This document shows, piece after piece, positions 1 through 64,000 of a stretch of DNA of 64,000 bases. The notes beneath the pieces are model-generated. The model was given only the letters and a program-made list of their open reading frames with translations. It was not told where the DNA came from and did not search any database. A program made the position numbers and the translations under genes. Numbering within the stretch: position 1 is the first letter of the stretch; every line of letters starts with the position of its first letter. This DNA is from a virus. Location of the stretch: IMG/VR virus record IMGVR_UViG_3300046533_000687, positions 1 through 64,000 of that record, one strand, 5' to 3'.

Positions 1-32
1 GTCGTAGTGCGTTAGTCGCGTCTTCTTTTCCA

Positions 33-254
33 TCACTTCACCTTCGCGATCACGCCATCCCTGACGGTCGCCTCGGCGTACCATCGGTGCGGCTGCGGAT
101 AGTGCGGGCCCTCGAGCGTGACGCGGTGCTCGCCTGCCTGCACCTTCGCGGTATTGCCGAACATGTCGTTCGGCTGGTAGACGCCGACGCGCCTGCCGGC
201 TGTCACGGCGTCCTTGAGGGCTTTCTTCGAGGGGAAGTTGACATCTGTGTACAT
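33..254 (-). CDS. small hypothetical phage protein
   Basis: 73-aa ORF with protein-like composition, AGGAG RBS upstream. Confidence 0.7.
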   Translation of the reverse strand: MYTDVNFPSKKALKDAVTAGRRVGVYQPNDMFGNTAKVQAGEHRVTLEGPHYPQPHRWYAEATVRDGVIAKVK

Positions 255-504
255 GTGCTGCTCCTATTCGTGTAAGAGGGTTTCCGCTACCGCCAAGATG
301 CGAAAGATGATCCCCGCCGCCACGACGGCCGCGCCGAGCATGGCGAGGAACGTGATCCAGTGCTGCAGGTCAACGAGGGTCGGGATGAGGGGTGCCATTA
401 CTTTACTCCTTTGCCTGATAGTGAAGATTTAAGGATTCGCCGCCAGCCGCCGTCCTCGCTTCGGACCCAATCGTGTTTATGTTCGATCGTCGCTTCGTGC
501 TTGG

Positions 505-711
505 TCATTTGGTACCGCCGGACTTGGCCGCGTCGATGCGGTCGATCATCGCGTCGCGCAAGTCGAAACAGTTTTGGACGTGGTCGGTACGCGGCGACTC
601 AACGACGACGGCGTCGCAATATGGACAATGCCACGTCGCGCGGCGCCTATTGGCGTCCGTCAACGCGCGGATGCCAAGTTGGTTGATTTGGTCTGTTAGG
701 GTCTTTGCCAT
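505..711 (-). CDS. small Zn-finger-like hypothetical protein (probably leaderless mRNA)
   Basis: MAKTLTDQ... with HCPYC...H..C; ATG lies 6 nt downstream of a -10 box. Confidence 0.6.
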   Translation of the reverse strand: MAKTLTDQINQLGIRALTDANRRRATWHCPYCDAVVVESPRTDHVQNCFDLRDAMIDRIDAAKSGGTK

Positions 712-717
712 GCTGAC

Positions 718-756
718 AGTGTAGATCAAGGCCACCTAGTTGTAAACAACTATTTT
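718..756 (-). promoter_or_regulatory. sigma70-like leftward early promoter with overlapping palindrome
   Basis: Minus strand TTTACA-N17-TACACT; near-palindrome TAGTTGTAAACAACTA at 737-752; same AAAATAGTTGT(T/G)TACA motif recurs at 55119-55134. Confidence 0.6.
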
Positions 757-900
757 TAACCTATTTTAATGGCTATTCCTTCAGGCTTCTGCTCACCTCC
801 GACATCCGCGAAATCCTTAGACATTTTTCGGCTTCCGCTCCGCCCGTGGATGTGCTATGCTGTCCTCGCGTCCGGTTGGCTCCCGAAGCCCCGTTGTGGC

Positions 901-1161
901 ATGGCGACACCCCGCCCTGCCAGACCAGACGCCCTTTCCTTTCCACGGGTGCTTGTGGGACAATTCTTCACGTGGCTTGAGCAGCAACGCGGACGGACGG
1001 ACCTGGTCGGAGACTATGCCCGCGCCGCCATCGCGAATATCCGCTATCCACGATCTTCACGCCTGCAAGTCCTCCTGAAATACGAACCCGACGAGACGCG
1101 TGAAGCCTTGAAGAAGGCACATCGCGAGTGGCGTCGCGTACATGAGCGGAGGGTCGCATGA
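901..1161 (+). CDS. YozE/SAM-like small helical protein
   Basis: FFTWLEQQRGRTDLVGDYARAA resembles the YozE-like F..WL....R.D.VGD.AR pattern; stop overlaps next ATG. Confidence 0.5.
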   Translation: MATPRPARPDALSFPRVLVGQFFTWLEQQRGRTDLVGDYARAAIANIRYPRSSRLQVLLKYEPDETREALKKAHREWRRVHERRVA

Positions 1162-2111
1162 CGCGTAAGGAGTATCAAGAATATCTTGCAAGTCGAGAAT
1201 GGGCGTTGAAGCGTGAAGCGGTACGAGAACGCGCAAACTCTCGATGCGAGCGAAACATCTCCATCCCTTTTAATGGAAATATAGAACATTTTCGATGTGT
1301 CGGCCGTCATGAATCGACACATCATAAGACGTATGCAAACGTTGGACATGAACCGCTCGAAGACTTGATGGCCGTCTGTAACGACTGCCATAGTTGGCTA
1401 TCGGGGAAAACTGACGTAGATGCAACGGCTGAGATTTATAAAAAAGTACTCAAAGAAAAAGAGAATGAACTTGGACCTTATGCCCATCCGTTTAATACGA
1501 TCCCGATCTTTAATAACATCTCGTCGTTAAGCGCTGAAGCGCACGACTGTAAACGATGCAAGTTATATCACGAGCGCAAGAAGGTTGTCTTTGGCAGCGG
1601 GAATCCAGAAGCTGATTTAATGTTCATTGGTGAAGCACCAGGTGCAGACGAAGACGAACATGGACTTCCATTTATCGGCCGTGCGGGACAACTACTAAAT
1701 AAGATCGTTGAAGCGATGGGTCTCGCGCGCAGTACCGTATATGTCACCAACGTAATCAAATGTCGGCCTCCTCTTAATCGGAATCCGGAATCAGATGAAG
1801 TAGAAAAATGCGAACCTTTCTTGTTTCAACAGATAGATCTGGTTCGTCCGAAGGTAATCGTTACGCTCGGTAAATTTGCTGCACAATCACTACTGCGAAC
1901 GGCGGATCCAATCTCAAGTCTTCGCGGTCGTGTGTTTGATTATCGCGGTACCAAAGTCATTCCAACCTTCCATCCTGCCTACCTTCTTCGTAACCCAGCG
2001 GTAAAGAGAGATGTTTGGGATGACATGCGAAAGGTACAGGTTCTTCTTTATCCGCTCGCTGCTGATAAGGACCATGAAGGATCCTCACTTTCTGACTTCT
2101 TAAGCCAGTGA
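1158..2111 (+). CDS. HNH endonuclease - family 4 uracil-DNA glycosylase fusion
   Basis: N-term YL.SREW..KR..V..R...RCE...HHKTY...G.E...DL..VC..CH (HNH); C-term CxxC Fe-S ligands, [29 protein letters not shown] (UDG family 4). Confidence 0.85.
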
Positions 2112-4090
2112 CCGACCGCGCTGCCTTCTTCACCGCACTCCACAAGCACGGCTATCGCGACCTCCGCGCCATCTCGACGGACAAGAGGATCGTGCATTCT
2201 TATGGGACACCGGTCGCCCAACTGCCGAGAACAGAAGAGTTCGTTCGCCTTGCGATCAACGAGCACCTGAACGTCTACGTCGGCGTCGCCGAACGCGCGC
2301 ATGTCAACGGACGCCAGCTGCGCGACTGCTCCGAACTCTGGGCGCTCTTCGTCGACATCGACTTCAAGGCGGTCACGGAAGAGGACGCACATGCCGCGCT
2401 CGCTGCCTTTCCGATCCCGCCGGATATGATCGTCGCGACTGGCGGCGGCTGGCACTGCTACTGGCTCCTCCGCGATCCGATCGACCTGACGAGCGACAAC
2501 GTGCTGGCGCGGCAAGTTCTTCGTGCTCTAGCCATAAAGATCGGCGGCGATCTTGGCGCCGCGACGCCCGAACGCATCCTGCGCGTCCCTGACACGCTCA
2601 ACTACAAGTATTCGCCGCCACGTCAAGTCTCCGTCGTTCAGGCGCCCAACGGGCATACGCACGATCTAGCCGACATCCTCTCCGTTCTCGGCCCACTTCC
2701 AAGGGTCGCCGCTCCAAAGGCATCCGTTCCCTTCTCACACAAGCTGACCGTCGAGCAGCGCATCAAGGCCGCGAAGACATGGCTGGAGGATCAGGTTCCT
2801 GCTGTCGAAGGGAACGGCGGCGACGCGTGGACGTATCAGGTCTGCTGTAGCGTCGCCATCGGACACGACCTCTCGATCGAAGACTCGCTGCTCGCCCTGC
2901 CTGAGTGGAATGCACGCTGCACACCACCGTGGGCACCCGAAGACCTCACGCAGAAGCTCAAGAACGCGATCAAGTATGCTGAAGGCACGCGTGGCGAGCG
3001 ACTGCGAGAGCCCGTCAAGCGGCGCCTCACGCTCGTCCCGGCAAGTCACATCCAGATCAGGCCGGTTCACTGGTGCTGGAAGGACCGCCTGGCTCTTGGC
3101 AGCTTCGCCCTGCTTGGCGGACGAGAGGGCATCGGAAAATCGATCCTCGCCTATCAGATCGCAGCTGATATCACGATGGGCCGGCTGCCAGGGCAGTCGT
3201 TCGGCACGGCACGGTCCGTCATCGTCGCGGCGACCGAAGATTCGTGGGAGCATACCATCGTACCGCGCCTGATGGCCGCAAAGGCGGACCTGAACAAAGT
3301 CTTTCGCGTCGACGTCGAGAGCGAAGGCATCACGTCGTCACTGTCACTACCACGCGACGTCGCGGCGCTCGAGCAGCACATCGTCGACTATGACGTCGCG
3401 CTCGTGCTGCTCGACCCGCTGATGTCGCGCCTCGATGCCAAGCTCGACAGCCACAAGGATGCCGAGGTTCGCGTGGCGCTCGAGCCGCTGTCACGCATCG
3501 CGGACAGGACAAACTGCGTCGTGCTCGGCATCATCCATGTCAACAAGTCATCATCCACCGATCCGCTGACGATGTTGATGGGCTCTCGCGCCTTCGCAGC
3601 CGTCGCCCGCGCAGTCCTGTTCGTCATGGCCGACCCTGAAGTGACGAAGGGCCGCATGATGGGCCAGCCGAAGAACAACCTCGGCAAGATCGACGACCTG
3701 CCGACGCTCATGTTCAAGATCGAAGACTGCAACCTCGGCCAGACTGATGAAGGCGAAGTCCATACAGGCAAGCTGACCTGGACTGGCGAGACAGAGCGCA
3801 CCGTCTCGGACGAGATCGAGGTGACCGCTGAAGGCGTCGACCGCTCCGCGATCACCGAAGCCTCTGAGTGGCTCTATGACTACCTGAAGTCGAAGAGCGG
3901 CTATGTCGAGTCAAGCGAGGTCAAGGATGCCGCGAAGCGCAAGCGGTTCTCCGTCATCACGCTGCAGCGCGCCCGCAAGTACATCCACGTCGAGAGCATC
4001 AATAAGGGCACATTTCCACGTATCACATACTGGTGCTTGCCTGGCGTGAAGCCGATCGACGAAGCTGGCGTACCGGACTTCGGACTCTAG
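2108..4090 (+). CDS. primase-helicase (RepB-type primase + PriCT-like + AAA_25 helicase)
   Basis: LFVDID, TGGGWHCYW, RILRVPDT.NYK primase motifs; Walker A GREGIGKS; Walker B LVLLDP; HVNK and GSRAF motifs. Confidence 0.85.
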   Translation: MTDRAAFFTALHKHGYRDLRAISTDKRIVHSYGTPVAQLPRTEEFVRLAINEHLNVYVGVAERAHVNGRQLRDCSELWALFVDIDFKAVTEEDAHAALAAFPIPPDMIVATGGGWHCYWLLRDPIDLTSDNVLARQVLRALAIKIGGDLGAATPERILRVPDTLNYKYSPPRQVSVVQAPNGHTHDLADILSVLGPLPRVAAPKASVPFSHKLTVEQRIKAAKTWLEDQVPAVEGNGGDAWTYQVCCSVAIGHDLSIEDSLLALPEWNARCTPPWAPEDLTQKLKNAIKYAEGTRGERLREPVKRRLTLVPASHIQIRPVHWCWKDRLALGSFALLGGREGIGKSILAYQIAADITMGRLPGQSFGTARSVIVAATEDSWEHTIVPRLMAAKADLNKVFRVDVESEGITSSLSLPRDVAALEQHIVDYDVALVLLDPLMSRLDAKLDSHKDAEVRVALEPLSRIADRTNCVVLGIIHVNKSSSTDPLTMLMGSRAFAAVARAVLFVMADPEVTKGRMMGQPKNNLGKIDDLPTLMFKIEDCNLGQTDEGEVHTGKLTWTGETERTVSDEIEVTAEGVDRSAITEASEWLYDYLKSKSGYVESSEVKDAAKRKRFSVITLQRARKYIHVESINKGTFPRITYWCLPGVKPIDEAGVPDFGL

Positions 4091-4364
4091 TCGTCTCAAC
4101 CCCCTACCCATCTTTGATACCACTAGAAAACATGAGACAACTAGGGGGATCCTTAGTAAAAATAGGTGTTTTCTAGTTATATCATTTGATACCACTGTGA
4201 TACGACTAGGAGTGTACTCAAAAGAGTACGACACAGTGGTATCATGGGCCCCCTAGTGGTATCATTTGATACCACTGTGATTCTCTCTCTTTTACTAATG
4301 ATCTCTCTAGTTGTATCACGTTCACAGTGGTATCAAAGATGGGTAGGGGGAATGAGACGACTAG
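4087..4364. repeat. putative replication origin: long inverted repeat enclosing ~12 TGA(T/G)ACNACT iteron-like units
   Basis: 4087-4124 is the near-exact reverse complement of 4326-4364; TGATACCACT at 4115, 4187, 4267 and AGTGGTATCA at 4235, 4255, 4326, plus degenerate copies; AT-rich, non-coding, directly after primase-helicase. Confidence 0.7.
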
Positions 4365-4434
4365 GTGGTAGCAAAACTTTTTAATCGATTTTATAGTTAC
4401 GTCGAACTGATTCTATGCTAACTCTGAAGCCACC

Positions 4435-4815
4435 GTGGAGTCAGAGGCTCAGCCAAGCACGCAATTGGTTTCCAAAACAGAACCAAAACGCATTGGCACT
4501 GGCCTGGCCGGACCCGGCAGACCGAAAGGCGTCGTACCGAAGGCGACGCGCGAGGTACGCGACGCGGCACGTGCTCTTGTTGATGATCAAGACTATCGCG
4601 CTGCACTTCGCGTGCGCTTGAAGGCTGGAACTGCTCCTCACATGGAGACGTTGCTCTGGCATTACGGGTATGGCAAGCCCACTGAGCGGATCGAAGTTAA
4701 GGATACGACGAATGAGTTCGAAGATCTGACCGCTGAGCAGCTGCGTGAACGTGCCCGCCTCATCGCTCACCGCATCATCGATCAACCGCAGCAAGACGAC
4801 CCGAGCGTGCATTGA
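4435..4815 (+). CDS. terS: terminase small subunit
   Basis: GPGRPKG motif, YGYGKP, position immediately upstream of TerL. Confidence 0.65.
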   Translation: MESEAQPSTQLVSKTEPKRIGTGLAGPGRPKGVVPKATREVRDAARALVDDQDYRAALRVRLKAGTAPHMETLLWHYGYGKPTERIEVKDTTNEFEDLTAEQLRERARLIAHRIIDQPQQDDPSVH

Positions 4816-6260
4816 CATCGTCGCACCTCGATCTGCCAGAGAAGCTTACTGTCACTGAGGCTGCGGCAGAGCTAGCGCGTGTTGAAACTGCGCTCGCTCG
4901 CCTTTCACTCCTCGATTTCACGACATACACGAAGCGCGACTACGAGATCAACTGGCATCACGTCATCGTCGCCGAGGCGCTCGACCGCGTCCTAGCTGGC
5001 CGATGCCGCCGTCTGATGATCTTTGAGCCGCCGCAGAATGGCAAGAGCGAGCAGGTCTCGCGACGCTTTCCGGCTTACGCCTTTGGCAGGCGGCCGAACC
5101 TGCGTATCATCGCGTGCTCCTATTCAGATACCTTGGCGCAGGATATGAGTCGAGACGTACAGAAGGTGATGGACACGCCGGAGTATCGCGTCCTATTTCC
5201 TCACTCTCGCCTGGCAGAATCGCGCGATGCCGAGAAGAGGACGCAGGGGCAGTTCGACGTCGTCGGTGGCGTCGGCTATTACATTGCGTCAGGTATCATG
5301 GGGTCGATCACCGGTCGTACGGCGGACATCGGAATCATCGACGATCCTGTCAAGAACCGCGAGGAAGCTGAGTCGGAAGTCTATCGCGACCGTGTCTTCG
5401 AACAGTACAAGTCAGCGTTTGCTACGAGGCAGTTTGGTAGTGACGGAGCGATCATCCTGTGCATGACGCGGTGGAACGAGGATGATCTTGCCGGTCGCCT
5501 GCTGCGGATCGCGGCCGAACATCCAGAAGCCGATCAGTGGGAGGTTGTCAGTCTGCCTGCGATCGCCGAGGAGGTAGACGCGCACCGTCAGGTCGGCGAG
5601 CCGCTGTGGCCCGCCAAGTATCCGCTTGAGGAGCTTGCTCGCAGGCGAGCAGGACTCGGCGCGTATGACTGGGCCGCGCTCTACCAGCAGCGACCGGCGC
5701 CGTCAGGCGGAGGACTGTTTCAAGAATCGTGGTTCGCCAATAGCTTCGTTGACGCCGCGCCTGTCAACGCCCGCCGTGCGCGTGGTTGGGACACGGCCGG
5801 TACCGAGAATGATGGCGACTGGACGTGCGGCGTGAAGATTGCTGAGGCGAACGGCATCTTCTACGTTGAAGACGTGCGCCGGCAGCAGGTCGGGCCGTCG
5901 AAGGTCGATGCACTCATCCGCGTGACGACCGAGGCGGACGGCGTTGCGTGCGCGGTGCGTGAGGAGAAGGAAGGTGGCTCGGCGGGCGTCGCGGTCGTCG
6001 CCGCGAGGGCGAAGACGCTGGCCGGGTTCAACTACGCCGGCGTGCAGATTAGCGGTAGCAAGGTGACTCGGTGCAAGCCGTTCCGCGCGCAGTGCGAGGC
6101 GGGCAACGTGCGCATCGTGCGCGGGCCGTGGAACGCGGCTTACGTCCAGGAGCTGTGCGGGTTTCCGACAGCGAAGCATGACGATCAGGTTGACGCGTCG
6201 TCGTGTGCGTTCAACGCCGTGCTGCTCGAGCCGGTCATCGACGACTGGTTGGTCGTATGA
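4812..6260 (+). CDS. terL: terminase large subunit
   Basis: PPQNGKS Walker A, IIDDP Walker B, MTRW..DDL.G, ALYQQ.P, RGWDTAG, HDDQVDA nuclease motif. Confidence 0.95.
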   Translation: MTSSHLDLPEKLTVTEAAAELARVETALARLSLLDFTTYTKRDYEINWHHVIVAEALDRVLAGRCRRLMIFEPPQNGKSEQVSRRFPAYAFGRRPNLRIIACSYSDTLAQDMSRDVQKVMDTPEYRVLFPHSRLAESRDAEKRTQGQFDVVGGVGYYIASGIMGSITGRTADIGIIDDPVKNREEAESEVYRDRVFEQYKSAFATRQFGSDGAIILCMTRWNEDDLAGRLLRIAAEHPEADQWEVVSLPAIAEEVDAHRQVGEPLWPAKYPLEELARRRAGLGAYDWAALYQQRPAPSGGGLFQESWFANSFVDAAPVNARRARGWDTAGTENDGDWTCGVKIAEANGIFYVEDVRRQQVGPSKVDALIRVTTEADGVACAVREEKEGGSAGVAVVAARAKTLAGFNYAGVQISGSKVTRCKPFRAQCEAGNVRIVRGPWNAAYVQELCGFPTAKHDDQVDASSCAFNAVLLEPVIDDWLVV

Positions 6261-8278
6261 GCGCCAAACCCGAAGGCGTCCTCAAGTCCCTCACCTCGGT
6301 CCTCCTCGAGCGCTATCGCTTCTTCCGGCAGGCGGGTGTCAGCTTTGGCGGCGCACGCGACCTCTACGCGGTGCTCGGCTACCAGCGCATCCTGCAGTAC
6401 CTCGACTATCGCCTGCGGTACCAGCGCGGCGGCATCGCGAAGCGCATCGTCGAGGCGTATCCGAAGGCGACGTGGCGCGGCGGCGTGGAGCTGTATGAGG
6501 ACGAGGATGCCGCGAAGGACACCGCGTTCGAAGAGGCGTGGAAGTCGATTCAAGATCGCCTGAACGTCTGGTCACGCCTGCAGGCCGCCGACATCCTGGC
6601 CGGCCTGAGCACGTTCTCCGTCCTCCTCATCGGCGCGCCTGGCGAGCTTGAGACCGAGCTGCCGCGCGGCACGTCGCCGGACAGGCTGCTCTACCTCCAG
6701 CCCTACTCAGGCGGCGGCGGTCCGCCCACGTCCAACACGCTGCTCATGCAGAACCACACGCAGGGCCTGGACTCGGACTGCTCGATCAAGAACTTCGACG
6801 TCGATCCCAAGAGCGTCCGCTTCGGTGAGCCGCTGACCTACCTGCTTCGCCGCACGGATATCAACCTACCGGGGCAGATGCGCGAGATCCATTGGTCGCG
6901 CGTCATCCACGTGGCCGAGGGCTGCCTCGACGACAACGTCTACGGCATGCCGACGCTGGAGAACGTGTGGAACCTGCTTGATGATCTGGACAAGGTCACC
7001 GGCGGCGGCGCTGAGGCGTTCTGGCTGCGCGCGAATCAGGGCTTGCACCTGGACGTCGACAAGGATATGGGGCTGCCTGGTTCCACGAGCGCTGGGCTGA
7101 GCGCCGACGAGCGGAAGGTGCTGCACGAGAAGGCCGAGGAGATCCAGCACCAGCTGCAGCGCGTCCTGGTCACGCGCGGCGTGACCGCCACGCAGCTCGG
7201 CTCGGACGTTGCCAACCTCGGACCGAACGCTGACGCGATCCTGAAGCAGATCGGCGGCAGCAAGGGCATCCCGACACGCATCCTGACGGGTTCGGAGATG
7301 GGGCAGCTGGCCAGCGGTCAGGACGCCGACAACTGGCGCACGCAGGTCCAGGACCGACGGACGAGCTATGCGGGGCCGATGATCGTGCGGCGGCTCGTCG
7401 ACAGGCTCGTCGAGTACGGCTACCTGCCGAAGCCGAAGCAGTACGACATTGCGTGGCCTGTCGAAGAGGATATGTCGGAGCTGGACAAGGCGACGCTCGC
7501 GCTCACGCTGACGAACGTCAATAAGAACTACGGCAGCGACGTGTTCGACGCGGACTTCATCCGCGAGAAGGCGTACAAGCTCGAGCCGCTCGAGGAGCTG
7601 CCGCAGTGGGAGTTCATGTCGGAGCTGGACAAGGCGACGCTCGCCACGAAGCTGGCGATGGTCAACAAGGAGATGGGCATCACCGTCTACACGGACGACG
7701 AGATCCGCGACATGTCGTTCGGCAAGGCGCCGCTCACAGACGCGGAGAAGGTGCCGATCGGGGCGCCCGAGCGCATCAGCGTGACGCAGCCGCCGGAGCT
7801 GGGGGCGGACGGACAGCCTATACCACAGCCCGCGCTGCCGAACACGCCGGAGATCAAGGCGGCGCTTAGGGCGCTGGAAGAGGCGATCGAGGCGGACGAT
7901 GCGGAAGCCATCCTGAAGATACTTGGTGACGTGCCCGGACATGAGTTCCACGGGAATCAGTGGACCGAAGGCGGCGCGACGGGCATGATCTTTAAGGAGT
8001 ACGCTACGACAGGTTATGGACCTGGCGAGCGTGGGGCTGAGAAGGCTCGTGCCGCCGCGCAGGAAGCGCACAAGGCACTGACGAAGGCTGGCTTCGTGAA
8101 GGCGGCACCGACGGAGCATAAGCATATCGCCGGCGAGAAGATGGGCAGGTCGCAGGCGTATTATTCCAGCTCGAAGAAGTCGACGACCGAGTATGCGCAT
8201 CCCGACGGGCGAAAGGCATCGTTGCAGGCCACGTACGAAAAGACTAGCAACAGCAGCGTTCGTGTGAAACATTCATGA
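6257..8278 (+). CDS. portal protein (DUF1073-like) with C-terminal cargo extension
   Basis: Y.RGGIAKRIVEAYP...W, IHWSRVIH, IP.RIL.GSE.G.LAS..D..NW; follows TerL; extension starts with GDVPGHEFHGNQWT. Confidence 0.85.
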   Translation: MSAKPEGVLKSLTSVLLERYRFFRQAGVSFGGARDLYAVLGYQRILQYLDYRLRYQRGGIAKRIVEAYPKATWRGGVELYEDEDAAKDTAFEEAWKSIQDRLNVWSRLQAADILAGLSTFSVLLIGAPGELETELPRGTSPDRLLYLQPYSGGGGPPTSNTLLMQNHTQGLDSDCSIKNFDVDPKSVRFGEPLTYLLRRTDINLPGQMREIHWSRVIHVAEGCLDDNVYGMPTLENVWNLLDDLDKVTGGGAEAFWLRANQGLHLDVDKDMGLPGSTSAGLSADERKVLHEKAEEIQHQLQRVLVTRGVTATQLGSDVANLGPNADAILKQIGGSKGIPTRILTGSEMGQLASGQDADNWRTQVQDRRTSYAGPMIVRRLVDRLVEYGYLPKPKQYDIAWPVEEDMSELDKATLALTLTNVNKNYGSDVFDADFIREKAYKLEPLEELPQWEFMSELDKATLATKLAMVNKEMGITVYTDDEIRDMSFGKAPLTDAEKVPIGAPERISVTQPPELGADGQPIPQPALPNTPEIKAALRALEEAIEADDAEAILKILGDVPGHEFHGNQWTEGGATGMIFKEYATTGYGPGERGAEKARAAAQEAHKALTKAGFVKAAPTEHKHIAGEKMGRSQAYYSSSKKSTTEYAHPDGRKASLQATYEKTSNSSVRVKHS

Positions 8279-10899
8279 CCCCTCAACTCGCCGCCCAGCT
8301 GCTCCTCACCGCGCACCGCAACGTGCGGATGCGGCAGCTCGGCGATCTGCCAGGGCATGAGTTTCACGGGAATCAGTGGACGGCGAAGGTGGGTGATCTG
8401 AATGATTTCCCGCATCTAGCTGCCTTGCGAAAAATTGCTAATGACCCCCGCATTGCGGAGATCGAGGGTGGTGGGTTAGATAGTGGAAGAGTATTCTTGC
8501 ATGCTTCTTTAGGGTGGCTTTTCGGGGAGCAGCGTTCAAAGTCTGTCGGAAGCCGTGAAGAAATTAAACAGGCCATGAAGCTATTGCGTCATGAGGTGCC
8601 GAAGACGCTCGGAGATCTGCCCGGCCACGAGTTTCATGGGAATCAGTGGACAGCGTATCACGGAACGACAGCTGAGAACGCAGCGAAAATTTTGAAAGAA
8701 GGGCTCAAGCCAGACAAACAGGGGGACATCTGGACGACGACGGATCTAATTGAAGCGAGAACCTACGCGCGTGCCGCAGGTAATAATTCCGTGATCTTAA
8801 AGATCAATGTACCTGCGCATGATACGACGAAGTATGACGAACGTAAAGGTGGCAAAACGCTTCGCGTATATAAGGAACCACTCAAAGCTGAATACGTGTC
8901 GATGCATTCCGCGCATGTCAGCGGCGGGCCTTTTGGAGAATGGAAGACACTCTCCGCCATCCCCGTCTCCTCCCGCGACCTCACCCCGCTCCACAAGGCC
9001 GCCGACGCGCACTACGCGTCCATCATGCTCGCGGTGAGCGCGGCGTTCATGAGGGGGAAGAAGGCGCTGAGGGCGAGCTTGCGAGGAGCGGAGTTCAATC
9101 CTGATGAACCGCGTGATGAGAAGGGGCAATGGACGAGCGGCGGCGTTCAACCAGAAGAAAAGGCGATCGCTGAGCGTCTTGGGCTGCCGACGACCTATAG
9201 CGGTACGGACAGCATGACGTCTCTTAGCGGTCGTTTGAATCCGGAGTCAGCTCGTGCCTACTTTGCGGGTAAGGCAGTTGATAACCCGATTCCGAAGAAC
9301 AAGACGCTGACGATGGAGCAAGCTCAGAGGTTGCCCATCATGATGAGCGGCGAGACGAAAGAGGTTAGTATCGCGCCACTCAGGTCAACGCAAGACTACA
9401 TCCAACCGAGTGCTGTTGAAAAGTATAAGAACGGCGAAGGGATGACCTCGCGTCCTGTCGTCGCCACGATCCACGGCGAAGAAGTGCTGTTGAACGGCAA
9501 TCATAACGTGTTGGCGGCGCAACTACGAGGCCAGGACACGATCAAAGTTCAGCACCTTGGCGACTTCTCCAAGCATGCCGACTATATCAAGAAGGTCGAC
9601 GCGCAAGGCGGCGGATTTACGTCGTTATCTGCTTCTCCGAACATCTCCGCAGCGGTCTCCGCCATCCGCGCCTCGCTCGTCCACGACCTGCCGCCGGCGC
9701 TGGAGAAGGCGTATGTGGCGGGTGGGGGAACGGTTGGCGGGTTGAAGGCTGCCGGCGACGTCGAAGGGCATCCGTTTCATGGGAATCAGTGGACGGAAGG
9801 CGGCGGTACGACGCGCGAAGAGAAGATCGCTCGCATCAAGGAGATCAACACGCAGCTGAAGCCCATCCTCTCTTCAACTGGCGGCAACCTGACGGCAAAG
9901 CAGGCGCTGCAAGTAGAGAAGATGACTGGCGAGATTCAAGGGCACTCGTTTGACATTGCGAAGCCTATCACGCCTGAGAAGGTTGCCGAGAACATCGCAA
10001 AAGCTGGCGGCACAGCAGCGCAGAATACGATGAAGCCGGAGACGATCGCGGTGGCGCAGCACGACCTCCTGCAGAACAAGGACGTCTACTCGGCTATCAC
10101 GAAGTCTGCGACGGGTTCTTGGTTCAATCGCGATACACCCATCGACGACATCATGAACGGCAAGAACCCGAAGGTGAGCGCAGACCAGTTCCGTGCGACG
10201 TTCGAGAAGACGCGCGAGACGCTGCGAGCACAGTATGGCGACAAGGTGCCAGCATATCGGGCCACAACCAATCAGAGGTCCAAGGCGACGCAGAACTGGG
10301 CGACGACTCGAGAGTTTGCTGCCAACTTCGGCAAGAATATCGTGGAGCGTAGCATTCCGATCAGTTCTATCATCGGAGCGAACGTTGGCTTGCGTGGCAC
10401 ATATCACGAGTTGATCGTTGATGCGCGAGAGATTAGGGGCGCTGCTACTAAATTCAAGATGCAGTTCGACGCCAAGAACTCTAACGCCGCCACCTGGGCC
10501 CTGACGCACGCCACGCAGATCGCCGACGACATCAGCCAGACCTCGAAGGACAACATCGCGCTGGCCGTCGCGCGGGCGCAGGAAGAGGGCGACCTCGGCG
10601 AGCAGTACGACGAGATCCTGGACGCCGTGGGCGACGAGGCGCGGGCCTCCCTGATCGCGCGCACCGAGTCCATGACCGCCGTCAACGAGGGGCAGCGCGA
10701 TGCCTGGGACCAGGCGCTCGAGAAGGGCTTGCTGACGGAAGACAACCGCGTCGTCTGGATCGCCACGTCGGATGCCTGCCCGGAGTGCGAGGAGCTGGAC
10801 GGCGAGGAGCGGACGCTGGACGGCGAGTATCCTGGGGACGGTGGAGACGGTCCTCCTCTCCACCCAAATTGCAGGTGCACGGAAGGGATCATAGGATGA
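8275..10899 (+). CDS. MuF (SPP1 gp7-like) head morphogenesis protein with four inserted cargo domains
   Basis: C-terminal RA.LIARTE...A.NEG, W.AT...CPEC..LDG, PPLHPNCRC; internal ART-like and ParB-like inserts. Confidence 0.85.
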   Translation: MTPQLAAQLLLTAHRNVRMRQLGDLPGHEFHGNQWTAKVGDLNDFPHLAALRKIANDPRIAEIEGGGLDSGRVFLHASLGWLFGEQRSKSVGSREEIKQAMKLLRHEVPKTLGDLPGHEFHGNQWTAYHGTTAENAAKILKEGLKPDKQGDIWTTTDLIEARTYARAAGNNSVILKINVPAHDTTKYDERKGGKTLRVYKEPLKAEYVSMHSAHVSGGPFGEWKTLSAIPVSSRDLTPLHKAADAHYASIMLAVSAAFMRGKKALRASLRGAEFNPDEPRDEKGQWTSGGVQPEEKAIAERLGLPTTYSGTDSMTSLSGRLNPESARAYFAGKAVDNPIPKNKTLTMEQAQRLPIMMSGETKEVSIAPLRSTQDYIQPSAVEKYKNGEGMTSRPVVATIHGEEVLLNGNHNVLAAQLRGQDTIKVQHLGDFSKHADYIKKVDAQGGGFTSLSASPNISAAVSAIRASLVHDLPPALEKAYVAGGGTVGGLKAAGDVEGHPFHGNQWTEGGGTTREEKIARIKEINTQLKPILSSTGGNLTAKQALQVEKMTGEIQGHSFDIAKPITPEKVAENIAKAGGTAAQNTMKPETIAVAQHDLLQNKDVYSAITKSATGSWFNRDTPIDDIMNGKNPKVSADQFRATFEKTRETLRAQYGDKVPAYRATTNQRSKATQNWATTREFAANFGKNIVERSIPISSIIGANVGLRGTYHELIVDAREIRGAATKFKMQFDAKNSNAATWALTHATQIADDISQTSKDNIALAVARAQEEGDLGEQYDEILDAVGDEARASLIARTESMTAVNEGQRDAWDQALEKGLLTEDNRVVWIATSDACPECEELDGEERTLDGEYPGDGGDGPPLHPNCRCTEGIIG

Positions 10900-10929
10900 T
10901 AATGACCTTCACGAGCGGGGTGCTCAACG

Positions 10930-11280
10930 GTGCCACGGCCTCATGAACCTCACGAGTCGGACTACGTCGTACGGTACAGCGGTCCTGAACGTCGGAACGG
11001 CATTGGCAATGGCGACTGGACGTCGCTCAAGGCGTGGGCGAACGCGATCGGGATCATCGGCATCCCAGGCGCCATCGCTATCTATCTCGTCTACATCGGC
11101 GCGACGGAGATGCCAAAGTTGGTAGTCAACAGTTCACAGGCGATCGTCGAGATTCAGAAGACGCGCGACACGCTCCGTGACCATATCGTGCAGACGGATA
11201 TCCTCATTCGTGCCATCGAGCGGACGTGCGTTGGCGTCGCGAAGGACTCCGATGCTAGAGCGAGATGCCTTGATAAGTAG
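10930..11280 (+). CDS. membrane protein (holin-like)
   Basis: YSGPERR motif, one hydrophobic segment, coiled-coil tail. Confidence 0.5.
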   Translation: MPRPHEPHESDYVVRYSGPERRNGIGNGDWTSLKAWANAIGIIGIPGAIAIYLVYIGATEMPKLVVNSSQAIVEIQKTRDTLRDHIVQTDILIRAIERTCVGVAKDSDARARCLDK

Positions 11281-11626
11281 TACCTGGAAGGGGTGGATCT
11301 GGCGCGTCGGGGTGGCGCTGGTCCTGTGCTTGTGGGCCATCGTCGGGCTGGAGGCCGCGTTCAGCATCCGCGTCATCTACACGAACGCCGCGCAGATCGC
11401 GGAGGTCAACAGCGAGATCGTCGAGATGCAGAAGATTCATTCGTCAAAGATGACGGAGATGTCCTTGCGTCTCGACATGCTCGAGAAGGTCCTGTTCGGC
11501 GACGTGCTGGCGAAGATCGCCGCGCAGCCGAAGGGCATCGAGACGTGGCAGCAGAATCGTGACAAGGAGATGCGCGAGCGGATCAGCAAGCTGGAACTCT
11601 GGCGTCTGCATCAGGACGCGCGATGA
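11270..11626 (+). CDS. single-TM coiled-coil protein (start uncertain)
   Basis: Hydrophobic WRVGVALVLCLWAIVGL followed by heptad-rich region. Confidence 0.5.
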   Translation: MISSTWKGWIWRVGVALVLCLWAIVGLEAAFSIRVIYTNAAQIAEVNSEIVEMQKIHSSKMTEMSLRLDMLEKVLFGDVLAKIAAQPKGIETWQQNRDKEMRERISKLELWRLHQDAR

Positions 11627-11627
11627 C

Positions 11628-11813
11628 ATGTCTCTCGATCGCGGACAGGGCGACAAGAAAAAGTTTCCGGCCAAGGACCTTGAGCGGCTCTACAAGAAGG
11701 GTATCGAGCAGCAGAGGATTCGAGGCGATCAGTTGAACGCGATTATCGGCGGGAAGGTCTACGACCCGGACGCCTGGTACGACGTCACCGAGAAGGGTGT
11801 CGAGAAGTTGTGA
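11628..11813 (+). CDS. small hypothetical protein
   Basis: MSLDRGQGDKKK..., typical codon usage. Confidence 0.55.
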   Translation: MSLDRGQGDKKKFPAKDLERLYKKGIEQQRIRGDQLNAIIGGKVYDPDAWYDVTEKGVEKL

Positions 11814-11962
11814 CATGGGCATACCTGGCCGTGGCGTTCGTGGCAGGATATTGTGCAGGGCTGAGCAGGGCACGGCGGCTCATTCGTCAGTTGACAGAAG
11901 ACTTGAACCGTAGCGCAACGAACTTACAGGGCGCGGTTGACGCGCAGAAGGATACCAGATGA
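11810..11962 (+). CDS. small membrane protein (not in ORF track)
   Basis: GTG start, MTWAYLAVAFVAGYCAGL..., GTGA/ATGA overlaps with both neighbours. Confidence 0.55.
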   Translation: MTWAYLAVAFVAGYCAGLSRARRLIRQLTEDLNRSATNLQGAVDAQKDTR

Positions 11963-12180
11963 TTCTCGATGATCTCAAGGTGCAGGTGACGGCGACGACG
12001 GATGTGGAAGCCTCTGCCGTGGTGGCGCTCAACGGTGTAGCAGCTCGCATTCAAGCGGCCGTGGACGCGGCGATCGCGGGCGGCGCGACGGCGGAGCAAC
12101 TGGCTCCGGTGCAGGCCGAGGTCGACGCACTGAAGGCATCGTCAGACGCGCTGGCGGCTGCGGTCGTGGCGAATACGTAG
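11959..12180 (+). CDS. Ala-rich helical phage protein
   Basis: AGGA RBS, amphipathic helices ending AAVVANT. Confidence 0.7.
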   Translation: MILDDLKVQVTATTDVEASAVVALNGVAARIQAAVDAAIAGGATAEQLAPVQAEVDALKASSDALAAAVVANT

Positions 12181-12187
12181 ATGAGTC

Positions 12188-12373
12188 ATGGGCCGGAGGC
12201 AGCGCTATTCGACTCCGGATCAGGATGCCTTCATCTATACGCTGCAGGTAGAACTGGTGGCGCTTGAAGACGCTCTTACCATATTGGAGCGCAGAATCAT
12301 GCTACTACGAGACCGAGTGCAAGAGGAACTGGCCAAGAGGTGGGGCAAGGAATGCCCCGTGAAGAAGGCTTGA
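12188..12373 (+). CDS. small coiled-coil protein
   Basis: 61-aa ORF filling the operon gap. Confidence 0.45.
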   Translation: MGRRQRYSTPDQDAFIYTLQVELVALEDALTILERRIMLLRDRVQEELAKRWGKECPVKKA

Positions 12374-12374
12374 T

Positions 12375-14624
12375 ATGCCAAATCGTCCTGAGCATACCGA
12401 CAAGATGAAGGCCTGCGTGGCGAAGCTTCAGGACACGCATGATGATTCGTCTGCCTACGCCATCTGTACGGCGTCGTTGCAGAAGGCTGGCGAGCCGGTC
12501 TTCGTGGGGGCTACGGCCGGTGGTGCGGAGGAGATGAGGCTGCTGGGCGATGTTCCTGGACATGAGTTCCATGGGAATCAATACACTGGTGAAGGCGGGG
12601 CTGCAGCACGTCAAGAACGCATCAAAGAAATTGACAAGCAGATCACAAAGATAGCCGTGGGTCCCAATACGCCCCGCGCAATCAAAGAACGCATGCAGAA
12701 GATCGCCCCTTTGGTTCAAGAGCAAGAACTGCATAAAAATGTTCTTGACCCTACGCGGCCACAAGCCATCTTAGCTTCCTCAAAATTGACAAAGCGCTCG
12801 GATGGCGGATATGACGTACAGCATGAAGGCGCGAAGATTGGAGCGCTGGAGCCGGTAAGTTTCACTGGATTCAAGGCCGTTAACAGTGCGCAGCAGATGA
12901 CCAGCCGCGAGGGGTTCAAGGCGCTATACGGCGACAAGATCGTCAACTCGCAAGGTACTCGTAAGGAAGGGCACGAAGCGATCGCGAGAGCGCACTCAGA
13001 CGTATTGAGAACCCGACTTACTGGCGCTGAAGGTTATGTATTTGACGACGTCGACATAACTTCTCTGCGTACGCTCCACCTCGTCGGCGCCACAGGCGTC
13101 GTGCGCACCGAGATGTTTGAAGGACGCGAGCACCTCGTCGTCCCGCTCGTCGCGCTGATGGAGGGCGTCATCCACGCCATGAACGCCGAGACGCCGGAGT
13201 TCGTGCCGCTGGCCACGCTGCAGAAGGCGGCGGCAACGTGGAACGGCCGTCCTGTCACCATCGGCCACCCGTCGCGTGGCGGGGTTCAGTGCTCGGCCAA
13301 CGACCCCGGCATCCGTGAGTCGCATGGCATCGGCACGATCTTCAACTCGCGCGTCGTGGGCACGAAGCTGCTACAAGAGGCGTGGATCGACAAGGCGAAG
13401 GCGAAGAGGCTTGACCCGGCGATGCTCGCGCGCCTCGTGACAGGCGAACGCGAGGAGGTCAGCGTCGGGGCGTTCGTCATCACGGACGGCACGACGGGCA
13501 GCTACAGGGGCAAGCCGTATCGCGCGCAGTGGCTGGAGACGATCGGCGATCACCTCGCGTTCCTCCCCGGAGGGCGCGGCGCCTGCTCCGTGGAGATGGG
13601 ATGCGGGACGCACCGGGCCGCGATGCGGATGTTAGGAGGATCGATGGAACTGCTGGGATCGATGCCGGACAAGGCGCAGGTCGAGATCAACAAGCCTGGT
13701 CATCCTGCGCACGGCAAGAAGGGCAAGATCACGTCGTCGAAGGGCGACATGCATACTGTCGGCGATTATGGCACGTTCAAGCAGTCGGAGTTGAAGGCTG
13801 CAGCGGATGGCGAGGAGGCCGCCGAGCTTGTCGGCTACAACCTGCTGCGCACGCACCTCGACACGATGGGCAAGGCGTGGGACGAAGCCTCCGGCATCGT
13901 GAACGAGCTGATCGCCGACGAGACCGAGAACCCAACCGAGACGGCTGCGGAGGAAGATGCCGAAGAGGAGGTCGAGTCGGTACGGCTTGACTCTGTCATG
14001 TCTCTGATGTCTGTCATCATGGCGATCGCGTCGCAGGCCATGTCGTGCTGTGCGGTCATGAATGCGCCGGAGGCGACAGACGTCATGCCGCGCTACGGGG
14101 CGATGCCGATGATGCCCTGCCCGACATGCGACGGCACTGGTCAGGTGAAAGATGGCAAGCAGTCGGACTGCCCAACGTGCGACGGCACGGGCGAGGTCGC
14201 CAAGTTCAAGGCGGCAGCTGGTTCACGTCACAACAAGAACGACCAGCAGATGGTTCAGGCAATTCACGATCAAGCTCAGGCGCTGGGTGCGCAGTGCGAC
14301 CGGGCGAACTACAAGATGCTCCGCGACATCTCGCAGAAACAACGCGAAAGACTTCCGGATGCAGATTTCGCTGGCAAGGGCACGTCCTTTCCCATCAAGA
14401 AGCCGGAGGACGTGTCGGCGGCAGCGAGTTCAATCGGTCGGGCGGGCGCGGGCAACTATTCGACGGACGAGTTGAAGGCGAACATCATCAGGATTGCCTA
14501 CCGGAAGGGTGCATCGTTCGTCGCGCAGCTCCCGGAGGCATGGAAGAAGAAAGCGGATCACAAAGCAGCAGCAAACGATCCAAACCGATTCTACATCGAG
14601 TCGGTTCTCAAGGGTGTACGATGA
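12375..14624 (+). CDS. prohead protease (DUF2213-like) polyprotein
   Basis: WNGRPVTIGHP, EVSVG, DHLAFLPGGRGACS...GCG core; N-terminal GHEFHGNQ cargo; C-terminal CxxCxGxG x2 and other small domains. Confidence 0.8.
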   Translation: MPNRPEHTDKMKACVAKLQDTHDDSSAYAICTASLQKAGEPVFVGATAGGAEEMRLLGDVPGHEFHGNQYTGEGGAAARQERIKEIDKQITKIAVGPNTPRAIKERMQKIAPLVQEQELHKNVLDPTRPQAILASSKLTKRSDGGYDVQHEGAKIGALEPVSFTGFKAVNSAQQMTSREGFKALYGDKIVNSQGTRKEGHEAIARAHSDVLRTRLTGAEGYVFDDVDITSLRTLHLVGATGVVRTEMFEGREHLVVPLVALMEGVIHAMNAETPEFVPLATLQKAAATWNGRPVTIGHPSRGGVQCSANDPGIRESHGIGTIFNSRVVGTKLLQEAWIDKAKAKRLDPAMLARLVTGEREEVSVGAFVITDGTTGSYRGKPYRAQWLETIGDHLAFLPGGRGACSVEMGCGTHRAAMRMLGGSMELLGSMPDKAQVEINKPGHPAHGKKGKITSSKGDMHTVGDYGTFKQSELKAAADGEEAAELVGYNLLRTHLDTMGKAWDEASGIVNELIADETENPTETAAEEDAEEEVESVRLDSVMSLMSVIMAIASQAMSCCAVMNAPEATDVMPRYGAMPMMPCPTCDGTGQVKDGKQSDCPTCDGTGEVAKFKAAAGSRHNKNDQQMVQAIHDQAQALGAQCDRANYKMLRDISQKQRERLPDADFAGKGTSFPIKKPEDVSAAASSIGRAGAGNYSTDELKANIIRIAYRKGASFVAQLPEAWKKKADHKAAANDPNRFYIESVLKGVR

Positions 14625-14671
14625 GTTGCGGATGTCCGACGGCGACATGTCGCTGTCATACAGGAGAGGTT

Positions 14672-15226
14672 ATGGAGAATACGACACGCGAGGAATTGAT
14701 TGCAGCGCTCGTCACGGATCGGTACAGCGGGTACAAGGACGGCGACGAGACGATGCTCCAGACAGCATCGGACGCGCGTCTGGGCGAGTTCAGGGCGTCG
14801 GCGGAGGCCAACCGGACGGCGGTGAACCGCATCAGCTCGCTGGAGACAGAGCAGCGCAACCTGCAGGCTCGCTTGAAGGTTGCTGAGGATCGCGTCAAGG
14901 CGTCCGAGCAGCCCCTGACGGAGGCCGAGTTCCTGCAGCGCGCGCCGGAGTCGTTCAAGCGCGTGCTTGAGGGACACAAGGCCGAAGAGGACCAGACGCG
15001 CGACGCGCTCGTGTCGATGCTGAAGGATCTCGGCGCCAACAGCGAGGCCGAGCTGAAGACGAAGAGCATCGCCGAGCTGCAGACGCTAGCCAAGTACGCC
15101 CGCGTTCAGGTTCCTGATTTCAGCGGCAAGGGCGTGCCGGTCCTGCGCGACGCGGAACGCACGAGCTACGCGGCACCCGATCCTTACGCGGCCGGCCTCA
15201 AGTCGCTGCGCGAGCAGACTCACTAA
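14672..15226 (+). CDS. capsid scaffolding protein
   Basis: AGGAGAGG RBS, coiled-coil, DFSG...PDPY tail, between protease and cement/MCP. Confidence 0.65.
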   Translation: MENTTREELIAALVTDRYSGYKDGDETMLQTASDARLGEFRASAEANRTAVNRISSLETEQRNLQARLKVAEDRVKASEQPLTEAEFLQRAPESFKRVLEGHKAEEDQTRDALVSMLKDLGANSEAELKTKSIAELQTLAKYARVQVPDFSGKGVPVLRDAERTSYAAPDPYAAGLKSLREQTH

Positions 15227-15262
15227 GATTTCGGCGGCTGAAGTCGCCAAGGAGATAGAGAG

Positions 15263-15697
15263 ATGTCAATCACGAGAACGAATCCGAACACGATCTTTCT
15301 GGGAGGCTCGCGTACCGAGGTCGGCGACCTGGCCGCGGCAGCATCCATCACGCCCGGCATGCTTGTCGAGCGCGATGATGTCGGCAGCGTCATTCGCTGG
15401 AAGCTCGCCACGGCCGACATTGCGGGACCGCCCGCGGTGGCGACCGAGCAGGCGTCCGTCAACAAGGGTGTCGACGACGTCTACGCGACGGGTGACCTGA
15501 TGGAAGTCTCCATCGGGCACAAGGGCGCTGCGTTCTGGATGCTGATCGCATCAGGACAGAACATCGCGGCAGGCGACCTGCTCGGCTCTGCTGGTAATGG
15601 CACGCTGAAGTCAGGTGCGACCGTCGCGCGCTTCTCGGCACTCGAAACCAAGGCCACCGTCACCGTGACGACGCGCATCCGCGTCGAGGCACTGTAG
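15263..15697 (+). CDS. capsid cement/decoration protein
   Basis: AAASITPGMLVE...GQNIAAGDLL.SAGNGTL; directly before MCP. Confidence 0.7.
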   Translation: MSITRTNPNTIFLGGSRTEVGDLAAAASITPGMLVERDDVGSVIRWKLATADIAGPPAVATEQASVNKGVDDVYATGDLMEVSIGHKGAAFWMLIASGQNIAAGDLLGSAGNGTLKSGATVARFSALETKATVTVTTRIRVEAL

Positions 15698-15735
15698 TCA
15701 GCTTAGGGCTCCAGAGCCCGACAAGGAGAGATGAG

Positions 15736-16842
15736 ATGGAACAGGAAATGAGATTCACGGCGGCAGCGGCAAACAGCCCGCTGGCCAGCGTCATCATGAA
15801 CGCGTTGAAGGGTAGCGGCGGGTGGTCGGTCGACGCGATGCGCCAGCCGGGCATCGACCTGCTCAACGCGGCAGAGTACGAGAACGGCTACCGGTTCCGT
15901 GCGGCAGGTCCTCTGCAGGACAAGGCGCAGGTCGTCATCGACAAGGCGGTCGTCGAGGTCGGACTGCAGCGCCTGACGATCGCGGCCGACATCATGGCGG
16001 CGGGGCTCACCTACACGCTGTCGGATCCGCTCAGCATCGCGCAGCTGGAGTGGAACTCGATGAGCAAGTCGGGAGCTGCACAGCGCACGATGTCACCATC
16101 GGCGAGGGGTGAGAACTCGATGCCCATCATCACGGTGAATCGCCTGCCGATCTACCTGACGACGGACAAGTTCGAGATCGACATCCGGACGCTCAAGACG
16201 TCGCAGCGGATCGGCACGCCGCTCGATACGTCGATGGTCAAGCAGAAGGTGCGGTCGGTGAACGAGGCACTCGAGGACGCGATCATCAACGGCGCCACGA
16301 CGCTGGACGGCCAGGCGCTTGCCGTCTCCGGCTACTCGGCGCCCGGCCTCCTGAACGAGTCGCATGTCAACACGCAGAACCTGACGGCTGCTGCGTGGAC
16401 GACGACCCCGAACGGCCTGACGATCCTGACCGAAGTGCAGGCGATGATCACGAAGCTGCAGGCCGACAAGAAGTTCGGTCCATATCGGCTGTACGTCGGC
16501 ACGCAGATCTCGAACGTGCTTGACACCGACTATAGCACGGCGACCAACACGGTGACGACGATCCGTGAGCGCCTGCTGATGCTCGACTCGCTGCAGGCGA
16601 TCCGCACGGCGGACCTCCTAACCTCGGGCAACGGTGCGACCCCGTCCATCGGCAATAAGGTCATCCTGCTGCAGATGACCTCGGACGTGGTCGACATGGT
16701 CGTCGGACAGCCGCCGACGGTCATTCCGTGGACGTCGCTTGACGGGTTCACGATTCACAACCTGATCATGGCGATCATGATCCCGCGCGTGAAGAGTGAC
16801 TATGAGGGCAACTCCGGCGTGTGCGTCGGGACGACGGCGTAG
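15736..16842 (+). CDS. major capsid protein (HK97 fold, linocin/encapsulin-like)
   Basis: LPIY...F.I.IR.L..S.R.G.PLD, GPY.LYV, IMIPRV; strong RBS and codon bias; position. Confidence 0.85.
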   Translation: MEQEMRFTAAAANSPLASVIMNALKGSGGWSVDAMRQPGIDLLNAAEYENGYRFRAAGPLQDKAQVVIDKAVVEVGLQRLTIAADIMAAGLTYTLSDPLSIAQLEWNSMSKSGAAQRTMSPSARGENSMPIITVNRLPIYLTTDKFEIDIRTLKTSQRIGTPLDTSMVKQKVRSVNEALEDAIINGATTLDGQALAVSGYSAPGLLNESHVNTQNLTAAAWTTTPNGLTILTEVQAMITKLQADKKFGPYRLYVGTQISNVLDTDYSTATNTVTTIRERLLMLDSLQAIRTADLLTSGNGATPSIGNKVILLQMTSDVVDMVVGQPPTVIPWTSLDGFTIHNLIMAIMIPRVKSDYEGNSGVCVGTTA

Positions 16843-16871
16843 TTAAACCGATTCGACGGAGGCGGATTCAT

Positions 16872-17093
16872 ATGGACACACCAACTGAGAAGCCATCCCT
16901 GGATCTCCTCCGTCGAGTATTTGTACCAATTGAGCGACGCACGGTGAAAGGCACGCTCGTCTTCAAGACGCAGGATGGCGACATGTACGCGCGGCTGGCG
17001 GACGGCTCGATTCGACGGACGCACCCGAAGGTTAATGGCAAAGACGCGCGTCGAGCGCGCCAGCAAGCTCGGATGCTTCAAAGAGCATCATGA
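16872..17093 (+). CDS. small basic hypothetical protein
   Basis: GGAGG RBS, MDTPTEKPS... Confidence 0.55.
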   Translation: MDTPTEKPSLDLLRRVFVPIERRTVKGTLVFKTQDGDMYARLADGSIRRTHPKVNGKDARRARQQARMLQRAS

Positions 17094-17328
17094 TGAAAAT
17101 TCGCGCAGCGATTGTTATGCTGGCACTCCTCTCCGCAGCGGTCGTGAGGTACCGATGACGCAGCGTGACGCTGTTTGCCGCTGCGCGGCACGTAGTCGAC
17201 AACGAGACGTCGCTCACGACCGCCGTCGCGTCCGGCGTCTGAGAATAGCGCTCGCATGACTGGACGTAGCGCGGAGGGAAGCGATCGCGGTCCGCGCCGT
17301 TGCCGGAACTTATCAGGAGGTCGGTAGC

Positions 17329-17649
17329 ATGAATACGAATCCGCAGGCCATCGCGTTCGCGAATGGCCGCATCCGCCCCGCCGCAGATCGTCTCGCCCAA
17401 GCCTATTACATGGCGAAGGCGCTGGTAGCGGATTGGAACGCGCAGAACGTGGCGGCGGTGATCATCCCTGGCGATACGGTCAACATCATCAGTGATGGCT
17501 CAGCCACGGACGGGCGGAAACCCATTACCAACGACAACGCCTACGCGATCATCCTGCAGGCCCAAGCCTTGATCACGTTGTATGAGGCGAGCGGTGGAGC
17601 GCCCCTGACCTCCATCCTGCTCGTTGCGCCGAATCCTGCCGTGAAATAG
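17329..17649 (+). CDS. hypothetical virion-associated protein
   Basis: AGGAGG RBS; 106 aa. Confidence 0.7.
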   Translation: MNTNPQAIAFANGRIRPAADRLAQAYYMAKALVADWNAQNVAAVIIPGDTVNIISDGSATDGRKPITNDNAYAIILQAQALITLYEASGGAPLTSILLVAPNPAVK

Positions 17650-17652
17650 CCG

Positions 17653-19014
17653 ATGGCCGTTCCAACCATTCTGGTCAACTCCTCTACGGGCAGCGACTCC
17701 GCTGCCAGTGGCGCTGGGCCAGCGACGGCCAAGACCGGGAGTGCGGGTGTCTCGACAGGCACGACGGTGGTCCTTGACGGGTCTCCCGACTTGTCTGGTG
17801 TCGCCACCGACGGGAGCCATGTCCTGTTCTTCAACGACACCACGAGTGGAAATCGGAACTTTGCCGCCATCACAGGGAAAGCCAATAGCGGCACACCGAC
17901 CGCCCAAGTGACCGTCGCGCTGGCTTTCGCTGTGACCACGAAGGCATGGGCTATCGGCGGGAAGCGGGCCAGCGTCTATGGGTCACTGCGGCTGGTAGAT
18001 AACAACGGGACTGACGCGGACGCGCAGGCGGGCTGGACCGTGCAGATGGAATCGGGCCACACCGAAACCTTCGGCGGGCGGCTGGATGTCCGTGTCTCCG
18101 GCACGACGGTCGGCGCGTTTACGCTGCAGGGCGATCCCGCCGCTAGCGTGACGCCCGTGATCACGACGCCGAATGACATCGTGCCGCGGCAAAACTTCCA
18201 AGCCTACAAATACTTCAGCATCGTCGGCAGTGGTGGTCCCGCGAACGGCTTCATCGAGCTGGCTGGGTATATTCGGTATGAATCGCTGACGTTTTCTAGC
18301 TTTTCAGGGGGCATTAGCCTTGACCTGAGCGGCGGTGGAAACGATCAGGTGATCAACTGCACCTTCACCGCGAATGCCCACGCCATCAGCGTGTCGCAGG
18401 ATACGCAGATCATCGGGAACTACTGCGTCAGTCAAACGGGATCCGCGATCAAGTGCAATACCCAGCCGCTGACGGGATTGCTGATCTATGACAATTTGAT
18501 TACTGGCGCTGGGGCGGAAGGCATTCAACTCGATCAGTCCCGTTCGGATCTATACGCCGGTGTCCACATCATTGCCAACACCATCGACAGTTGCACGGCG
18601 GATGGCATCAAGTATGTCTCGACGGCGAACGGGGCAGGCAACAGCGAAGGAGCGCTCTGCGTCATCAACAACATTCTCAGCAACAATGGAGGCTATGGCC
18701 TCAATGTGGACTCGACGCTGGCGGCGGCAAACTCCAGAGGGATTGTGGTCCGCAGTAATGATACCTACAACAATTCCTCTGGGGCCTATAGTCCGACGGG
18801 TCTCGGGGTGGGGGATCCGGCGACGAATCCGGCGTATGTCGGGAGCGGCAACTACACCCCCACGGCGAGTGCCCTGAAGGGGGCCGCGATCCCACTCTCC
18901 TTGAACGGGGCGACGAACTACCAGTGGATCGGCGCGATTCAGGCGCTCGCCCTGATCCTAGCAATACTCGGAGTCACGATTCAAGAACCGGTCATCGGCA
19001 GCAATACCTTCTAA
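17653..19014 (+). CDS. right-handed beta-helix (pectin-lyase-like) virion protein
   Basis: Repeated I..N.I....GI / NN.GYG parallel beta-helix rungs. Confidence 0.7.
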   Translation: MAVPTILVNSSTGSDSAASGAGPATAKTGSAGVSTGTTVVLDGSPDLSGVATDGSHVLFFNDTTSGNRNFAAITGKANSGTPTAQVTVALAFAVTTKAWAIGGKRASVYGSLRLVDNNGTDADAQAGWTVQMESGHTETFGGRLDVRVSGTTVGAFTLQGDPAASVTPVITTPNDIVPRQNFQAYKYFSIVGSGGPANGFIELAGYIRYESLTFSSFSGGISLDLSGGGNDQVINCTFTANAHAISVSQDTQIIGNYCVSQTGSAIKCNTQPLTGLLIYDNLITGAGAEGIQLDQSRSDLYAGVHIIANTIDSCTADGIKYVSTANGAGNSEGALCVINNILSNNGGYGLNVDSTLAAANSRGIVVRSNDTYNNSSGAYSPTGLGVGDPATNPAYVGSGNYTPTASALKGAAIPLSLNGATNYQWIGAIQALALILAILGVTIQEPVIGSNTF

Positions 19015-19024
19015 AGGAGATAGC

Positions 19025-19654
19025 ATGAGTTTCAAACAGGGCGAGAAGATTCACACGCACGATGGCAAGGTCCACCGTGTCGGAAAGGGCGGCAAGCTGC
19101 CGAAGATGCGCGTGCCCGGAGAGCGGCACGCGATTCGGGGCTTCATCCGAGGGGCGCTGGTCGATTGCCTCTCCGGCGAGGAGCAGGTCGGCGACTGGCA
19201 CGAGAACGTCATCACGACATACGGCTTCGGCATCGTGGTTCGCAACTATGCGGGCCTCGCGTCGTCGGCCTCGTCGGTCGCCGCCACCGTCACATCAGAC
19301 ATGGGCTTTGCCAGGTTCTGGGGCCTGGGCTACCAGACGGAGGCGCAATCCAGCAACTTCAGCACGATGTCGAAGATCGACTCGACGGAGTGGCCGCTTG
19401 CCTCGACAGGTGGCGTCAGCCGCGCGACGGTCTCGGTCGGTTCGCAGCTGCTGAGCGGCACGTACTCGCTCTCGCAGAGCTTCCAGTACGCGAGCAGCCA
19501 GATCAGCCACGCTCAGACCGTGAACTGCATCGCGCAGTACCACCACTCGTCGGTCGGCTCGGGCACGGCGCACTCGCTGGCGACGTTCGCGTCGAGCACG
19601 AAAGGGACGACGCAGGCGCTCAACGTGACGTACAACTGGGTATTTTCAACTTAG
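19025..19654 (+). CDS. putative fibre-base/structural protein
   Basis: AGGAG RBS; HENVITTYG and K.TTQALNVTYNW patterns seen in fibre-attachment proteins; Ser-rich. Confidence 0.5.
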   Translation: MSFKQGEKIHTHDGKVHRVGKGGKLPKMRVPGERHAIRGFIRGALVDCLSGEEQVGDWHENVITTYGFGIVVRNYAGLASSASSVAATVTSDMGFARFWGLGYQTEAQSSNFSTMSKIDSTEWPLASTGGVSRATVSVGSQLLSGTYSLSQSFQYASSQISHAQTVNCIAQYHHSSVGSGTAHSLATFASSTKGTTQALNVTYNWVFST

Positions 19655-19709
19655 TAGGGATGCGCCTAGTAGGGAGGCCGAACGGCGCAACCTTCTTTTA
19701 AGGATGGTC

Positions 19710-19937
19710 ATGGCGAAGCAGAAGCAGACAGGACCAGATCCGAAGTTCACCGTTCCTATCGGCACCGAGGGCGCCCCTCTGGAGATCATCTACGGGCATA
19801 ACACGGCGGTCAAGAAGGTGCTGATGCAGTTCAATTTGCTCACCAGCAGTTTGATTTTGACGCCAGAGGATGCCCGCGACGTGGCGCGCAAATTGCTCCA
19901 TTATGCCGACATGGCCGACGGAAAGAAGGCCATGTGA
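19710..19937 (+). CDS. hypothetical protein
   Basis: ORF in operon, LTPEDAR..A motif. Confidence 0.55.
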   Translation: MAKQKQTGPDPKFTVPIGTEGAPLEIIYGHNTAVKKVLMQFNLLTSSLILTPEDARDVARKLLHYADMADGKKAM

Positions 19938-20434
19938 CGCCCAAACTGCGCAAGAAGATCGAGGCCAAGAAGGGGATCCTGCTTGACATCTCCTTCGGCG
20001 GGGCTACTCAACCTCGTAGTATCACCCTCGGTCCGAAGGGCGACATCCGTCAGCCTCCAACCGATACATTTCAACTACGTTCCGCGTGCGTTCATACGGC
20101 GATCGTGACGCACGTCCTGGAGTTCATTGAACCGCAGAAATACTTTGCGTGGTGGAATAATTTGCACCGCGTGATGTTGAAGGATGGCATCGTCTACATC
20201 AGCGGACCCTACGGCGGCGACGAGAGTCAGGGCTGGCTCTCAGACCCGACGCATCGGATTCGGATCGTCGAGCAGAGCTTCGCGTGGCTCGACCCGCAGA
20301 CACCGTTCTACGCGCTGCACGAAGCAAGGGGGCGCAAGACGCCGCTGCCGTGGAAGACGTTGACAGTTGCGCGCGTACCCGGCGCGCATGGCACGGTGAC
20401 GTACAACGTGACGATGCAGGCGGTGAAGAAATGA
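19934..20434 (+). CDS. class I SAM methyltransferase-like protein
   Basis: LLDISFGG, HVLEFI, HRVML..G, SDPTH motifs typical of Methyltransf_11-like proteins. Confidence 0.6.
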   Translation: MTPKLRKKIEAKKGILLDISFGGATQPRSITLGPKGDIRQPPTDTFQLRSACVHTAIVTHVLEFIEPQKYFAWWNNLHRVMLKDGIVYISGPYGGDESQGWLSDPTHRIRIVEQSFAWLDPQTPFYALHEARGRKTPLPWKTLTVARVPGAHGTVTYNVTMQAVKK

Positions 20435-20766
20435 GCGACAAATCTATTCGCGCTGTCGCAATCGACGATCCGATCTGCCCGATGTGCCGGACACCGACAC
20501 TCGGCGTTGATGAGGGCATTGGTCGCTCGGCATATGAATCCGATGTAAGCGAAGAAGGTGAAGATGAGATGCTCATCACGACTACGATGTGGTGGAAGAC
20601 GCGCTGCCACACGTGCAAGACGTCCGTTGAGCGGCATTTACTTGGCGTGGTCGGTTGCCAAGAGGGAGGCTTTGAGCCTAACGTGTCCGAGGAAGTTGAA
20701 CCGACACCTCACGGTCTCATCATCAAGGAACTGCGCGAGCTGAAGGAAAGTTTGGCGGTGAAGTGA
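20431..20766 (+). CDS. Zn-ribbon hypothetical protein
   Basis: CPMC ... CHTC. Confidence 0.5.
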   Translation: MSDKSIRAVAIDDPICPMCRTPTLGVDEGIGRSAYESDVSEEGEDEMLITTTMWWKTRCHTCKTSVERHLLGVVGCQEGGFEPNVSEEVEPTPHGLIIKELRELKESLAVK

Positions 20767-22127
20767 TGGACATCCGCACAATCACCGAACTCTCCAAGCT
20801 ACTCGGCTCTCGACGCCCGAAGAGCGTCTACGAGATTGGCAGCCTGAACATCAACGGCAGCGTCCGGACCCTCTTCCGCGACGCGAAGGAGTATCACGGC
20901 ATCGACATCGTCGAAGGCCGGGATGTCGATACAGTCGGCTACGGCTCGACATATGAACCTCCGTTTCGCCCCGACTGCGTCGTATGCTGTGAGGTCTTCG
21001 AGCATACGCCTGACACTGAGGCGATTGTCAATCAGATGGCGAAGCTCGTCGTCCCTGGTGGCATCGTCCTGATCTCCTGTGCCGGGACACAGCGTCCGCC
21101 GCACAGCGCGGTAGATGGAAAGGATCTGCCGGATGACGAGTACTACGCTGGCATCGACCATCTGGTGCTGACCGAATGGCTGAAGGCAGCAGGCCTCGTC
21201 AACCTCCGGCTGATCATCGGCTGTCTGCCGGATACGACAGACCCGGATACCCAGGGCGTGCACGACATCTACATGATCGGGCAGAAGCCGATTGGCGCTT
21301 TGGCCAATCCGTACGACCCCGTCACGATGGGATCGTCGGCCGCGAATGCACCGCCGGCAGACATCGCCACGCCGAAGCAGCTGACGGTCGTCGAGCAAGG
21401 CAAGACGACTCTCGAAGAGCTCGCGCAGTCCGTGCTCGATACGCGGGAGAAGTACGGCGAGGTTCTCCAGGCTTACCACGAAGTCTGGTACAACGCGCCG
21501 CATACGTGGAGCTACACGCAGTTCCTGAATATCGGGGTCATGAAGTCGCCTAACGACATGTGGATCTATCAGGACATCATGGTGAACCACAAACCGCAGA
21601 CGGTCATCGAGACCGGGACGTATCAGGGAGGTTCGGCGCTGTGGCTTGCCTCGCTTGCCGACCTGATGGGGATCGACACGAAGATCTTCACCATCGACAT
21701 CAAGGACTTCCGGCGCTGTGCGCATCCACGCATCACGTTCATCCGCGGCGACTCGACAGATCCAGGATTGGCGGCGGACTTGGCCAAGCAGGTTGAAGGA
21801 TCGCTGCTGGTGATCCTCGACGCGGATCATTCTGCCGAGCACGTGCGAAAGGAGCTCGAGCTGTACGCGCCGCTCTGCAAGGTCGGCGACTGGCTCGTCG
21901 TCGAAGATACGAACATCGCGTGGCCTGGCGAGCAGGGCGACCGCGGTGCAGCAGGAGGGCTGGCCGACTACCTCGCGCAGCATCCTGGCGAGTGGCAGCA
22001 GGACATCTTGTCCGAGCGGTTCCTGTTGACGATGAATCCCGGCGGGTGGATGCGCCGCGTCGGCGTGTACAGGGAGTTTTACTACGAAGGCGAACTACAG
22101 AAGCAGCAGCTGGAGAGTGTGAAGTGA
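20766..22127 (+). CDS. double methyltransferase (class I SAM MTase + CmcI/rhamnosyl O-methyltransferase domain)
   Basis: N-term EIGSLNINGSVR, CCEVFEH; C-term KSP.D.W.YQ, IETGT..GGSA, VILDADHS..HV..EL, VVEDT. Confidence 0.8.
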   Translation: MDIRTITELSKLLGSRRPKSVYEIGSLNINGSVRTLFRDAKEYHGIDIVEGRDVDTVGYGSTYEPPFRPDCVVCCEVFEHTPDTEAIVNQMAKLVVPGGIVLISCAGTQRPPHSAVDGKDLPDDEYYAGIDHLVLTEWLKAAGLVNLRLIIGCLPDTTDPDTQGVHDIYMIGQKPIGALANPYDPVTMGSSAANAPPADIATPKQLTVVEQGKTTLEELAQSVLDTREKYGEVLQAYHEVWYNAPHTWSYTQFLNIGVMKSPNDMWIYQDIMVNHKPQTVIETGTYQGGSALWLASLADLMGIDTKIFTIDIKDFRRCAHPRITFIRGDSTDPGLAADLAKQVEGSLLVILDADHSAEHVRKELELYAPLCKVGDWLVVEDTNIAWPGEQGDRGAAGGLADYLAQHPGEWQQDILSERFLLTMNPGGWMRRVGVYREFYYEGELQKQQLESVK

Positions 22128-23083
22128 AGTGGACAAAAGAAGCGGCCATCGCTCATCGAGAGCGCGTAGACGAACGCGCCAACCGCAAGGCTGACGTCGA
22201 GAAGCGAGATTGGGCGGAACACAAGCACGCGCGAAAGCTGAAACGAACGAAGTCCATGCTCGGCGAAGTCTCGAAGGGCATCTTCGTCAACCCGGTCAAC
22301 CCGAAGACTGCCGAGAATCAGGTCCAGGTCCTCCTCGGTACGCCGACACTCGGAACGGTGCGCATCGAATGGCACAACATGATGAAGGGCATGGTCAGCC
22401 CGCCGAACTGGTCGCTGATCACCAGCACGCCGACAGGCTATACGGTGCCAGACGCGCAGAACATGCTGGTCGACACGATGCTGCGTGGCAACCTGCGGGC
22501 CTTGCTGCTCATCGAGGATGATACCTGTCCACCTCCGCACGCCATCCTGACATTCGACCGCTGGTTCTGGAAGATGGAGCGTCGACTGGCGCCGCCGGTC
22601 GTCAGCGGCCTGTATCACATCAAGGGTAGCGCGGAGGTGCGGAATGGCAAGAAGGGCGGAGTCGAACTGCTTGGTCCTGAACCACTTGCATACAGGGGGA
22701 GTGGGCAGCGTGCCTATCGTGACTGGAAGATGGGCGATGTCATCTGGGTGTCCGGCGTGCCGACTGGTGCACTCCTTCTCCATCGCTCGATCCTTGAGGC
22801 ATGGGCGAAAGAGCCGGACGTCGAAGAGTACGCTGTGCCGGGCTACCCGCACGTCATGAAGCGCATCTTTCAGCAGCCGTCGCACGTCTGGGTAGATCCC
22901 GAGACGAAGGGCGTGCATGTTGCAAGTGGCACCTCGGACTTGTGGTGGTCGGAGCAGACGATCAAGAGGGGCCTGCTCGAGAAGGCTGGCTGGAAGAAGT
23001 ACGCGAAGAAGGAGTTCCCATACATCATCGATACGGGCATGCACTTCAAGCACATCGATCGTGCGACGGGGATGATGTACTGA
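22124..23083 (+). CDS. glycosyltransferase, GT-A/GT2-like
   Basis: VLLGTPT, LLLIEDD (DxD-like), VVSGLY, PTGALLLHR, IDTG..F.H. Confidence 0.6.
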   Translation: MKWTKEAAIAHRERVDERANRKADVEKRDWAEHKHARKLKRTKSMLGEVSKGIFVNPVNPKTAENQVQVLLGTPTLGTVRIEWHNMMKGMVSPPNWSLITSTPTGYTVPDAQNMLVDTMLRGNLRALLLIEDDTCPPPHAILTFDRWFWKMERRLAPPVVSGLYHIKGSAEVRNGKKGGVELLGPEPLAYRGSGQRAYRDWKMGDVIWVSGVPTGALLLHRSILEAWAKEPDVEEYAVPGYPHVMKRIFQQPSHVWVDPETKGVHVASGTSDLWWSEQTIKRGLLEKAGWKKYAKKEFPYIIDTGMHFKHIDRATGMMY

Positions 23084-23373
23084 TGGTCACGACAGTTGCA
23101 TGCCCTGTCTGTACCAAACCACGCGAGGAAGATTCGCCATGTTGGTGGTGTGAGGATGGCCTTTCGAAGACGAAGCACTCGTGGAGTTGGAAGGGTTGTG
23201 GCGTGTGCCACGGATCTTGCCATGGCGGACATTGCGGAAATGGATGTGAGGCATTCGGTGGATGCCGGAAAACTAGATGCATCTGCAGTCTGATCGGTCC
23301 ATGTCGCCCGTGGTGGAAGCCGAGATGGCTAGGTAACTGGATGTTTGGAAGGCGAATTCGGAATGTCTACTGA
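23083..23373 (+). CDS. Cys/His-rich small protein
   Basis: Numerous CxxC/CH motifs; TGATG coupling. Confidence 0.4.
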   Translation: MVTTVACPVCTKPREEDSPCWWCEDGLSKTKHSWSWKGCGVCHGSCHGGHCGNGCEAFGGCRKTRCICSLIGPCRPWWKPRWLGNWMFGRRIRNVY

Positions 23374-23623
23374 CAACATCGGCATCGCTGACCTTGTCTT
23401 CGTCGAGATGCAAGAATGCGCACCACTCGATACCGTTATTGAAGAACAGGTGCATTCAGTAGACGCCGTGCACCCAAGCAACGTGCTCGCCGGCACGACG
23501 CACCGTGACTGTGGTGGAATCGTGCGCTGGGAATATGAGTCGGACAAGCCTGTCGAGTTCGGGCAGGCGCGGTGTAAGAAGTGCGGACAGGTGGTGACCG
23601 TGCGAGGCGCGCTAGTTGGCTGA
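23363..23623 (+). CDS. Zn-ribbon hypothetical protein
   Basis: HRDCGG ... CKKCG. Confidence 0.5.
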   Translation: MSTDNIGIADLVFVEMQECAPLDTVIEEQVHSVDAVHPSNVLAGTTHRDCGGIVRWEYESDKPVEFGQARCKKCGQVVTVRGALVG

Positions 23624-26393
23624 TCTCTCAGTAGTCGTCGTCGCCGCGACGCTGGCCCTCTCGGAGACTGTCTCCCCGAGCGGCCTTGGCAGTCGCACCC
23701 GGTTCTACTTCCCGAACAGTGGGACCGCGGCCGTTTCGCCGTCCGCAGGGACAGGCTGGAACGACACGACGCAATTCGATCGAGTCGCCCTCGCTCGCTC
23801 GCACAAGAACGAAACGGCGGTTACGAAGACTGAGATCTTCAACGGGTCAGTCCCGGCGAAGGTGCTCATGCGGCAGTTCGTCTCCGAGCCTATCTCTGCG
23901 CAGGTCATTTCCGGCTCAGTCAAAGGCCAGCTGCAAGGGCTTACGAGTCAGGTCGCGAAGCTGGGCAACGTAGCCGTTGCCATCCGCATCGTCAAGAACG
24001 ACGGGACGGATTATAACCCCGTCAAAGACCTGATTCAGACGCCAGCAGCCGGCGATCTGGTCGCCGCTCCTCCGCAGTTTAGCACGACGCTCACGAACCG
24101 CTCCCTGAACAACATCAGCGAGCAGGTCGGCATCGGTCTGACTCCGCAGACGGCAGTTGCTGGAGACCGGATTGTCATTGAGCTGGGCGTGCTGGACACG
24201 GTTGCCAACGCGTCGAGAACGCTCGGACTCTCGTTCGGCGGGACGACGATCACCGACCTCGCCGAGGACAACACCACCACCACCGTCAACTATCCGTGGA
24301 TCGAGTTCAATACTCCGATCCTGATGGATCCGATTGAGCTGCTCAAGCTCTCGGAAACCGTCACGGCAAAGAGGTATGGCGATGCCACGCCTGCGAATGA
24401 AGTCCTCCGACTCTCGGATACGGTCACCGTCACGCGCGATCTTGAGACGGGAGGGTTCGACGAGACCCTGCGGTTATCGGACGTAGTTTCGTCAGCGCTA
24501 CAGCTGGCCGTCTCAGTCGGGTCAGAAACCTTACGCATAACTGATACCTCAACTCCTGCGATAGAACTATCGACGTCCCTGACGGAGACGTTCCACCTTG
24601 GTGATGGTGGTGCGGTCAACCAACAAGGTATCGTCCGACTTGAAGGCGTCCTTCGCGTCATAGATGGTCCGCCCGTCGCGGAGCTAGGCTTCTTCGTCGG
24701 TCCGGAGGTTCTTGTCCTCTCGGATACGGTCGCTGCCGCGTTAACGAGCGGCGCTAGTGATCTTAATGCCTCCGGATTTGATGAGACGCTCAAGCTCTCC
24801 GAAAGCGTTCAGACAACACTCGATCCGCTGCAGGCAAGCCCCTCAGAGATCATTCACGTTTCGGATTCCGTCCAGACGCTGCTAAATCCGCTGCAGGCGT
24901 CGCAGACGGAAACGCTGAAGCTGACGGATACCGTTCAGGCGCAGCTTGATACGCTACTCGTATCGCTCTCCGAGACGCTCAAACTTTCTGATGCAGTTTT
25001 TGCGTCGACCGACGCACTGAGCGCGTTACTTCAGGAGACGCTGAAGCTCTCAGAAGCGCCACAAGAGACGCTTGACCCGCTGCAGGCATCGCCGCAGGAG
25101 ATGCTGAAGCTCTCCGACGTGCTGCAGGCGCAGACGAACCAGCTGAACGCGTCACAAACCGAGACGCTCAAGCTCTCCGAAGCACTACAGGCGCAACTCG
25201 ATACGCTGCTGGCCTCTCTCAGCGAGATGCTGCGTCTATCGGACAGCATCCTGGCGTCACGTGACCTATCAGTTAGCGGCATCGACGAGACGCTCAAGCT
25301 GACGGATGCAGTCTTCGAGACGCTCGATCCACTACAGGCGTCGCCAAGTGAGACGCTCAAGCTGACAGATACCGTCTTCACCACGCTTGACCCGCTTCAG
25401 ACGACGCCAAGCGAGATCGTTCACGTCACCGATACGGTCACGCCTGCACTTGAACTGTCCACGTCGCTTCAAGAGACGCTCAAGCTTTCCGAGAGCGCCT
25501 CGGGTATTACGGATCTCCTTGCGACGCTGAGCGAACTGGTTCACGTCTCAGATGCAGTTACGGCGAAGCGTTACGGCGATGCGACTCCGAGTGCGGAAAC
25601 GGTTCGGATTGCAGATACCGTCACCGCGTCGATGGGCGAGCTTGCCCTGCCTCAAGGTGAGCAGCTCAAGCTCTCGGAAGAGCTGATCGTTGTGATGGGG
25701 ACGGGCGTCTTCCAGGTAGAGACGCTCAGGCTCACGGACACGATTGCCGCTTCCATCGATCCTGAATTCGGCACGGTATCTGAACAGCTGAAGCTCTCTG
25801 ACAGCGTGAACGTCGCGCTAGAACTGTCAGCGTCCCTCACGGAAGCGCTTCGGCTCTCTGAGGCGCCAAGTGAGACGCTCAATCCAGAGCAGGTCAGCCT
25901 TTCAGAGACGCTCAGGATAACTGACACCGTCACAGCGGGCCTGGGTGACATCGCCTCGTCACCGACAGAGCAGCTGAAGCTCAGCGACGCGCTGACCGTC
26001 AGTGTTGACCTTTCGGCGAGTACGTCCGAGACGCTGCGGATCGCCGATGCCATATCTGCTTCGCGTGATCTTGATGTTGCGCTTGATGAGGTCTTACACG
26101 TCGCGGATACGCTGGATATCATCGAAGACCCAATCGTCATCGAACTTGCAGAAACCCTTCACCTTGACGATCAGGTCGCGGCTGCACTCGATCTTTCAGC
26201 CGCGCTGCAAGAGAGTCTCAGAATTCATGATACGGCGTCGGGACTCGTCTTTGTCCCACAGATCGTCCGCATCCATGTCGTCGGCAACTATCGCCCGACG
26301 GTCGATGTGGTTGGCAATGTGCGCAAGACGGTGAGCGTGGTCGGTAATGTGCGCAAGACGGTCTCAGTAACCGGAAGCTGGAGTGATGCCTGA
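23616..26393 (+). CDS. long repeat-containing fibre-like virion protein (ETL[KR][LV][ST][DE] repeats)
   Basis: About 30 repeats of ~19 aa from ~24330 to ~26240; globular N-terminal domain; C-terminal 10-aa VVGNVRKTVS repeats. Confidence 0.75.
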   Translation: MADLSVVVVAATLALSETVSPSGLGSRTRFYFPNSGTAAVSPSAGTGWNDTTQFDRVALARSHKNETAVTKTEIFNGSVPAKVLMRQFVSEPISAQVISGSVKGQLQGLTSQVAKLGNVAVAIRIVKNDGTDYNPVKDLIQTPAAGDLVAAPPQFSTTLTNRSLNNISEQVGIGLTPQTAVAGDRIVIELGVLDTVANASRTLGLSFGGTTITDLAEDNTTTTVNYPWIEFNTPILMDPIELLKLSETVTAKRYGDATPANEVLRLSDTVTVTRDLETGGFDETLRLSDVVSSALQLAVSVGSETLRITDTSTPAIELSTSLTETFHLGDGGAVNQQGIVRLEGVLRVIDGPPVAELGFFVGPEVLVLSDTVAAALTSGASDLNASGFDETLKLSESVQTTLDPLQASPSEIIHVSDSVQTLLNPLQASQTETLKLTDTVQAQLDTLLVSLSETLKLSDAVFASTDALSALLQETLKLSEAPQETLDPLQASPQEMLKLSDVLQAQTNQLNASQTETLKLSEALQAQLDTLLASLSEMLRLSDSILASRDLSVSGIDETLKLTDAVFETLDPLQASPSETLKLTDTVFTTLDPLQTTPSEIVHVTDTVTPALELSTSLQETLKLSESASGITDLLATLSELVHVSDAVTAKRYGDATPSAETVRIADTVTASMGELALPQGEQLKLSEELIVVMGTGVFQVETLRLTDTIAASIDPEFGTVSEQLKLSDSVNVALELSASLTEALRLSEAPSETLNPEQVSLSETLRITDTVTAGLGDIASSPTEQLKLSDALTVSVDLSASTSETLRIADAISASRDLDVALDEVLHVADTLDIIEDPIVIELAETLHLDDQVAAALDLSAALQESLRIHDTASGLVFVPQIVRIHVVGNYRPTVDVVGNVRKTVSVVGNVRKTVSVTGSWSDA

Positions 26394-26767
26394 TGGCCAT
26401 TGATGGAGCACTTGACGGCCTGTTTATCGGTGGTGACAGTGAGGTCGTCTATACGGATAGCGACCCCGTCCCGCCAGACATGGCCGCGTGGAACATCGTT
26501 CTCGATATCAGAAAGAAGGACACGTCGAATTCTCCTGCGCTCTTGTCGAAGATCGGCGTGGTAAGCGGCGTGTATGCCAACACGCAGGCGGCGAATCAGC
26601 AGAAGGTAACATTCACACTGACGGCGGCAGAGTTAGGATCGACGATCTTCAAGGGTGACGATCCACGGATGCGATATTCGATCAAGAGGACGAACGCGGG
26701 TGCCGAGCAGCCGTTGCGCTACGGTGACTGTACCATCATTCGTGTGACGCAGATCGAGGGAGAGTGA
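26393..26767 (+). CDS. beta-sandwich adaptor (BppU-N-like) protein
   Basis: Size, GGD..V, TFTLTAAE, YSIKRT....L.YG pattern; follows fibre gene. Confidence 0.45.
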   Translation: MAIDGALDGLFIGGDSEVVYTDSDPVPPDMAAWNIVLDIRKKDTSNSPALLSKIGVVSGVYANTQAANQQKVTFTLTAAELGSTIFKGDDPRMRYSIKRTNAGAEQPLRYGDCTIIRVTQIEGE

Positions 26768-26768
26768 C

Positions 26769-27377
26769 ATGCCGTTAGTCATCGATGCAACTGTTGGGGG
26801 AGTCGCTTCAAACAGCTACGAGACGCTGGCAGAAGCGCAGGCGTATTACGAGTCGCGCCTGCCGCTATCCGGGTGGGAAGACGCGGACAGCCAGGACGTG
26901 CTGCTGGTCATGGCCACGCGGCTGCTCGAGAACTTCGCGAACTCGCTGAAGGTCCTCGTGCCGGCACAGAACGGCATCGCGGCCTACTACCTCATCGAGC
27001 GTCGATGGACCGGGATGCCTGCTACCGCGACGCAGAAGCTCTCGTGGCCGCGCATCGGGATGTACGACGTTAACGGGAACCCGATTCCAGAGACCGTCAT
27101 CCCTCAGGAGCTGAAGGATGCCGAGTCCGAGTTCGCCGGGCAGCTTGGCATAGCAGACCGCACGCTGGACAACGACGTGATCGTGCAGGGACTGACATCC
27201 GTCAAGGCGGGCAGCGTGGCGCTGACGTTCAAGAATCAATTTCAGCCACAGGTCGTGCCTGACGCGGTGCTGAACCTGTTGCTGCCAGGGTGGCTGACCG
27301 ACGTGGTCGTCGAACCGGCCGTGCCCGCGCTGTTCGACGTCGTATCTGGTCCACGTCATCATGGAGGCTGGTGGTGA
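26769..27377 (+). CDS. head-tail adaptor (DnaT-like family)
   Basis: NSY.TLAEA.AY, Q.LSWPR, IPQELK.A. Confidence 0.75.
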   Translation: MPLVIDATVGGVASNSYETLAEAQAYYESRLPLSGWEDADSQDVLLVMATRLLENFANSLKVLVPAQNGIAAYYLIERRWTGMPATATQKLSWPRIGMYDVNGNPIPETVIPQELKDAESEFAGQLGIADRTLDNDVIVQGLTSVKAGSVALTFKNQFQPQVVPDAVLNLLLPGWLTDVVVEPAVPALFDVVSGPRHHGGWW

Positions 27378-27757
27378 GCATCCTTGATGCGCTGCGCGCA
27401 GGCGTGAAGGTCGCAGACAAGGTGACGAAGCCTCTGCAGCCGTCGGTCTCCTTCGAGCGCTACCTGAGCGAGGATGGATTCGGTACGCGCACCTATGCAT
27501 CTGCCGTTCCGCTGAAGGCGATCGTCGAGCATAAGCAGCGAAACGTGAGCACGATGACAGGTGAGCTGGCCGTCAGCCGCGCGTATGTCATGTTCCTGGA
27601 CATCGCCGCGTTGGTGATCGCGACGGCAGGGGACGGCGTGGACGTGAATGATAAGATCACGCTGCCGAATGGCGTGACAGGGCCGATCTTGAACTTCGAC
27701 GGCTTCGTGGATGCCGGAACTGGACAACCACTTGCGACGGAGATATACCTCGGATGA
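27374..27757 (+). CDS. head closure/head-tail joining protein
   Basis: DGFG...Y, D.ITLP.G pattern; position. Confidence 0.6.
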   Translation: MSILDALRAGVKVADKVTKPLQPSVSFERYLSEDGFGTRTYASAVPLKAIVEHKQRNVSTMTGELAVSRAYVMFLDIAALVIATAGDGVDVNDKITLPNGVTGPILNFDGFVDAGTGQPLATEIYLG

Positions 27758-28827
27758 CCTTCATCGATTCCCGTCATAAGCTCTTCGGCCATCTCGACCG
27801 CCTCGTCGGCTGGCAGCACGGAGAGCATCCAGCACCGGTGACGGTCGAGTGGGACCTCTCGAACCGCTGCGCGCTCGGGTGCATGGACTGTCACTTCGCG
27901 CACACGCACACACGCGGACCGTGGGCGAGCAAGCCGCGCACCTTACCGATGGCATACGACTCAGGTGGTGACCTGGCTGACATCGACGTCGTGCGACGCG
28001 GTCTGGACCAGATGGCGCGCATCGGTGTCAAGGGTATCGTGTGGAGCGGAGGTGGAGAGCCGACGACGCATCCGCGATGGCAGGACGTCATCGACTACGC
28101 CTCGTCGCTCGGTCTGCAGCAAGGCATGTATACGTTCGGCGGACTGTTTGATGAGAAGTCGGCGACACACCTCGCGAGGCATGCTGAATGGGTCGTCGTC
28201 TCGCTTGACGCACCTGACGAGCATACCTACGCGCACGAGAAGGGCGTGCAGTCGTCACGGTTCTTTGCCGCCTGCGACGGTATCGGGTGGTTGGCGCAGG
28301 TGAAGAAGGCGACCGTCGGCGTCTCGTTCCTCTTGCATGCGGACAACTGGACGCGTGCTGGTGAGATGCTGTCGCTGGCACGAGCGCTTGGTGCGACCTA
28401 CATCACCTTCCGCCCAGCCGTTCGTACAACGCCGGATGCACCATCAACGTGTACTGACGACCGCTCGTGGATCACCGCCGCGCTGCCGAACCTGAAGGAC
28501 TACGAGAGCGAGCCCGATGTCGAGTGTGACGTCGATCGGTTCCTGCAGTATCGAGATTGGACGACGCGGTCCTATTCGACGTGCCACGGCGTGAAGTTGA
28601 CGACGACGATCACACCCGACGGTCGTCTATGGATGTGTCCGCAGCACCGTGGCGTGCCTGGAAGCTGTCTTGGCGACCTCAAGACCGAGTCGTTCAAGGA
28701 CATCTGGTATAGGCATGGTGGTACCTATACACAGTTTGACAACTGCCGCGTCATGTGCCGCTTGCATCTGATGAACGAGACGCTTGCACAAGTCTACGCG
28801 CAGCACGAGCATGGAGCATTTCTGTGA
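27754..28827 (+). CDS. radical SAM protein with SPASM/twitch domain
   Basis: CALGCMDC (CxxxCxxC), SGGGEPT.HP, TITPDG....C, C..MC. Confidence 0.9.
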   Translation: MTFIDSRHKLFGHLDRLVGWQHGEHPAPVTVEWDLSNRCALGCMDCHFAHTHTRGPWASKPRTLPMAYDSGGDLADIDVVRRGLDQMARIGVKGIVWSGGGEPTTHPRWQDVIDYASSLGLQQGMYTFGGLFDEKSATHLARHAEWVVVSLDAPDEHTYAHEKGVQSSRFFAACDGIGWLAQVKKATVGVSFLLHADNWTRAGEMLSLARALGATYITFRPAVRTTPDAPSTCTDDRSWITAALPNLKDYESEPDVECDVDRFLQYRDWTTRSYSTCHGVKLTTTITPDGRLWMCPQHRGVPGSCLGDLKTESFKDIWYRHGGTYTQFDNCRVMCRLHLMNETLAQVYAQHEHGAFL

Positions 28828-29453
28828 TCAACGTCTGTATCACCGTGTTCAACCGTTACGACCTGCTTGCCCGTCTCTTCGCGTCGCTTGGTGCTAGCAC
28901 GGTGCAGCCTGACGAGGTCTACGTCATCGATCGCGGAAATGATCCCGTCCGACTGAAGCATGCCGCCAACGGACGCCCGTTCATCACGGTGCCGCTCGAA
29001 GGGCAGAGCCTCCCGGCAGCGTGGAATTGGTTCATGTCGAACGTCGAGGAGGAGCGCGTCATCGTAAGCGATGACATCGAGTTCTTCCCTGAGACGTTGG
29101 AAACCTTCTTGAAGACGCCAGGTGACCTTGTCGGACTGGAGGATGGCAAGTCGAGTCACTTTGCCTGCTTCGCGCCGCGCAACAGCTGTATCAAGAAGGT
29201 CGGGTTCTTCGACGAGTCGCTGTCACCCGACTACATGTATTTTGAGGATAGCGACTATGGCCGACGCATGCTCCTGTTAGGCATACCGATCGTCGGCATC
29301 TCGTGCATGCATCACGGCTTGGCGCAGTCGTGGGAGAAGAAGACGGAAGCGCAACGCAGCGATCACCATCGGCGGTTCATGATCGCGCAGGACAACTATA
29401 TCAAGAAGTGGGGCGGCATCCCTGGGAAAGAGAAGAAGCATGCAGATCGGTAA
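28824..29453 (+). CDS. glycosyltransferase family 2
   Basis: VCITVFNR, VIDRG, AWN, SDD, VG.FDE..P..MYFED.DY.RR. Confidence 0.8.
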   Translation: MINVCITVFNRYDLLARLFASLGASTVQPDEVYVIDRGNDPVRLKHAANGRPFITVPLEGQSLPAAWNWFMSNVEEERVIVSDDIEFFPETLETFLKTPGDLVGLEDGKSSHFACFAPRNSCIKKVGFFDESLSPDYMYFEDSDYGRRMLLLGIPIVGISCMHHGLAQSWEKKTEAQRSDHHRRFMIAQDNYIKKWGGIPGKEKKHADR

Positions 29454-29955
29454 CCTCTATCATCATCGCGTACTTGGAATGCTGGCGACGCGGACGCAGA
29501 GCTACCTGGAGATCGGCGTACAGGAGGGTGATTCGCTAGCAGCTGTCGTCGCGGCGAACAGGGAGATCGACGTCACACTCTGCGATCCATGGGATGCTAA
29601 TCACGGCGGCACGAACCGTGGCTCACACCACCACATTCAGGAGCGCTTGAACACGCTCGCGCATCGGGGTAAGCGCTGCTACCTCGACGGGTTCTCGTCT
29701 GTGGAGATCCCGAAGATCGACTGTCAGCACTTTGACCTCATTCACGTTGACGGCGATCACTCCTATGAGGGCTGTAAGAATGACCTCAAGATGTGCTGGC
29801 CGATGACGTTACGCTACCTCGTGGTTCACGACGTGTTCTTCCAGGAAGTACGTGACGCGGCGTTTCAGTTTCTCGAGTGGCACCACGCGGAGTTCGGTGA
29901 GGTATCATTCTCTGCATCAGACCACGGGACTCTGGTGATCGAGAGGGAGCGATGA
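29440..29955 (+). CDS. class I SAM methyltransferase (Methyltransf_24-like)
   Basis: YLEIGV..G.S, FDLIHVDGDHSYEG...D, VVHD. Confidence 0.85.
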   Translation: MQIGNLYHHRVLGMLATRTQSYLEIGVQEGDSLAAVVAANREIDVTLCDPWDANHGGTNRGSHHHIQERLNTLAHRGKRCYLDGFSSVEIPKIDCQHFDLIHVDGDHSYEGCKNDLKMCWPMTLRYLVVHDVFFQEVRDAAFQFLEWHHAEFGEVSFSASDHGTLVIERER

Positions 29956-31196
29956 AAAAGCTCCTCTGGGTCGGCGATGCCTGCGTGAGCTCGGGGTTCG
30001 CCCGAGCGACGCATAACATCCTCGACACGTTGCGCTACGTCTTCGACGTCCAGGTGCTCGGACTGTGTTACAGCGGTGACCCGCACGACTATCCGTACAA
30101 GGTCTATCCCGCGTACAGTGGTGGAGATGCGTTCGGCGTCGGGCGTGTCAAGGACATCGCGGAGTCATTCAAGCCGGACGTTATCGTCATCCAGCAGGAC
30201 CCGTGGAACTTTCCACCATACCTCGAGCAGCTCAAGGGGATCGACGCGCCTATCGTCGGACATGTGGCCGTTGACGGTAAGAACTGCGCCGGAGAGAAGT
30301 TGCAGGGGCTGGCGGCCTGCGTCTTCTGGACGATGTTCGGGGAGGCGGAAGCGAAGGTTGGAGGCTATGTCGGGCCGACAGAAGTCATCCCGCTGGGCGT
30401 CGATCGTAACATCTACAAGCCTCTGGACAAGATAGAGCTGAAGGCGAATATCATAGGCCCCGTCCTGGCCGTGCAGCATCTCCCTGCCGACTCATTCGTC
30501 GTGGGCGTGGTCGGGCGTAATCAGGAACGCAAGCGCCTCGACCTGACGATCCGGTACTTCGCCGAGTGGGTGCGGTCGCACAAGGTTGAAGATGCCTGCC
30601 TGTGGTGCCACGTTGCGCCGACCGGCGATCAGGCGTATGACATGCACCAGCTCGTGAAGTATTACGGGATGGGCGGTCGCGTGTTCGCGCCTTCTATCAA
30701 TCCGGTCTACGGGCTGCCTGAAGCGTCGATGGCAAAGGTGATCAACCTGTTCGACGTGTTCTTCTCGACCACGCAGGGTGAGGGATTCGGTCTGCCGGCA
30801 CTCGAGGCGATGGCGTGCGGCGTGCCGCCACTCCTGCCAGACTGGTCGGCGTATGGCGACTGGGCGCGTCGAGGCGCGACGCTCGTGCCCTGCTCCTCGA
30901 CCGCCGTGACGCCGCACATCGGCGGCGCGGTACTCGGCGGCATCATGGACGAGGAGAAGGCCATCGAGAAGCTGCACTGCCTCTATGCCGAGAACGGTCT
31001 GCGTGCGCGGCTGTCACGCCAGGCGCTGGACCTTGCCTCGCAGCCCGAGTTCCAGTGGCCGGTCATCGGGGATGCCTGGCTGAAAGTGCTCTCAGATGTG
31101 CTCCAGAACTGGCCAGGATTGGCTGTGGAAGCTGAAAAGGACGCGGCCGTGGCTAACCCCTTCCAGAGCCAGGCTGTGGCAGAGGTGGCATCATGA
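29952..31196 (+). CDS. glycosyltransferase family 4 (GT-B)
   Basis: SGFAR, IPLGVD...Y.P, VGRNQERKR, EGFGLPALEAMACG.P. Confidence 0.9.
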   Translation: MKKLLWVGDACVSSGFARATHNILDTLRYVFDVQVLGLCYSGDPHDYPYKVYPAYSGGDAFGVGRVKDIAESFKPDVIVIQQDPWNFPPYLEQLKGIDAPIVGHVAVDGKNCAGEKLQGLAACVFWTMFGEAEAKVGGYVGPTEVIPLGVDRNIYKPLDKIELKANIIGPVLAVQHLPADSFVVGVVGRNQERKRLDLTIRYFAEWVRSHKVEDACLWCHVAPTGDQAYDMHQLVKYYGMGGRVFAPSINPVYGLPEASMAKVINLFDVFFSTTQGEGFGLPALEAMACGVPPLLPDWSAYGDWARRGATLVPCSSTAVTPHIGGAVLGGIMDEEKAIEKLHCLYAENGLRARLSRQALDLASQPEFQWPVIGDAWLKVLSDVLQNWPGLAVEAEKDAAVANPFQSQAVAEVAS

Positions 31197-31612
31197 AAGG
31201 TGCCAGCGAGATGATCGCGAAGGTGAGACTTGTCGCGAAGGCGCAGCCCAACCGCGTAGGCGCGGCACTCTACCTTGAAGGGCAGATCGAGATGACCGAG
31301 TCGAAGCGGCGCTGCCCCGTGTCGCCGACCGCCGCGCAGTTCAAGGCGATGGGCCGGACGATGCCGAAGGGCCTGGTGCCTGGCACGCTGCGGGCGAGCG
31401 GACAGGTGGCCGAGCCGGAATATCAGGGCAACAACATCTCCGTCACGCTATCTTACGGCGGCGCGGCGATCGACTATGCTATCGTGCAGCACGAGCGTCT
31501 CGACTATCACCACACGACGGGCCAGGCAAAATACCTCGAGAGTGTGATCAACGAGTCGCGGCCGTTCATGGCCGCGCGCCTTGCTGCGCGGCTGCAGTTA
31601 AAGGAAGGCTGA
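31193..31612 (+). CDS. tail completion / HK97 gp10-like protein
   Basis: G.LRASG, YAIVQHE, GQAKYLE. Confidence 0.7.
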   Translation: MKGASEMIAKVRLVAKAQPNRVGAALYLEGQIEMTESKRRCPVSPTAAQFKAMGRTMPKGLVPGTLRASGQVAEPEYQGNNISVTLSYGGAAIDYAIVQHERLDYHHTTGQAKYLESVINESRPFMAARLAARLQLKEG

Positions 31613-31713
31613 TGTTCATCTGGATTCTTTGCAGCCGTTGTCGCTGCTGGTTCTCGCGGATTGACCCGGCGATCGAAGTTAAGAATGCCGCTTACTGCCT
31701 GGAGTGTCAGTGA
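31612..31713 (+). CDS. 33-aa CxxC peptide (not in ORF track)
   Basis: MFIWILCSRC...YCLECQ, TGATG-coupled at both ends. Confidence 0.4.
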   Translation: MFIWILCSRCRCWFSRIDPAIEVKNAAYCLECQ

Positions 31714-32117
31714 TGCCCTTCCTCGATGAGATCGCCGCGAAGCTCGTGACGGCCAGCGTCGGCACGGTCGGCTCGAACATCTTTCTCGGCTCGAAGGCGA
31801 TCATCCCGGTAGGCAACGGACCGTATCTCTCGCTGGTCGAGACGGGCGGTAGCGCGCCGACGCGGATTCAGAATGTCGCGACGGCACACACGCAGCGCCC
31901 GACGGCACAGGTATCGGTACGCGCAAAGTCGTATCAAGCGGCCAGGACGATGCTCCAGGCGGCATACGAGGCGCTTGACGGGACGTTCAACACGACTCTG
32001 AGCGGGACGTTCTATCAGAGCATCACCGCGCGGCAGGAACCGACGGACGTCGGCCTCGATGACGCGGGCCGCGCGATGATCGTGTTTAACATAGAAGTTG
32101 AGAAGCAGCCATCATGA
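31713..32117 (+). CDS. tail terminator
   Basis: ETGG..P, P..QV.VRA..Y, QEP...G.D..GR....FN. Confidence 0.75.
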   Translation: MPFLDEIAAKLVTASVGTVGSNIFLGSKAIIPVGNGPYLSLVETGGSAPTRIQNVATAHTQRPTAQVSVRAKSYQAARTMLQAAYEALDGTFNTTLSGTFYQSITARQEPTDVGLDDAGRAMIVFNIEVEKQPS

Positions 32118-32198
32118 AGCAGGAGTGCGGGACATTAGGGCAGCCATCCTGAAGCATTCCCGCTTCTTGAGGCCTGTCTCTTATACAGGAGACGAGCG

Positions 32199-32648
32199 AT
32201 GACGTTACCTCTCAGTGGACATGGTGCTAAGATCGAACGGGCACTAGCAGCGACACCGACAGTCTTTGCCGAGATTGCCGAGATCAAGGACATCACGCTG
32301 CCGGGTCTGGATCACAACGAGTTCGATGCGACCTCGCACAACCGGAACATTGATGCCTACGTCATGGGCGTCCTGCGCCGGGACCTGTTCACCATCAAGA
32401 TGAACTTCCTGCCGAGCGACGGCTCGCAGGACCATCTGACGGGTCTGATCAAGGCGGCCATCACGAATCCCGTACCGACGGACGGGTTCAAGATCACGTT
32501 TCCCGACAACACGAACGTGTGGGTCGCCAGCGGTCAGGTGAAGGCCGTAAAGAACATCGTGCTGCCAGTCGACGGGCTGTCGACGGCGGACGTTGAAGTC
32601 AGGTTCAGCGGATTGATGCTCATCAACGGCGTGGTGATCGGCACGTAG
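32199..32648 (+). CDS. major tail tube protein
   Basis: IAEIKDI..PG....E.D.T.H, F.ITFPD; position. Confidence 0.8.
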   Translation: MTLPLSGHGAKIERALAATPTVFAEIAEIKDITLPGLDHNEFDATSHNRNIDAYVMGVLRRDLFTIKMNFLPSDGSQDHLTGLIKAAITNPVPTDGFKITFPDNTNVWVASGQVKAVKNIVLPVDGLSTADVEVRFSGLMLINGVVIGT

Positions 32649-32738
32649 TCTGCAACGCAGCGTCACTACCTCTCTGCCGGTCTTAGAGAGGTGGCGTAAC
32701 TGGAGACCGGCATACTAAGGGCAGAAGCAGGAGCAATT

Positions 32739-32933
32739 ATGCTAACGATCAAGCACATCCTCCCTAACGGCAACGAGCGCGTCTTTCCGGTAACGTCTGT
32801 CGAGAGGACGGAGGAGGGCTTGTCGTTCGGCTCTCAAGAGCTCATCACCTCTGGGAAAGTCTACCTCATGAACGACGCGGGCAAGACGGTGGCACTCTAT
32901 GATTTCGAGAAGAAGGAGCAGAACAATGGATGA
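32739..32933 (+). CDS. small hypothetical protein
   Basis: AGGAG RBS; VYLMND.GKTV. Confidence 0.6.
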   Translation: MLTIKHILPNGNERVFPVTSVERTEEGLSFGSQELITSGKVYLMNDAGKTVALYDFEKKEQNNG

Positions 32934-33288
32934 AACAAAGAAGGTTTACGAGACGCTCGAAGAGATGTTTGCAAGCGGTGCAAGTGACGTCGAGTACGCC
33001 TATGTTGATGGCTTCAAGCCAGGCGAAAGCGTTCGCATCGGTTCTGTGACGGCCGGCGATATGATCGAGTGGAGTGAGGCGAGCGAGGGCGAGGCGAAGC
33101 GCACGGCTGGTCTACGGCTCATCTGCAAGAGCATCGTGAACTCGAAGGGTGAGCGCATGGCTGATAACAAGAAGAACATCGAGAAGTTCCGTGGCATGCG
33201 TCACAAGGAGACCGAGCGCATCGTGAAGGAGATCCTGAAGCTGAACGGGATGACCGTCAAGGCGGAAGCCGAAGCAAAAAAAGACTGA
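32926..33288 (+). CDS. tail assembly chaperone (G)
   Basis: Position before TMP; ends in GCA AAA AAA GAC TGA slippery site. Confidence 0.75.
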   Translation: MDETKKVYETLEEMFASGASDVEYAYVDGFKPGESVRIGSVTAGDMIEWSEASEGEAKRTAGLRLICKSIVNSKGERMADNKKNIEKFRGMRHKETERIVKEILKLNGMTVKAEAEAKKD

Positions 33289-33704
33289 AGCGGAGTCCGC
33301 ATCGACGATTCGCGTATCAATTGGCTGTGAAGCTGGGGCGAGTCAACGTCGAGGTGATGCTCCGCAGCTTCACAGCCAAGCAGCTCATGTGGTGGGAGGT
33401 CTACGCCAGGATGGAACCGTTCAACGAGCTGAGGGCCGATCATCGAGCGGCGATGATCGCGGCGATGGTCTTCAACATGGCGGTCGATCCGAAGTATCGG
33501 AAGTCGGCGAACGACAGGATGTTTCAACTCCTTTATGATGAAGAGCCGGAACCGGAGCAGAAGGTCGACCTGTTGAAGACGATCGAGGTGCTCTCGGTGA
33601 TCGAGAACGCGAACCCGCAGAAGCCCGAGCTGGTGAACGATGGATCGGGACGCAAGGATCTCGCGGAACAGTTGGCGCGGGCCCGTGCCGCGATGGGGAC
33701 GTAG
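33276..33704 (+). CDS. tail assembly chaperone frameshift extension (GT, -1 frame)
   Basis: Open -1 frame from A AAA AAA G through LAVKLG...EPF...RAD.R. Confidence 0.7.
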   Translation, partial: KKRLKRSPHRRFAYQLAVKLGRVNVEVMLRSFTAKQLMWWEVYARMEPFNELRADHRAAMIAAMVFNMAVDPKYRKSANDRMFQLLYDEEPEPEQKVDLLKTIEVLSVIENANPQKPELVNDGSGRKDLAEQLARARAAMGT

Positions 33705-36700
33705 ATGGACATTGGATCGCTCACGGGCAAGATTGAGATTGAGGACCTCGCTACGTCTACCCTTGAGAAGTTCGCCGACCGCGTAAAGGATTTCGCGGAA
33801 CACTTCGAGGGCATGGCCAGGGTCGTGGTCGAGGGGTCTGCAGTGGCAGTGGCCGCGATCGCCTCGATAACAGGAGCGGTCATCACACTCGGCGAAAAGG
33901 GCTCGACGATCATCGGTGTGACGGATGCGTTCGATAGGCTTGCGATCAAGGCCGGCACGACCGGAGAGGCGCTACGTTCAGGACTGTCAGAAGGCGTTAA
34001 GGGCACGGTCGATGACCTGAAGTTGATGGAGACGACCTCGCGTCTCCTGACGACCGGCATGAAGCTGACCGAAGACCAGACGCGCCTCATGGGCCAGGCA
34101 GCTCGCGAGATGGGCAAGGCGACGGGCACGGACGCGGCCTCTGGACTGCAGACGCTCAGCACGGCGCTGACCACCGGGAGAACCCGTACGCTGGCGATGA
34201 CGGGCATCGTGGTAGACCTGAAGAAGGCGGAGACAGAATTTGCAGCATCCCTCGGCACGACGGCCGATCAGCTCAACAAGGAAGGTAAGCTGGAGGCCGA
34301 CCGCATCGGCATCCTTCAGGCGACGCAGACATACGTCGACAGGCTCGGCGTCTCGCAGCTGACCTTTAAGGAACGCGTTCAGCAGGCACAGGTTGCGGTC
34401 GAGGAGTGGGGCGACAAGCTGGCCGTCTCGGTCGCGTCGTCGCCACACGTGATGGCGGCGCTGGATGCCATCGGCAAGGCGATTACAGATAACTTCGGCG
34501 GTACGGGACAGTCAGCACTTGAGGTGATTACTGGGTGGGTGAACAAGTTTGCTGATGCCGTTGCCGAGAATGGACCGCGTATCATTCAGACGCTCGGAGA
34601 GATCGCCAGCAAGATTCAAGACGTATACCGCGCAGTAAATGAACACCTTGATGATATTGAAACGGCGATCAAAGTTATCGCGGCATATGCAGCGGCCTGG
34701 GCCGTGCTGGAAGTCGGCGGAGTTCTTGTTACTGGCGTGATTGCTGGGATCGATGCTATGACGGCAGCTGCGGTCAGTGCGGGAGCTGCCGGAGGCGGTA
34801 GTGGCCTCATCTCTACGATCCTGTTTGGAAGTGCCGGCGCCGCTGGAGCAGCGGCTGCTGCAGCTCCGGTCGCACTCTTCGTGTCGATCACGGCCGGCTT
34901 GCTTCTGATCGAAAATTCTCTCAAGAGCCTCTACGCCGAATGGACCAGGGGAAGGTCCATGTGGGATATCCTTTTCAAAGCCGAGCCTGGAACCGCTCTG
35001 GGAAACCTGTTCGGAAGGACAGCACCGCTTCCCTCAACGTCGATCGGAATAGCAGGTGCAACTCCACAAGGTGGAAGTGGAGTATTGTCGATCGCTCCTC
35101 CAATAGCTGCGCCAAGCTACATCAAGCCGCCCGATACGAAGGCCGTCGAAGCAGCGACGCAGGCGAGCATCGCCAAGACCTCGGAGCTGTGGGACCAGTA
35201 CTTCTCGCTCATCGAGTCGAGGAATGGCAAGACGTTCGAGTCGATGGCCGCCGACGTGGAGAGATGGTACACCGAGCAGCGTGCGACGCTCGACAAGTCC
35301 ATTAAGACGAACAAGGACTACCAGAACCAGCTCGAAGCGCTTAATGCGGTAGCAGATGAGAAGCGACGCGCGGTCTCACCGAAGACGTACATGGAAGCTG
35401 CGACACGTGCAACGCAACTGCTCGACGCGCAGATCCACGAGCATCTCATTCCGACGTTCGTCACGCTGGAGAAGAACATCAACGGGATGTTCAACGGGTT
35501 GAACGAGAAGGTTCCGCTTGTCAGCCACGCCCTGCAAGGCGTCTCACAGGTGACGGGACTCGTCGGCACGGAGTTCACGAGCGTCCAGAAGGTCATCGCG
35601 GATACGATGGACAAAAACACGAAGGCGTTCTTTCCGTTGTCTGAGGTCGAGAAGGCGCAGGTGCAGCAGTTGCACGAGCTTGGGTTCGCGGCGGAAGAGA
35701 TCGCTCCGATGTTCGGCCGAAGCCTTAGCGTGATCACTCCCATCGTGCAGCACTTCGGAGAGGACCTGAAGAAGGCATTCTCGAACACCATCAAGGGATT
35801 CCCGGACCTGCTGGTGCAAGCGTTCACGGGCGGTGGCGGATTGTCCGGCGCGTTGTCCGCGATCGGCGCGCAGCTTGGCAACGATCTTGGCGCGGGCATC
35901 GTTAAGAATTTCGGCAAGTCCATCACGAACGTGCTAGGTGACACGCTGGGCGGCGCCATCAATACCTTCTTGCCAGGCATCGGATCTCTGATCGGTACTG
36001 GCATCTCTGCACTGTTGAGCATCGGGAAGCCGAGTAAAGAGGAGCTTGACGCTCGATCGAAGCAACTCGATCTCGTGAAGCAGCTGGCGGCTGGCGCCAC
36101 GGCGGCAGAAAAGGCCGAGATCGCCCTCAACCAGGCAACGTTCAAGACGGGACCGATCTACTCCACGCTGGCCGTCGTCGGACGTGACGCGATGCTCGCG
36201 ATCGGCAAGAGCGCGGCGGAGGCTGGAGAGGTCGTCAAGGGACTCCTGAACACGCACGATCCGGCCGTGTTCGCGGCGGCGATGCAGCAGGTGCAAGACG
36301 CGCTGACGCTGCAGAAGACGGCGACGAACGCGCTCAACGACGCGCTGTCCCGTTACAAGTTCACGACAGAACAGCTCGGCCCTGCCCTTCGTGCTCAGAA
36401 GCTCGACGAGCAGTCGCAGCAGCTCTACAAGGATTGGCAGGTGCTCACGCAGGCAGGCATCGACGTGTCCGCCGTGACGCAGCAGATGAGTACGGACATT
36501 GAGGACTACATCACGACGGCGATAAAGACTGGGACCGAAGTGCCAGAAGCGATGAAGCCGATGCTCCAGTCGATGATCGATCAGGGGCTGTTGACCGACC
36601 TTGCGGGTAACAAGATCACGGACCTCGCGTCTTCCGGCATCTCGTTCGCGACGACCATGACGCAAGGCTTCAAGGATATCGTGACGAGCGTGAAGGAGCT

Positions 36701-37154
36701 GACGGACGTCTTGCGACGAGGATTGGGTCTGGCGATCGACGAGACGGTCACGAAGATCGGTACCATCCCACGCAGCATCAATGTCGACGTGAACCTGAAC
36801 GGGCCCTCGCTACCGGAGGCACCGATTCAGTTCGATAATAGCTACGGTTCGACCGGCGGTACGATCTACGCCGCGATGGGCCGCGTCCTTCCGTTCCAAC
36901 CGCGTGGCACCGACGTCGTCCCGGCCATGCTCACGCCAGGCGAGACCGTCAGGACGACGAGTCAGGAGGCGCAGGTCCAGCACGACCTACAGAGGGGGAC
37001 CGGCACGGTCATCGACATGCGCGGCTCGATGGTCCTCGACGGTCCGTCGCTCCAGCGCTTTATCGACACGCACGTGTGGAAGAAGATGGGCGACGCGGTG
37101 AACGTAAGGGACGTGGGCGGAGCGACGAACGTCATCAAGAAGGCGGCATCATAA
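33705..37154 (+). CDS. tape measure protein
   Basis: 1149 aa Ala/Gly-rich helical protein, MDIGSL.G.I start, GTDVVPAMLTPGE C-terminal motif. Confidence 0.9.
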   Translation: MDIGSLTGKIEIEDLATSTLEKFADRVKDFAEHFEGMARVVVEGSAVAVAAIASITGAVITLGEKGSTIIGVTDAFDRLAIKAGTTGEALRSGLSEGVKGTVDDLKLMETTSRLLTTGMKLTEDQTRLMGQAAREMGKATGTDAASGLQTLSTALTTGRTRTLAMTGIVVDLKKAETEFAASLGTTADQLNKEGKLEADRIGILQATQTYVDRLGVSQLTFKERVQQAQVAVEEWGDKLAVSVASSPHVMAALDAIGKAITDNFGGTGQSALEVITGWVNKFADAVAENGPRIIQTLGEIASKIQDVYRAVNEHLDDIETAIKVIAAYAAAWAVLEVGGVLVTGVIAGIDAMTAAAVSAGAAGGGSGLISTILFGSAGAAGAAAAAAPVALFVSITAGLLLIENSLKSLYAEWTRGRSMWDILFKAEPGTALGNLFGRTAPLPSTSIGIAGATPQGGSGVLSIAPPIAAPSYIKPPDTKAVEAATQASIAKTSELWDQYFSLIESRNGKTFESMAADVERWYTEQRATLDKSIKTNKDYQNQLEALNAVADEKRRAVSPKTYMEAATRATQLLDAQIHEHLIPTFVTLEKNINGMFNGLNEKVPLVSHALQGVSQVTGLVGTEFTSVQKVIADTMDKNTKAFFPLSEVEKAQVQQLHELGFAAEEIAPMFGRSLSVITPIVQHFGEDLKKAFSNTIKGFPDLLVQAFTGGGGLSGALSAIGAQLGNDLGAGIVKNFGKSITNVLGDTLGGAINTFLPGIGSLIGTGISALLSIGKPSKEELDARSKQLDLVKQLAAGATAAEKAEIALNQATFKTGPIYSTLAVVGRDAMLAIGKSAAEAGEVVKGLLNTHDPAVFAAAMQQVQDALTLQKTATNALNDALSRYKFTTEQLGPALRAQKLDEQSQQLYKDWQVLTQAGIDVSAVTQQMSTDIEDYITTAIKTGTEVPEAMKPMLQSMIDQGLLTDLAGNKITDLASSGISFATTMTQGFKDIVTSVKELTDVLRRGLGLAIDETVTKIGTIPRSINVDVNLNGPSLPEAPIQFDNSYGSTGGTIYAAMGRVLPFQPRGTDVVPAMLTPGETVRTTSQEAQVQHDLQRGTGTVIDMRGSMVLDGPSLQRFIDTHVWKKMGDAVNVRDVGGATNVIKKAAS

Positions 37155-37981
37155 TGGGCAGCTTCTACTACGCAACAGCAGCAGACCGTTTGGCGGTGAC
37201 GTGGGCGCTTGACACGGGCACTGCGCGCACGGGCTACGAGGTCGCCAACCTCAACGCGCTGCCTGGCCTCAACGACCCGAGCTTGCCGCTCTGGATCCTG
37301 GAGAACTCGATTCGCATCACGGCCGACCTCGGATCTGACAAGGTTCTCGTCGGTGCGTTTATCTTCGCGCACACGTTCGACGCGGCGCTCAACGTGCGCT
37401 TCCAAGCCAACGCGTCGAACAGCTGGGGCGCACCGACGCTCAGTCAGCCGCTGACGATCAACAGTCCATATAACAAGTTCACCTGCCACGCAGGCGTCGA
37501 CCTGCGCACGGCGCTGCCGAACGCCATCGACCGGACCTTCCGCTACATCTCCATCGCCAACCTCTCGGCGAACAGCAAGACGGTGGCGATCGGCGAGGTG
37601 TGGATCGTCACGGCCTACGCGCCGCTCGGCATCACGCGGGAATTCAGCCTGCCGAAGGATGAGATCACGGTCAGTCAGGATAGCAGGCGCGGTGTGCAGA
37701 CGGTCTACGGACTCGGCAGCCGCCGTCGCGACATCGCGGCGAAGATCCGCCTGCCCATCGCTGACGCCAGCCCGGTACTCGACTGGCAGGATACGCAGCA
37801 GGGCAACCTGAACCTGACGGTCGTGCAGCTCGACGCGACGAGCAGCGAGCGCAGGCTGTCCGAGCCGAGATTGTGTCGCTTCACGGGGATGCAGGATCCG
37901 ACGGCGGTGAACGAGATGTCGCAGTACGAGGTGTCCGTGAACCTGCAGGAAGTTGGGCAGGGGGAGCCGGTGAACGCATGA
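37154..37981 (+). CDS. distal tail-like protein
   Basis: Directly after TMP; RYI.I, IGEVW motifs. Confidence 0.55.
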   Translation: MGSFYYATAADRLAVTWALDTGTARTGYEVANLNALPGLNDPSLPLWILENSIRITADLGSDKVLVGAFIFAHTFDAALNVRFQANASNSWGAPTLSQPLTINSPYNKFTCHAGVDLRTALPNAIDRTFRYISIANLSANSKTVAIGEVWIVTAYAPLGITREFSLPKDEITVSQDSRRGVQTVYGLGSRRRDIAAKIRLPIADASPVLDWQDTQQGNLNLTVVQLDATSSERRLSEPRLCRFTGMQDPTAVNEMSQYEVSVNLQEVGQGEPVNA

Positions 37982-38145
37982 TTCCCATCACCGGTGACTC
38001 AGTGGCGTACATGGCATTCTGGCTTCGCACCATTATGCTGATATTCGGTATCTTGATAGGCATGCTTGCGGTATTTTTCTTGATGCTGCGCTTCTGGATC
38101 GTTCCGGCGATCGTGAACCCTATTGTTGCAGCACTTGGAAGATAA
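37978..38145 (+). CDS. small membrane protein
   Basis: Hydrophobic 55-aa ORF, lower GC. Confidence 0.45.
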   Translation: MIPITGDSVAYMAFWLRTIMLIFGILIGMLAVFFLMLRFWIVPAIVNPIVAALGR

Positions 38146-38952
38146 ATGGCTGTTCGCGCTATTGCGCCAACGAATCTTCAACGAAATGGATCGTTCCTTA
38201 ATCTTCAGTGGTCGTGGACCATTATGAAGTGGGTAAGGCCTGATACATCCACGCCTGGAGGTGGAGATTATCGGCTGTATTTCTTTCAGGGTCTTCCAGC
38301 CTATGTGCAGTTGGCCTCGGATAACGGGATGGACAACGTCATCCTGTCAGCATGGGATGGAGCTACCTATCACGATACTTCGGTCGCATTGCCTTTGAAC
38401 GCGTGGACCCATCTGGCGATTACGCATAATGCTTGCACGCACGTCCTTTCGCTGTATGTGAACTCTGTTTTGGCTGGCAGTTTTGTCTTCGACATCACGA
38501 CGGCGAGCTTTACTACAACGACGCAATATGGACTCGGCGGTAACCCGGCATCGCTGAATGACTACAATGAAGCGATAGCTTACGACCGGATCTTCCAGCG
38601 TTGTTTCCCCGCGACGCTGATCGCTGATGAGATGAACAGCGCAACGCCTGTTCATCTCACGGGTCTGCTTGCTGATAATCCACTGAATGATATCACGGAT
38701 CTGACCGACGCTAGCGGGCACGGGCATACATATACAGCTCCGAGTCCGATCTTTACGAGTGCTAGTCCAACCTTGCCGGGCGTTACGGCACCGAGTACGG
38801 ATAATCCAGATCCTTGCATCATGGATGGTAGCGTTTCATCATGCTCTGGTGGTGGAGAAGTTAATGTTGTCGCCGATCCGCCTGACGGCCAGCCGTTCAC
38901 TGGGCGCGACCTGAAGCCGGAATCGTGGATTGAGATTACATTTGATGTGTAA
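38146..38952 (+). CDS. LamG/concanavalin-A-like tail protein
   Basis: WT...W..P, WTHLAIT, LYVN, IA..RIF. Confidence 0.7.
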   Translation: MAVRAIAPTNLQRNGSFLNLQWSWTIMKWVRPDTSTPGGGDYRLYFFQGLPAYVQLASDNGMDNVILSAWDGATYHDTSVALPLNAWTHLAITHNACTHVLSLYVNSVLAGSFVFDITTASFTTTTQYGLGGNPASLNDYNEAIAYDRIFQRCFPATLIADEMNSATPVHLTGLLADNPLNDITDLTDASGHGHTYTAPSPIFTSASPTLPGVTAPSTDNPDPCIMDGSVSSCSGGGEVNVVADPPDGQPFTGRDLKPESWIEITFDV

Positions 38953-38967
38953 CTGGAAGGCTAGGTG

Positions 38968-40023
38968 ATGGCAAGACGCCTCCTCTTTTTTGACGGCTTC
39001 GCACTTGGTCCAGGAGTCGGTGGCGCTCCGAAGATCAGCACGAAGTACGGAGCCGGTGCTATCTTTTCTATCGTGCAAGGGCGCACGGCCTCGACCTATG
39101 CCGCAGCGATCGTCACGCTGTCTGGCATCGGGACGCGCGACCTCGGGGTCACGCCCGGCAAGGTCTGCTTCCTGCAGCTCGCGGGGATGTATCCGCGAGG
39201 CGAGGAAGGACACTTCCAAGGGCAGATGTGTTCGGTTGACGAGACGCTCGGCATCCAGCATGTCTATGTCAGGGGAGTGGATACGTCTGGTCACCTTGCC
39301 GCCTACAATGGCAACGGCACGCTGCTGGCCACGTCGACCGCCGTCATGATTCCGGACCGCTGGTACGTCATTCAGCTGAAGGCGTTCATCCATGACACGC
39401 TGGGCACGCTAGAACTCAAGCTCGATGGCACGACGTTCATCTCGCTGACCAACGTCGACACCCGCAACGGTCTGACGGGCAACTGGGATCGTGTGTCGAT
39501 TCAGCCGTTGCTCTTCGGCAGCACGAGCTGGTTCGTTGCAGACCTGAACGTCTGGGAAGGAGACGCCGGCGATCCGTATCCGAGTCGCACGCTCCGCGTA
39601 CTCACCAGTCACCCGAAGAGCGGCAACGGGACGCACGTCGACTTCGTTCCGAACACCGGTACAGACCACGGAGCGTTGGTCAAAGAGGTGACGGCCGACG
39701 ATGATACGACGTACGTCGACAGCCAGACGTCCGGCGCCCGAGACTCATACTTCTACGATCCGTTTGACATCGGGATCTCGTCCGTCGTCGCCGTGCAGTT
39801 GAACCCGTACCTCAAGCAGACGGACGCCGGCGCGCGCAGCGCGAAGTCGTTCTTTCGTCTTGGCGGCGCGGACTACGATCATCCGGATACGATCAATCCG
39901 ATTCCAACAGGATATGAGTATCGACCGCAACTCTGGGAGCTGAATCCGGCGACCGGCCTTGCGTGGACGGAAGCCGAGGTCAACGCGTTGACCGCCGAAC
40001 TTGGGCTGAAGGTGGAGACATAG
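38968..40023 (+). CDS. tail-associated lectin-like protein
   Basis: LLF.DGF, WY.I.LK, G..ELK.DG, NPATGLAWT.AEVN. Confidence 0.6.
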   Translation: MARRLLFFDGFALGPGVGGAPKISTKYGAGAIFSIVQGRTASTYAAAIVTLSGIGTRDLGVTPGKVCFLQLAGMYPRGEEGHFQGQMCSVDETLGIQHVYVRGVDTSGHLAAYNGNGTLLATSTAVMIPDRWYVIQLKAFIHDTLGTLELKLDGTTFISLTNVDTRNGLTGNWDRVSIQPLLFGSTSWFVADLNVWEGDAGDPYPSRTLRVLTSHPKSGNGTHVDFVPNTGTDHGALVKEVTADDDTTYVDSQTSGARDSYFYDPFDIGISSVVAVQLNPYLKQTDAGARSAKSFFRLGGADYDHPDTINPIPTGYEYRPQLWELNPATGLAWTEAEVNALTAELGLKVET

Positions 40024-40025
40024 GC

Positions 40026-42653
40026 ATGAAAAGAGTCCTGCTCGTTTTGTTGACGCTGCTCGCGTTGTGTGGACGCGTTGAGGCGGCGGTCTTCGTCGCG
40101 GCCGGGAATATCAACCTGTCCGGCAACTGGCTGACGACCGACGCAACAGGGAATAATTACGTCGTCCCAACGACGACGCCAGCTCTATCAACAGGCAACA
40201 CCGACTCGTCGACATTCGTCCTCGGAGCTAGTCAAGTCGAGGGCATGGCGGTCTGGCTCGCCTCAAGGGCTAACGGTTCTCCGTCGAATACCATCACGGT
40301 TATCCTTCGGAACAGCACGACGTCTACGAATACCTGCTCAGTCACTGCCAACGTCAGCGATCTGCCGACTGCTAACACGACCGAAGGCAACGGCGGCTGG
40401 TTTCATCTGAAGTGCGCGTCTGCGTTCACACCGAACGGAACCGACTCATATCTGATACGCGCGACGCTGTCATCGACCTCAACTGCCGTGTCGCTATACG
40501 CGAGCAGCGGGAACAACTTCGAGCGGCTGGTTGTGCGAACCGCGACTGGAACGCCCAGTACCGGCGACGACATGTTCGTTCAGGGCGTCTTCGACGGCGC
40601 ATCTAATCCAGCCACGACGGCGACGGTCACGCTGACGAACGACAACACCGCGACGACGGACTTCGGGTCGGCGAGTACTAATCAAGCCGTGGCTGCTCTG
40701 GTCATCAGTAACCGTGGGACGTTCGCCTACGGGACGGCTACGTCAACGAATTACTATCTGAAGCTGAGCGGCTGGATTCGCATCGCGAACGGCGGCGTGT
40801 TCTCAATGGGAGCGAGCGGGGCAGAGATTCCGCGTAGCTCAACGGCGGTACTGGAGTTCGACTGCTCAGCCGACGGAGACTTCGGCGTGCTCGTCAACGA
40901 CGGCGGCACATTCTATTCGTTCGGCCTGTCGCGAACGAGTGGGAAGAACGTCATCTGGACGCTGCTCACGGCGAACCTCGCAGCCTCTGGCACGTCAGCC
41001 ACGGTCGCCGATGACACCGGCTGGTTGAACGGAGACGTCCTCGCGATTGCCCCAACAGCCAGAACCTTCTCTCAAGGCGAGACGGTCACGCTAAACGCCG
41101 ACGCGACATCGAGCGGGCTGGCGTGGACGACCGGCACGACGAACGCGCATCTCGGACAGGCGACCGATAAGGCGCAGGCCGAGGTCATCCTCCTCACGCG
41201 GAATGTGATGATCCGGTCGGCCTCGACGACAGGCATGTCGAGGATCACTGAGGACAACGGCGCGACTATCGACATCGAGTGGACCGACATCCGGTACCTC
41301 GGCTACGGCGGGCTGTCAGCGCTCGGAGCAGTCAACAGCAACCTGACAACCTCAGGCTCTATAGCGCTGGCCTACGACACCATCCGAGACGCTGACGGGA
41401 CGGCGCTGTCGTTCGGCGATCTAGCGACGACCGGAGTTTATAGCGTCCAGCATGTGACGATGTGGAACATCGACACGCAGAACGTCAGCAACGCTTCGAT
41501 CTTCTCTCCGCAGGTTGGTACTGGGCCGGGACCGGGAACCCTCAGCGACATCGTCGTCATCGTCAACCATGCCTGCGGTGGGTCGACTGGTTGCTTCGGC
41601 ACCATCAATACGCCGTGGCTGTCGGCCACGATCACTAACATCCGTATCAGCGGCGGCAGCGTCGCCTTCGGCTTCACTTGCAACAACGCGAGCGTCAACT
41701 GTTCCGGCGCGACCATCGACGGACTCGTCGCCCACAGTAATAGCGGCAGCGGCCTCAACTTGTTCTCCGGGCAGAACAATGTGACCTACCGCAACGTGAC
41801 GATGTGGCGGAACGGCGGCGCTGGGTTCGATACGCAAAGCACGCAGGCGTCGAACTTCTCCATTGAGCACGGCCTGTTCTTCGGCAATACGACGAGCAAC
41901 ATCAACATCGGCAACGGCTCGAACCTCATCGGGTTTCACGCGGTCGACCTGAAGATGTACGGCGACACGTCGTTCGCCACGACGAACGGTCTCAACATTC
42001 CCGGCGGCGGCGTCGGCATCACGCTCGTCGGACGGATCGATGGGTGCGACTTTGGCACATCGAACGGCTCGCTCTACACGACACACACGAACGACATCGT
42101 CCTGAACGGGTTCGACCAGATCCAGCTCACGCTGAGTAATTGCAAGCTGGCATCGACGACCGAGGTCAGCGGGACAATGAACCCCGGCGCGACTGGGTTC
42201 ATCGCCTACCAGAACCACGACCTGACGGCTGGCGATAACTTCGTCCAGTACCCGCACGGTCGCGTCTCCCAGAACGTCGCCACTGTTCATAGCCCGGCGA
42301 CGACGTCCGAGAAAATGACGCCGACGGCGGCGTTCTCGTACCTCAAGCTGGTCTCTGGCACGAAGCTGACGGCCGTCAACAACACGCACGGCGCGACACC
42401 GTGCGTCTGGATGCAGAAAGACGGCAGCTACAACGGGAACGCGCCGAGGCTGATGCAGGCGGCGAACCCGGCTGTCGGCGTCAACTCAGACACGGTCCTC
42501 GCGACCTCTGTCCTCTCATCGTCTGGTAGCTGGTTTCAGGTCTGCGGCGCGTCGGCGGCGTTCACAGACAACGGCGTCGGGACGTGGTTCGTCGATGTCG
42601 ACGGGACCGCCGGGAACGTGTACATCGGCGACTGGTCAGTGACGATCAACTGA
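40026..42653 (+). CDS. large beta-helix (G8/pectin-lyase-like) protein with N-terminal signal-peptide-like sequence
   Basis: MKRVLLVLLTLLALCGRVEA; AEVILLTRNVMIRS; beta-helix rungs. Confidence 0.7.
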   Translation: MKRVLLVLLTLLALCGRVEAAVFVAAGNINLSGNWLTTDATGNNYVVPTTTPALSTGNTDSSTFVLGASQVEGMAVWLASRANGSPSNTITVILRNSTTSTNTCSVTANVSDLPTANTTEGNGGWFHLKCASAFTPNGTDSYLIRATLSSTSTAVSLYASSGNNFERLVVRTATGTPSTGDDMFVQGVFDGASNPATTATVTLTNDNTATTDFGSASTNQAVAALVISNRGTFAYGTATSTNYYLKLSGWIRIANGGVFSMGASGAEIPRSSTAVLEFDCSADGDFGVLVNDGGTFYSFGLSRTSGKNVIWTLLTANLAASGTSATVADDTGWLNGDVLAIAPTARTFSQGETVTLNADATSSGLAWTTGTTNAHLGQATDKAQAEVILLTRNVMIRSASTTGMSRITEDNGATIDIEWTDIRYLGYGGLSALGAVNSNLTTSGSIALAYDTIRDADGTALSFGDLATTGVYSVQHVTMWNIDTQNVSNASIFSPQVGTGPGPGTLSDIVVIVNHACGGSTGCFGTINTPWLSATITNIRISGGSVAFGFTCNNASVNCSGATIDGLVAHSNSGSGLNLFSGQNNVTYRNVTMWRNGGAGFDTQSTQASNFSIEHGLFFGNTTSNINIGNGSNLIGFHAVDLKMYGDTSFATTNGLNIPGGGVGITLVGRIDGCDFGTSNGSLYTTHTNDIVLNGFDQIQLTLSNCKLASTTEVSGTMNPGATGFIAYQNHDLTAGDNFVQYPHGRVSQNVATVHSPATTSEKMTPTAAFSYLKLVSGTKLTAVNNTHGATPCVWMQKDGSYNGNAPRLMQAANPAVGVNSDTVLATSVLSSSGSWFQVCGASAAFTDNGVGTWFVDVDGTAGNVYIGDWSVTIN

Positions 42654-43297
42654 TGGCTGATGATTGGATCGATGGCAAACCAGACCCCGGCCTTGGGCCG
42701 AACAGCGGCGACAATTGGATTGATGGGAAGCCGGATCCAATTCTGGAACCGACGGGCGGGGATCTGTCTGCTAGCCTCCAGGAGACCCTCCGGGTCACGG
42801 AGTTCGCGTCAGGCCCGCTGCTCGCCGCGCTCCTCACGGAGCACCTTCGCGTCTCGGACACAGCGCTCGTCGTTCAGCCGGTCGAGCTGTTCGCGTTCAT
42901 CGCGTCGGAACACGTTACGGTTTCCGACGCGCTGGTTGTGCAGCCGATCTTTCTCTCTGTATCTCTTACGGAGACAATTCGGATTCGTGATACTCCGACC
43001 ACGCACATCTTTCAAGGAAAGATCCACCTCTCGCAGGAGCCCATCGAGGTCCTGGATGACGATGGTGAGACGCCGTTCATTCACCTGTCTCAAGAGCCAC
43101 TCGAATCGCTGGTCGATGACGGCATTGAGCCTGTCGTTCACCTCTCGCAGATACCGATCGAGGTGCTTGTGGAAGTTGTTACGCAATGCATCTCCGGCGG
43201 GCAAGTGCCCGTCCTTGACGATCCACCAGACGGGCAGCCGTTCGTCGGACGTAACCTCAATCCGCGCTTGTGGTTGGAGATAGACTTTGACGATTAG
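42653..43297 (+). CDS. repeat-containing tail adaptor protein
   Basis: WIDGKPDP x2, E(T/H)LRV[ST][DE] x4, HLSQ.P.E.L x3, C-terminal DPPDGQPF module. Confidence 0.65.
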   Translation: MADDWIDGKPDPGLGPNSGDNWIDGKPDPILEPTGGDLSASLQETLRVTEFASGPLLAALLTEHLRVSDTALVVQPVELFAFIASEHVTVSDALVVQPIFLSVSLTETIRIRDTPTTHIFQGKIHLSQEPIEVLDDDGETPFIHLSQEPLESLVDDGIEPVVHLSQIPIEVLVEVVTQCISGGQVPVLDDPPDGQPFVGRNLNPRLWLEIDFDD

Positions 43298-46010
43298 ATC
43301 CTTTTCGATCGACACGCTGAACCATCCGCCGACCTACGAAGGCGGACGGAAGATCGGTAAGGTGCAGTCGATGGGTACCATCAACCGCGAGCTGTCCGAC
43401 CGCAGCAGCAGCTACAAGCCAGGCTCGGGACAGTGCACGGTGGATGACACGGACCGCCTGCTCAGTACACTTGAAGCTGACGCGGCGTCGAAGAATTGGT
43501 TCAACCGTGAGATGCGCATCTGCCTCGCGTCGAACGAGTCTATCATCGCCAATCAGACGCCATGGACGCGGTTCCGCGGCATCCTGACGGCGAATCAGCA
43601 GACCGGGCTGCAGCGGACGCTTACGTACCTCTCGGCGCTCGGCTCGGAGTTTTCTCCCCTCGATCTTGATCGTACGCTTCCGAGCAGACAGGTGAAGGAT
43701 GACTTCGCCGCGACTGCTCCGTCCGAGTCGCTTGACAAGTTCGTCCCGATCTGCATGGGCATCTTTCCGGATCGAACGTTCGGCGTAACACCACCACCAA
43801 CAGTTCCAGTAGCGAATGTGCAGTGGGCTCTTGACGCCCGTGCAGCCGCGCCTACTGGATTTACGGCTATCTACTCTAATGCTGGCGTTGTGTATTATCC
43901 TGACCATCCATCCTGGGGCTTTTATGATGGCGTCACTATCTGGTATGCACTCGCGGCAGTTATTGATAACGGTACGAGTGAGGGCATCGAATCGGAACCT
44001 GCCCTTATCAGTGTCGCCGTAGGGTCGCAAGGACAGGTCGATCTGACATGGGACGCGTACAGCGGCCCGCCAATCTTGGGGTGGCGGATGTGGGCTGCGC
44101 TTGGCAGTAGTTTTGCGCAGCACTCTGTACTCTGCGAAACAACCGGTTCACGACCAGCCGTCACCCTTCCATCTGGTACGCTTGCATATACCGATTACTC
44201 CGGAGGAACCCGAAACGATCCCGATACCGATCCGCCCAATTGGCGGCTTGCACTCCGAATCAATCAGTACTATCTCGTGTACGCTCAGCTTACATCGATC
44301 GCTGACGGGTCCATAACGTTCAGCCCACGAGCGCAAAGCGGAGAAACCTTCATCGCACCCGCGTTCCTGTCAACGGTAGGTCCAATAGGACGTCTATATA
44401 ACGCGACGGTCACGTGGGACCCGTATACAGCACCCTCCGGTTGGACGCTGACGGGTTATCGCATCATTCGTCACCGCTCATTCTATAGCTCTTGGGCCCC
44501 ACTTTTTGACGTACAGTTCGACGTCGGACCAGGGGTAACATCGGTTGATGACGTTGGGCATGGCGCGGCCTACTGGGATAGTTACTCGGACAATCCGTCC
44601 GTCGTGATTCCTGGACTGGCTTCGGCTGGCGCGAACGACGGAGTGATCGTCGGTATTCCGGTCGGAAAGGCGACGGTTAACGGCATCGTCGTCAATCAGC
44701 TGATGCTTTGCGGGCATGCAATTCGAGAGGTGGATGACGGCTATACGAGTCGCGACATTTCTGGAACGGGGCAGCCAACAACAACGGTTCCGGTCTTCGA
44801 CTTTATTCCGGATAGCGATTGGGGTGTTAAGTGGTGGGCACCGGGAAAGCTGGGTTGGTCGAGCATGTCCGCGACTAACTATGTGGTGGTGAACAGCAAC
44901 TGGTACACGATCGTCTACACGACCGTCGACCCACTTCCGACGACGGTGCTCTTCCGCGCCTGCACGATGGAAGATGTCAGCGACGGTTCTGGCAGTACGA
45001 TCGACGGCGCCACGCGTCAGCTGTTTCACCTCTGTCAGAACTTCATCTTGCCGCCATCCGGTCAAGCGTGGAAGAGCGGCGCATGGCTGGCACCGCGTAC
45101 GTTCGTCGACGGGACGCCGGTCGTCAACTCCGCCGACGTCGCCGCGAACGAGGCCGTCGAGATTGCACGCATCGGACGCTACTATCGCGGGCAGATATAT
45201 CTTGATCAGCCGACCTCGGTCCGCGACCTGCTTGGAAGAGCCTTTGAGTCGTTCGGCTATCGCTTCGGCGAGAATCACCACGGGCAGTTCTTCTGGACGT
45301 TGCTCGATGAGTTCACGGATCTTGATACCGTCACGCTCTTGACGGACGTACGCGAGATCGTCGCGGACACGGTTCTCGACCCGCGCCTCTCGGATATGGC
45401 GAATACCGAGGTGTACTCTTATGGGTACCGGCCTGCTGACAGCACAGGGTTCGTGAAGAACAATCAGCAGGTGCAAGACGATTATGCTATCGGTACAGAT
45501 ACGCCGCCAACCGGTAATCGCGGTCGTGCTAAGCGACATACGCGGAGCATGTTCTATGTCGACGATCCTGAGACGGTGACGAGCGTCATCGGCCAGGACC
45601 TGCTGTTCTACGCGTATCCGCCGCGCTACGTCACGGTCGTCTGTAGCCTGCAGGCTGTGCCGGTGAAGCTCGGGTCGATCGTGCAGGTGAACGACTATCA
45701 GGGCATCGGCGCAACTGGCTGGCTCAATCGCCCGCTTTGGGTACTCGGGATCCAGGATACGTACAACGACCTGCAGAGTGCGCCGACGATTCAGCTCTCG
45801 TGCGTAGACGTGTATCCCATCCTCGTGTCACCTCCGAAGATCAGCGCGCAGATCATCGAGCACGTGACGATGTCCGACGTGCTGATCCCGAACACGCTGA
45901 CGGCTGGGCCTTCGGAGCATGTCAGAGTTTCCGAGAGCACGTCGCGTACTCTGAATCCGCTCGGCGCGTTCCTCACAGAAACTATCAAGTCGTCGGAGGT
46001 GAAACTGTAA
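43287..46010 (+). CDS. tail hub / central tail tip protein
   Basis: 907 aa, TTG start with GGAG RBS; position at end of tail module; lower-GC central insert; C-terminal EH/ET repeats. Confidence 0.65.
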   Translation: MTIRSFSIDTLNHPPTYEGGRKIGKVQSMGTINRELSDRSSSYKPGSGQCTVDDTDRLLSTLEADAASKNWFNREMRICLASNESIIANQTPWTRFRGILTANQQTGLQRTLTYLSALGSEFSPLDLDRTLPSRQVKDDFAATAPSESLDKFVPICMGIFPDRTFGVTPPPTVPVANVQWALDARAAAPTGFTAIYSNAGVVYYPDHPSWGFYDGVTIWYALAAVIDNGTSEGIESEPALISVAVGSQGQVDLTWDAYSGPPILGWRMWAALGSSFAQHSVLCETTGSRPAVTLPSGTLAYTDYSGGTRNDPDTDPPNWRLALRINQYYLVYAQLTSIADGSITFSPRAQSGETFIAPAFLSTVGPIGRLYNATVTWDPYTAPSGWTLTGYRIIRHRSFYSSWAPLFDVQFDVGPGVTSVDDVGHGAAYWDSYSDNPSVVIPGLASAGANDGVIVGIPVGKATVNGIVVNQLMLCGHAIREVDDGYTSRDISGTGQPTTTVPVFDFIPDSDWGVKWWAPGKLGWSSMSATNYVVVNSNWYTIVYTTVDPLPTTVLFRACTMEDVSDGSGSTIDGATRQLFHLCQNFILPPSGQAWKSGAWLAPRTFVDGTPVVNSADVAANEAVEIARIGRYYRGQIYLDQPTSVRDLLGRAFESFGYRFGENHHGQFFWTLLDEFTDLDTVTLLTDVREIVADTVLDPRLSDMANTEVYSYGYRPADSTGFVKNNQQVQDDYAIGTDTPPTGNRGRAKRHTRSMFYVDDPETVTSVIGQDLLFYAYPPRYVTVVCSLQAVPVKLGSIVQVNDYQGIGATGWLNRPLWVLGIQDTYNDLQSAPTIQLSCVDVYPILVSPPKISAQIIEHVTMSDVLIPNTLTAGPSEHVRVSESTSRTLNPLGAFLTETIKSSEVKL

Positions 46011-46447
46011 TGGAGATCACGGCATACACGCTGGCGCAGCGATTCGTCGGACTCGCCGAGGTGGCCGGCGCTGTAGACAACGCGCAGATCGACGCCTTCC
46101 TGCACCTCGACCAGCCTGAGTCCGGGCTTAAGGACGAGACGCCCTGGTGCTCGGCGTTCGTCAACTGGATCTCGTGGCTCCTGCGCCTGCCTAGGTCGAA
46201 GAGCCTGGCGGCCCGTAGCAGCTTGAGTATCGGCATCCCCGTCAACCTCGACGACGCCGAGGCGGGATTCGACATCGTGATCCTGTGGCGGGATAGCCCG
46301 ACGGCCGCGACCGGGCACGTCGGCTTCTACGCGGGGCGCGAGGGTGAGAACGTGCTCGTGCTAGGCGGAAACCAGAACAATCGGGTTAGCATCCAGAGCT
46401 TCTCGGCTGATCGGGTGCTCGGCGTGAGGCGTCTTGCGAGTCAGTAA
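46010..46447 (+). CDS. endolysin, TIGR02594-like (NlpC/P60-CHAP peptidase)
   Basis: DETPWCSAFVNW, ARS, GHVGF, VLGGNQ. Confidence 0.85.
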   Translation: MEITAYTLAQRFVGLAEVAGAVDNAQIDAFLHLDQPESGLKDETPWCSAFVNWISWLLRLPRSKSLAARSSLSIGIPVNLDDAEAGFDIVILWRDSPTAATGHVGFYAGREGENVLVLGGNQNNRVSIQSFSADRVLGVRRLASQ

Positions 46448-46478
46448 CTGGACATTGGCAACAGAACAGAAGGGACAT

Positions 46479-46820
46479 ATGATTATTGCATTCAGCTCAG
46501 CACCGTTCGGGCGACCCGGCAGCGATGACTTTCGACAGGTCGGCACGGTAATGCCGGCCGAAAGGGCAGGCTACGTCATCATAGCCTGGGCGCCGACAGG
46601 TGCTGACGGTCGCGTACCGGCGAATCCGTCGACCATTCTCGGCCTGTCGCCCGACGGCAACTACAGCACGTCGCCGGCCAACGAGGTCGGTAACGGTCAG
46701 CAGTTCAAGATCGATAACGGGAGCCTCGTCGTCAGGCCTAACATCAGCCTCAATGATGGATCCGTCTTGGGGCCGGGTCCGACCGTCGCCTATGTCATCG
46801 CCATGCGGGTGATAGGATGA
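46479..46820 (+). CDS. hypothetical protein
   Basis: AAGGGA RBS, 113 aa. Confidence 0.6.
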   Translation: MIIAFSSAPFGRPGSDDFRQVGTVMPAERAGYVIIAWAPTGADGRVPANPSTILGLSPDGNYSTSPANEVGNGQQFKIDNGSLVVRPNISLNDGSVLGPGPTVAYVIAMRVIG

Positions 46821-48079
46821 GCGCCTCGCTGATCTTGCTGGGTGGTGGCACAGCTGCACGCCCACCTCGCCGAGGAGTGGTTCGAGCAGATGGCAAGGCG
46901 GTCCGTGACGATGCGGGCTTCTTCCATCCGCTCGGCATGACGTTCTTCTGGGCCCCGCAAGGATGGAAGTTTGATAACGCGAGGTTCCTGAAGAATCTCG
47001 ACTGGGCCGCAGCACTTCCCGCGCCTCCGGACTACCTGCGCGTTCTTGGACAGGTCGACTGGCCAGGGTGGGAGATCGATCCCAACTGGCTCGACTACGA
47101 CGAGGTGATGTATAACGTCTTCAACGCCATCCATGAACGCGGCATGCGCACCGAACTCACGATGTGCGGCTCTCCATATAACGACCCCTGGAGCCTCGCG
47201 CATCGACTTTCGATGATCATGCGCGACCACACAGACTGGTTCATGGACGTCGAGACGTGGAACGAGTGGACACAGAACGGTGGATCGATAGGCGCCATGA
47301 AGGATGCCGCAGAAATCTTCCTTAACGAGTCAGGCGTGCCGCTCGTCGCCCTGTCGTCGAATATCGTCAACCCAGACCGCGTGATCGCCGACGCATCCGC
47401 CGAGTGCGGCGCGACGCTCGGTACTGATCACACGGATCGCGATGACGGCGACTTCGGCTGGCGCATGGTGCGGCAGGGGAACGGGTCGAAGGACACGCGG
47501 CTCGTCTATTCGGCCAACGAGCCTCCCGGACCGAACTCGAGCATCAACGTGCTGGAGAACCCGTTGCAGCTGGCGATGCTCCGGCAGACCTCGGTACAGT
47601 CAGGCGGCGCGCTGTTCGTGCTGCACGTCGGCGACATGGTGATGGGCAAGGAGGATCCTGCGCACGGCCGGCATCCAAATCTCTGGGAGGTCGACAACCT
47701 TCCGGCGCTCTTCGCCGCGGTGCGTGGCGTCGATCGCTTCCTGCCGGATGGCATCGAGAACTGGACGCCGACGAATCAGCACGGCACGACCGAGCGCGTC
47801 GGGCCGCACCCGCTACTTGCCGATGGCATATGGTCGGACGGCGACGACCACGGCGTGAACAGGGCCTATGGCGCGGTCAGCGGCAATCAGTTCGTCGAGT
47901 CCTTGCTCGGTGTAAAAGGCTATGTCACGCTGACAGCAGATAGGCCGATGACGGCAAGCGCGTTCGACCCGGTGACTGGCGACGTAGTTTCCGCCGTCAC
48001 GCTCGCGCCCGGACAGTCGTGGACGCTACAGGGCCGGGACGACACGATGGTCGGATACGTGGTGAAAGGACAGTGGTGA
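46817..48079 (+). CDS. putative glycoside hydrolase (TIM barrel, clan GH-A-like)
   Basis: DD.G.F.PLG.T.FW, YLRV, E.WNE, NEP motifs. Confidence 0.55.
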   Translation: MSASLILLGGGTAARPPRRGVVRADGKAVRDDAGFFHPLGMTFFWAPQGWKFDNARFLKNLDWAAALPAPPDYLRVLGQVDWPGWEIDPNWLDYDEVMYNVFNAIHERGMRTELTMCGSPYNDPWSLAHRLSMIMRDHTDWFMDVETWNEWTQNGGSIGAMKDAAEIFLNESGVPLVALSSNIVNPDRVIADASAECGATLGTDHTDRDDGDFGWRMVRQGNGSKDTRLVYSANEPPGPNSSINVLENPLQLAMLRQTSVQSGGALFVLHVGDMVMGKEDPAHGRHPNLWEVDNLPALFAAVRGVDRFLPDGIENWTPTNQHGTTERVGPHPLLADGIWSDGDDHGVNRAYGAVSGNQFVESLLGVKGYVTLTADRPMTASAFDPVTGDVVSAVTLAPGQSWTLQGRDDTMVGYVVKGQW

Positions 48080-48240
48080 TGTGGATCACCGTGCGCATGG
48101 AGATCGTCGAGATCGCGGGGAAGCCTCAGGTCGAGGATGACGTGAAACGTATCCTGCAGAAGCTGCCATATCGACACGAGCTTCCTGACGCGATCATCGA
48201 GTGGAACCCGGCATCTATTCACGTAGAAGTGGAGGACTAG
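48079..48240 (+). CDS. small hypothetical protein
   Basis: TGATG coupling. Confidence 0.45.
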   Translation: MWITVRMEIVEIAGKPQVEDDVKRILQKLPYRHELPDAIIEWNPASIHVEVED

Positions 48241-48241
48241 C

Positions 48242-48400
48242 ATGTTGACAACACAAGTCTCGACCGGACTGCGCGTTATCTTTATCGTCTTCGGCCTCGG
48301 CTGCGAGCTGATCGCCGGATTTAAGGTCGTCAATCCTGAGGGCAGGATCAACTTCACCGCGATGGGCCTGGCATTCTGGTTCGCCGCGACCCTACTCTGA
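48242..48400 (+). CDS. small 2-TM membrane protein (not in ORF track)
   Basis: GGAGG RBS; MLTTQVSTGLRVIFIVFGLG...GLAFWFAATLL. Confidence 0.55.
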   Translation: MLTTQVSTGLRVIFIVFGLGCELIAGFKVVNPEGRINFTAMGLAFWFAATLL

Positions 48401-48981
48401 TGGGGAAGATCTCCGTCGCAGGCGTGAGCTTGGAGGATGTACCGGGCTGGGCAGTGAGCCTCGTCGCGGTGATCATCGTCAGCGTCGTGGCGTTCGGGCT
48501 GTGGTGGAAGACGGTGCGAGACCCATCGCGGCAGCTCGTCACGCTCCGCGAGGCGAACAACGCGCTACACGCGGAGGTGGAAGAGTACAACAAGCACATC
48601 GGCGAGGTGGCCGAGACGACATCCGTCCTGATGAACGACGTACGTGGCAAGCTGACCGCAGGCCGGTACAATGATGGCTGCATCCTCTTGACACGCACGA
48701 TTCCAGGCGGGCTGAAGTCGAAGCTCATCGCGGATCTTGCCCTTGACCTGCATGGTGCAGAACCGAAGGCGTTCAACTGGCCTGCGATGCCGGTCGTCGA
48801 AGCTCAAGGGCGCTGCCTGAATCCTCATCCAGGCGTCTTTACCTGGTCATATGGTCAGAAGAATGGCTGCTGGGTCGAAGTCTGGCGGCGGTTTCAGGAC
48901 GGCTGCACGCACGTTCAGATGCTCGACGCATGCGACGGAAGCTGGAATCCGAACATCAGGTGGACATACTGCGTCCACTAA
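48400..48981 (+). CDS. membrane-anchored coiled-coil protein with Cys-rich C-terminus (i-spanin-like?)
   Basis: N-terminal TM, coiled coil, several Cys; lysis region. Confidence 0.45.
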   Translation: MGKISVAGVSLEDVPGWAVSLVAVIIVSVVAFGLWWKTVRDPSRQLVTLREANNALHAEVEEYNKHIGEVAETTSVLMNDVRGKLTAGRYNDGCILLTRTIPGGLKSKLIADLALDLHGAEPKAFNWPAMPVVEAQGRCLNPHPGVFTWSYGQKNGCWVEVWRRFQDGCTHVQMLDACDGSWNPNIRWTYCVH

Positions 48982-48992
48982 AGGAGAAGCAG

Positions 48993-49178
48993 ATGGCGAA
49001 TCGTCGTGACTTGACAGAACGTAATCTCGACGCGCAGAAGAAGCGGAATCTTGAGATGAAGGATGCGCTCATCAACCGAGCGGGCTCGCTCGATCATCGC
49101 ATGTCGAACCTCAGCGACCTGGTAGACAACCTGATCAGGCGCGTCACGGCACTCGAAATAAAGGTCGGGAGGGGCTAG
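48993..49178 (+). CDS. small coiled-coil protein
   Basis: AGGAG RBS. Confidence 0.55.
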   Translation: MANRRDLTERNLDAQKKRNLEMKDALINRAGSLDHRMSNLSDLVDNLIRRVTALEIKVGRG

Positions 49179-49552
49179 TGGAAGAAAAGGCCATCGAAAA
49201 CTTGCCGGTCACGGTGATCGGCGTCAGGACAGATAACACCGGCTCGCCGATCACGAACGGGCAGGTGATTCAGACACCCGACCACCAACCGAACCTTGTG
49301 TTCCAGGTCATCGGACCGCTGACGGCAATCCTCGTGCGAACGCTGAACGCGTTCGTGACGACGTACATCGGCATCGCGACGGCGGCAGGACTTGGAGGGG
49401 CCTCGCTGGTCCCTTACACGGACCTGAAGGACCTGCTTATCAAGTCGGCTGTACTCTCGCTATCCGGCGCCGCGCTGGTGTTTCTCAAGAGCGTGGCGAC
49501 GATCCTCGGCGATCTTGAAAAGAATCACCCACTATTGACAGGGAGTGTGTAA
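49178..49552 (+). CDS. holin-like membrane protein
   Basis: Two hydrophobic helices; lysis region. Confidence 0.5.
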   Translation: MEEKAIENLPVTVIGVRTDNTGSPITNGQVIQTPDHQPNLVFQVIGPLTAILVRTLNAFVTTYIGIATAAGLGGASLVPYTDLKDLLIKSAVLSLSGAALVFLKSVATILGDLEKNHPLLTGSV

Positions 49553-49553
49553 C

Positions 49554-50015
49554 GTGAAACGAATTCTTCTATGCGTTATCATCGTTCAACTCGGCTGCAT
49601 GCACACGTCGCTCAAGCAGCAGGCGGTGATCGGCGTCCAGGCCTCGGAGACGGCGCTGGAAGCTGCTCACGACATCGAGCGCAGCCTGTGCTTCGTCAAC
49701 CCGACGACCGAGCAGGGCGGACACTGCACGAACGCCATCGCTGCCACGGTCGGACTGACCGACGCCAAGCATCAGCAGCTGGCGACGCTCTTCGCCAAGG
49801 CGTTCGCGACGGAGATCAAGGCGTCCATCGCGCTGCAGGCGTGGAACTCAGGCGACCCGGCACCGACGAACCTCGTTGAGTACAAGGCAGATGTGGACGC
49901 GGTACTCAACCTCGCGCGTCAGCTGGTCACCGGTCAGGCGCAGTCGTTCATCGACAAGGCGCAGGCGGCTGTCGACGAGGCCGCGAAGATCATCACCATC
50001 TTTGGAGGCAAGTAA
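49554..50015 (+). CDS. lipoprotein (possible o-spanin-like)
   Basis: MKRILLCVIIVQLG-C lipobox-like N-terminus. Confidence 0.55.
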   Translation: MKRILLCVIIVQLGCMHTSLKQQAVIGVQASETALEAAHDIERSLCFVNPTTEQGGHCTNAIAATVGLTDAKHQQLATLFAKAFATEIKASIALQAWNSGDPAPTNLVEYKADVDAVLNLARQLVTGQAQSFIDKAQAAVDEAAKIITIFGGK

Positions 50016-50207
50016 ATGTCAATCGCATTCATCATGCTCCTGCCACAGCTGATCGCAGCCGGCATCGCGACGGAGCAGCAGATCGTCGGACTCGTCAAGT
50101 CGTTCAATCCTGGGATGACAGACGCGGAGATGAACGCCGTACTCGAGATCGTCAAGGCCGGGGCCGCGAAGCACCTTGCGCAGGCGCAGGCGGACGCTGG
50201 GAAGTAG
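50016..50207 (+). CDS. small hypothetical protein
   Basis: GGAGG RBS; last gene of + strand block. Confidence 0.6.
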   Translation: MSIAFIMLLPQLIAAGIATEQQIVGLVKSFNPGMTDAEMNAVLEIVKAGAAKHLAQAQADAGK

Positions 50208-50222
50208 GAATCCCATCTAGAA

Positions 50223-50401
50223 CCGTCCAGGATTGATTAGGAGCCATTTTCTTTCAGTCAGGCTAGTTACCCCTTACCTGACCGGTGAAAGACGGTCCTG
50301 AGCCATCCTGGACGGGAAAAGTTCGCCGCCCGACGACGGAATGCCCCGTCGCTCCGATAATTAGACACCCCACGTTGGGACGGGAGGGTGCGGGCGGCGA
50401 A
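50223..50401. terminator. two large stem-loops at the convergence of late (+) and early (-) operons
   Basis: CCGTCCAGGAT(50223)/ATCCTGGACGG(50305) and TTCGCCGCCCG(50322)/CGGGCGGCGAA(50391) with internal helices. Confidence 0.5.
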
Positions 50402-50406
50402 TCTCG

Positions 50407-51210
50407 TTACATCTCTGCTCGCGCTTCAATCTTCTCCGCATCGAACGCGTCGGGGTCGACGAACTGATCGTCATCGACCACAACCTTCCGATCCTTCCAC
50501 GCATCGAACATGTCGATGGCCAACTTCTCGATCGAGCTGTCCGGCGTCAGCCAGCCGGCATTCTCGATCTTGTAGATGGCATACACGCCCTGCGTCTTCT
50601 TGTCAGTGGCGCTCCCTGTCGTCAGCTTGTAGACGCCCTTGCAGATCAGCTTCTGTCCGCGCATCTCGATCAGCAGGTTGAGGTGCTTGGCCGCCTTGAG
50701 GCCTGACGACTTCAGCGACAGCGCGACGACGTTCTGCATCGGGTCCGTCGGATCGAAGTCGTTCAACAGCAGGCAGATGAAATCGTGGAACTCGGTCGCG
50801 ACCGGCTTCTCGCCGTTCGGTCCGAACTTCGTCCGTGGATCGCCAGACCGCACGTTCCGGTCCTTGATGCCGCCACCCTGGCTGAGCGGGTTGAACTCGA
50901 TCCAGCGCGGATCGTCGCGACGGAGGATGACGAAGAACACCGGCCCCTTGCCGAAGTTCTTCTTCGAGAGGCTGTGATAGAGGTCGGTGAACTGAAGCCC
51001 CTCGATATAGCGCTCGACGGTCGGGTCGATCTCGGGCGACATCTTCTGCGCGATGGCGAGACGCGGCATCAGCACGTCGTCGCGTCCGATGCCCTCGCTG
51101 CCGAGGGTGCCTTCGTCCTTGCCTGCCGGACGCTCCTGCGTGATCATGCCTTCGAGGCCCTTCGGAACTTCTAGCGTTGCTGCTGACTGCTTTGCGATCT
51201 TGTCGGTCAT
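50407..51210 (-). CDS. phage ssDNA-binding/replication-associated protein
   Basis: PRLAIAQKMSPE motif, acidic C-terminus, next to gp33-like gene. Confidence 0.55.
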   Translation of the reverse strand: MTDKIAKQSAATLEVPKGLEGMITQERPAGKDEGTLGSEGIGRDDVLMPRLAIAQKMSPEIDPTVERYIEGLQFTDLYHSLSKKNFGKGPVFFVILRRDDPRWIEFNPLSQGGGIKDRNVRSGDPRTKFGPNGEKPVATEFHDFICLLLNDFDPTDPMQNVVALSLKSSGLKAAKHLNLLIEMRGQKLICKGVYKLTTGSATDKKTQGVYAIYKIENAGWLTPDSSIEKLAIDMFDAWKDRKVVVDDDQFVDPDAFDAEKIEARAEM

Positions 51211-51237
51211 TATGCTTTTCCTTTTGTGTGTTGAATG

Positions 51238-51432
51238 TTACTCGCTCGCCGTGTTGATGTGCACCTCCATCCCCATGATCCGGCTCAGGTAGGCTTCCGT
51301 CTCCCGGATCTTGTCGGTCAGGTCGCCGATCGTGATCGATTTATACGGCACCTCGCAGCCCGTGATGGTCTGCTTCTTGACGAGAATGCCGTCCGGTATG
51401 TGGAAGTCGATGGCGACCTTGATGGTGCTCAC
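51238..51432 (-). CDS. hypothetical protein
   Basis: ORF in operon. Confidence 0.5.
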   Translation of the reverse strand: MSTIKVAIDFHIPDGILVKKQTITGCEVPYKSITIGDLTDKIRETEAYLSRIMGMEVHINTASE

Positions 51433-51659
51433 TTGTGCTCCCTATAGGCAGTGAAACAAGCGGGGCACAGCCAACCAAATTCCGCCGTACATCTCCATCC
51501 ATCCGCTCTCTTGAGCTTGATCATTTCAGAAACCGAACCGGCATGTTGATAGTGTTGTTCACAGTCATATGCGCGCCACGATGGAGATTCTGACATCCTA
51601 GCTCCAGCGCACCACAGCGTGTGCTCATGTGTGACGCGGCCGCGTTCCCACTTCTCCAT
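51429..51659 (-). CDS. Zn-binding hypothetical protein
   Basis: WC...C...GW....WLCPAC. Confidence 0.5.
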   Translation of the reverse strand: MEKWERGRVTHEHTLWCAGARMSESPSWRAYDCEQHYQHAGSVSEMIKLKRADGWRCTAEFGWLCPACFTAYREHK

Positions 51660-51661
51660 AC

Positions 51662-52264
51662 CTATGCCTTGTTGAGACGTACCATGACCTTCGCGAACAC
51701 CTCGACCCCGTCAGGCGGCGCCTCGCCCGCCAGCGTCCTCTCCTTTGCGATCGCGTTCATGCTCGACGGCCACAGCTGCAACTGGTTTTCATAGCCGTTC
51801 GCCACGCACCACTGCCGGAACGCCTCCTTGTCCCTCACCTGTCCGAACGGCTCGCTGTAGGTGCTGACCGACGCGCCGCTATCGAGCCGCAGTGACGCCA
51901 GCTTTTCGGCTTCCATCTGCTCGATCATCAACTGCTCATAGGCGTCAAGGAGCAGCTGAGCCGACGACTTCCAGCTGGCGATAACGTCCATCGCGTGGCG
52001 TACCTCGGCGTAGGCGTTGGCGAAGGCCGCGGCGTGGAGCTTGCCGGCCACAGCGCGCTTCAGCAGGATGAAGGCGTCTTCGACCGCCGTGTCCGCGGCG
52101 CGCATGGAACTGCGGGCTTGCGCGCAGACGTTATAGTCGTCGTCCGGCGCCTCGCGGATCTCCGCCTTCACCCGGTCGACGAGGTCCCTGCGCTCGGGCT
52201 CGACGCTATTGAACTTCGGCAGCGAGCCGACGACGTGGGCGTACTTGGTGGGACGGGAGGCCAT
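51662..52264 (-). CDS. phage gp33-like replication-module protein
   Basis: V.DKEAF..W...NG, ER...GE.PP.GV.VF. Confidence 0.55.
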   Translation of the reverse strand: MASRPTKYAHVVGSLPKFNSVEPERRDLVDRVKAEIREAPDDDYNVCAQARSSMRAADTAVEDAFILLKRAVAGKLHAAAFANAYAEVRHAMDVIASWKSSAQLLLDAYEQLMIEQMEAEKLASLRLDSGASVSTYSEPFGQVRDKEAFRQWCVANGYENQLQLWPSSMNAIAKERTLAGEAPPDGVEVFAKVMVRLNKA

Positions 52265-52498
52265 TTAGACTTCTCCTATTTGATCGCCGAAAGAATCCGT
52301 TGATTCATCAGCAAGGCGCCGGTCGTCGACAGTAACGATCGCCGCATTACCTGTCTTCTCATCAACCCGAAGTTTCATCTTAACTTCGTAGCAGGCGTAC
52401 ATGAACTTATCTAGTGCGGCTCCCGTCAATCCTGCTCGCTCACCCTGGTCTCGCATGGATTCTTTGCTACCGTGGAGCCAAACAGTGATTAATTGCAT
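52265..52498 (-). CDS. hypothetical protein
   Basis: AGGAG RBS; F.YACYEV...L.VD..TG. Confidence 0.6.
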   Translation of the reverse strand: MQLITVWLHGSKESMRDQGERAGLTGAALDKFMYACYEVKMKLRVDEKTGNAAIVTVDDRRLADESTDSFGDQIGEV

Positions 52499-52565
52499 GA
52501 CTTCTCCTTACCCGACATCGGACAGCTCCACCTTCACGCGAGTACCGACTCGCCACTGTGGTTCG

Positions 52566-53117
52566 TCATCTCCAGCCTTGAAGACGAGCGTCATGCGGTC
52601 GTCGTGCAGCGGGCGATCCGAGATGGCGATTGACGCCGACGACGCCGGTGCCCTGCCCCCGCCGCACTTCGCGGTAGCGTTCGATCGTGTCGGTCACGAT
52701 GTCCGTGAGGCGCCAGGCGCCGAACGCCACGCTGCCGCCGGTCGGACGCGGGAGCACCGTCCCGCAGATCGTCGTGAGCGCCAAGGTGAAGGCGCCCGCC
52801 GTCGCCGCGCGCTCGACCTTCACATAGCGGTCGAGATACGTGTCGGCGAGCTGACGCAGCGTCATCTCCTCGCGCGCCTGGGGCTGGCCGAACTTGCCCG
52901 CCTTGATCGCGATCCGGATCTTCGCGGCTTCGTCCTCCGCGCCCCCCTCTCCGTTCTTCGAGTCCACATGGCGACCGAGATGCCGATCGAGGCTGAAGCG
53001 GTGATGCACGCCGGCCCATTTGAACGAAAAATGCCATCCGTGCGGGCACTTCGCCCACGCGCGGCGGGGGCAGCCGCAGACTTTCCGGAGCCCGTGGTTC
53101 GTGTGTCGTGCCTTCAT
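52566..53117 (-). pseudogene. truncated tyrosine integrase (N-terminal part only)
   Basis: RK.CGC....W.KC.H.W.F.F, core-binding-like TL..LAD.YL...I.....IE.Y...R...G...VNR.L then abrupt loss of similarity at ~52615; no catalytic domain. Confidence 0.65.
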
Positions 53118-53790
53118 CGCGTCGTGCCTTTCGGCGGTGCGGCCTGGTTCTCGATTTCGAACGCCCGCGGCGTCGCGCGTCCGCTCCGCTCGCCGCGGGT
53201 GGTCTTGGTGAGCAGCCCCAGCCGGCGGGCCGTCGCGACGGCGGAGCGGGCCGCCGCCGCGCTGAGGCGCAGGCGCCGCGCGACGGCGGCGGTCGGCCGC
53301 GAGTTCAGCGCCGCGCAGGCCTCCGCATAGACGATCGCGACGCGGGCGTAGCGGCGCAGGTCCCGCTTGCGCCCCCGTGCGCCGCGTGTCGGGGCGGGCG
53401 CCCGGAAGCGGGCGAAGGGGACGTGTTTCAGGAACGCCGACAGCTCGCGCTCGAAGGCCCGCAGGCGAATCTTGCGCAAGACCGTCCGGGCCTGGATGCC
53501 GCCGGCCGGCACGGCCGCGTGGCTGCCGAGCACGTCCGCCGACCACCGCCCGGTCTGGGGTGTCCGCGGCTCCGCGGACGGGAACACGCGGATTTCGGCG
53601 ACGACGATTTGCGTGTCCTGCTGCTGCAGCCCGAGCCGATAGGCCGCGACCCAGTGCGCGTCGATCGCGTGCTCGAACCAGATGTCCGAGACGGACACGG
53701 CCCGCGGCGGCCGCTGCTCGTCGTGCGACGGTGCGGTGAGCGGCAGCCCCCCATAGAGCGCCTGCTCGGCGTCGTTGAGGAAGACGGTCC
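53114..53790 (-). CDS. HTH DNA-binding protein typically found upstream of integrases (5' end possibly truncated)
   Basis: YARVA.VY..A......PT..VA..L........V..AR..GLL; very high GC. Confidence 0.55.
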
Positions 53791-54050
53791 TATTTCGCCT
53801 CAATGATCGGCTCACGCGCCGCGAACGCCGCGCGGTGTGTTTGATATGTAGATTGATAGTGCTCGGCCAGCGGCTCGCGGCCGAAGCCCGAGACGACCTC
53901 GTGCCCGCAGGCTGGACACTTGTATTTGTCGGCGTCCCACAGCTTGTAGGGCGAGCCGTCTTCCATCTGCTCTTCGACCGTGACGCCGTTCTTCGCGACG
54001 CGCATGAAGGTGCCGCATGGGACGCAGACGAGGTTGCTGGTGGTGGGCAT
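53790..54050 (-). CDS. Zn-ribbon hypothetical protein
   Basis: CVPC ... YKLW.AD...CPACGHE. Confidence 0.6.
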   Translation of the reverse strand: MPTTSNLVCVPCGTFMRVAKNGVTVEEQMEDGSPYKLWDADKYKCPACGHEVVSGFGREPLAEHYQSTYQTHRAAFAAREPIIEAK

Positions 54051-54397
54051 TAGACCACCTCCTTCGTCGCACGATCCTCTTCGCTTGTCGACCACGCTCC
54101 GCCGTGTTCCTCACGCTGAGAGTTGAAGAAGGCGATGCACGCGTCGACACCCTGCTCGGCGAGGGCACTGTAATCTTGACGATAGTCGCCGATGAGGATG
54201 CGAAAGCGATGCGCCTCGTCTTCGGTGACCAAGGCCGTTTCAGGCAATTCCTTGGTCAAGTCTTCATCGCCACCTAGCAGCTGCGCGAGGGAGCCTAGCA
54301 CCTGATTCAGCTCGCCAAACCGTTTCCGGTAGGAGATGTAGAACGTACCGCAGTCGAGCAGTTCGTTTCCGTGTTCGGTAAGTGTGAAGGCCATCAA
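54050..54397 (-). CDS. hypothetical protein
   Basis: FYISY, ETAL, F.IL.GD.R..Y, C..FF...WS. Confidence 0.6.
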   Translation of the reverse strand: MMAFTLTEHGNELLDCGTFYISYRKRFGELNQVLGSLAQLLGGDEDLTKELPETALVTEDEAHRFRILIGDYRQDYSALAEQGVDACIAFFNSQREEHGGAWSTSEEDRATKEVV

Positions 54398-54618
54398 TCA
54401 TTCTCCGCGCTGATCGCGCACTGAACAGAGCAATATGGATGGTTGGTCTGGGCCTCGAACGGCAGTCCGCACCAGAGGCAACGCTCAACCTCGGGCAGTG
54501 CCTCGCGCGCCTCGTCGTCAAGCCTGCGGCGCTCGGCGATGGCGATGACCGATCTGGCGAACGCCTGGTCGCGGCGGTCCTGGCCGGTGCGGCCTCGGCG
54601 GAGGGGGTCGAAGGTCAT
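54394..54618 (-). CDS. Zn-finger small protein
   Basis: CLWCG ... YCSVQC. Confidence 0.55.
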   Translation of the reverse strand: MTFDPLRRGRTGQDRRDQAFARSVIAIAERRRLDDEAREALPEVERCLWCGLPFEAQTNHPYCSVQCAISAEND

Positions 54619-54815
54619 CGCGCCACCTCGTTTCCATCCCTATCAATTCCAAGCAGGTCAAGTACTGACTGCGTCGCGTTCTGCCTGGCAGTCCACGCAT
54701 CGAGGTTGACCTTGGACTTCAGAACGACGGCAGGCGCGGAGAATCCGCAGATCGTGCAGGAAATGCGCGTCGGAAATTTTGGGTGAATGTCGAAGGTATG
54801 CTTGTGAGCAGTCAT
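54615..54815 (-). CDS. small hypothetical protein
   Basis: CTICG; coupled to neighbours. Confidence 0.5.
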   Translation of the reverse strand: MTAHKHTFDIHPKFPTRISCTICGFSAPAVVLKSKVNLDAWTARQNATQSVLDLLGIDRDGNEVAR

Positions 54816-55042
54816 CGCACACCTTCGATCGCCTTGGTAATTTCCGCAGAGCCCTCATCAGCGCGAAGATACGCAAGGTGGTAGAGGCGCAACGTTCCGT
54901 CGTCCTCGATGACCACGTATGATCCTTGTCGGATCGCGTCCTTGTCGGCTTTGTCAGGAGTGCGCTTGTCGAGCGCACGAACGTCTGCAAGAACTGCGAG
55001 ACGCTTGATTGTGACTGGGTTTCCGAAGCGGCCGTAAATCAT
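54812..55042 (-). CDS. hypothetical protein
   Basis: GGGAGA RBS; LRAD.G..EI. Confidence 0.6.
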   Translation of the reverse strand: MIYGRFGNPVTIKRLAVLADVRALDKRTPDKADKDAIRQGSYVVIEDDGTLRLYHLAYLRADEGSAEITKAIEGVR

Positions 55043-55095
55043 GATGTCTCCCTTCGTGGCGGCGCCCGGTTCGTCGGGTCGCGGCTGACATGGAC

Positions 55096-55143
55096 AATAT
55101 ACTACGGATCAGACCGCCTGTACACAACTATTTTAAATAGTTG
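55096..55143 (-). promoter_or_regulatory. sigma70-like leftward promoter with upstream palindrome
   Basis: Minus strand TGTACA-N17-TATATT; CAACTATTTTAAATAGTTG near-palindrome at 55125-55143. Confidence 0.6.
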
Positions 55144-55410
55144 CTAAGTCTTTATAGATGAGCCACTTAGTGCCTCGTCGACCCGCGCGTTCCAGGCATC
55201 AGCGCCGCAATGGCAAACACCGGTAAACACTATCCTCTGATTCGCGCACATCTCCTCGTGCTCTCGCTTCGATTCCTGCAGTAAGGAGATCAGCGGCTCG
55301 GCATATGTCGCGATGATGGCCGCGATGTGCTCGACACGTGGCCTGTTACGTATGCGCGGTAGCTCGTTATAGATGTGCTGCGCGGCCTTGGACGCCCAGT
55401 CATGCAACAT
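55144..55410 (-). CDS. hypothetical protein
   Basis: GAGGTGG RBS; C.CGAD.WN. Confidence 0.5.
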   Translation of the reverse strand: MLHDWASKAAQHIYNELPRIRNRPRVEHIAAIIATYAEPLISLLQESKREHEEMCANQRIVFTGVCHCGADAWNARVDEALSGSSIKT

Positions 55411-55574
55411 GATCCCACCTCGTCACGGTAATCCTTATCGGCCCGATGTAGAGTGACGTGATACGGCCCCTTGGAGCTTCTTGCAGCGTGCTCAGTATGC
55501 CGAACAAGAACGTGAACTCGTGAACGTTGACGCTGAATTGCCAGGTACCACTGACGCATGCATAGAGCTTCACT

Positions 55575-56348
55575 TCAATATCCTATCATCGGCCGCGTCA
55601 CCACGCTCGAATCCCCCTTCTCATATGCCAGCCTCACCAGCCGCTCCGCCTCCGCCTCGCCTTGCGCGTCGATGACCTGCGAGATGCACGCTGGCAGCTC
55701 GATAAACCAGCCGCTTCCATAGCCAGAGTTGATGCCCGGCGGATTCCTTCCGAGGTCCCGTGCGACGCGATCCATCAGCTTGAACGCGGCATTGGACGGG
55801 CGGCTATAGCCGTTGCTGCCCATGAGGATGCGTCGCTTGCAGATGTCGCACGTCGAGACCAGCCACTGCTGACCTGAGTAGGGCGTGAACTGCCGCTCGT
55901 ACTCCTGCGACTCCTTGAAAAGGTGCGGGCAGTCGATCTGCTTGCAGCGCAGGCAGAAGCGGATGCAGCGGCGGTCGCTGAACAGGTCGAAGGCCCACAT
56001 GGTGCCAGCGGAAGGGTTATCAATCTGCTCAGATCGTGGTCGGCGGTCATTATGCCAGGCATCGTATTCTTGGTTCCGCCATTCCAGCGACGCGTTGACC
56101 CACTTGTGCTCGCGGTAGAGGAAGTTGTGCGCCTTGCGGTTGTTGATGCTATGCAGCTCGGCGGTGTTCTTCTCGTCGTAGAGGCCGTCGATGGAGGTGA
56201 TGATGATCATTTTACTCTCCGCGTGCCACGAGATAGGATGCCCGCATACACCGCAGTGCCTGTCGGAGCTTAGGTTTCGAGGGGCTGACGCCTGCGTATG
56301 ACCACAGACCGCGCCACCGCCACGCCAATTAGGATCGTCTGATATCAT
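55575..56348 (-). CDS. Cys-rich hypothetical protein
   Basis: Multiple CxxC; coupled start. Confidence 0.55.
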   Translation of the reverse strand: MISDDPNWRGGGAVCGHTQASAPRNLSSDRHCGVCGHPISWHAESKMIIITSIDGLYDEKNTAELHSINNRKAHNFLYREHKWVNASLEWRNQEYDAWHNDRRPRSEQIDNPSAGTMWAFDLFSDRRCIRFCLRCKQIDCPHLFKESQEYERQFTPYSGQQWLVSTCDICKRRILMGSNGYSRPSNAAFKLMDRVARDLGRNPPGINSGYGSGWFIELPACISQVIDAQGEAEAERLVRLAYEKGDSSVVTRPMIGY

Positions 56349-56695
56349 TTCGCCTCCCACCTGACGCATCCGAAGTCGTGCTGCGTTCGCATCCGGAAGT
56401 TGATCTTTTCACCTCCGTCATACATGACCCGAGCGACCATCGTCGGCAGCGTGCACTCGGCCGTATTGACGGACGTCACGGTGTCGAGGTCCCAGTGCTT
56501 GCACGTCTCGCACCGTGGCACTGGCATGTAGGCTGTGTCGGGGAGCATGGGGCAGTGCTTGAGGATGATCGTCCTATAACTATCTGCAACACGCTGTCGC
56601 TGTTCGTCGGTCACATACGAGTCGCGTCCAGGCCCGAAGGAAAAATAGCTAGCAAGTTCCTTTGCGGCTTCCTGCGCCCAGTCCTTCACGATCAT
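56345..56695 (-). CDS. hypothetical protein
   Basis: CETCKHW ... DFGC..WE; GGAGG RBS. Confidence 0.55.
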   Translation of the reverse strand: MIVKDWAQEAAKELASYFSFGPGRDSYVTDEQRQRVADSYRTIILKHCPMLPDTAYMPVPRCETCKHWDLDTVTSVNTAECTLPTMVARVMYDGGEKINFRMRTQHDFGCVRWEAK

Positions 56696-58404
56696 TCTTC
56701 CTCCAGCGTCCGCACCCACCCGCTCACCGTCAGGTCGTTGATGTTCATCTTCCCGAGGCGGTGCAGGATGACGTGATGATCGATCGTCTTTTGCCCGCGC
56801 GGCCCGACCGCCACCAGATAGAAGAAGCTGACCGGCCCCGTCTGTCCCGTGCGGTTCACTCGCGCGTCGCCCTGGCGCTTCTTCCATGGCGAGAAGTCGT
56901 ACGAGATGTCGAGTACCGTGCGGCACGCCGTGAAGTTCAGGCCCATCGCGCCGGTGCCCTGCGTCGCGCCGACCGTTGCCGGACCGACGGGTGCGGTCTT
57001 CGGATGGAGCAGTCGCAGCGCGAAGTCGCGCTCGGCCTTCTGATTCATCTCGCCGTCGAGGACCTTCTGGCCGCAGGCCGCGCCGACCGGGATGCTTGGA
57101 TGTGCCAGCTGCTCTTCCTTCAGGTACCGTTTCAGCTCGGGCACGAACCGGCACCAGGTCAATAATTTGAGGTTCGGATACCGCTTCAGCAGCTCAGCAT
57201 GCCACTCGAGCGTGAAGTCGAGCTTCTCGCGGCCTATCTCTTGGACCGTTAGCTGCGGATTCCACAGCCGATGCTCCTGCCTGTCCACTTCACCCTTGCT
57301 GATCGGCTCGGACAATCCATCGAACCAGAGATCCGGGACATTGGTGCTGACTTCATCTATCCCCGCATCCTCCACCCCTCCCAAGAATCCGCTCGTGATC
57401 TGCGCCAGCCGGATCGTCTTCACCGCCGCCGTCCGCGCTGTCGCCACGCCCGACTTCAGCCACACGACCATCTCGTTCCGCATCGCGACGTAGTGCTTCC
57501 ACGTCTCCTTCGTCAGCGTCACCTCCAGGCACACGGGCGGCAGGGCGAAGTCGACGCCGAAGTCCTTCGCCTCGCGGCGCAGCACGTAGGGCGCCAGCCG
57601 CTGCTGGAGGTCCTTGACCCCTTCTTCCGACCACCCGGCGATGTTCTGCACGACGCTGCCGTAGCGGACCATCGGCTTGCCGCGCTCGAGTACCGGCTCC
57701 TGGACCGCATAGCGCGCCTTGAAGTGCGTGACATACTTGCAGTCGAGGATCGACGGGTGCAGCAGGTTCGCCTGGCTGAACAGGTCCAGCGGACTCTCGG
57801 CCACGGGCGTGCCGTTGAGCTCGAGGATGCGGCCGCAGCGCGGCACGCCGAGCACCGGCCGCTTCCTGACGTTTGCCTGCCAGCGCAGGAGCATGCAGGC
57901 TTCGGTCTGCGCCGAGGCATGGCCGCGCACGGCGGAGGATTCGTCGAGGATGAGCATGGTCTTCGGGCCGCAGTAGGCCAGGAGCACCTCGAGATTCTGT
58001 CGGCTGCGGATATATTCGTAGTTGGTGACGATGATGCGCAGCGGGCTAGCATCCTTCGGTCCGTGCTCCCACTGCCGGATCTTGCTGTGATACTCGCTGA
58101 CGATGACGCGCTTGTCTTCGAACGCCTGCTCGTAGATCTGACCGAGATCCTTGTCGAACCAGACCTTCGGCCGCACGGCAGCTGGCGCGACGATGATGAC
58201 GCGGTCGATGAGGTCGGCGTCGTGCAGGAACTGCGCGGCGATCAGCGCCTGAGCAGATTTCATCCCGCCCATATCGTCAGCGAGCAGCGCGTAGGGATGG
58301 TCGAGCAGGAACTGCACGCCAATCTTCACGTGCTCAGGTGGCGGACTCCAGAAGCCTGGCTCACCTGGCACCCACACGGAGCGGCAGCGGGAGAAGTCGA
58401 TCAT
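56692..58404 (-). CDS. SNF2-family (DEAD/H-like) helicase
   Basis: LLADDMGGMKS, VTNYE, ILDES, LNGTP, G.MGLNF, Q.DAR..R.GQ. Confidence 0.9.
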   Translation of the reverse strand: MIDFSRCRSVWVPGEPGFWSPPPEHVKIGVQFLLDHPYALLADDMGGMKSAQALIAAQFLHDADLIDRVIIVAPAAVRPKVWFDKDLGQIYEQAFEDKRVIVSEYHSKIRQWEHGPKDASPLRIIVTNYEYIRSRQNLEVLLAYCGPKTMLILDESSAVRGHASAQTEACMLLRWQANVRKRPVLGVPRCGRILELNGTPVAESPLDLFSQANLLHPSILDCKYVTHFKARYAVQEPVLERGKPMVRYGSVVQNIAGWSEEGVKDLQQRLAPYVLRREAKDFGVDFALPPVCLEVTLTKETWKHYVAMRNEMVVWLKSGVATARTAAVKTIRLAQITSGFLGGVEDAGIDEVSTNVPDLWFDGLSEPISKGEVDRQEHRLWNPQLTVQEIGREKLDFTLEWHAELLKRYPNLKLLTWCRFVPELKRYLKEEQLAHPSIPVGAACGQKVLDGEMNQKAERDFALRLLHPKTAPVGPATVGATQGTGAMGLNFTACRTVLDISYDFSPWKKRQGDARVNRTGQTGPVSFFYLVAVGPRGQKTIDHHVILHRLGKMNINDLTVSGWVRTLEEE

Positions 58405-58577
58405 CGACTCTCCAGCTGCGCCTGAAAGTGCCTGATATTCTCCGCCTGGATCTCGAGCCGCTGCTGCTGCTGATCGATGATGTGCTCGAGGTGGCAGATG
58501 CTACGCTTCAGCTGCGCGTTGTCCTGCTTGAGCTGCGCGTTCTCTGCTCGCAACTTCGATATGGTGATGTCGTTCAT
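58401..58577 (-). CDS. small coiled-coil protein (not in ORF track)
   Basis: MNDITISKLRAENAQLKQDNAQLK... Confidence 0.5.
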   Translation of the reverse strand: MNDITISKLRAENAQLKQDNAQLKRSICHLEHIIDQQQQRLEIQAENIRHFQAQLESR

Positions 58578-58939
58578 GTGTTCTTCAACTCGTCTTCCAG
58601 TTCTCGGATGTGCGCGGCCATGGACTCGTTGTTCACCTCGCGGTCGTCGATGATCTGCTGAATATCTGCCTTGAGCGCGGCGTTCTCCTGCTGGAGACGG
58701 GAGACGTCGGCCTCGGCTAACTCGCAGCGTTCAAGGACGTTATGGTCGCACCACTTCATCCATTTGTCTGGACTATGGAGTAATTCAAGTGCTTGATGGA
58801 GCGCCTCGCGGAGACGGGAGACTTCGGCCAACAGAAAATGAATATCATCGGTATGTTTGAACGTGCCGATGTAGTAATCAGTCGCCAGATTCTCAGCAAT
58901 TCGCTGGAGGCGTGTGGGGGTGTCGTCAGGCTCACTCAT
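58574..58939 (-). CDS. Ead/Ea22-like coiled-coil hypothetical protein
   Basis: D..FLLAEV.RLR motif; starts with PDDTP. Confidence 0.55.
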   Translation of the reverse strand: MSEPDDTPTRLQRIAENLATDYYIGTFKHTDDIHFLLAEVSRLREALHQALELLHSPDKWMKWCDHNVLERCELAEADVSRLQQENAALKADIQQIIDDREVNNESMAAHIRELEDELKNT

Positions 58940-59598
58940 GGGTCCAAGCCTCCGCAAGTTCTGCGAGGTGTGCGAGTCGGGCATCCTGCACCGCTATTCG
59001 GTTCTGCGCCTCTTGGAGCGCCTCGCGGAGACGGGTGACTTCGGCCAGCAGGAATTGCACGTCGGTATTGATGTCGGCCTGATCTTGCCACCGCTTCTCT
59101 ATCTCATCGAGACGTGTGGGGGTGTCGTCAGGGGCGACGGGCGCGGGGCGATGAACAGGGCAATCCTTCGCATCGCTAAACGGTCCTGTGCAGCGCGGGG
59201 TGTCGTCAGGGGCGACGGAAGGCGACTCGATGGGCGCTTTACACGCGGTCGGCTCGTGAGCCAACCGGACTGCCTTATTCGGATATTCGGCAGACGCCAT
59301 CGAATCACCATCACTCGCTCGCGGGGTGTCGTCAGGGGCGACGGGCGGCTTAGTCATGCGTTCCTCGTGGTGGATTTTGATGTGGCGGAATCAATCCCTC
59401 GTCCTCACAGCGGAGGCAGGAATCGTCTCCGTTGTTGATCCATGCCTCGTCGTCGTCGCTCACCGAGACCCAGCCGGGACAGCCGCAAATTAAGGGCTGC
59501 CCATCATAGAACCAGTTGAAACGGTCGGCTTCAGCGCCTACATCGCCGCAACAAGGACACTCAAGTGTGTCCGGTTTTCGCGTGGTGTCGTCAGGGGG
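58911..59598. repeat. five dispersed GGTGTCGTCAGG(GGCGACGG) direct repeats
   Basis: Copies at ~58911, 59113, 59195, 59321, 59584. Confidence 0.85.
58932..59357 (-). CDS. hypothetical protein with three VAPDDTP repeats
   Basis: Repeats visible in DNA and protein. Confidence 0.6.
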   Translation of the reverse strand: MTKPPVAPDDTPRASDGDSMASAEYPNKAVRLAHEPTACKAPIESPSVAPDDTPRCTGPFSDAKDCPVHRPAPVAPDDTPTRLDEIEKRWQDQADINTDVQFLLAEVTRLREALQEAQNRIAVQDARLAHLAELAEAWTHE

Positions 59599-59718
59599 GC
59601 GGGACGCGGCGGTCATCGGCTGCACCTCAGCTCTCGTTAAGGGCTTGCTGCACGTCGGACAGATATTCCAGCGCGTCGGCGCTTGCAGACCATGTTCTGA
59701 ACAATGCCAGATGCTCAT
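59350..59718 (-). CDS. Cys-rich hypothetical protein
   Basis: HCSEHG, CPTC, CPCC; contains PPDDT. Confidence 0.5.
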   Translation of the reverse strand: MSIWHCSEHGLQAPTRWNICPTCSKPLTRAEVQPMTAASRPPDDTTRKPDTLECPCCGDVGAEADRFNWFYDGQPLICGCPGWVSVSDDDEAWINNGDDSCLRCEDEGLIPPHQNPPRGTHD

Positions 59719-59843
59719 GGGTCGGTCCTCTCAGTGCCCGCCGCCAACTCGATAGATCGCAGTCAGAACATGCCGGAAGGTCGGTTCCGGGGCAAGTCCC
59801 CACCACAACTCGACCGCAACCAAAAGAACAATCCATACTCGGC

Positions 59844-60074
59844 TCATGGCTGCTCCTTGGGGCCGTCGGCGGCGTCGGTAATCGCCACATCCAGAGCCAC
59901 GCGCACATCGAGTGATTCCGGTTGATGTGGGTGGCCCTCCCACTCCACGGTATGGAGAAACGCTAACGCCTGCCGCGCAGCCACAAGTAGGGCATCGCGT
60001 TGCTTGATCAATTGTGACCGCTGGACGGAGAGGTCGTGAATCGCCATGTCCTGAAAGTCGTATTGCGGTTCCAT
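59844..60074 (-). CDS. hypothetical protein
   Basis: GGAG RBS; ends ADGP.E. Confidence 0.5.
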   Translation of the reverse strand: MEPQYDFQDMAIHDLSVQRSQLIKQRDALLVAARQALAFLHTVEWEGHPHQPESLDVRVALDVAITDAADGPKEQP

Positions 60075-60284
60075 CTACTTCTCCTCCTTGGGGGCGGGGC
60101 CGTCGGCCTGCGCCCAATGCACGACCACGAAGTCCTCGATGCAATTCTCGTGATTGATCATCGCGTCCTTGCCAACCTTCCGCATCTGTTCACACCAATA
60201 CGGCCAGTAGTCGCGGAGGATGTCGGCCTCGGTCACGACATACTCACCGCTCGGATCTTGGTAGCGCCAGCGACTTTCGGGCAT
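60075..60284 (-). CDS. hypothetical protein
   Basis: TEA.IL..YW.YW..QM..VG....I..ENCI.DF.VVHWA. Confidence 0.6.
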   Translation of the reverse strand: MPESRWRYQDPSGEYVVTEADILRDYWPYWCEQMRKVGKDAMINHENCIEDFVVVHWAQADGPAPKEEK

Positions 60285-60425
60285 AGGGGCTTCCTGAACT
60301 TTCTCGGCTTCGGCCGCATCGACAGCAGCATCAGCACAACTGCTCGGTGAAACCGCTCGTGACGTTCGCGACCTGTCCCCTGCGAGGGATTTGTCGCCAA
60401 CATCCACAGTTCGTGAGCGATCCAG

Positions 60426-60680
60426 TCAGCTTCCATCGTCTGCTTTCAAGGGGCCGTCGGCCTGCGCGAGGGCGGCGCGAATGGCGGTGTGCCACTGATA
60501 GGCAGACTTGTCCGCAAGAATGGCCCGCAACAGATCCTCCAGCGCGGGCAGCGCCACGAAGGCGCGGGCGTCGGCTTCCTCACAGACCACGGCCACGATA
60601 CGACCACCGCCCAGCACGAGCCATCCGCCCATGAGGTCGCTGTATTCCACGGTGAGCGGGGCGGGTGTCCTCGGCATCAT
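60426..60680 (-). CDS. hypothetical protein
   Basis: TP.P, EADAR...A.P.L..L, RAALA.A. Confidence 0.55.
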   Translation of the reverse strand: MMPRTPAPLTVEYSDLMGGWLVLGGGRIVAVVCEEADARAFVALPALEDLLRAILADKSAYQWHTAIRAALAQADGPLKADDGS

Positions 60681-60889
60681 ATCTCCAATCCTTGAAATAT
60701 ACAGTTCGTGATCAGCGCGTCTGGAGGTGAAGTAAACAGGAAGCGTCCGAAGAATGAATAATGGCGCATGTCGACCGCGTATTCATCGGGTCCGGTCAGG
60801 AAGACGCAGCGCGTCACGATCAGATCCTCAGCCAGTGGATGCTGCTGGATGACCAGTCCGCCGCGTCTCAGTTCGTCGTGGATGATCAT
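60677..60889 (-). CDS. hypothetical protein
   Basis: GAGGAG RBS. Confidence 0.45.
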   Translation of the reverse strand: MIIHDELRRGGLVIQQHPLAEDLIVTRCVFLTGPDEYAVDMRHYSFFGRFLFTSPPDALITNCIFQGLEI

Positions 60890-61065
60890 TTATCTCCTCT
60901 TTTCACATACGACCGCATCTGCCGCCGCACGAGCGGCGTCTTGCAGATCGGGCACAGCCCCCACGGATGATCCTCTTCTGAATGATACGTGCGCTCGCCA
61001 ATGTACTCACAGTTCGGGCAGCGGATGGGCTGACGGGGTAGGGAACCGACGCCGATGCCGCTCAT
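60886..61065 (-). CDS. Zn-ribbon small protein
   Basis: CPNC ... CPIC. Confidence 0.5.
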   Translation of the reverse strand: MSGIGVGSLPRQPIRCPNCEYIGERTYHSEEDHPWGLCPICKTPLVRRQMRSYVKRGDK

Positions 61066-61201
61066 ATTCTCCTCAACCACTTAAACCGCCAACCGAACAG
61101 CACGTAGGTCCGCGTATAGCCGTAGCGTTCCGAAAAGATCAATGGCGCGTCTGCCTGCTTCCATGCGAGGCCAGGACCGTTGCGCCAGAAGCGGAACCAG
61201 G

Positions 61202-61501
61202 TCATCTCATCCACCTCAGCAGCGCCCAGGCCGCTATCGGCCACAGGATGATGACGACGATCGACCCCCACTCCGTCTTACGCTCGTCCTTCTTCACGCT
61301 GATCGTCTTCATCGTGTCGAGCAGCAGGAGCAGCGCCGCGAAGTGCCAGAAGTTGATGCTCGGCGCGCCGAGCGGCACGATGAACCACGCCCAGGCCGGG
61401 TAGAGCCACCATGCACGCCAGGTGATACCAGCCAGGATGATGCCCATGATGATCGGCGTGCCGATGACGAGCGCGCCGATGGAGGTGAGGATTTCAGACA
61501 T
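61202..61501 (-). CDS. membrane protein
   Basis: Multiple hydrophobic segments, W.WFIVPLG.P.I. Confidence 0.6.
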   Translation of the reverse strand: MSEILTSIGALVIGTPIIMGIILAGITWRAWWLYPAWAWFIVPLGAPSINFWHFAALLLLLDTMKTISVKKDERKTEWGSIVVIILWPIAAWALLRWMR

Positions 61502-61688
61502 AGATGTCCTCGGCCCTCGGCCCCTTATCCGCCATCACGTCCTCGAACGTCACCTCCTGGCCCCTGGCCAGCTCCTCCAGGCTGCAGTTCTTGAGCGCCG
61601 AGCGGTGCGCGAAGTACTGCTTGTTATCGGTGCCGAGGATGAACATGAAGCCCTTGTCCTTGTGGATGCTTTGAATGGTGCCGGTCAT
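61494..61688 (-). CDS. cold-shock domain protein
   Basis: KGFMFI (RNP1), YFAHRS (RNP2), GQEVTFE, KGPRA. Confidence 0.85.
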   Translation of the reverse strand: MTGTIQSIHKDKGFMFILGTDNKQYFAHRSALKNCSLEELARGQEVTFEDVMADKGPRAEDIYV

Positions 61689-61867
61689 GCTGATTTCCTC
61701 AATTCCTCAATCTTACGTTGTTGGATATGCCCACACTTGACGCACTCGCGTCGCTGCACTTCGTCGAACGTCTGGCCGAACATGGGCGTATAGAGCGACC
61801 GCGTGGCGACGTGCCACTTGGTAAACTCGAGATGAAGGCATGTAAATCGACGAAACCACGCGAACAT
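61685..61867 (-). CDS. hypothetical protein
   Basis: FTCLH ... RECVKCG. Confidence 0.45.
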   Translation of the reverse strand: MFAWFRRFTCLHLEFTKWHVATRSLYTPMFGQTFDEVQRRECVKCGHIQQRKIEELRKSA

Positions 61868-62712
61868 TATTTTCCCTCCGGAAACTTTCCCAACTTCGCC
61901 TCTCCCGCCAGCCGCTTCACGTCGTCCGGAAAATCGCTCTTCAGCAGCCAATCCCAGTAGTCGTTCGGAATATCACGCATCGCTTTGCCGCGATACTTGC
62001 CAAATGTCACGCACGGCACGCCGTCGATAAACATGAACTTACCATCCGAATCGATCGTATCTCCCCACTGCGCCTTGTGCAGCGTCTCGACGTCCCTTGG
62101 CAGTGTCGTATGCACCTCCAGCTGCTTCGCGATGACCGCGGCCGCTGCCCGCACGTCGGACAACGCGCCGTGCGCGCCGTCGTGCTTCAGGCCGACATAC
62201 TTCTCATGCAGGTGTGACAAGGAGCGCGGCACGGCCAGGCGCTCCAGCTGCCCGCTGTCGACGATCCGTGCTCCGGCGTAGGACCATGGAACACCTGCAC
62301 GGCGAAACTCGGCGGACAAGATGCGAAGATCGAATCTAACATTTTGGCCTGCTGCATCAAAGTCGGTGAAGCCTTTTGCGAGATTCGCGGCGAGCTGCTT
62401 GAAGGTTGGAACGGGCTTAAACACATGCCCCTCGTGTCCCGTGATCTCACGATCCGACAAGCCGCACTCGCGACAGAGTTTCATCGAGTCGTCTGTGATG
62501 CCGTGAATCTTCCTCGCCCCCTCCGGAATCGGCACACCCGGATTAACCAGCGAGCACCACTCCTTCGTCATGCGAGCTGTTCGTTTTCCTGTCAGGTCGT
62601 CAGGCTCCCACACCTGAAATGCGATCTCCACGATGCGGTCCTGGTCGACGTTGATGCCGGTCGTCTCGGTGTCGAGGACGATCAGCTTGCGGGTGAGGTG
62701 GATGGGGATCAT
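61867..62712 (-). CDS. DnaQ-like 3'-5' exonuclease with C-terminal FGKY domain
   Basis: LDTETTG, IHGITD, GQN..FD..IL, HGALSD, FGKYRG. Confidence 0.9.
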   Translation of the reverse strand: MIPIHLTRKLIVLDTETTGINVDQDRIVEIAFQVWEPDDLTGKRTARMTKEWCSLVNPGVPIPEGARKIHGITDDSMKLCRECGLSDREITGHEGHVFKPVPTFKQLAANLAKGFTDFDAAGQNVRFDLRILSAEFRRAGVPWSYAGARIVDSGQLERLAVPRSLSHLHEKYVGLKHDGAHGALSDVRAAAAVIAKQLEVHTTLPRDVETLHKAQWGDTIDSDGKFMFIDGVPCVTFGKYRGKAMRDIPNDYWDWLLKSDFPDDVKRLAGEAKLGKFPEGK

Positions 62713-62824
62713 TTGAGACCCGCCAAGATTTCAAGCGCCTTCGCCATCCGCCCAAAATAGTAGGTCAGAAAGGCGAGTTGCGTGACCGAGAACGCTATCG
62801 CAAAGACCAGCGCGTTTTCTTTTT

Positions 62825-62962
62825 TCACAAGCACCCCAACTCCTTCAATCTCCTCACGAACGCCACCGTCAGCCGGTACGCGGCATCGGGTTCGCGGTAC
62901 ACCATGGCGCAGTGCACGACAGCGAACCACGAGTCGCGGATGGTTATCTGGAAACGGGTCAT
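62825..62962 (-). CDS. small hypothetical protein
   Basis: Coupled ORF MTRFQITIRDSW... Confidence 0.35.
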   Translation of the reverse strand: MTRFQITIRDSWFAVVHCAMVYREPDAAYRLTVAFVRRLKELGCL

Positions 62963-63141
62963 GCCTTCGGCTCGTTCCTCTTCTGCCACGCCTCGACCAG
63001 GTCCATGCAACACTCGACGCGGCGCAGGATAGTATCTTTGAACTTCCCTTCAGGCATACCCGAAGCGACCTTCATGAACTCGTCACAGTAATGCTGAATC
63101 CAGCGCTGGTCGATGGGAGAACGGTCGCGTTCGGTCATCAT
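62959..63141 (-). CDS. hypothetical protein
   Basis: Coupled ORF MMTERDRSPIDQRW... Confidence 0.5.
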   Translation of the reverse strand: MMTERDRSPIDQRWIQHYCDEFMKVASGMPEGKFKDTILRRVECCMDLVEAWQKRNEPKA

Positions 63142-63288
63142 ACGCCCCACTTCGTCCCGCGAAAATAAATATAGCGGCTCAACGCAGACACGGCGTTGTA
63201 GAGCAGCACGGATCCGGAGCTGCCGCTCCCGCACAGGTAGCGCCAGCAGGCTTCCCTTGCTTCGTGCAGGGCTGGGTTCATCGGGTCG

Positions 63289-63543
63289 TCAGGCATGCTC
63301 GCACCTCTGCGTCAGCCGCTCCCACAGCGCCATCGTCAGCTTCGGCAGCCAGCGCTTCCAGCGGCTCGGACTGCCGCCGTACTTTACGACGTGTCCGCGA
63401 TGCATCTCGGGTGGATCAGGTCTCGCCAGCAGGTCGGAGAACGCCTCCCACCTCACGATGTCGACGACGCCGGCCATGCGGGGGACGGTGACGTACTCCG
63501 GCCGCTTGAACATGGCGTTAGGGTCCCAGGTGGTGAGGTTCAT
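63289..63543 (-). CDS. hypothetical protein
   Basis: 84-aa ORF. Confidence 0.45.
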   Translation of the reverse strand: MNLTTWDPNAMFKRPEYVTVPRMAGVVDIVRWEAFSDLLARPDPPEMHRGHVVKYGGSPSRWKRWLPKLTMALWERLTQRCEHA

Positions 63544-63694
63544 GGTTTCACAGCCTTTTCTACGATTGCTCGGGTCAGCTCGAGAAGCCTTTCTTGAGGA
63601 ACTGCTACGATCATCACACGTATGAAATGCGCAGCCGTCTCGTCGCTCCAGCGGATCTGCCTGAGCTGATAGTCGAGTTCATCCCAGAAGCTGC

Positions 63695-63997
63695 TCATTT
63701 CACCATCTCGTCGATCTGGTCGCTCACCATCCGCGAGATGGAGATGCCGGCCTCGTCAGCCTTCTTCTTGAGCGCATCCTTCGTCTCCTCGGAGACGTTC
63801 ACGCCGACGAACTTCGTCCTATCGCCCTTGACATACGGGCGCCAGGCGCCGGACTCTTTCAAGATCTGCAGGATGCGCTGCCGCCCGAGCTGAAACTTCC
63901 GCTCGCAGTCGGCCATCTTGCGGTGTCCATCGAGGTAGTATGCACAGATCGCCGCGTTGCGCTCTTCCATCTGCTTTGCCTTTTCTTCCGGGGTCAT
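63695..63997 (-). CDS. DNA-binding regulator (HTH + ribbon-helix-helix)
   Basis: RN..I...Y..G......F.L.RQRI.QIL HTH; V.V.VSEE.K.AL...A...G.SIS RHH. Confidence 0.65.
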   Translation of the reverse strand: MTPEEKAKQMEERNAAICAYYLDGHRKMADCERKFQLGRQRILQILKESGAWRPYVKGDRTKFVGVNVSEETKDALKKKADEAGISISRMVSDQIDEMVK

Positions 63998-64000
63998 AGT

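Follow-up and report, generated by a model that had tools for sequence, protein, structure and literature searches.

Tagged modules in three head genes

The window, a 64,000-nucleotide stretch of viral DNA (positions 1 to 64,000 of IMG/VR record IMGVR_UViG_3300046533_000687), contains head genes in the order TerL, portal, MuF, protease and MCP, with additional modules fused to the portal, MuF and protease proteins; all features described here lie on the + strand. Six-frame translation places five copies of a 14-residue peptide, G-D-[VL]-[PE]-G-H-[EP]-F-H-G-N-Q-[WY]-T (tag 1), in these three genes: copy a in the portal (GDVPGHEFHGNQWT, 7925..7966, aa 575-588), copies b and c (both GDLPGHEFHGNQWT, 8341..8382 and 8611..8652, aa 23-36 and 113-126) and d (GDVEGHPFHGNQWT, 9754..9795, aa 494-507) in MuF, and copy e in the protease (GDVPGHEFHGNQYT, 12546..12587, aa 58-71). 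A degenerate DNA pattern for G-H-x-F-H-G-N-Q matches exactly five times, at nt 7937, 8353, 8623, 9766 and 12558, while 0 of 100 dinucleotide-preserving shuffles contain it (5 observed versus 0 expected), and no copy of tag 1 beyond the five is present in the whole 75.5-kb virus record. The copies differ synonymously in four codon sets (GGA/GGG/GGC, CAT/CAC, TTC/TTT and CAG/CAA). Both the five-copy motif spread over three head genes and the synonymous variation between its copies, as proposed in a sequence-only reading of this DNA, are thus confirmed, as is the lower GC content of the domain following each motif (0.49-0.58, versus 0.62-0.71 in the portal, MuF and protease cores). The modules are also basic, with pI values of 9.2-9.7 versus 4.2-5.2 for the cores.

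The portal core (6203..7924, aa 1-574; Phage_portal_3 3e-19, phrog_146 1.3e-52) ends in a putative protease site, K-I-L, directly 5' of copy a, which is followed by a 103-residue candidate cargo module of pI 9.7 with no family match (7967..8278). In MuF, core pieces and modules alternate. Piece A (8275..8340, aa 1-22), which is kept at the N-terminus of MuF relatives and ends in R-Q-L, is followed by copy b and module 1 (8383..8610; ~74 aa, pI 9.3, no family match), which ends in K-T-L before copy c and module 2 (8653..8955), a Tpt1/KptA-like ADP-ribosyltransferase-fold domain (NF002013 3.8e-9 and PF01885 1e-3, both sub-threshold). Piece B (8956..9090, aa 228-272), a helix in the AF2 model (aa 237-269, pLDDT 74-84), ends in R-G-A and is followed by a different header, tag 2 (EFNPDEPRDEKGQWT, 9091..9135), that opens module 3 (9136..9639). 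This module has a ParB/sulfiredoxin fold: confidence in the AF2 model is high over aa 360-445, all of the top Foldseek matches have the ParB/Srx fold (E ~2e-3) and PF02195 is present in relatives. Piece C (9640..9753, aa 456-493), a helix in the AF2 model, ends in K-A-A before copy d and module 4 (9796..10443; 216 aa, pI 9.5, no family match), whose last residues, R-G-A, adjoin piece D (10444..10899). The latter contains the Phage_Mu_F domain that closes the protein (PF04233 at aa 760-869, 4.3e-12, 47.2 bits, above the curated cut-off of 29.6; AF2 pLDDT 80-94), so all modules are N-terminal to, or within, the MuF core.

Pieces B, C and D (aa 228-272, 456-493 and 724-874) are contiguous in the shorter relatives P0017, P0018 and P0012, which identifies the intervening modules as inserts and bears out the earlier view of a MuF core split by insertion. 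Overall, this MuF protein carries at least two distinct effector-type domains, one Tpt1/ART-like (sub-threshold) and one of the ParB/Srx fold, plus two modules with no assignment; domains in relatives include ART-PolyVal, NUDIX, ParB_N, 2H and InPase. Pfam, PHROGs and NCBIfam searches detected no peptidase domain in MuF or the portal, and no immunity gene was identified, the small downstream ORFs having no family match.

The protease gene starts with a 57-residue piece (12375..12545) that ends in R-L-L and, in the relative L063, adjoins the protease core. In the window, copy e and a module of ~157 residues (12588..13058; pI 9.2, no family match), missing at this position in L063 and L092, lie between the two. 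The remainder (13059..14624) comprises a predicted prohead protease core of the DUF2213 type (PF09979 2.5e-8, 34.5 bits versus a cut-off of 22; head maturation protease families phrog_530 and phrog_2229) and a C-terminal region with a CxxCxGxG zinc finger. Of the six modules, two are annotated at sub-threshold or fold level only and four not at all. The claim that the modules are mutually unrelated needs qualification, in that module 4 of MuF and the protease module are alike over ~22 residues directly after the tag (E = 0.002).

Module exchange and spread of the tags

A phage that is 97-99% identical to this one (L112) has modules missing or swapped, with the left breakpoints at the tag. Its homology to the window stops at nt 7912 and 9788, both at tags, and restarts at nt 8956 (97% DNA identity onward) and 10444 (99%). 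At the first break the L112 portal stops 7 codons further on, such that the portal module is missing, and module 1 of MuF has no counterpart; the second break falls at G-N of copy d, one codon before the Gln. Module 4 is replaced in L112 by two other tagged modules ending in R-H-L, giving unrelated right-hand ends before the same core residues (R-G-A then ATKF in this phage, R-H-L then ATKF in L112), and a 37%-identical copy of the ADP-ribosyltransferase module occupies another insertion site. These comparisons show that cassettes are exchanged at the tag between near-identical phages. Modular variation at the motif is what the sequence-only reading asked of relatives, and the outcome goes in its favor.

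Tag 1 is widespread in uncultured phages, where it heads hundreds of unrelated domains. At E<=1e-3 a tag 1 profile matched 2,345 protein clusters, and at E<=1e-30 it matched 98; a single protein can contain as many as 9 copies, and the tag is present in at least 115 IMG/VR stretches. We found no cultured phage with tag 1 and no paper or family model that covers it. The tag has two kinds of position, one at the junction between domains and the other ~20-30 residues from the start of stand-alone genes that form arrays near head genes. Among 215 ORFs whose N-terminus is complete, 126 have the H of the tag at residues 10-40, whereas this H falls within 75 aa of the C-terminal end in just 6 of 207 ORFs. 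No two copies are closer together than 75 aa, and a domain of ~100 residues or more is nearly always found downstream. When stretches after each tag and N-terminal stretches before the first tag were clustered, the 412 segments fell into 194 clusters, 147 of them singletons. The downstream domains are accordingly very diverse (ADP-ribosyltransferases, kinases, ParB and NUDIX domains among them) and mostly lack a known family, and where tag-bearing proteins match named families these are head proteins or effector-type enzymes. Outside the window, the modules that tag 1 opens are found in portals, MuF proteins, proteases of four families and a large number of stand-alone genes, with portal, terminase and protease genes beside the tag genes; MuF was detected in only 18 of 50 records (2 of 6 among complete records). 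The proposed plug-in arrangement, in which one tag heads unrelated modules, is therefore supported for three head genes here and for many head-linked genes elsewhere.

The header at nt 9091, originally listed as a sixth module start, is present; it is a member of a second recurrent junction tag and not a degenerate copy of tag 1. This tag 2 family is also widespread, with the pattern PRDxxG[RQK][FW].

Residues before the tag and the head protease

The residues immediately upstream of the tag co-vary with the protease family of the phage. Of these residues P2 is variable, whereas P3 and P1 are kept. Phages with an XkdF-type protease have [VIL]-x-K at the site, those with a DUF2213 protease (as in this phage) have [KR]-x-[LA] and those with a Mu-type protease have x-x-L/A. 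Among the loci, [VIL]-x-K is the sole class in 78 and L/A at P1 the sole class in 21, while 1 locus contains both. DUF2213 was found only with L/A-type sites (5 loci; 6 of 20 L/A-type versus 0 of 30 K-type records), XkdF-type S78_2 only with K-type sites (14 loci; 7 of 30 K-type versus 0 of 20 L/A-type records over the cut-off) and a Mu-like protease in 3 L/A-type records that lack K/R at P3, an association that could in part reflect shared ancestry, as many of the records are related and most are fragments. In each of the 10 loci with both tags, the site class upstream of tag 2 matches that upstream of tag 1. By chance, [KR]-x-[LA] occurs ~3 times per 100 residues, terminase included; only its fixed position makes the site informative. 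One L112 tag, 5 residues from the called start and preceded by S-T-L, does not fit the site. The co-variation of P3-P1 with protease family lends indirect support to cutting at head maturation. Overall, the earlier interpretation is supported in part.

In the AF2 models the tags fall in low-confidence coil. Tag 1 is an unstructured linear motif that is invariant across protease, portal and host lineages, with G, H, F, G, N and Q unchanged in 362 instances whatever the protease family. We take this invariance to suggest a handle read by something common to these phages, for example a docking site on the prime side that related head proteases have in common, or a contact made in packaging or ejection. 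The tag probably marks modules that the head protease frees inside the capsid for injection. The explanation we favor, with slightly better than an even chance of being right, is a head-cargo system of the phage-type polyvalent kind that combines a lineage-specific protease site with an invariant tag retained on the released module. A cassette would consist of a protease site, the invariant tag, a Gly-rich linker and a module, inserted into proteins already built into the procapsid, where it would lie at the C-terminal end of the portal, between helices in the N-terminal part of MuF or before the protease core. As the head matures, the DUF2213 protease would cut after [KR]-x-[LA] directly before each tag, and also at the right-hand end of module 4, freeing basic modules of 10-25 kDa that include the Tpt1-like ADP-ribosyltransferase, the ParB/Srx-like domain and several without assignment. 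Each freed module would start with G-D-x-x-G-H-x-F-H-G-N-Q-[WY]-T, remain in the capsid and then enter the host with the DNA. A bolder reading, which we regard as rather doubtful, is that G-H-x-F-x-G-N-Q-[YW] and PRDxxG[RQK][FW] form a universal, protease-independent "pack and inject me" address label that works across phages of many bacterial phyla; the label would be read by a component that tailed-phage heads have in common, such as the portal channel, the capsid interior or the DNA itself, and any domain carrying it would be retained and injected.

The tag could instead serve as a packaging, retention or ejection handle only, with the modules staying tethered and uncut and the upstream residues kept for non-proteolytic reasons. 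Such a role would suit a tag that stays the same in phages with at least three protease families and several portal families, and SPP1-type MuF proteins are themselves ejected. Polyvalent proteins of the N4 vRNAP type are injected uncut (PMC5512222). We nevertheless consider this unlikely: a targeting signal would be redundant in the fused positions, because the portal, MuF and protease already reach the procapsid, and the kept P3 and P1 form a class that tracks the protease family and is common to two unrelated tags. The same residue pattern also closes module 4, where no tag is present. Less probable again is that the tag is mainly a recombination junction or linker relic, the shared DNA shuffling cassettes and the peptide having no biochemical role. 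The homology breaks against L112 do fall exactly at tags, and tag DNA copies share 29-83 nt at 85-93% identity, both within and between the two phages; however, the copies differ at synonymous sites, and thousands of clusters, as well as MAGs from many phyla, retain the peptide between unrelated flanks, which points to selection on the peptide. Self-cleavage without an external protease, for example an Asn-driven break of the backbone at G-N-Q helped by the invariant His, would account for residues that stay constant regardless of protease family and resembles the Asn-mediated autoproteolysis of inteins and several virus capsid maturation steps, but we judge it very improbable since AF2 shows no fold around the tag whereas known autoproteolytic sites lie in folded domains, the protease-linked upstream residues would be left unexplained and tag 2 lacks an Asn at the equivalent place.

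Relation to known head-packaged effectors

The sequence-only reading did not recognize this architecture, which overstates its novelty: papers from 2012 and 2017 already describe effector domains fused to MuF or portal proteins, as well as head-packaged polyvalent proteins with several domains (PMC3482391, PMC5512222). An indirect precedent for packaging is phi24B gp47, a polyvalent protein whose presence in virions is reported from proteomics (bioRxiv 10.64898/2026.04.10.717836). [quoted passage not shown] 2012, PMC3482391; Iyer, Burroughs, Anand, de Souza and Aravind 2017, PMC5512222), effector-type domains (ART, ParB, NUDIX, kinases, InPase) occur in one polypeptide, fusion is to MuF or portal within the portal-terminase head module, and head packing and injection are proposed with proteolytic processing as a theme (PMC5512222). 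Those proteins differ in their proposed in-built zincin metallopeptidase or papain-like processing, none of which was detected here, although an in-built peptidase (zincin MPTase) is a common theme and not an obligatory one (PMC5512222). In the present case the protease also carries a module, and modules lie inside the MuF N-terminal region instead of being appended. The main texts of PMC5512222 and PMC3482391 make no mention of a shared junction or leader tag.

The T4 capsid targeting sequence (CTS) on IPI-III and Alt (PMC3012670, PMC9958956) offers a second parallel, as a short leader marks procapsid cargo, a head protease (gp21 in T4) cuts it, and basic cargo including an ADP-ribosyltransferase is injected with the DNA; in our phage both cut and injection would be the counterparts predicted from sequence. 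The CTS, in contrast, is N-terminal, restricted to one phage lineage, associated with an L/I-x-E site and discarded, whereas tag 1 would follow the cut and be kept, recurs internally and occurs in phages that differ in protease family and whose hosts span many phyla. With internal tags, a [KR]-x-[LA] site and a DUF2213-type protease, the system described here resembles the T4 CTS/gp21 system in its working and is not a member of it. MuF polymorphic toxins (Jamet et al. 2017, PMC5576092) likewise pair a MuF head protein with variable toxin-like domains exchanged between related phages, but in these a single toxin domain follows MuF at the C-terminus, often accompanied by an immunity gene, while here several modules are N-terminal or inside; no junction motif is mentioned in PMC5576092. 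It is the shared tag itself that we could not find described.

The prevailing view is that phages deliver pre-made enzymes into the host to disable its defences, and the mechanism by which capsids load and release arbitrary proteins is known mainly for T4. This phage and L112 illustrate the swapping of cargo over very short evolutionary timescales. If the rule of tag plus protease site is true, it would allow injected effectors, most of them with unknown domains, to be recognized in metagenomes from sequence, would predict cleavage specificities for three poorly studied head-protease families and would offer a candidate for a portable tag with which proteins could be loaded into phage capsids.

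Tagged modules in the head genes and their exchange among relatives

The source IMG/VR virus record is 75.5 kb long and 92% complete, and the window covers most of it. The head module runs from TerL (4812-6260) through portal (6203-8278), MuF (8275-10899), five small ORFs and a DUF2213-type protease (12375-14624) to the capsid protein (15736-16842). A degenerate DNA pattern for G-H-x-F-H-G-N-Q, part of the 14-residue junction peptide that we call tag 1, found five in-frame copies, one in portal, three in MuF and one in the protease, while the pattern was absent from 100 of 100 shuffles of the window. The remainder of the 75.5-kb record holds no further copy of tag 1. GC content is 0.49-0.58 after each copy, as opposed to 0.62-0.71 in the cores (the MuF pieces A to D, the portal and the protease proper), and synonymous sites vary among the five copies. 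The sequence-only reading had made each of these statements (a peptide repeated five times in three head genes, lower GC behind every copy, synonymous differences between copies), and all were borne out.

Of the modules headed by these tags, MuF module 2 is Tpt1/KptA-like, with matches to NF002013 (3.8e-9) and PF01885 that are both below the curated cut-offs. MuF module 3, which follows a second header (tag 2, nt 9091), is predicted to have a ParB/sulfiredoxin fold: the AF2 model is confident over aa 360-445, and all top Foldseek matches have that fold (E of about 2e-3). The other four modules (portal, MuF 1, MuF 4 and protease) stayed without a usable lead in Pfam at E<=1 per module and in one Atlas search. 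With the exception of the ParB module, the window modules are basic (pI 9.2-9.7), while the cores are acidic; as a general trait of tagged modules basic charge was rejected, since the median pI of the wider set is 6.4. MuF module 4 (window 9796-9867) and the protease-borne module (12588-12653) have in common a stretch of about 22 residues right behind their tags (E-G-G...R-x-E...R-I-K-E-I; E = 0.002), a hint that they share a sub-element or that the two genes have recombined. The C-terminal region of the window's protease or scaffold protein (13725-14621) carries a DnaJ-type CxxCxGxG zinc-finger pair at aa 580-613, and Anti-TRAP and DnaJ_CXXCXGXG matches recur among other tag-bearing proteins.

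The earlier proposal of a plug-in system came with its own test, namely whether modules are absent or swapped at the tags in close relatives, and this is what the relatives show. L112, a phage fragment that is 97-99% identical to the window (99.2% protein identity in the protease), has DNA homology to window positions 6733-7912, ending 13 nt ahead of the portal tag. Homology is back at 8956-9788, breaks off within the third MuF tag (at its G-N, a codon short of the Gln) and is back again from 10444 through to the end. At the first break the L112 portal ends without a module, and a 220-nt gap follows. The MuF of L112 has four tags and modules that differ from those of the window; its Tpt1/ART-like module is 37% identical to the window's and sits at another insertion site. 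Other relatives behave alike: different modules lie behind the portal tag in L053, L063, L019 and L045, and in L063 and L092 the tag is found behind the protease core, not ahead of it. In shorter relatives the MuF core pieces B, C and D adjoin without interruption; the MuF modules are therefore inserts, and the claim that they split the MuF core was correct. Taken as a whole, the earlier observation is confirmed and its interpretation partly supported, the plug-in part being the one upheld by module exchange at the tags, and cleavage, packaging and ejection its putative steps.

The 220-nt stretch that stands in place of the portal module in L112 (reverse complement 1213-1434, window equivalent about 7925-8275) has stops in all three frames, and after it the L112 MuF starts merely 5 codons upstream of a tag.

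Form, spread and company of tag 1

The DNA pattern of tag 1 matches at least 115 IMG/VR stretches. Among the matches listed, the logo of 362 instances reads [VIL]-x-K-G-D-[VL]-[PA]-G-H-[EP]-F-[HR]-G-N-Q-[YW]-T and leads into a Gly-rich run, with G, H, F, G, N and Q invariant. A variant with an extra G-P-G-S-G after K-G and ahead of the G-H core (K-G-G-P-G-S-G-x-x-x-G-H-x-F-x-G-N-Q) is present in seven loci (L030, L048, L057, L060, L090, L097 and L100), beside ordinary K-G-D tags of the same phages. When scored against 1.84 billion cluster representatives, a profile of 39 positions detected 2,345 proteins at E<=1e-3; of these, 511 passed E<=1e-10 and 98 passed E<=1e-30. A single protein can hold as many as nine copies. 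The scan of species-representative genomes gave 24 matches, only about 10 of them true tags, all in MAGs (Verrucomicrobiota, Acidobacteriota, Bifidobacteriaceae, Dehalococcoidia, Bacteroidales and Armatimonadota); the remainder were rejected as chance or as an unrelated GHQFHGNQC string. In L124, L136, L139 and L143 (gammaproteobacterial genomes and MAGs), a conserved R-x-G-H-[QE]-F-H-G-N-Q-C-x-R-I-[DN]-L-[LF] met the DNA pattern; it is unrelated to the phage tag, and may be a conserved gene read off-frame. A tblastn search of 50,697 cultured phage records with a 22-aa tag window found no match, and there is thus no experimentally studied tag-bearing phage among them. With the whole MuF as query, cultured phages matched through the C-terminal MuF core only, in Arthrobacter and Microbacterium phages.

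Of 215 ORFs among the matches listed whose N-terminus is complete, 126 have their first tag 10-40 residues in, and such short-leader tagged genes form tandem arrays (five consecutive in locus L018). Just 6 of 207 tags in these matches have the C-terminus within 75 residues, and copies are never spaced by fewer than 75 residues, so that the tag almost invariably has a domain behind it. Divided at their tags, these ORFs give 412 segments (the stretches behind each tag and the N-terminal stretches ahead of the first), which BLAST groups into 194 clusters, 147 of them singletons. Recognised families are either head proteins (portals of three Pfam families, MuF, proteases of four families) or effector-type enzymes, which include ADP-ribosyltransferases, PI3/HipA-like kinases, pentapeptide repeats, zeta toxin, NUDIX, ParB, 2H, InPase and topoisomerase IB; conjugation domains are not among them. 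Genes neighbouring the tagged ORFs encode portal, terminase, XkdF-type protease, ParB and SNF2.

A putative protease site ahead of the tags

The tripeptide ahead of G-D is specific to the lineage, with its middle residue free to vary. The loci listed divide into 78 with [VIL]-x-K throughout (K type), 21 with L or A throughout at the final position (L/A type, mostly with K or R two residues earlier) and 1 that is mixed. In counts that ignore kinship among related and mostly fragmentary records, DUF2213 goes with [KR]-x-[LA] (5 of 5 loci with this protease are L/A type; 6 of 20 L/A-type vs 0 of 30 K-type records), XkdF-like S78_2 goes with [VIL]-x-K (14 of 14 loci K type; 7 of 30 K-type vs 0 of 20 L/A-type records over cut-off), and in 3 records a Mu-like protease accompanies L or A at P1 without K or R at P3.

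Three observations support the view that this site belongs to the phage and not to the tag. All five window copies of tag 1 (behind K-I-L in the portal, R-Q-L, K-T-L and K-A-A in MuF and R-L-L in the protease), as well as tag 2 (behind R-G-A), are preceded by [KR]-x-[LA]; the two tags, unrelated in sequence, share the upstream site class in 10 of 10 loci with both; and the modules that precede MuF piece D, unrelated between the two phages, close with R-G-A (window) or R-H-L (L112) at a recombination boundary. From these sequences, we read the residues before the tag as a putative P3-P1 site of the prohead protease, which would place the tag on the prime side; cuts there would give new N-termini that begin with G-D (tag 1) or E-F-N-P (tag 2). 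Away from such fixed positions [KR]-x-[LA] is uninformative, being so short that it turns up about 3 times in 100 residues, terminase included. The window capsid protein (15736-16842) has R-A-A-G at aa 55-58, about 57 residues in, which agrees with [KR]-x-[LA], and a cut before the G may remove a short propeptide, though with so short a site the fit is possibly chance.

Tag 2 is itself recurrent, as EFNPDEPRDEKGQWT fits the header [FW]-[DN]-[EP]-x-x-[HQE]-P-R-D-x-x-G-[QRK]-[WF], which occurs with tag 1 in the same proteins; one of these, P0060, carries four copies of tag 2 along with copies of tag 1. P0007, a MuF relative (885 aa, NCBI and ENA), has no tag 1, two tag-2-like headers and a precomputed Intein_splicing (PF14890) match, and may be a case of an intein inside a MuF cargo protein.

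Nature of the tag and relation to known systems

In the AF2 model of MuF, which is poor overall (mean pLDDT 56), tag 1 is predicted as coil, and folding it alone with 149 homologous windows gave coil only, in both cases at low to moderate confidence. No model in Pfam, NCBIfam or PHROGs covers the tag. DUF5872 (7 matches) was rejected as a tag model, since it matches a 45-aa domain ahead of a tag. The match to Pfam DUF5872 covers just the first 45 positions of the model (...FDVYPSAVANGWVVQEYKRRGGTY) in four viral records (L145-L148; G004:C1:5960-6180 and three others), and it runs directly into K-P-V-x-K-G-D and then the tag; the truncated DUF5872 is therefore an upstream piece of tagged proteins. 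MuF was detected in 18 of 50 tag-bearing records and 2 of 6 complete ones, and is unlikely to be a universal reader of the tag because most complete tag-bearing records yielded none.

The architecture in the window is that of phage-type polyvalent proteins whose effectors are fused to MuF or portal (PMC5512222, PMC3482391). Proteomics has found a polyvalent protein in phi24B virions (bioRxiv 10.64898/2026.04.10.717836). The window system would work like the T4 CTS and gp21 but without the defining features of that pair, and it is not a member of the MuF polymorphic toxins in the sense of PMC5576092. Neither tag is described in the full-text literature searched by tag strings and variants, nor in PMC5512222, PMC5576092 or PMC3482391. 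The window system is a known polyvalent architecture plus a tag for which we found no published name. What appears to be new is that one junction tag is shared, how broadly it occurs, and that a protease-family-specific site stands ahead of it.
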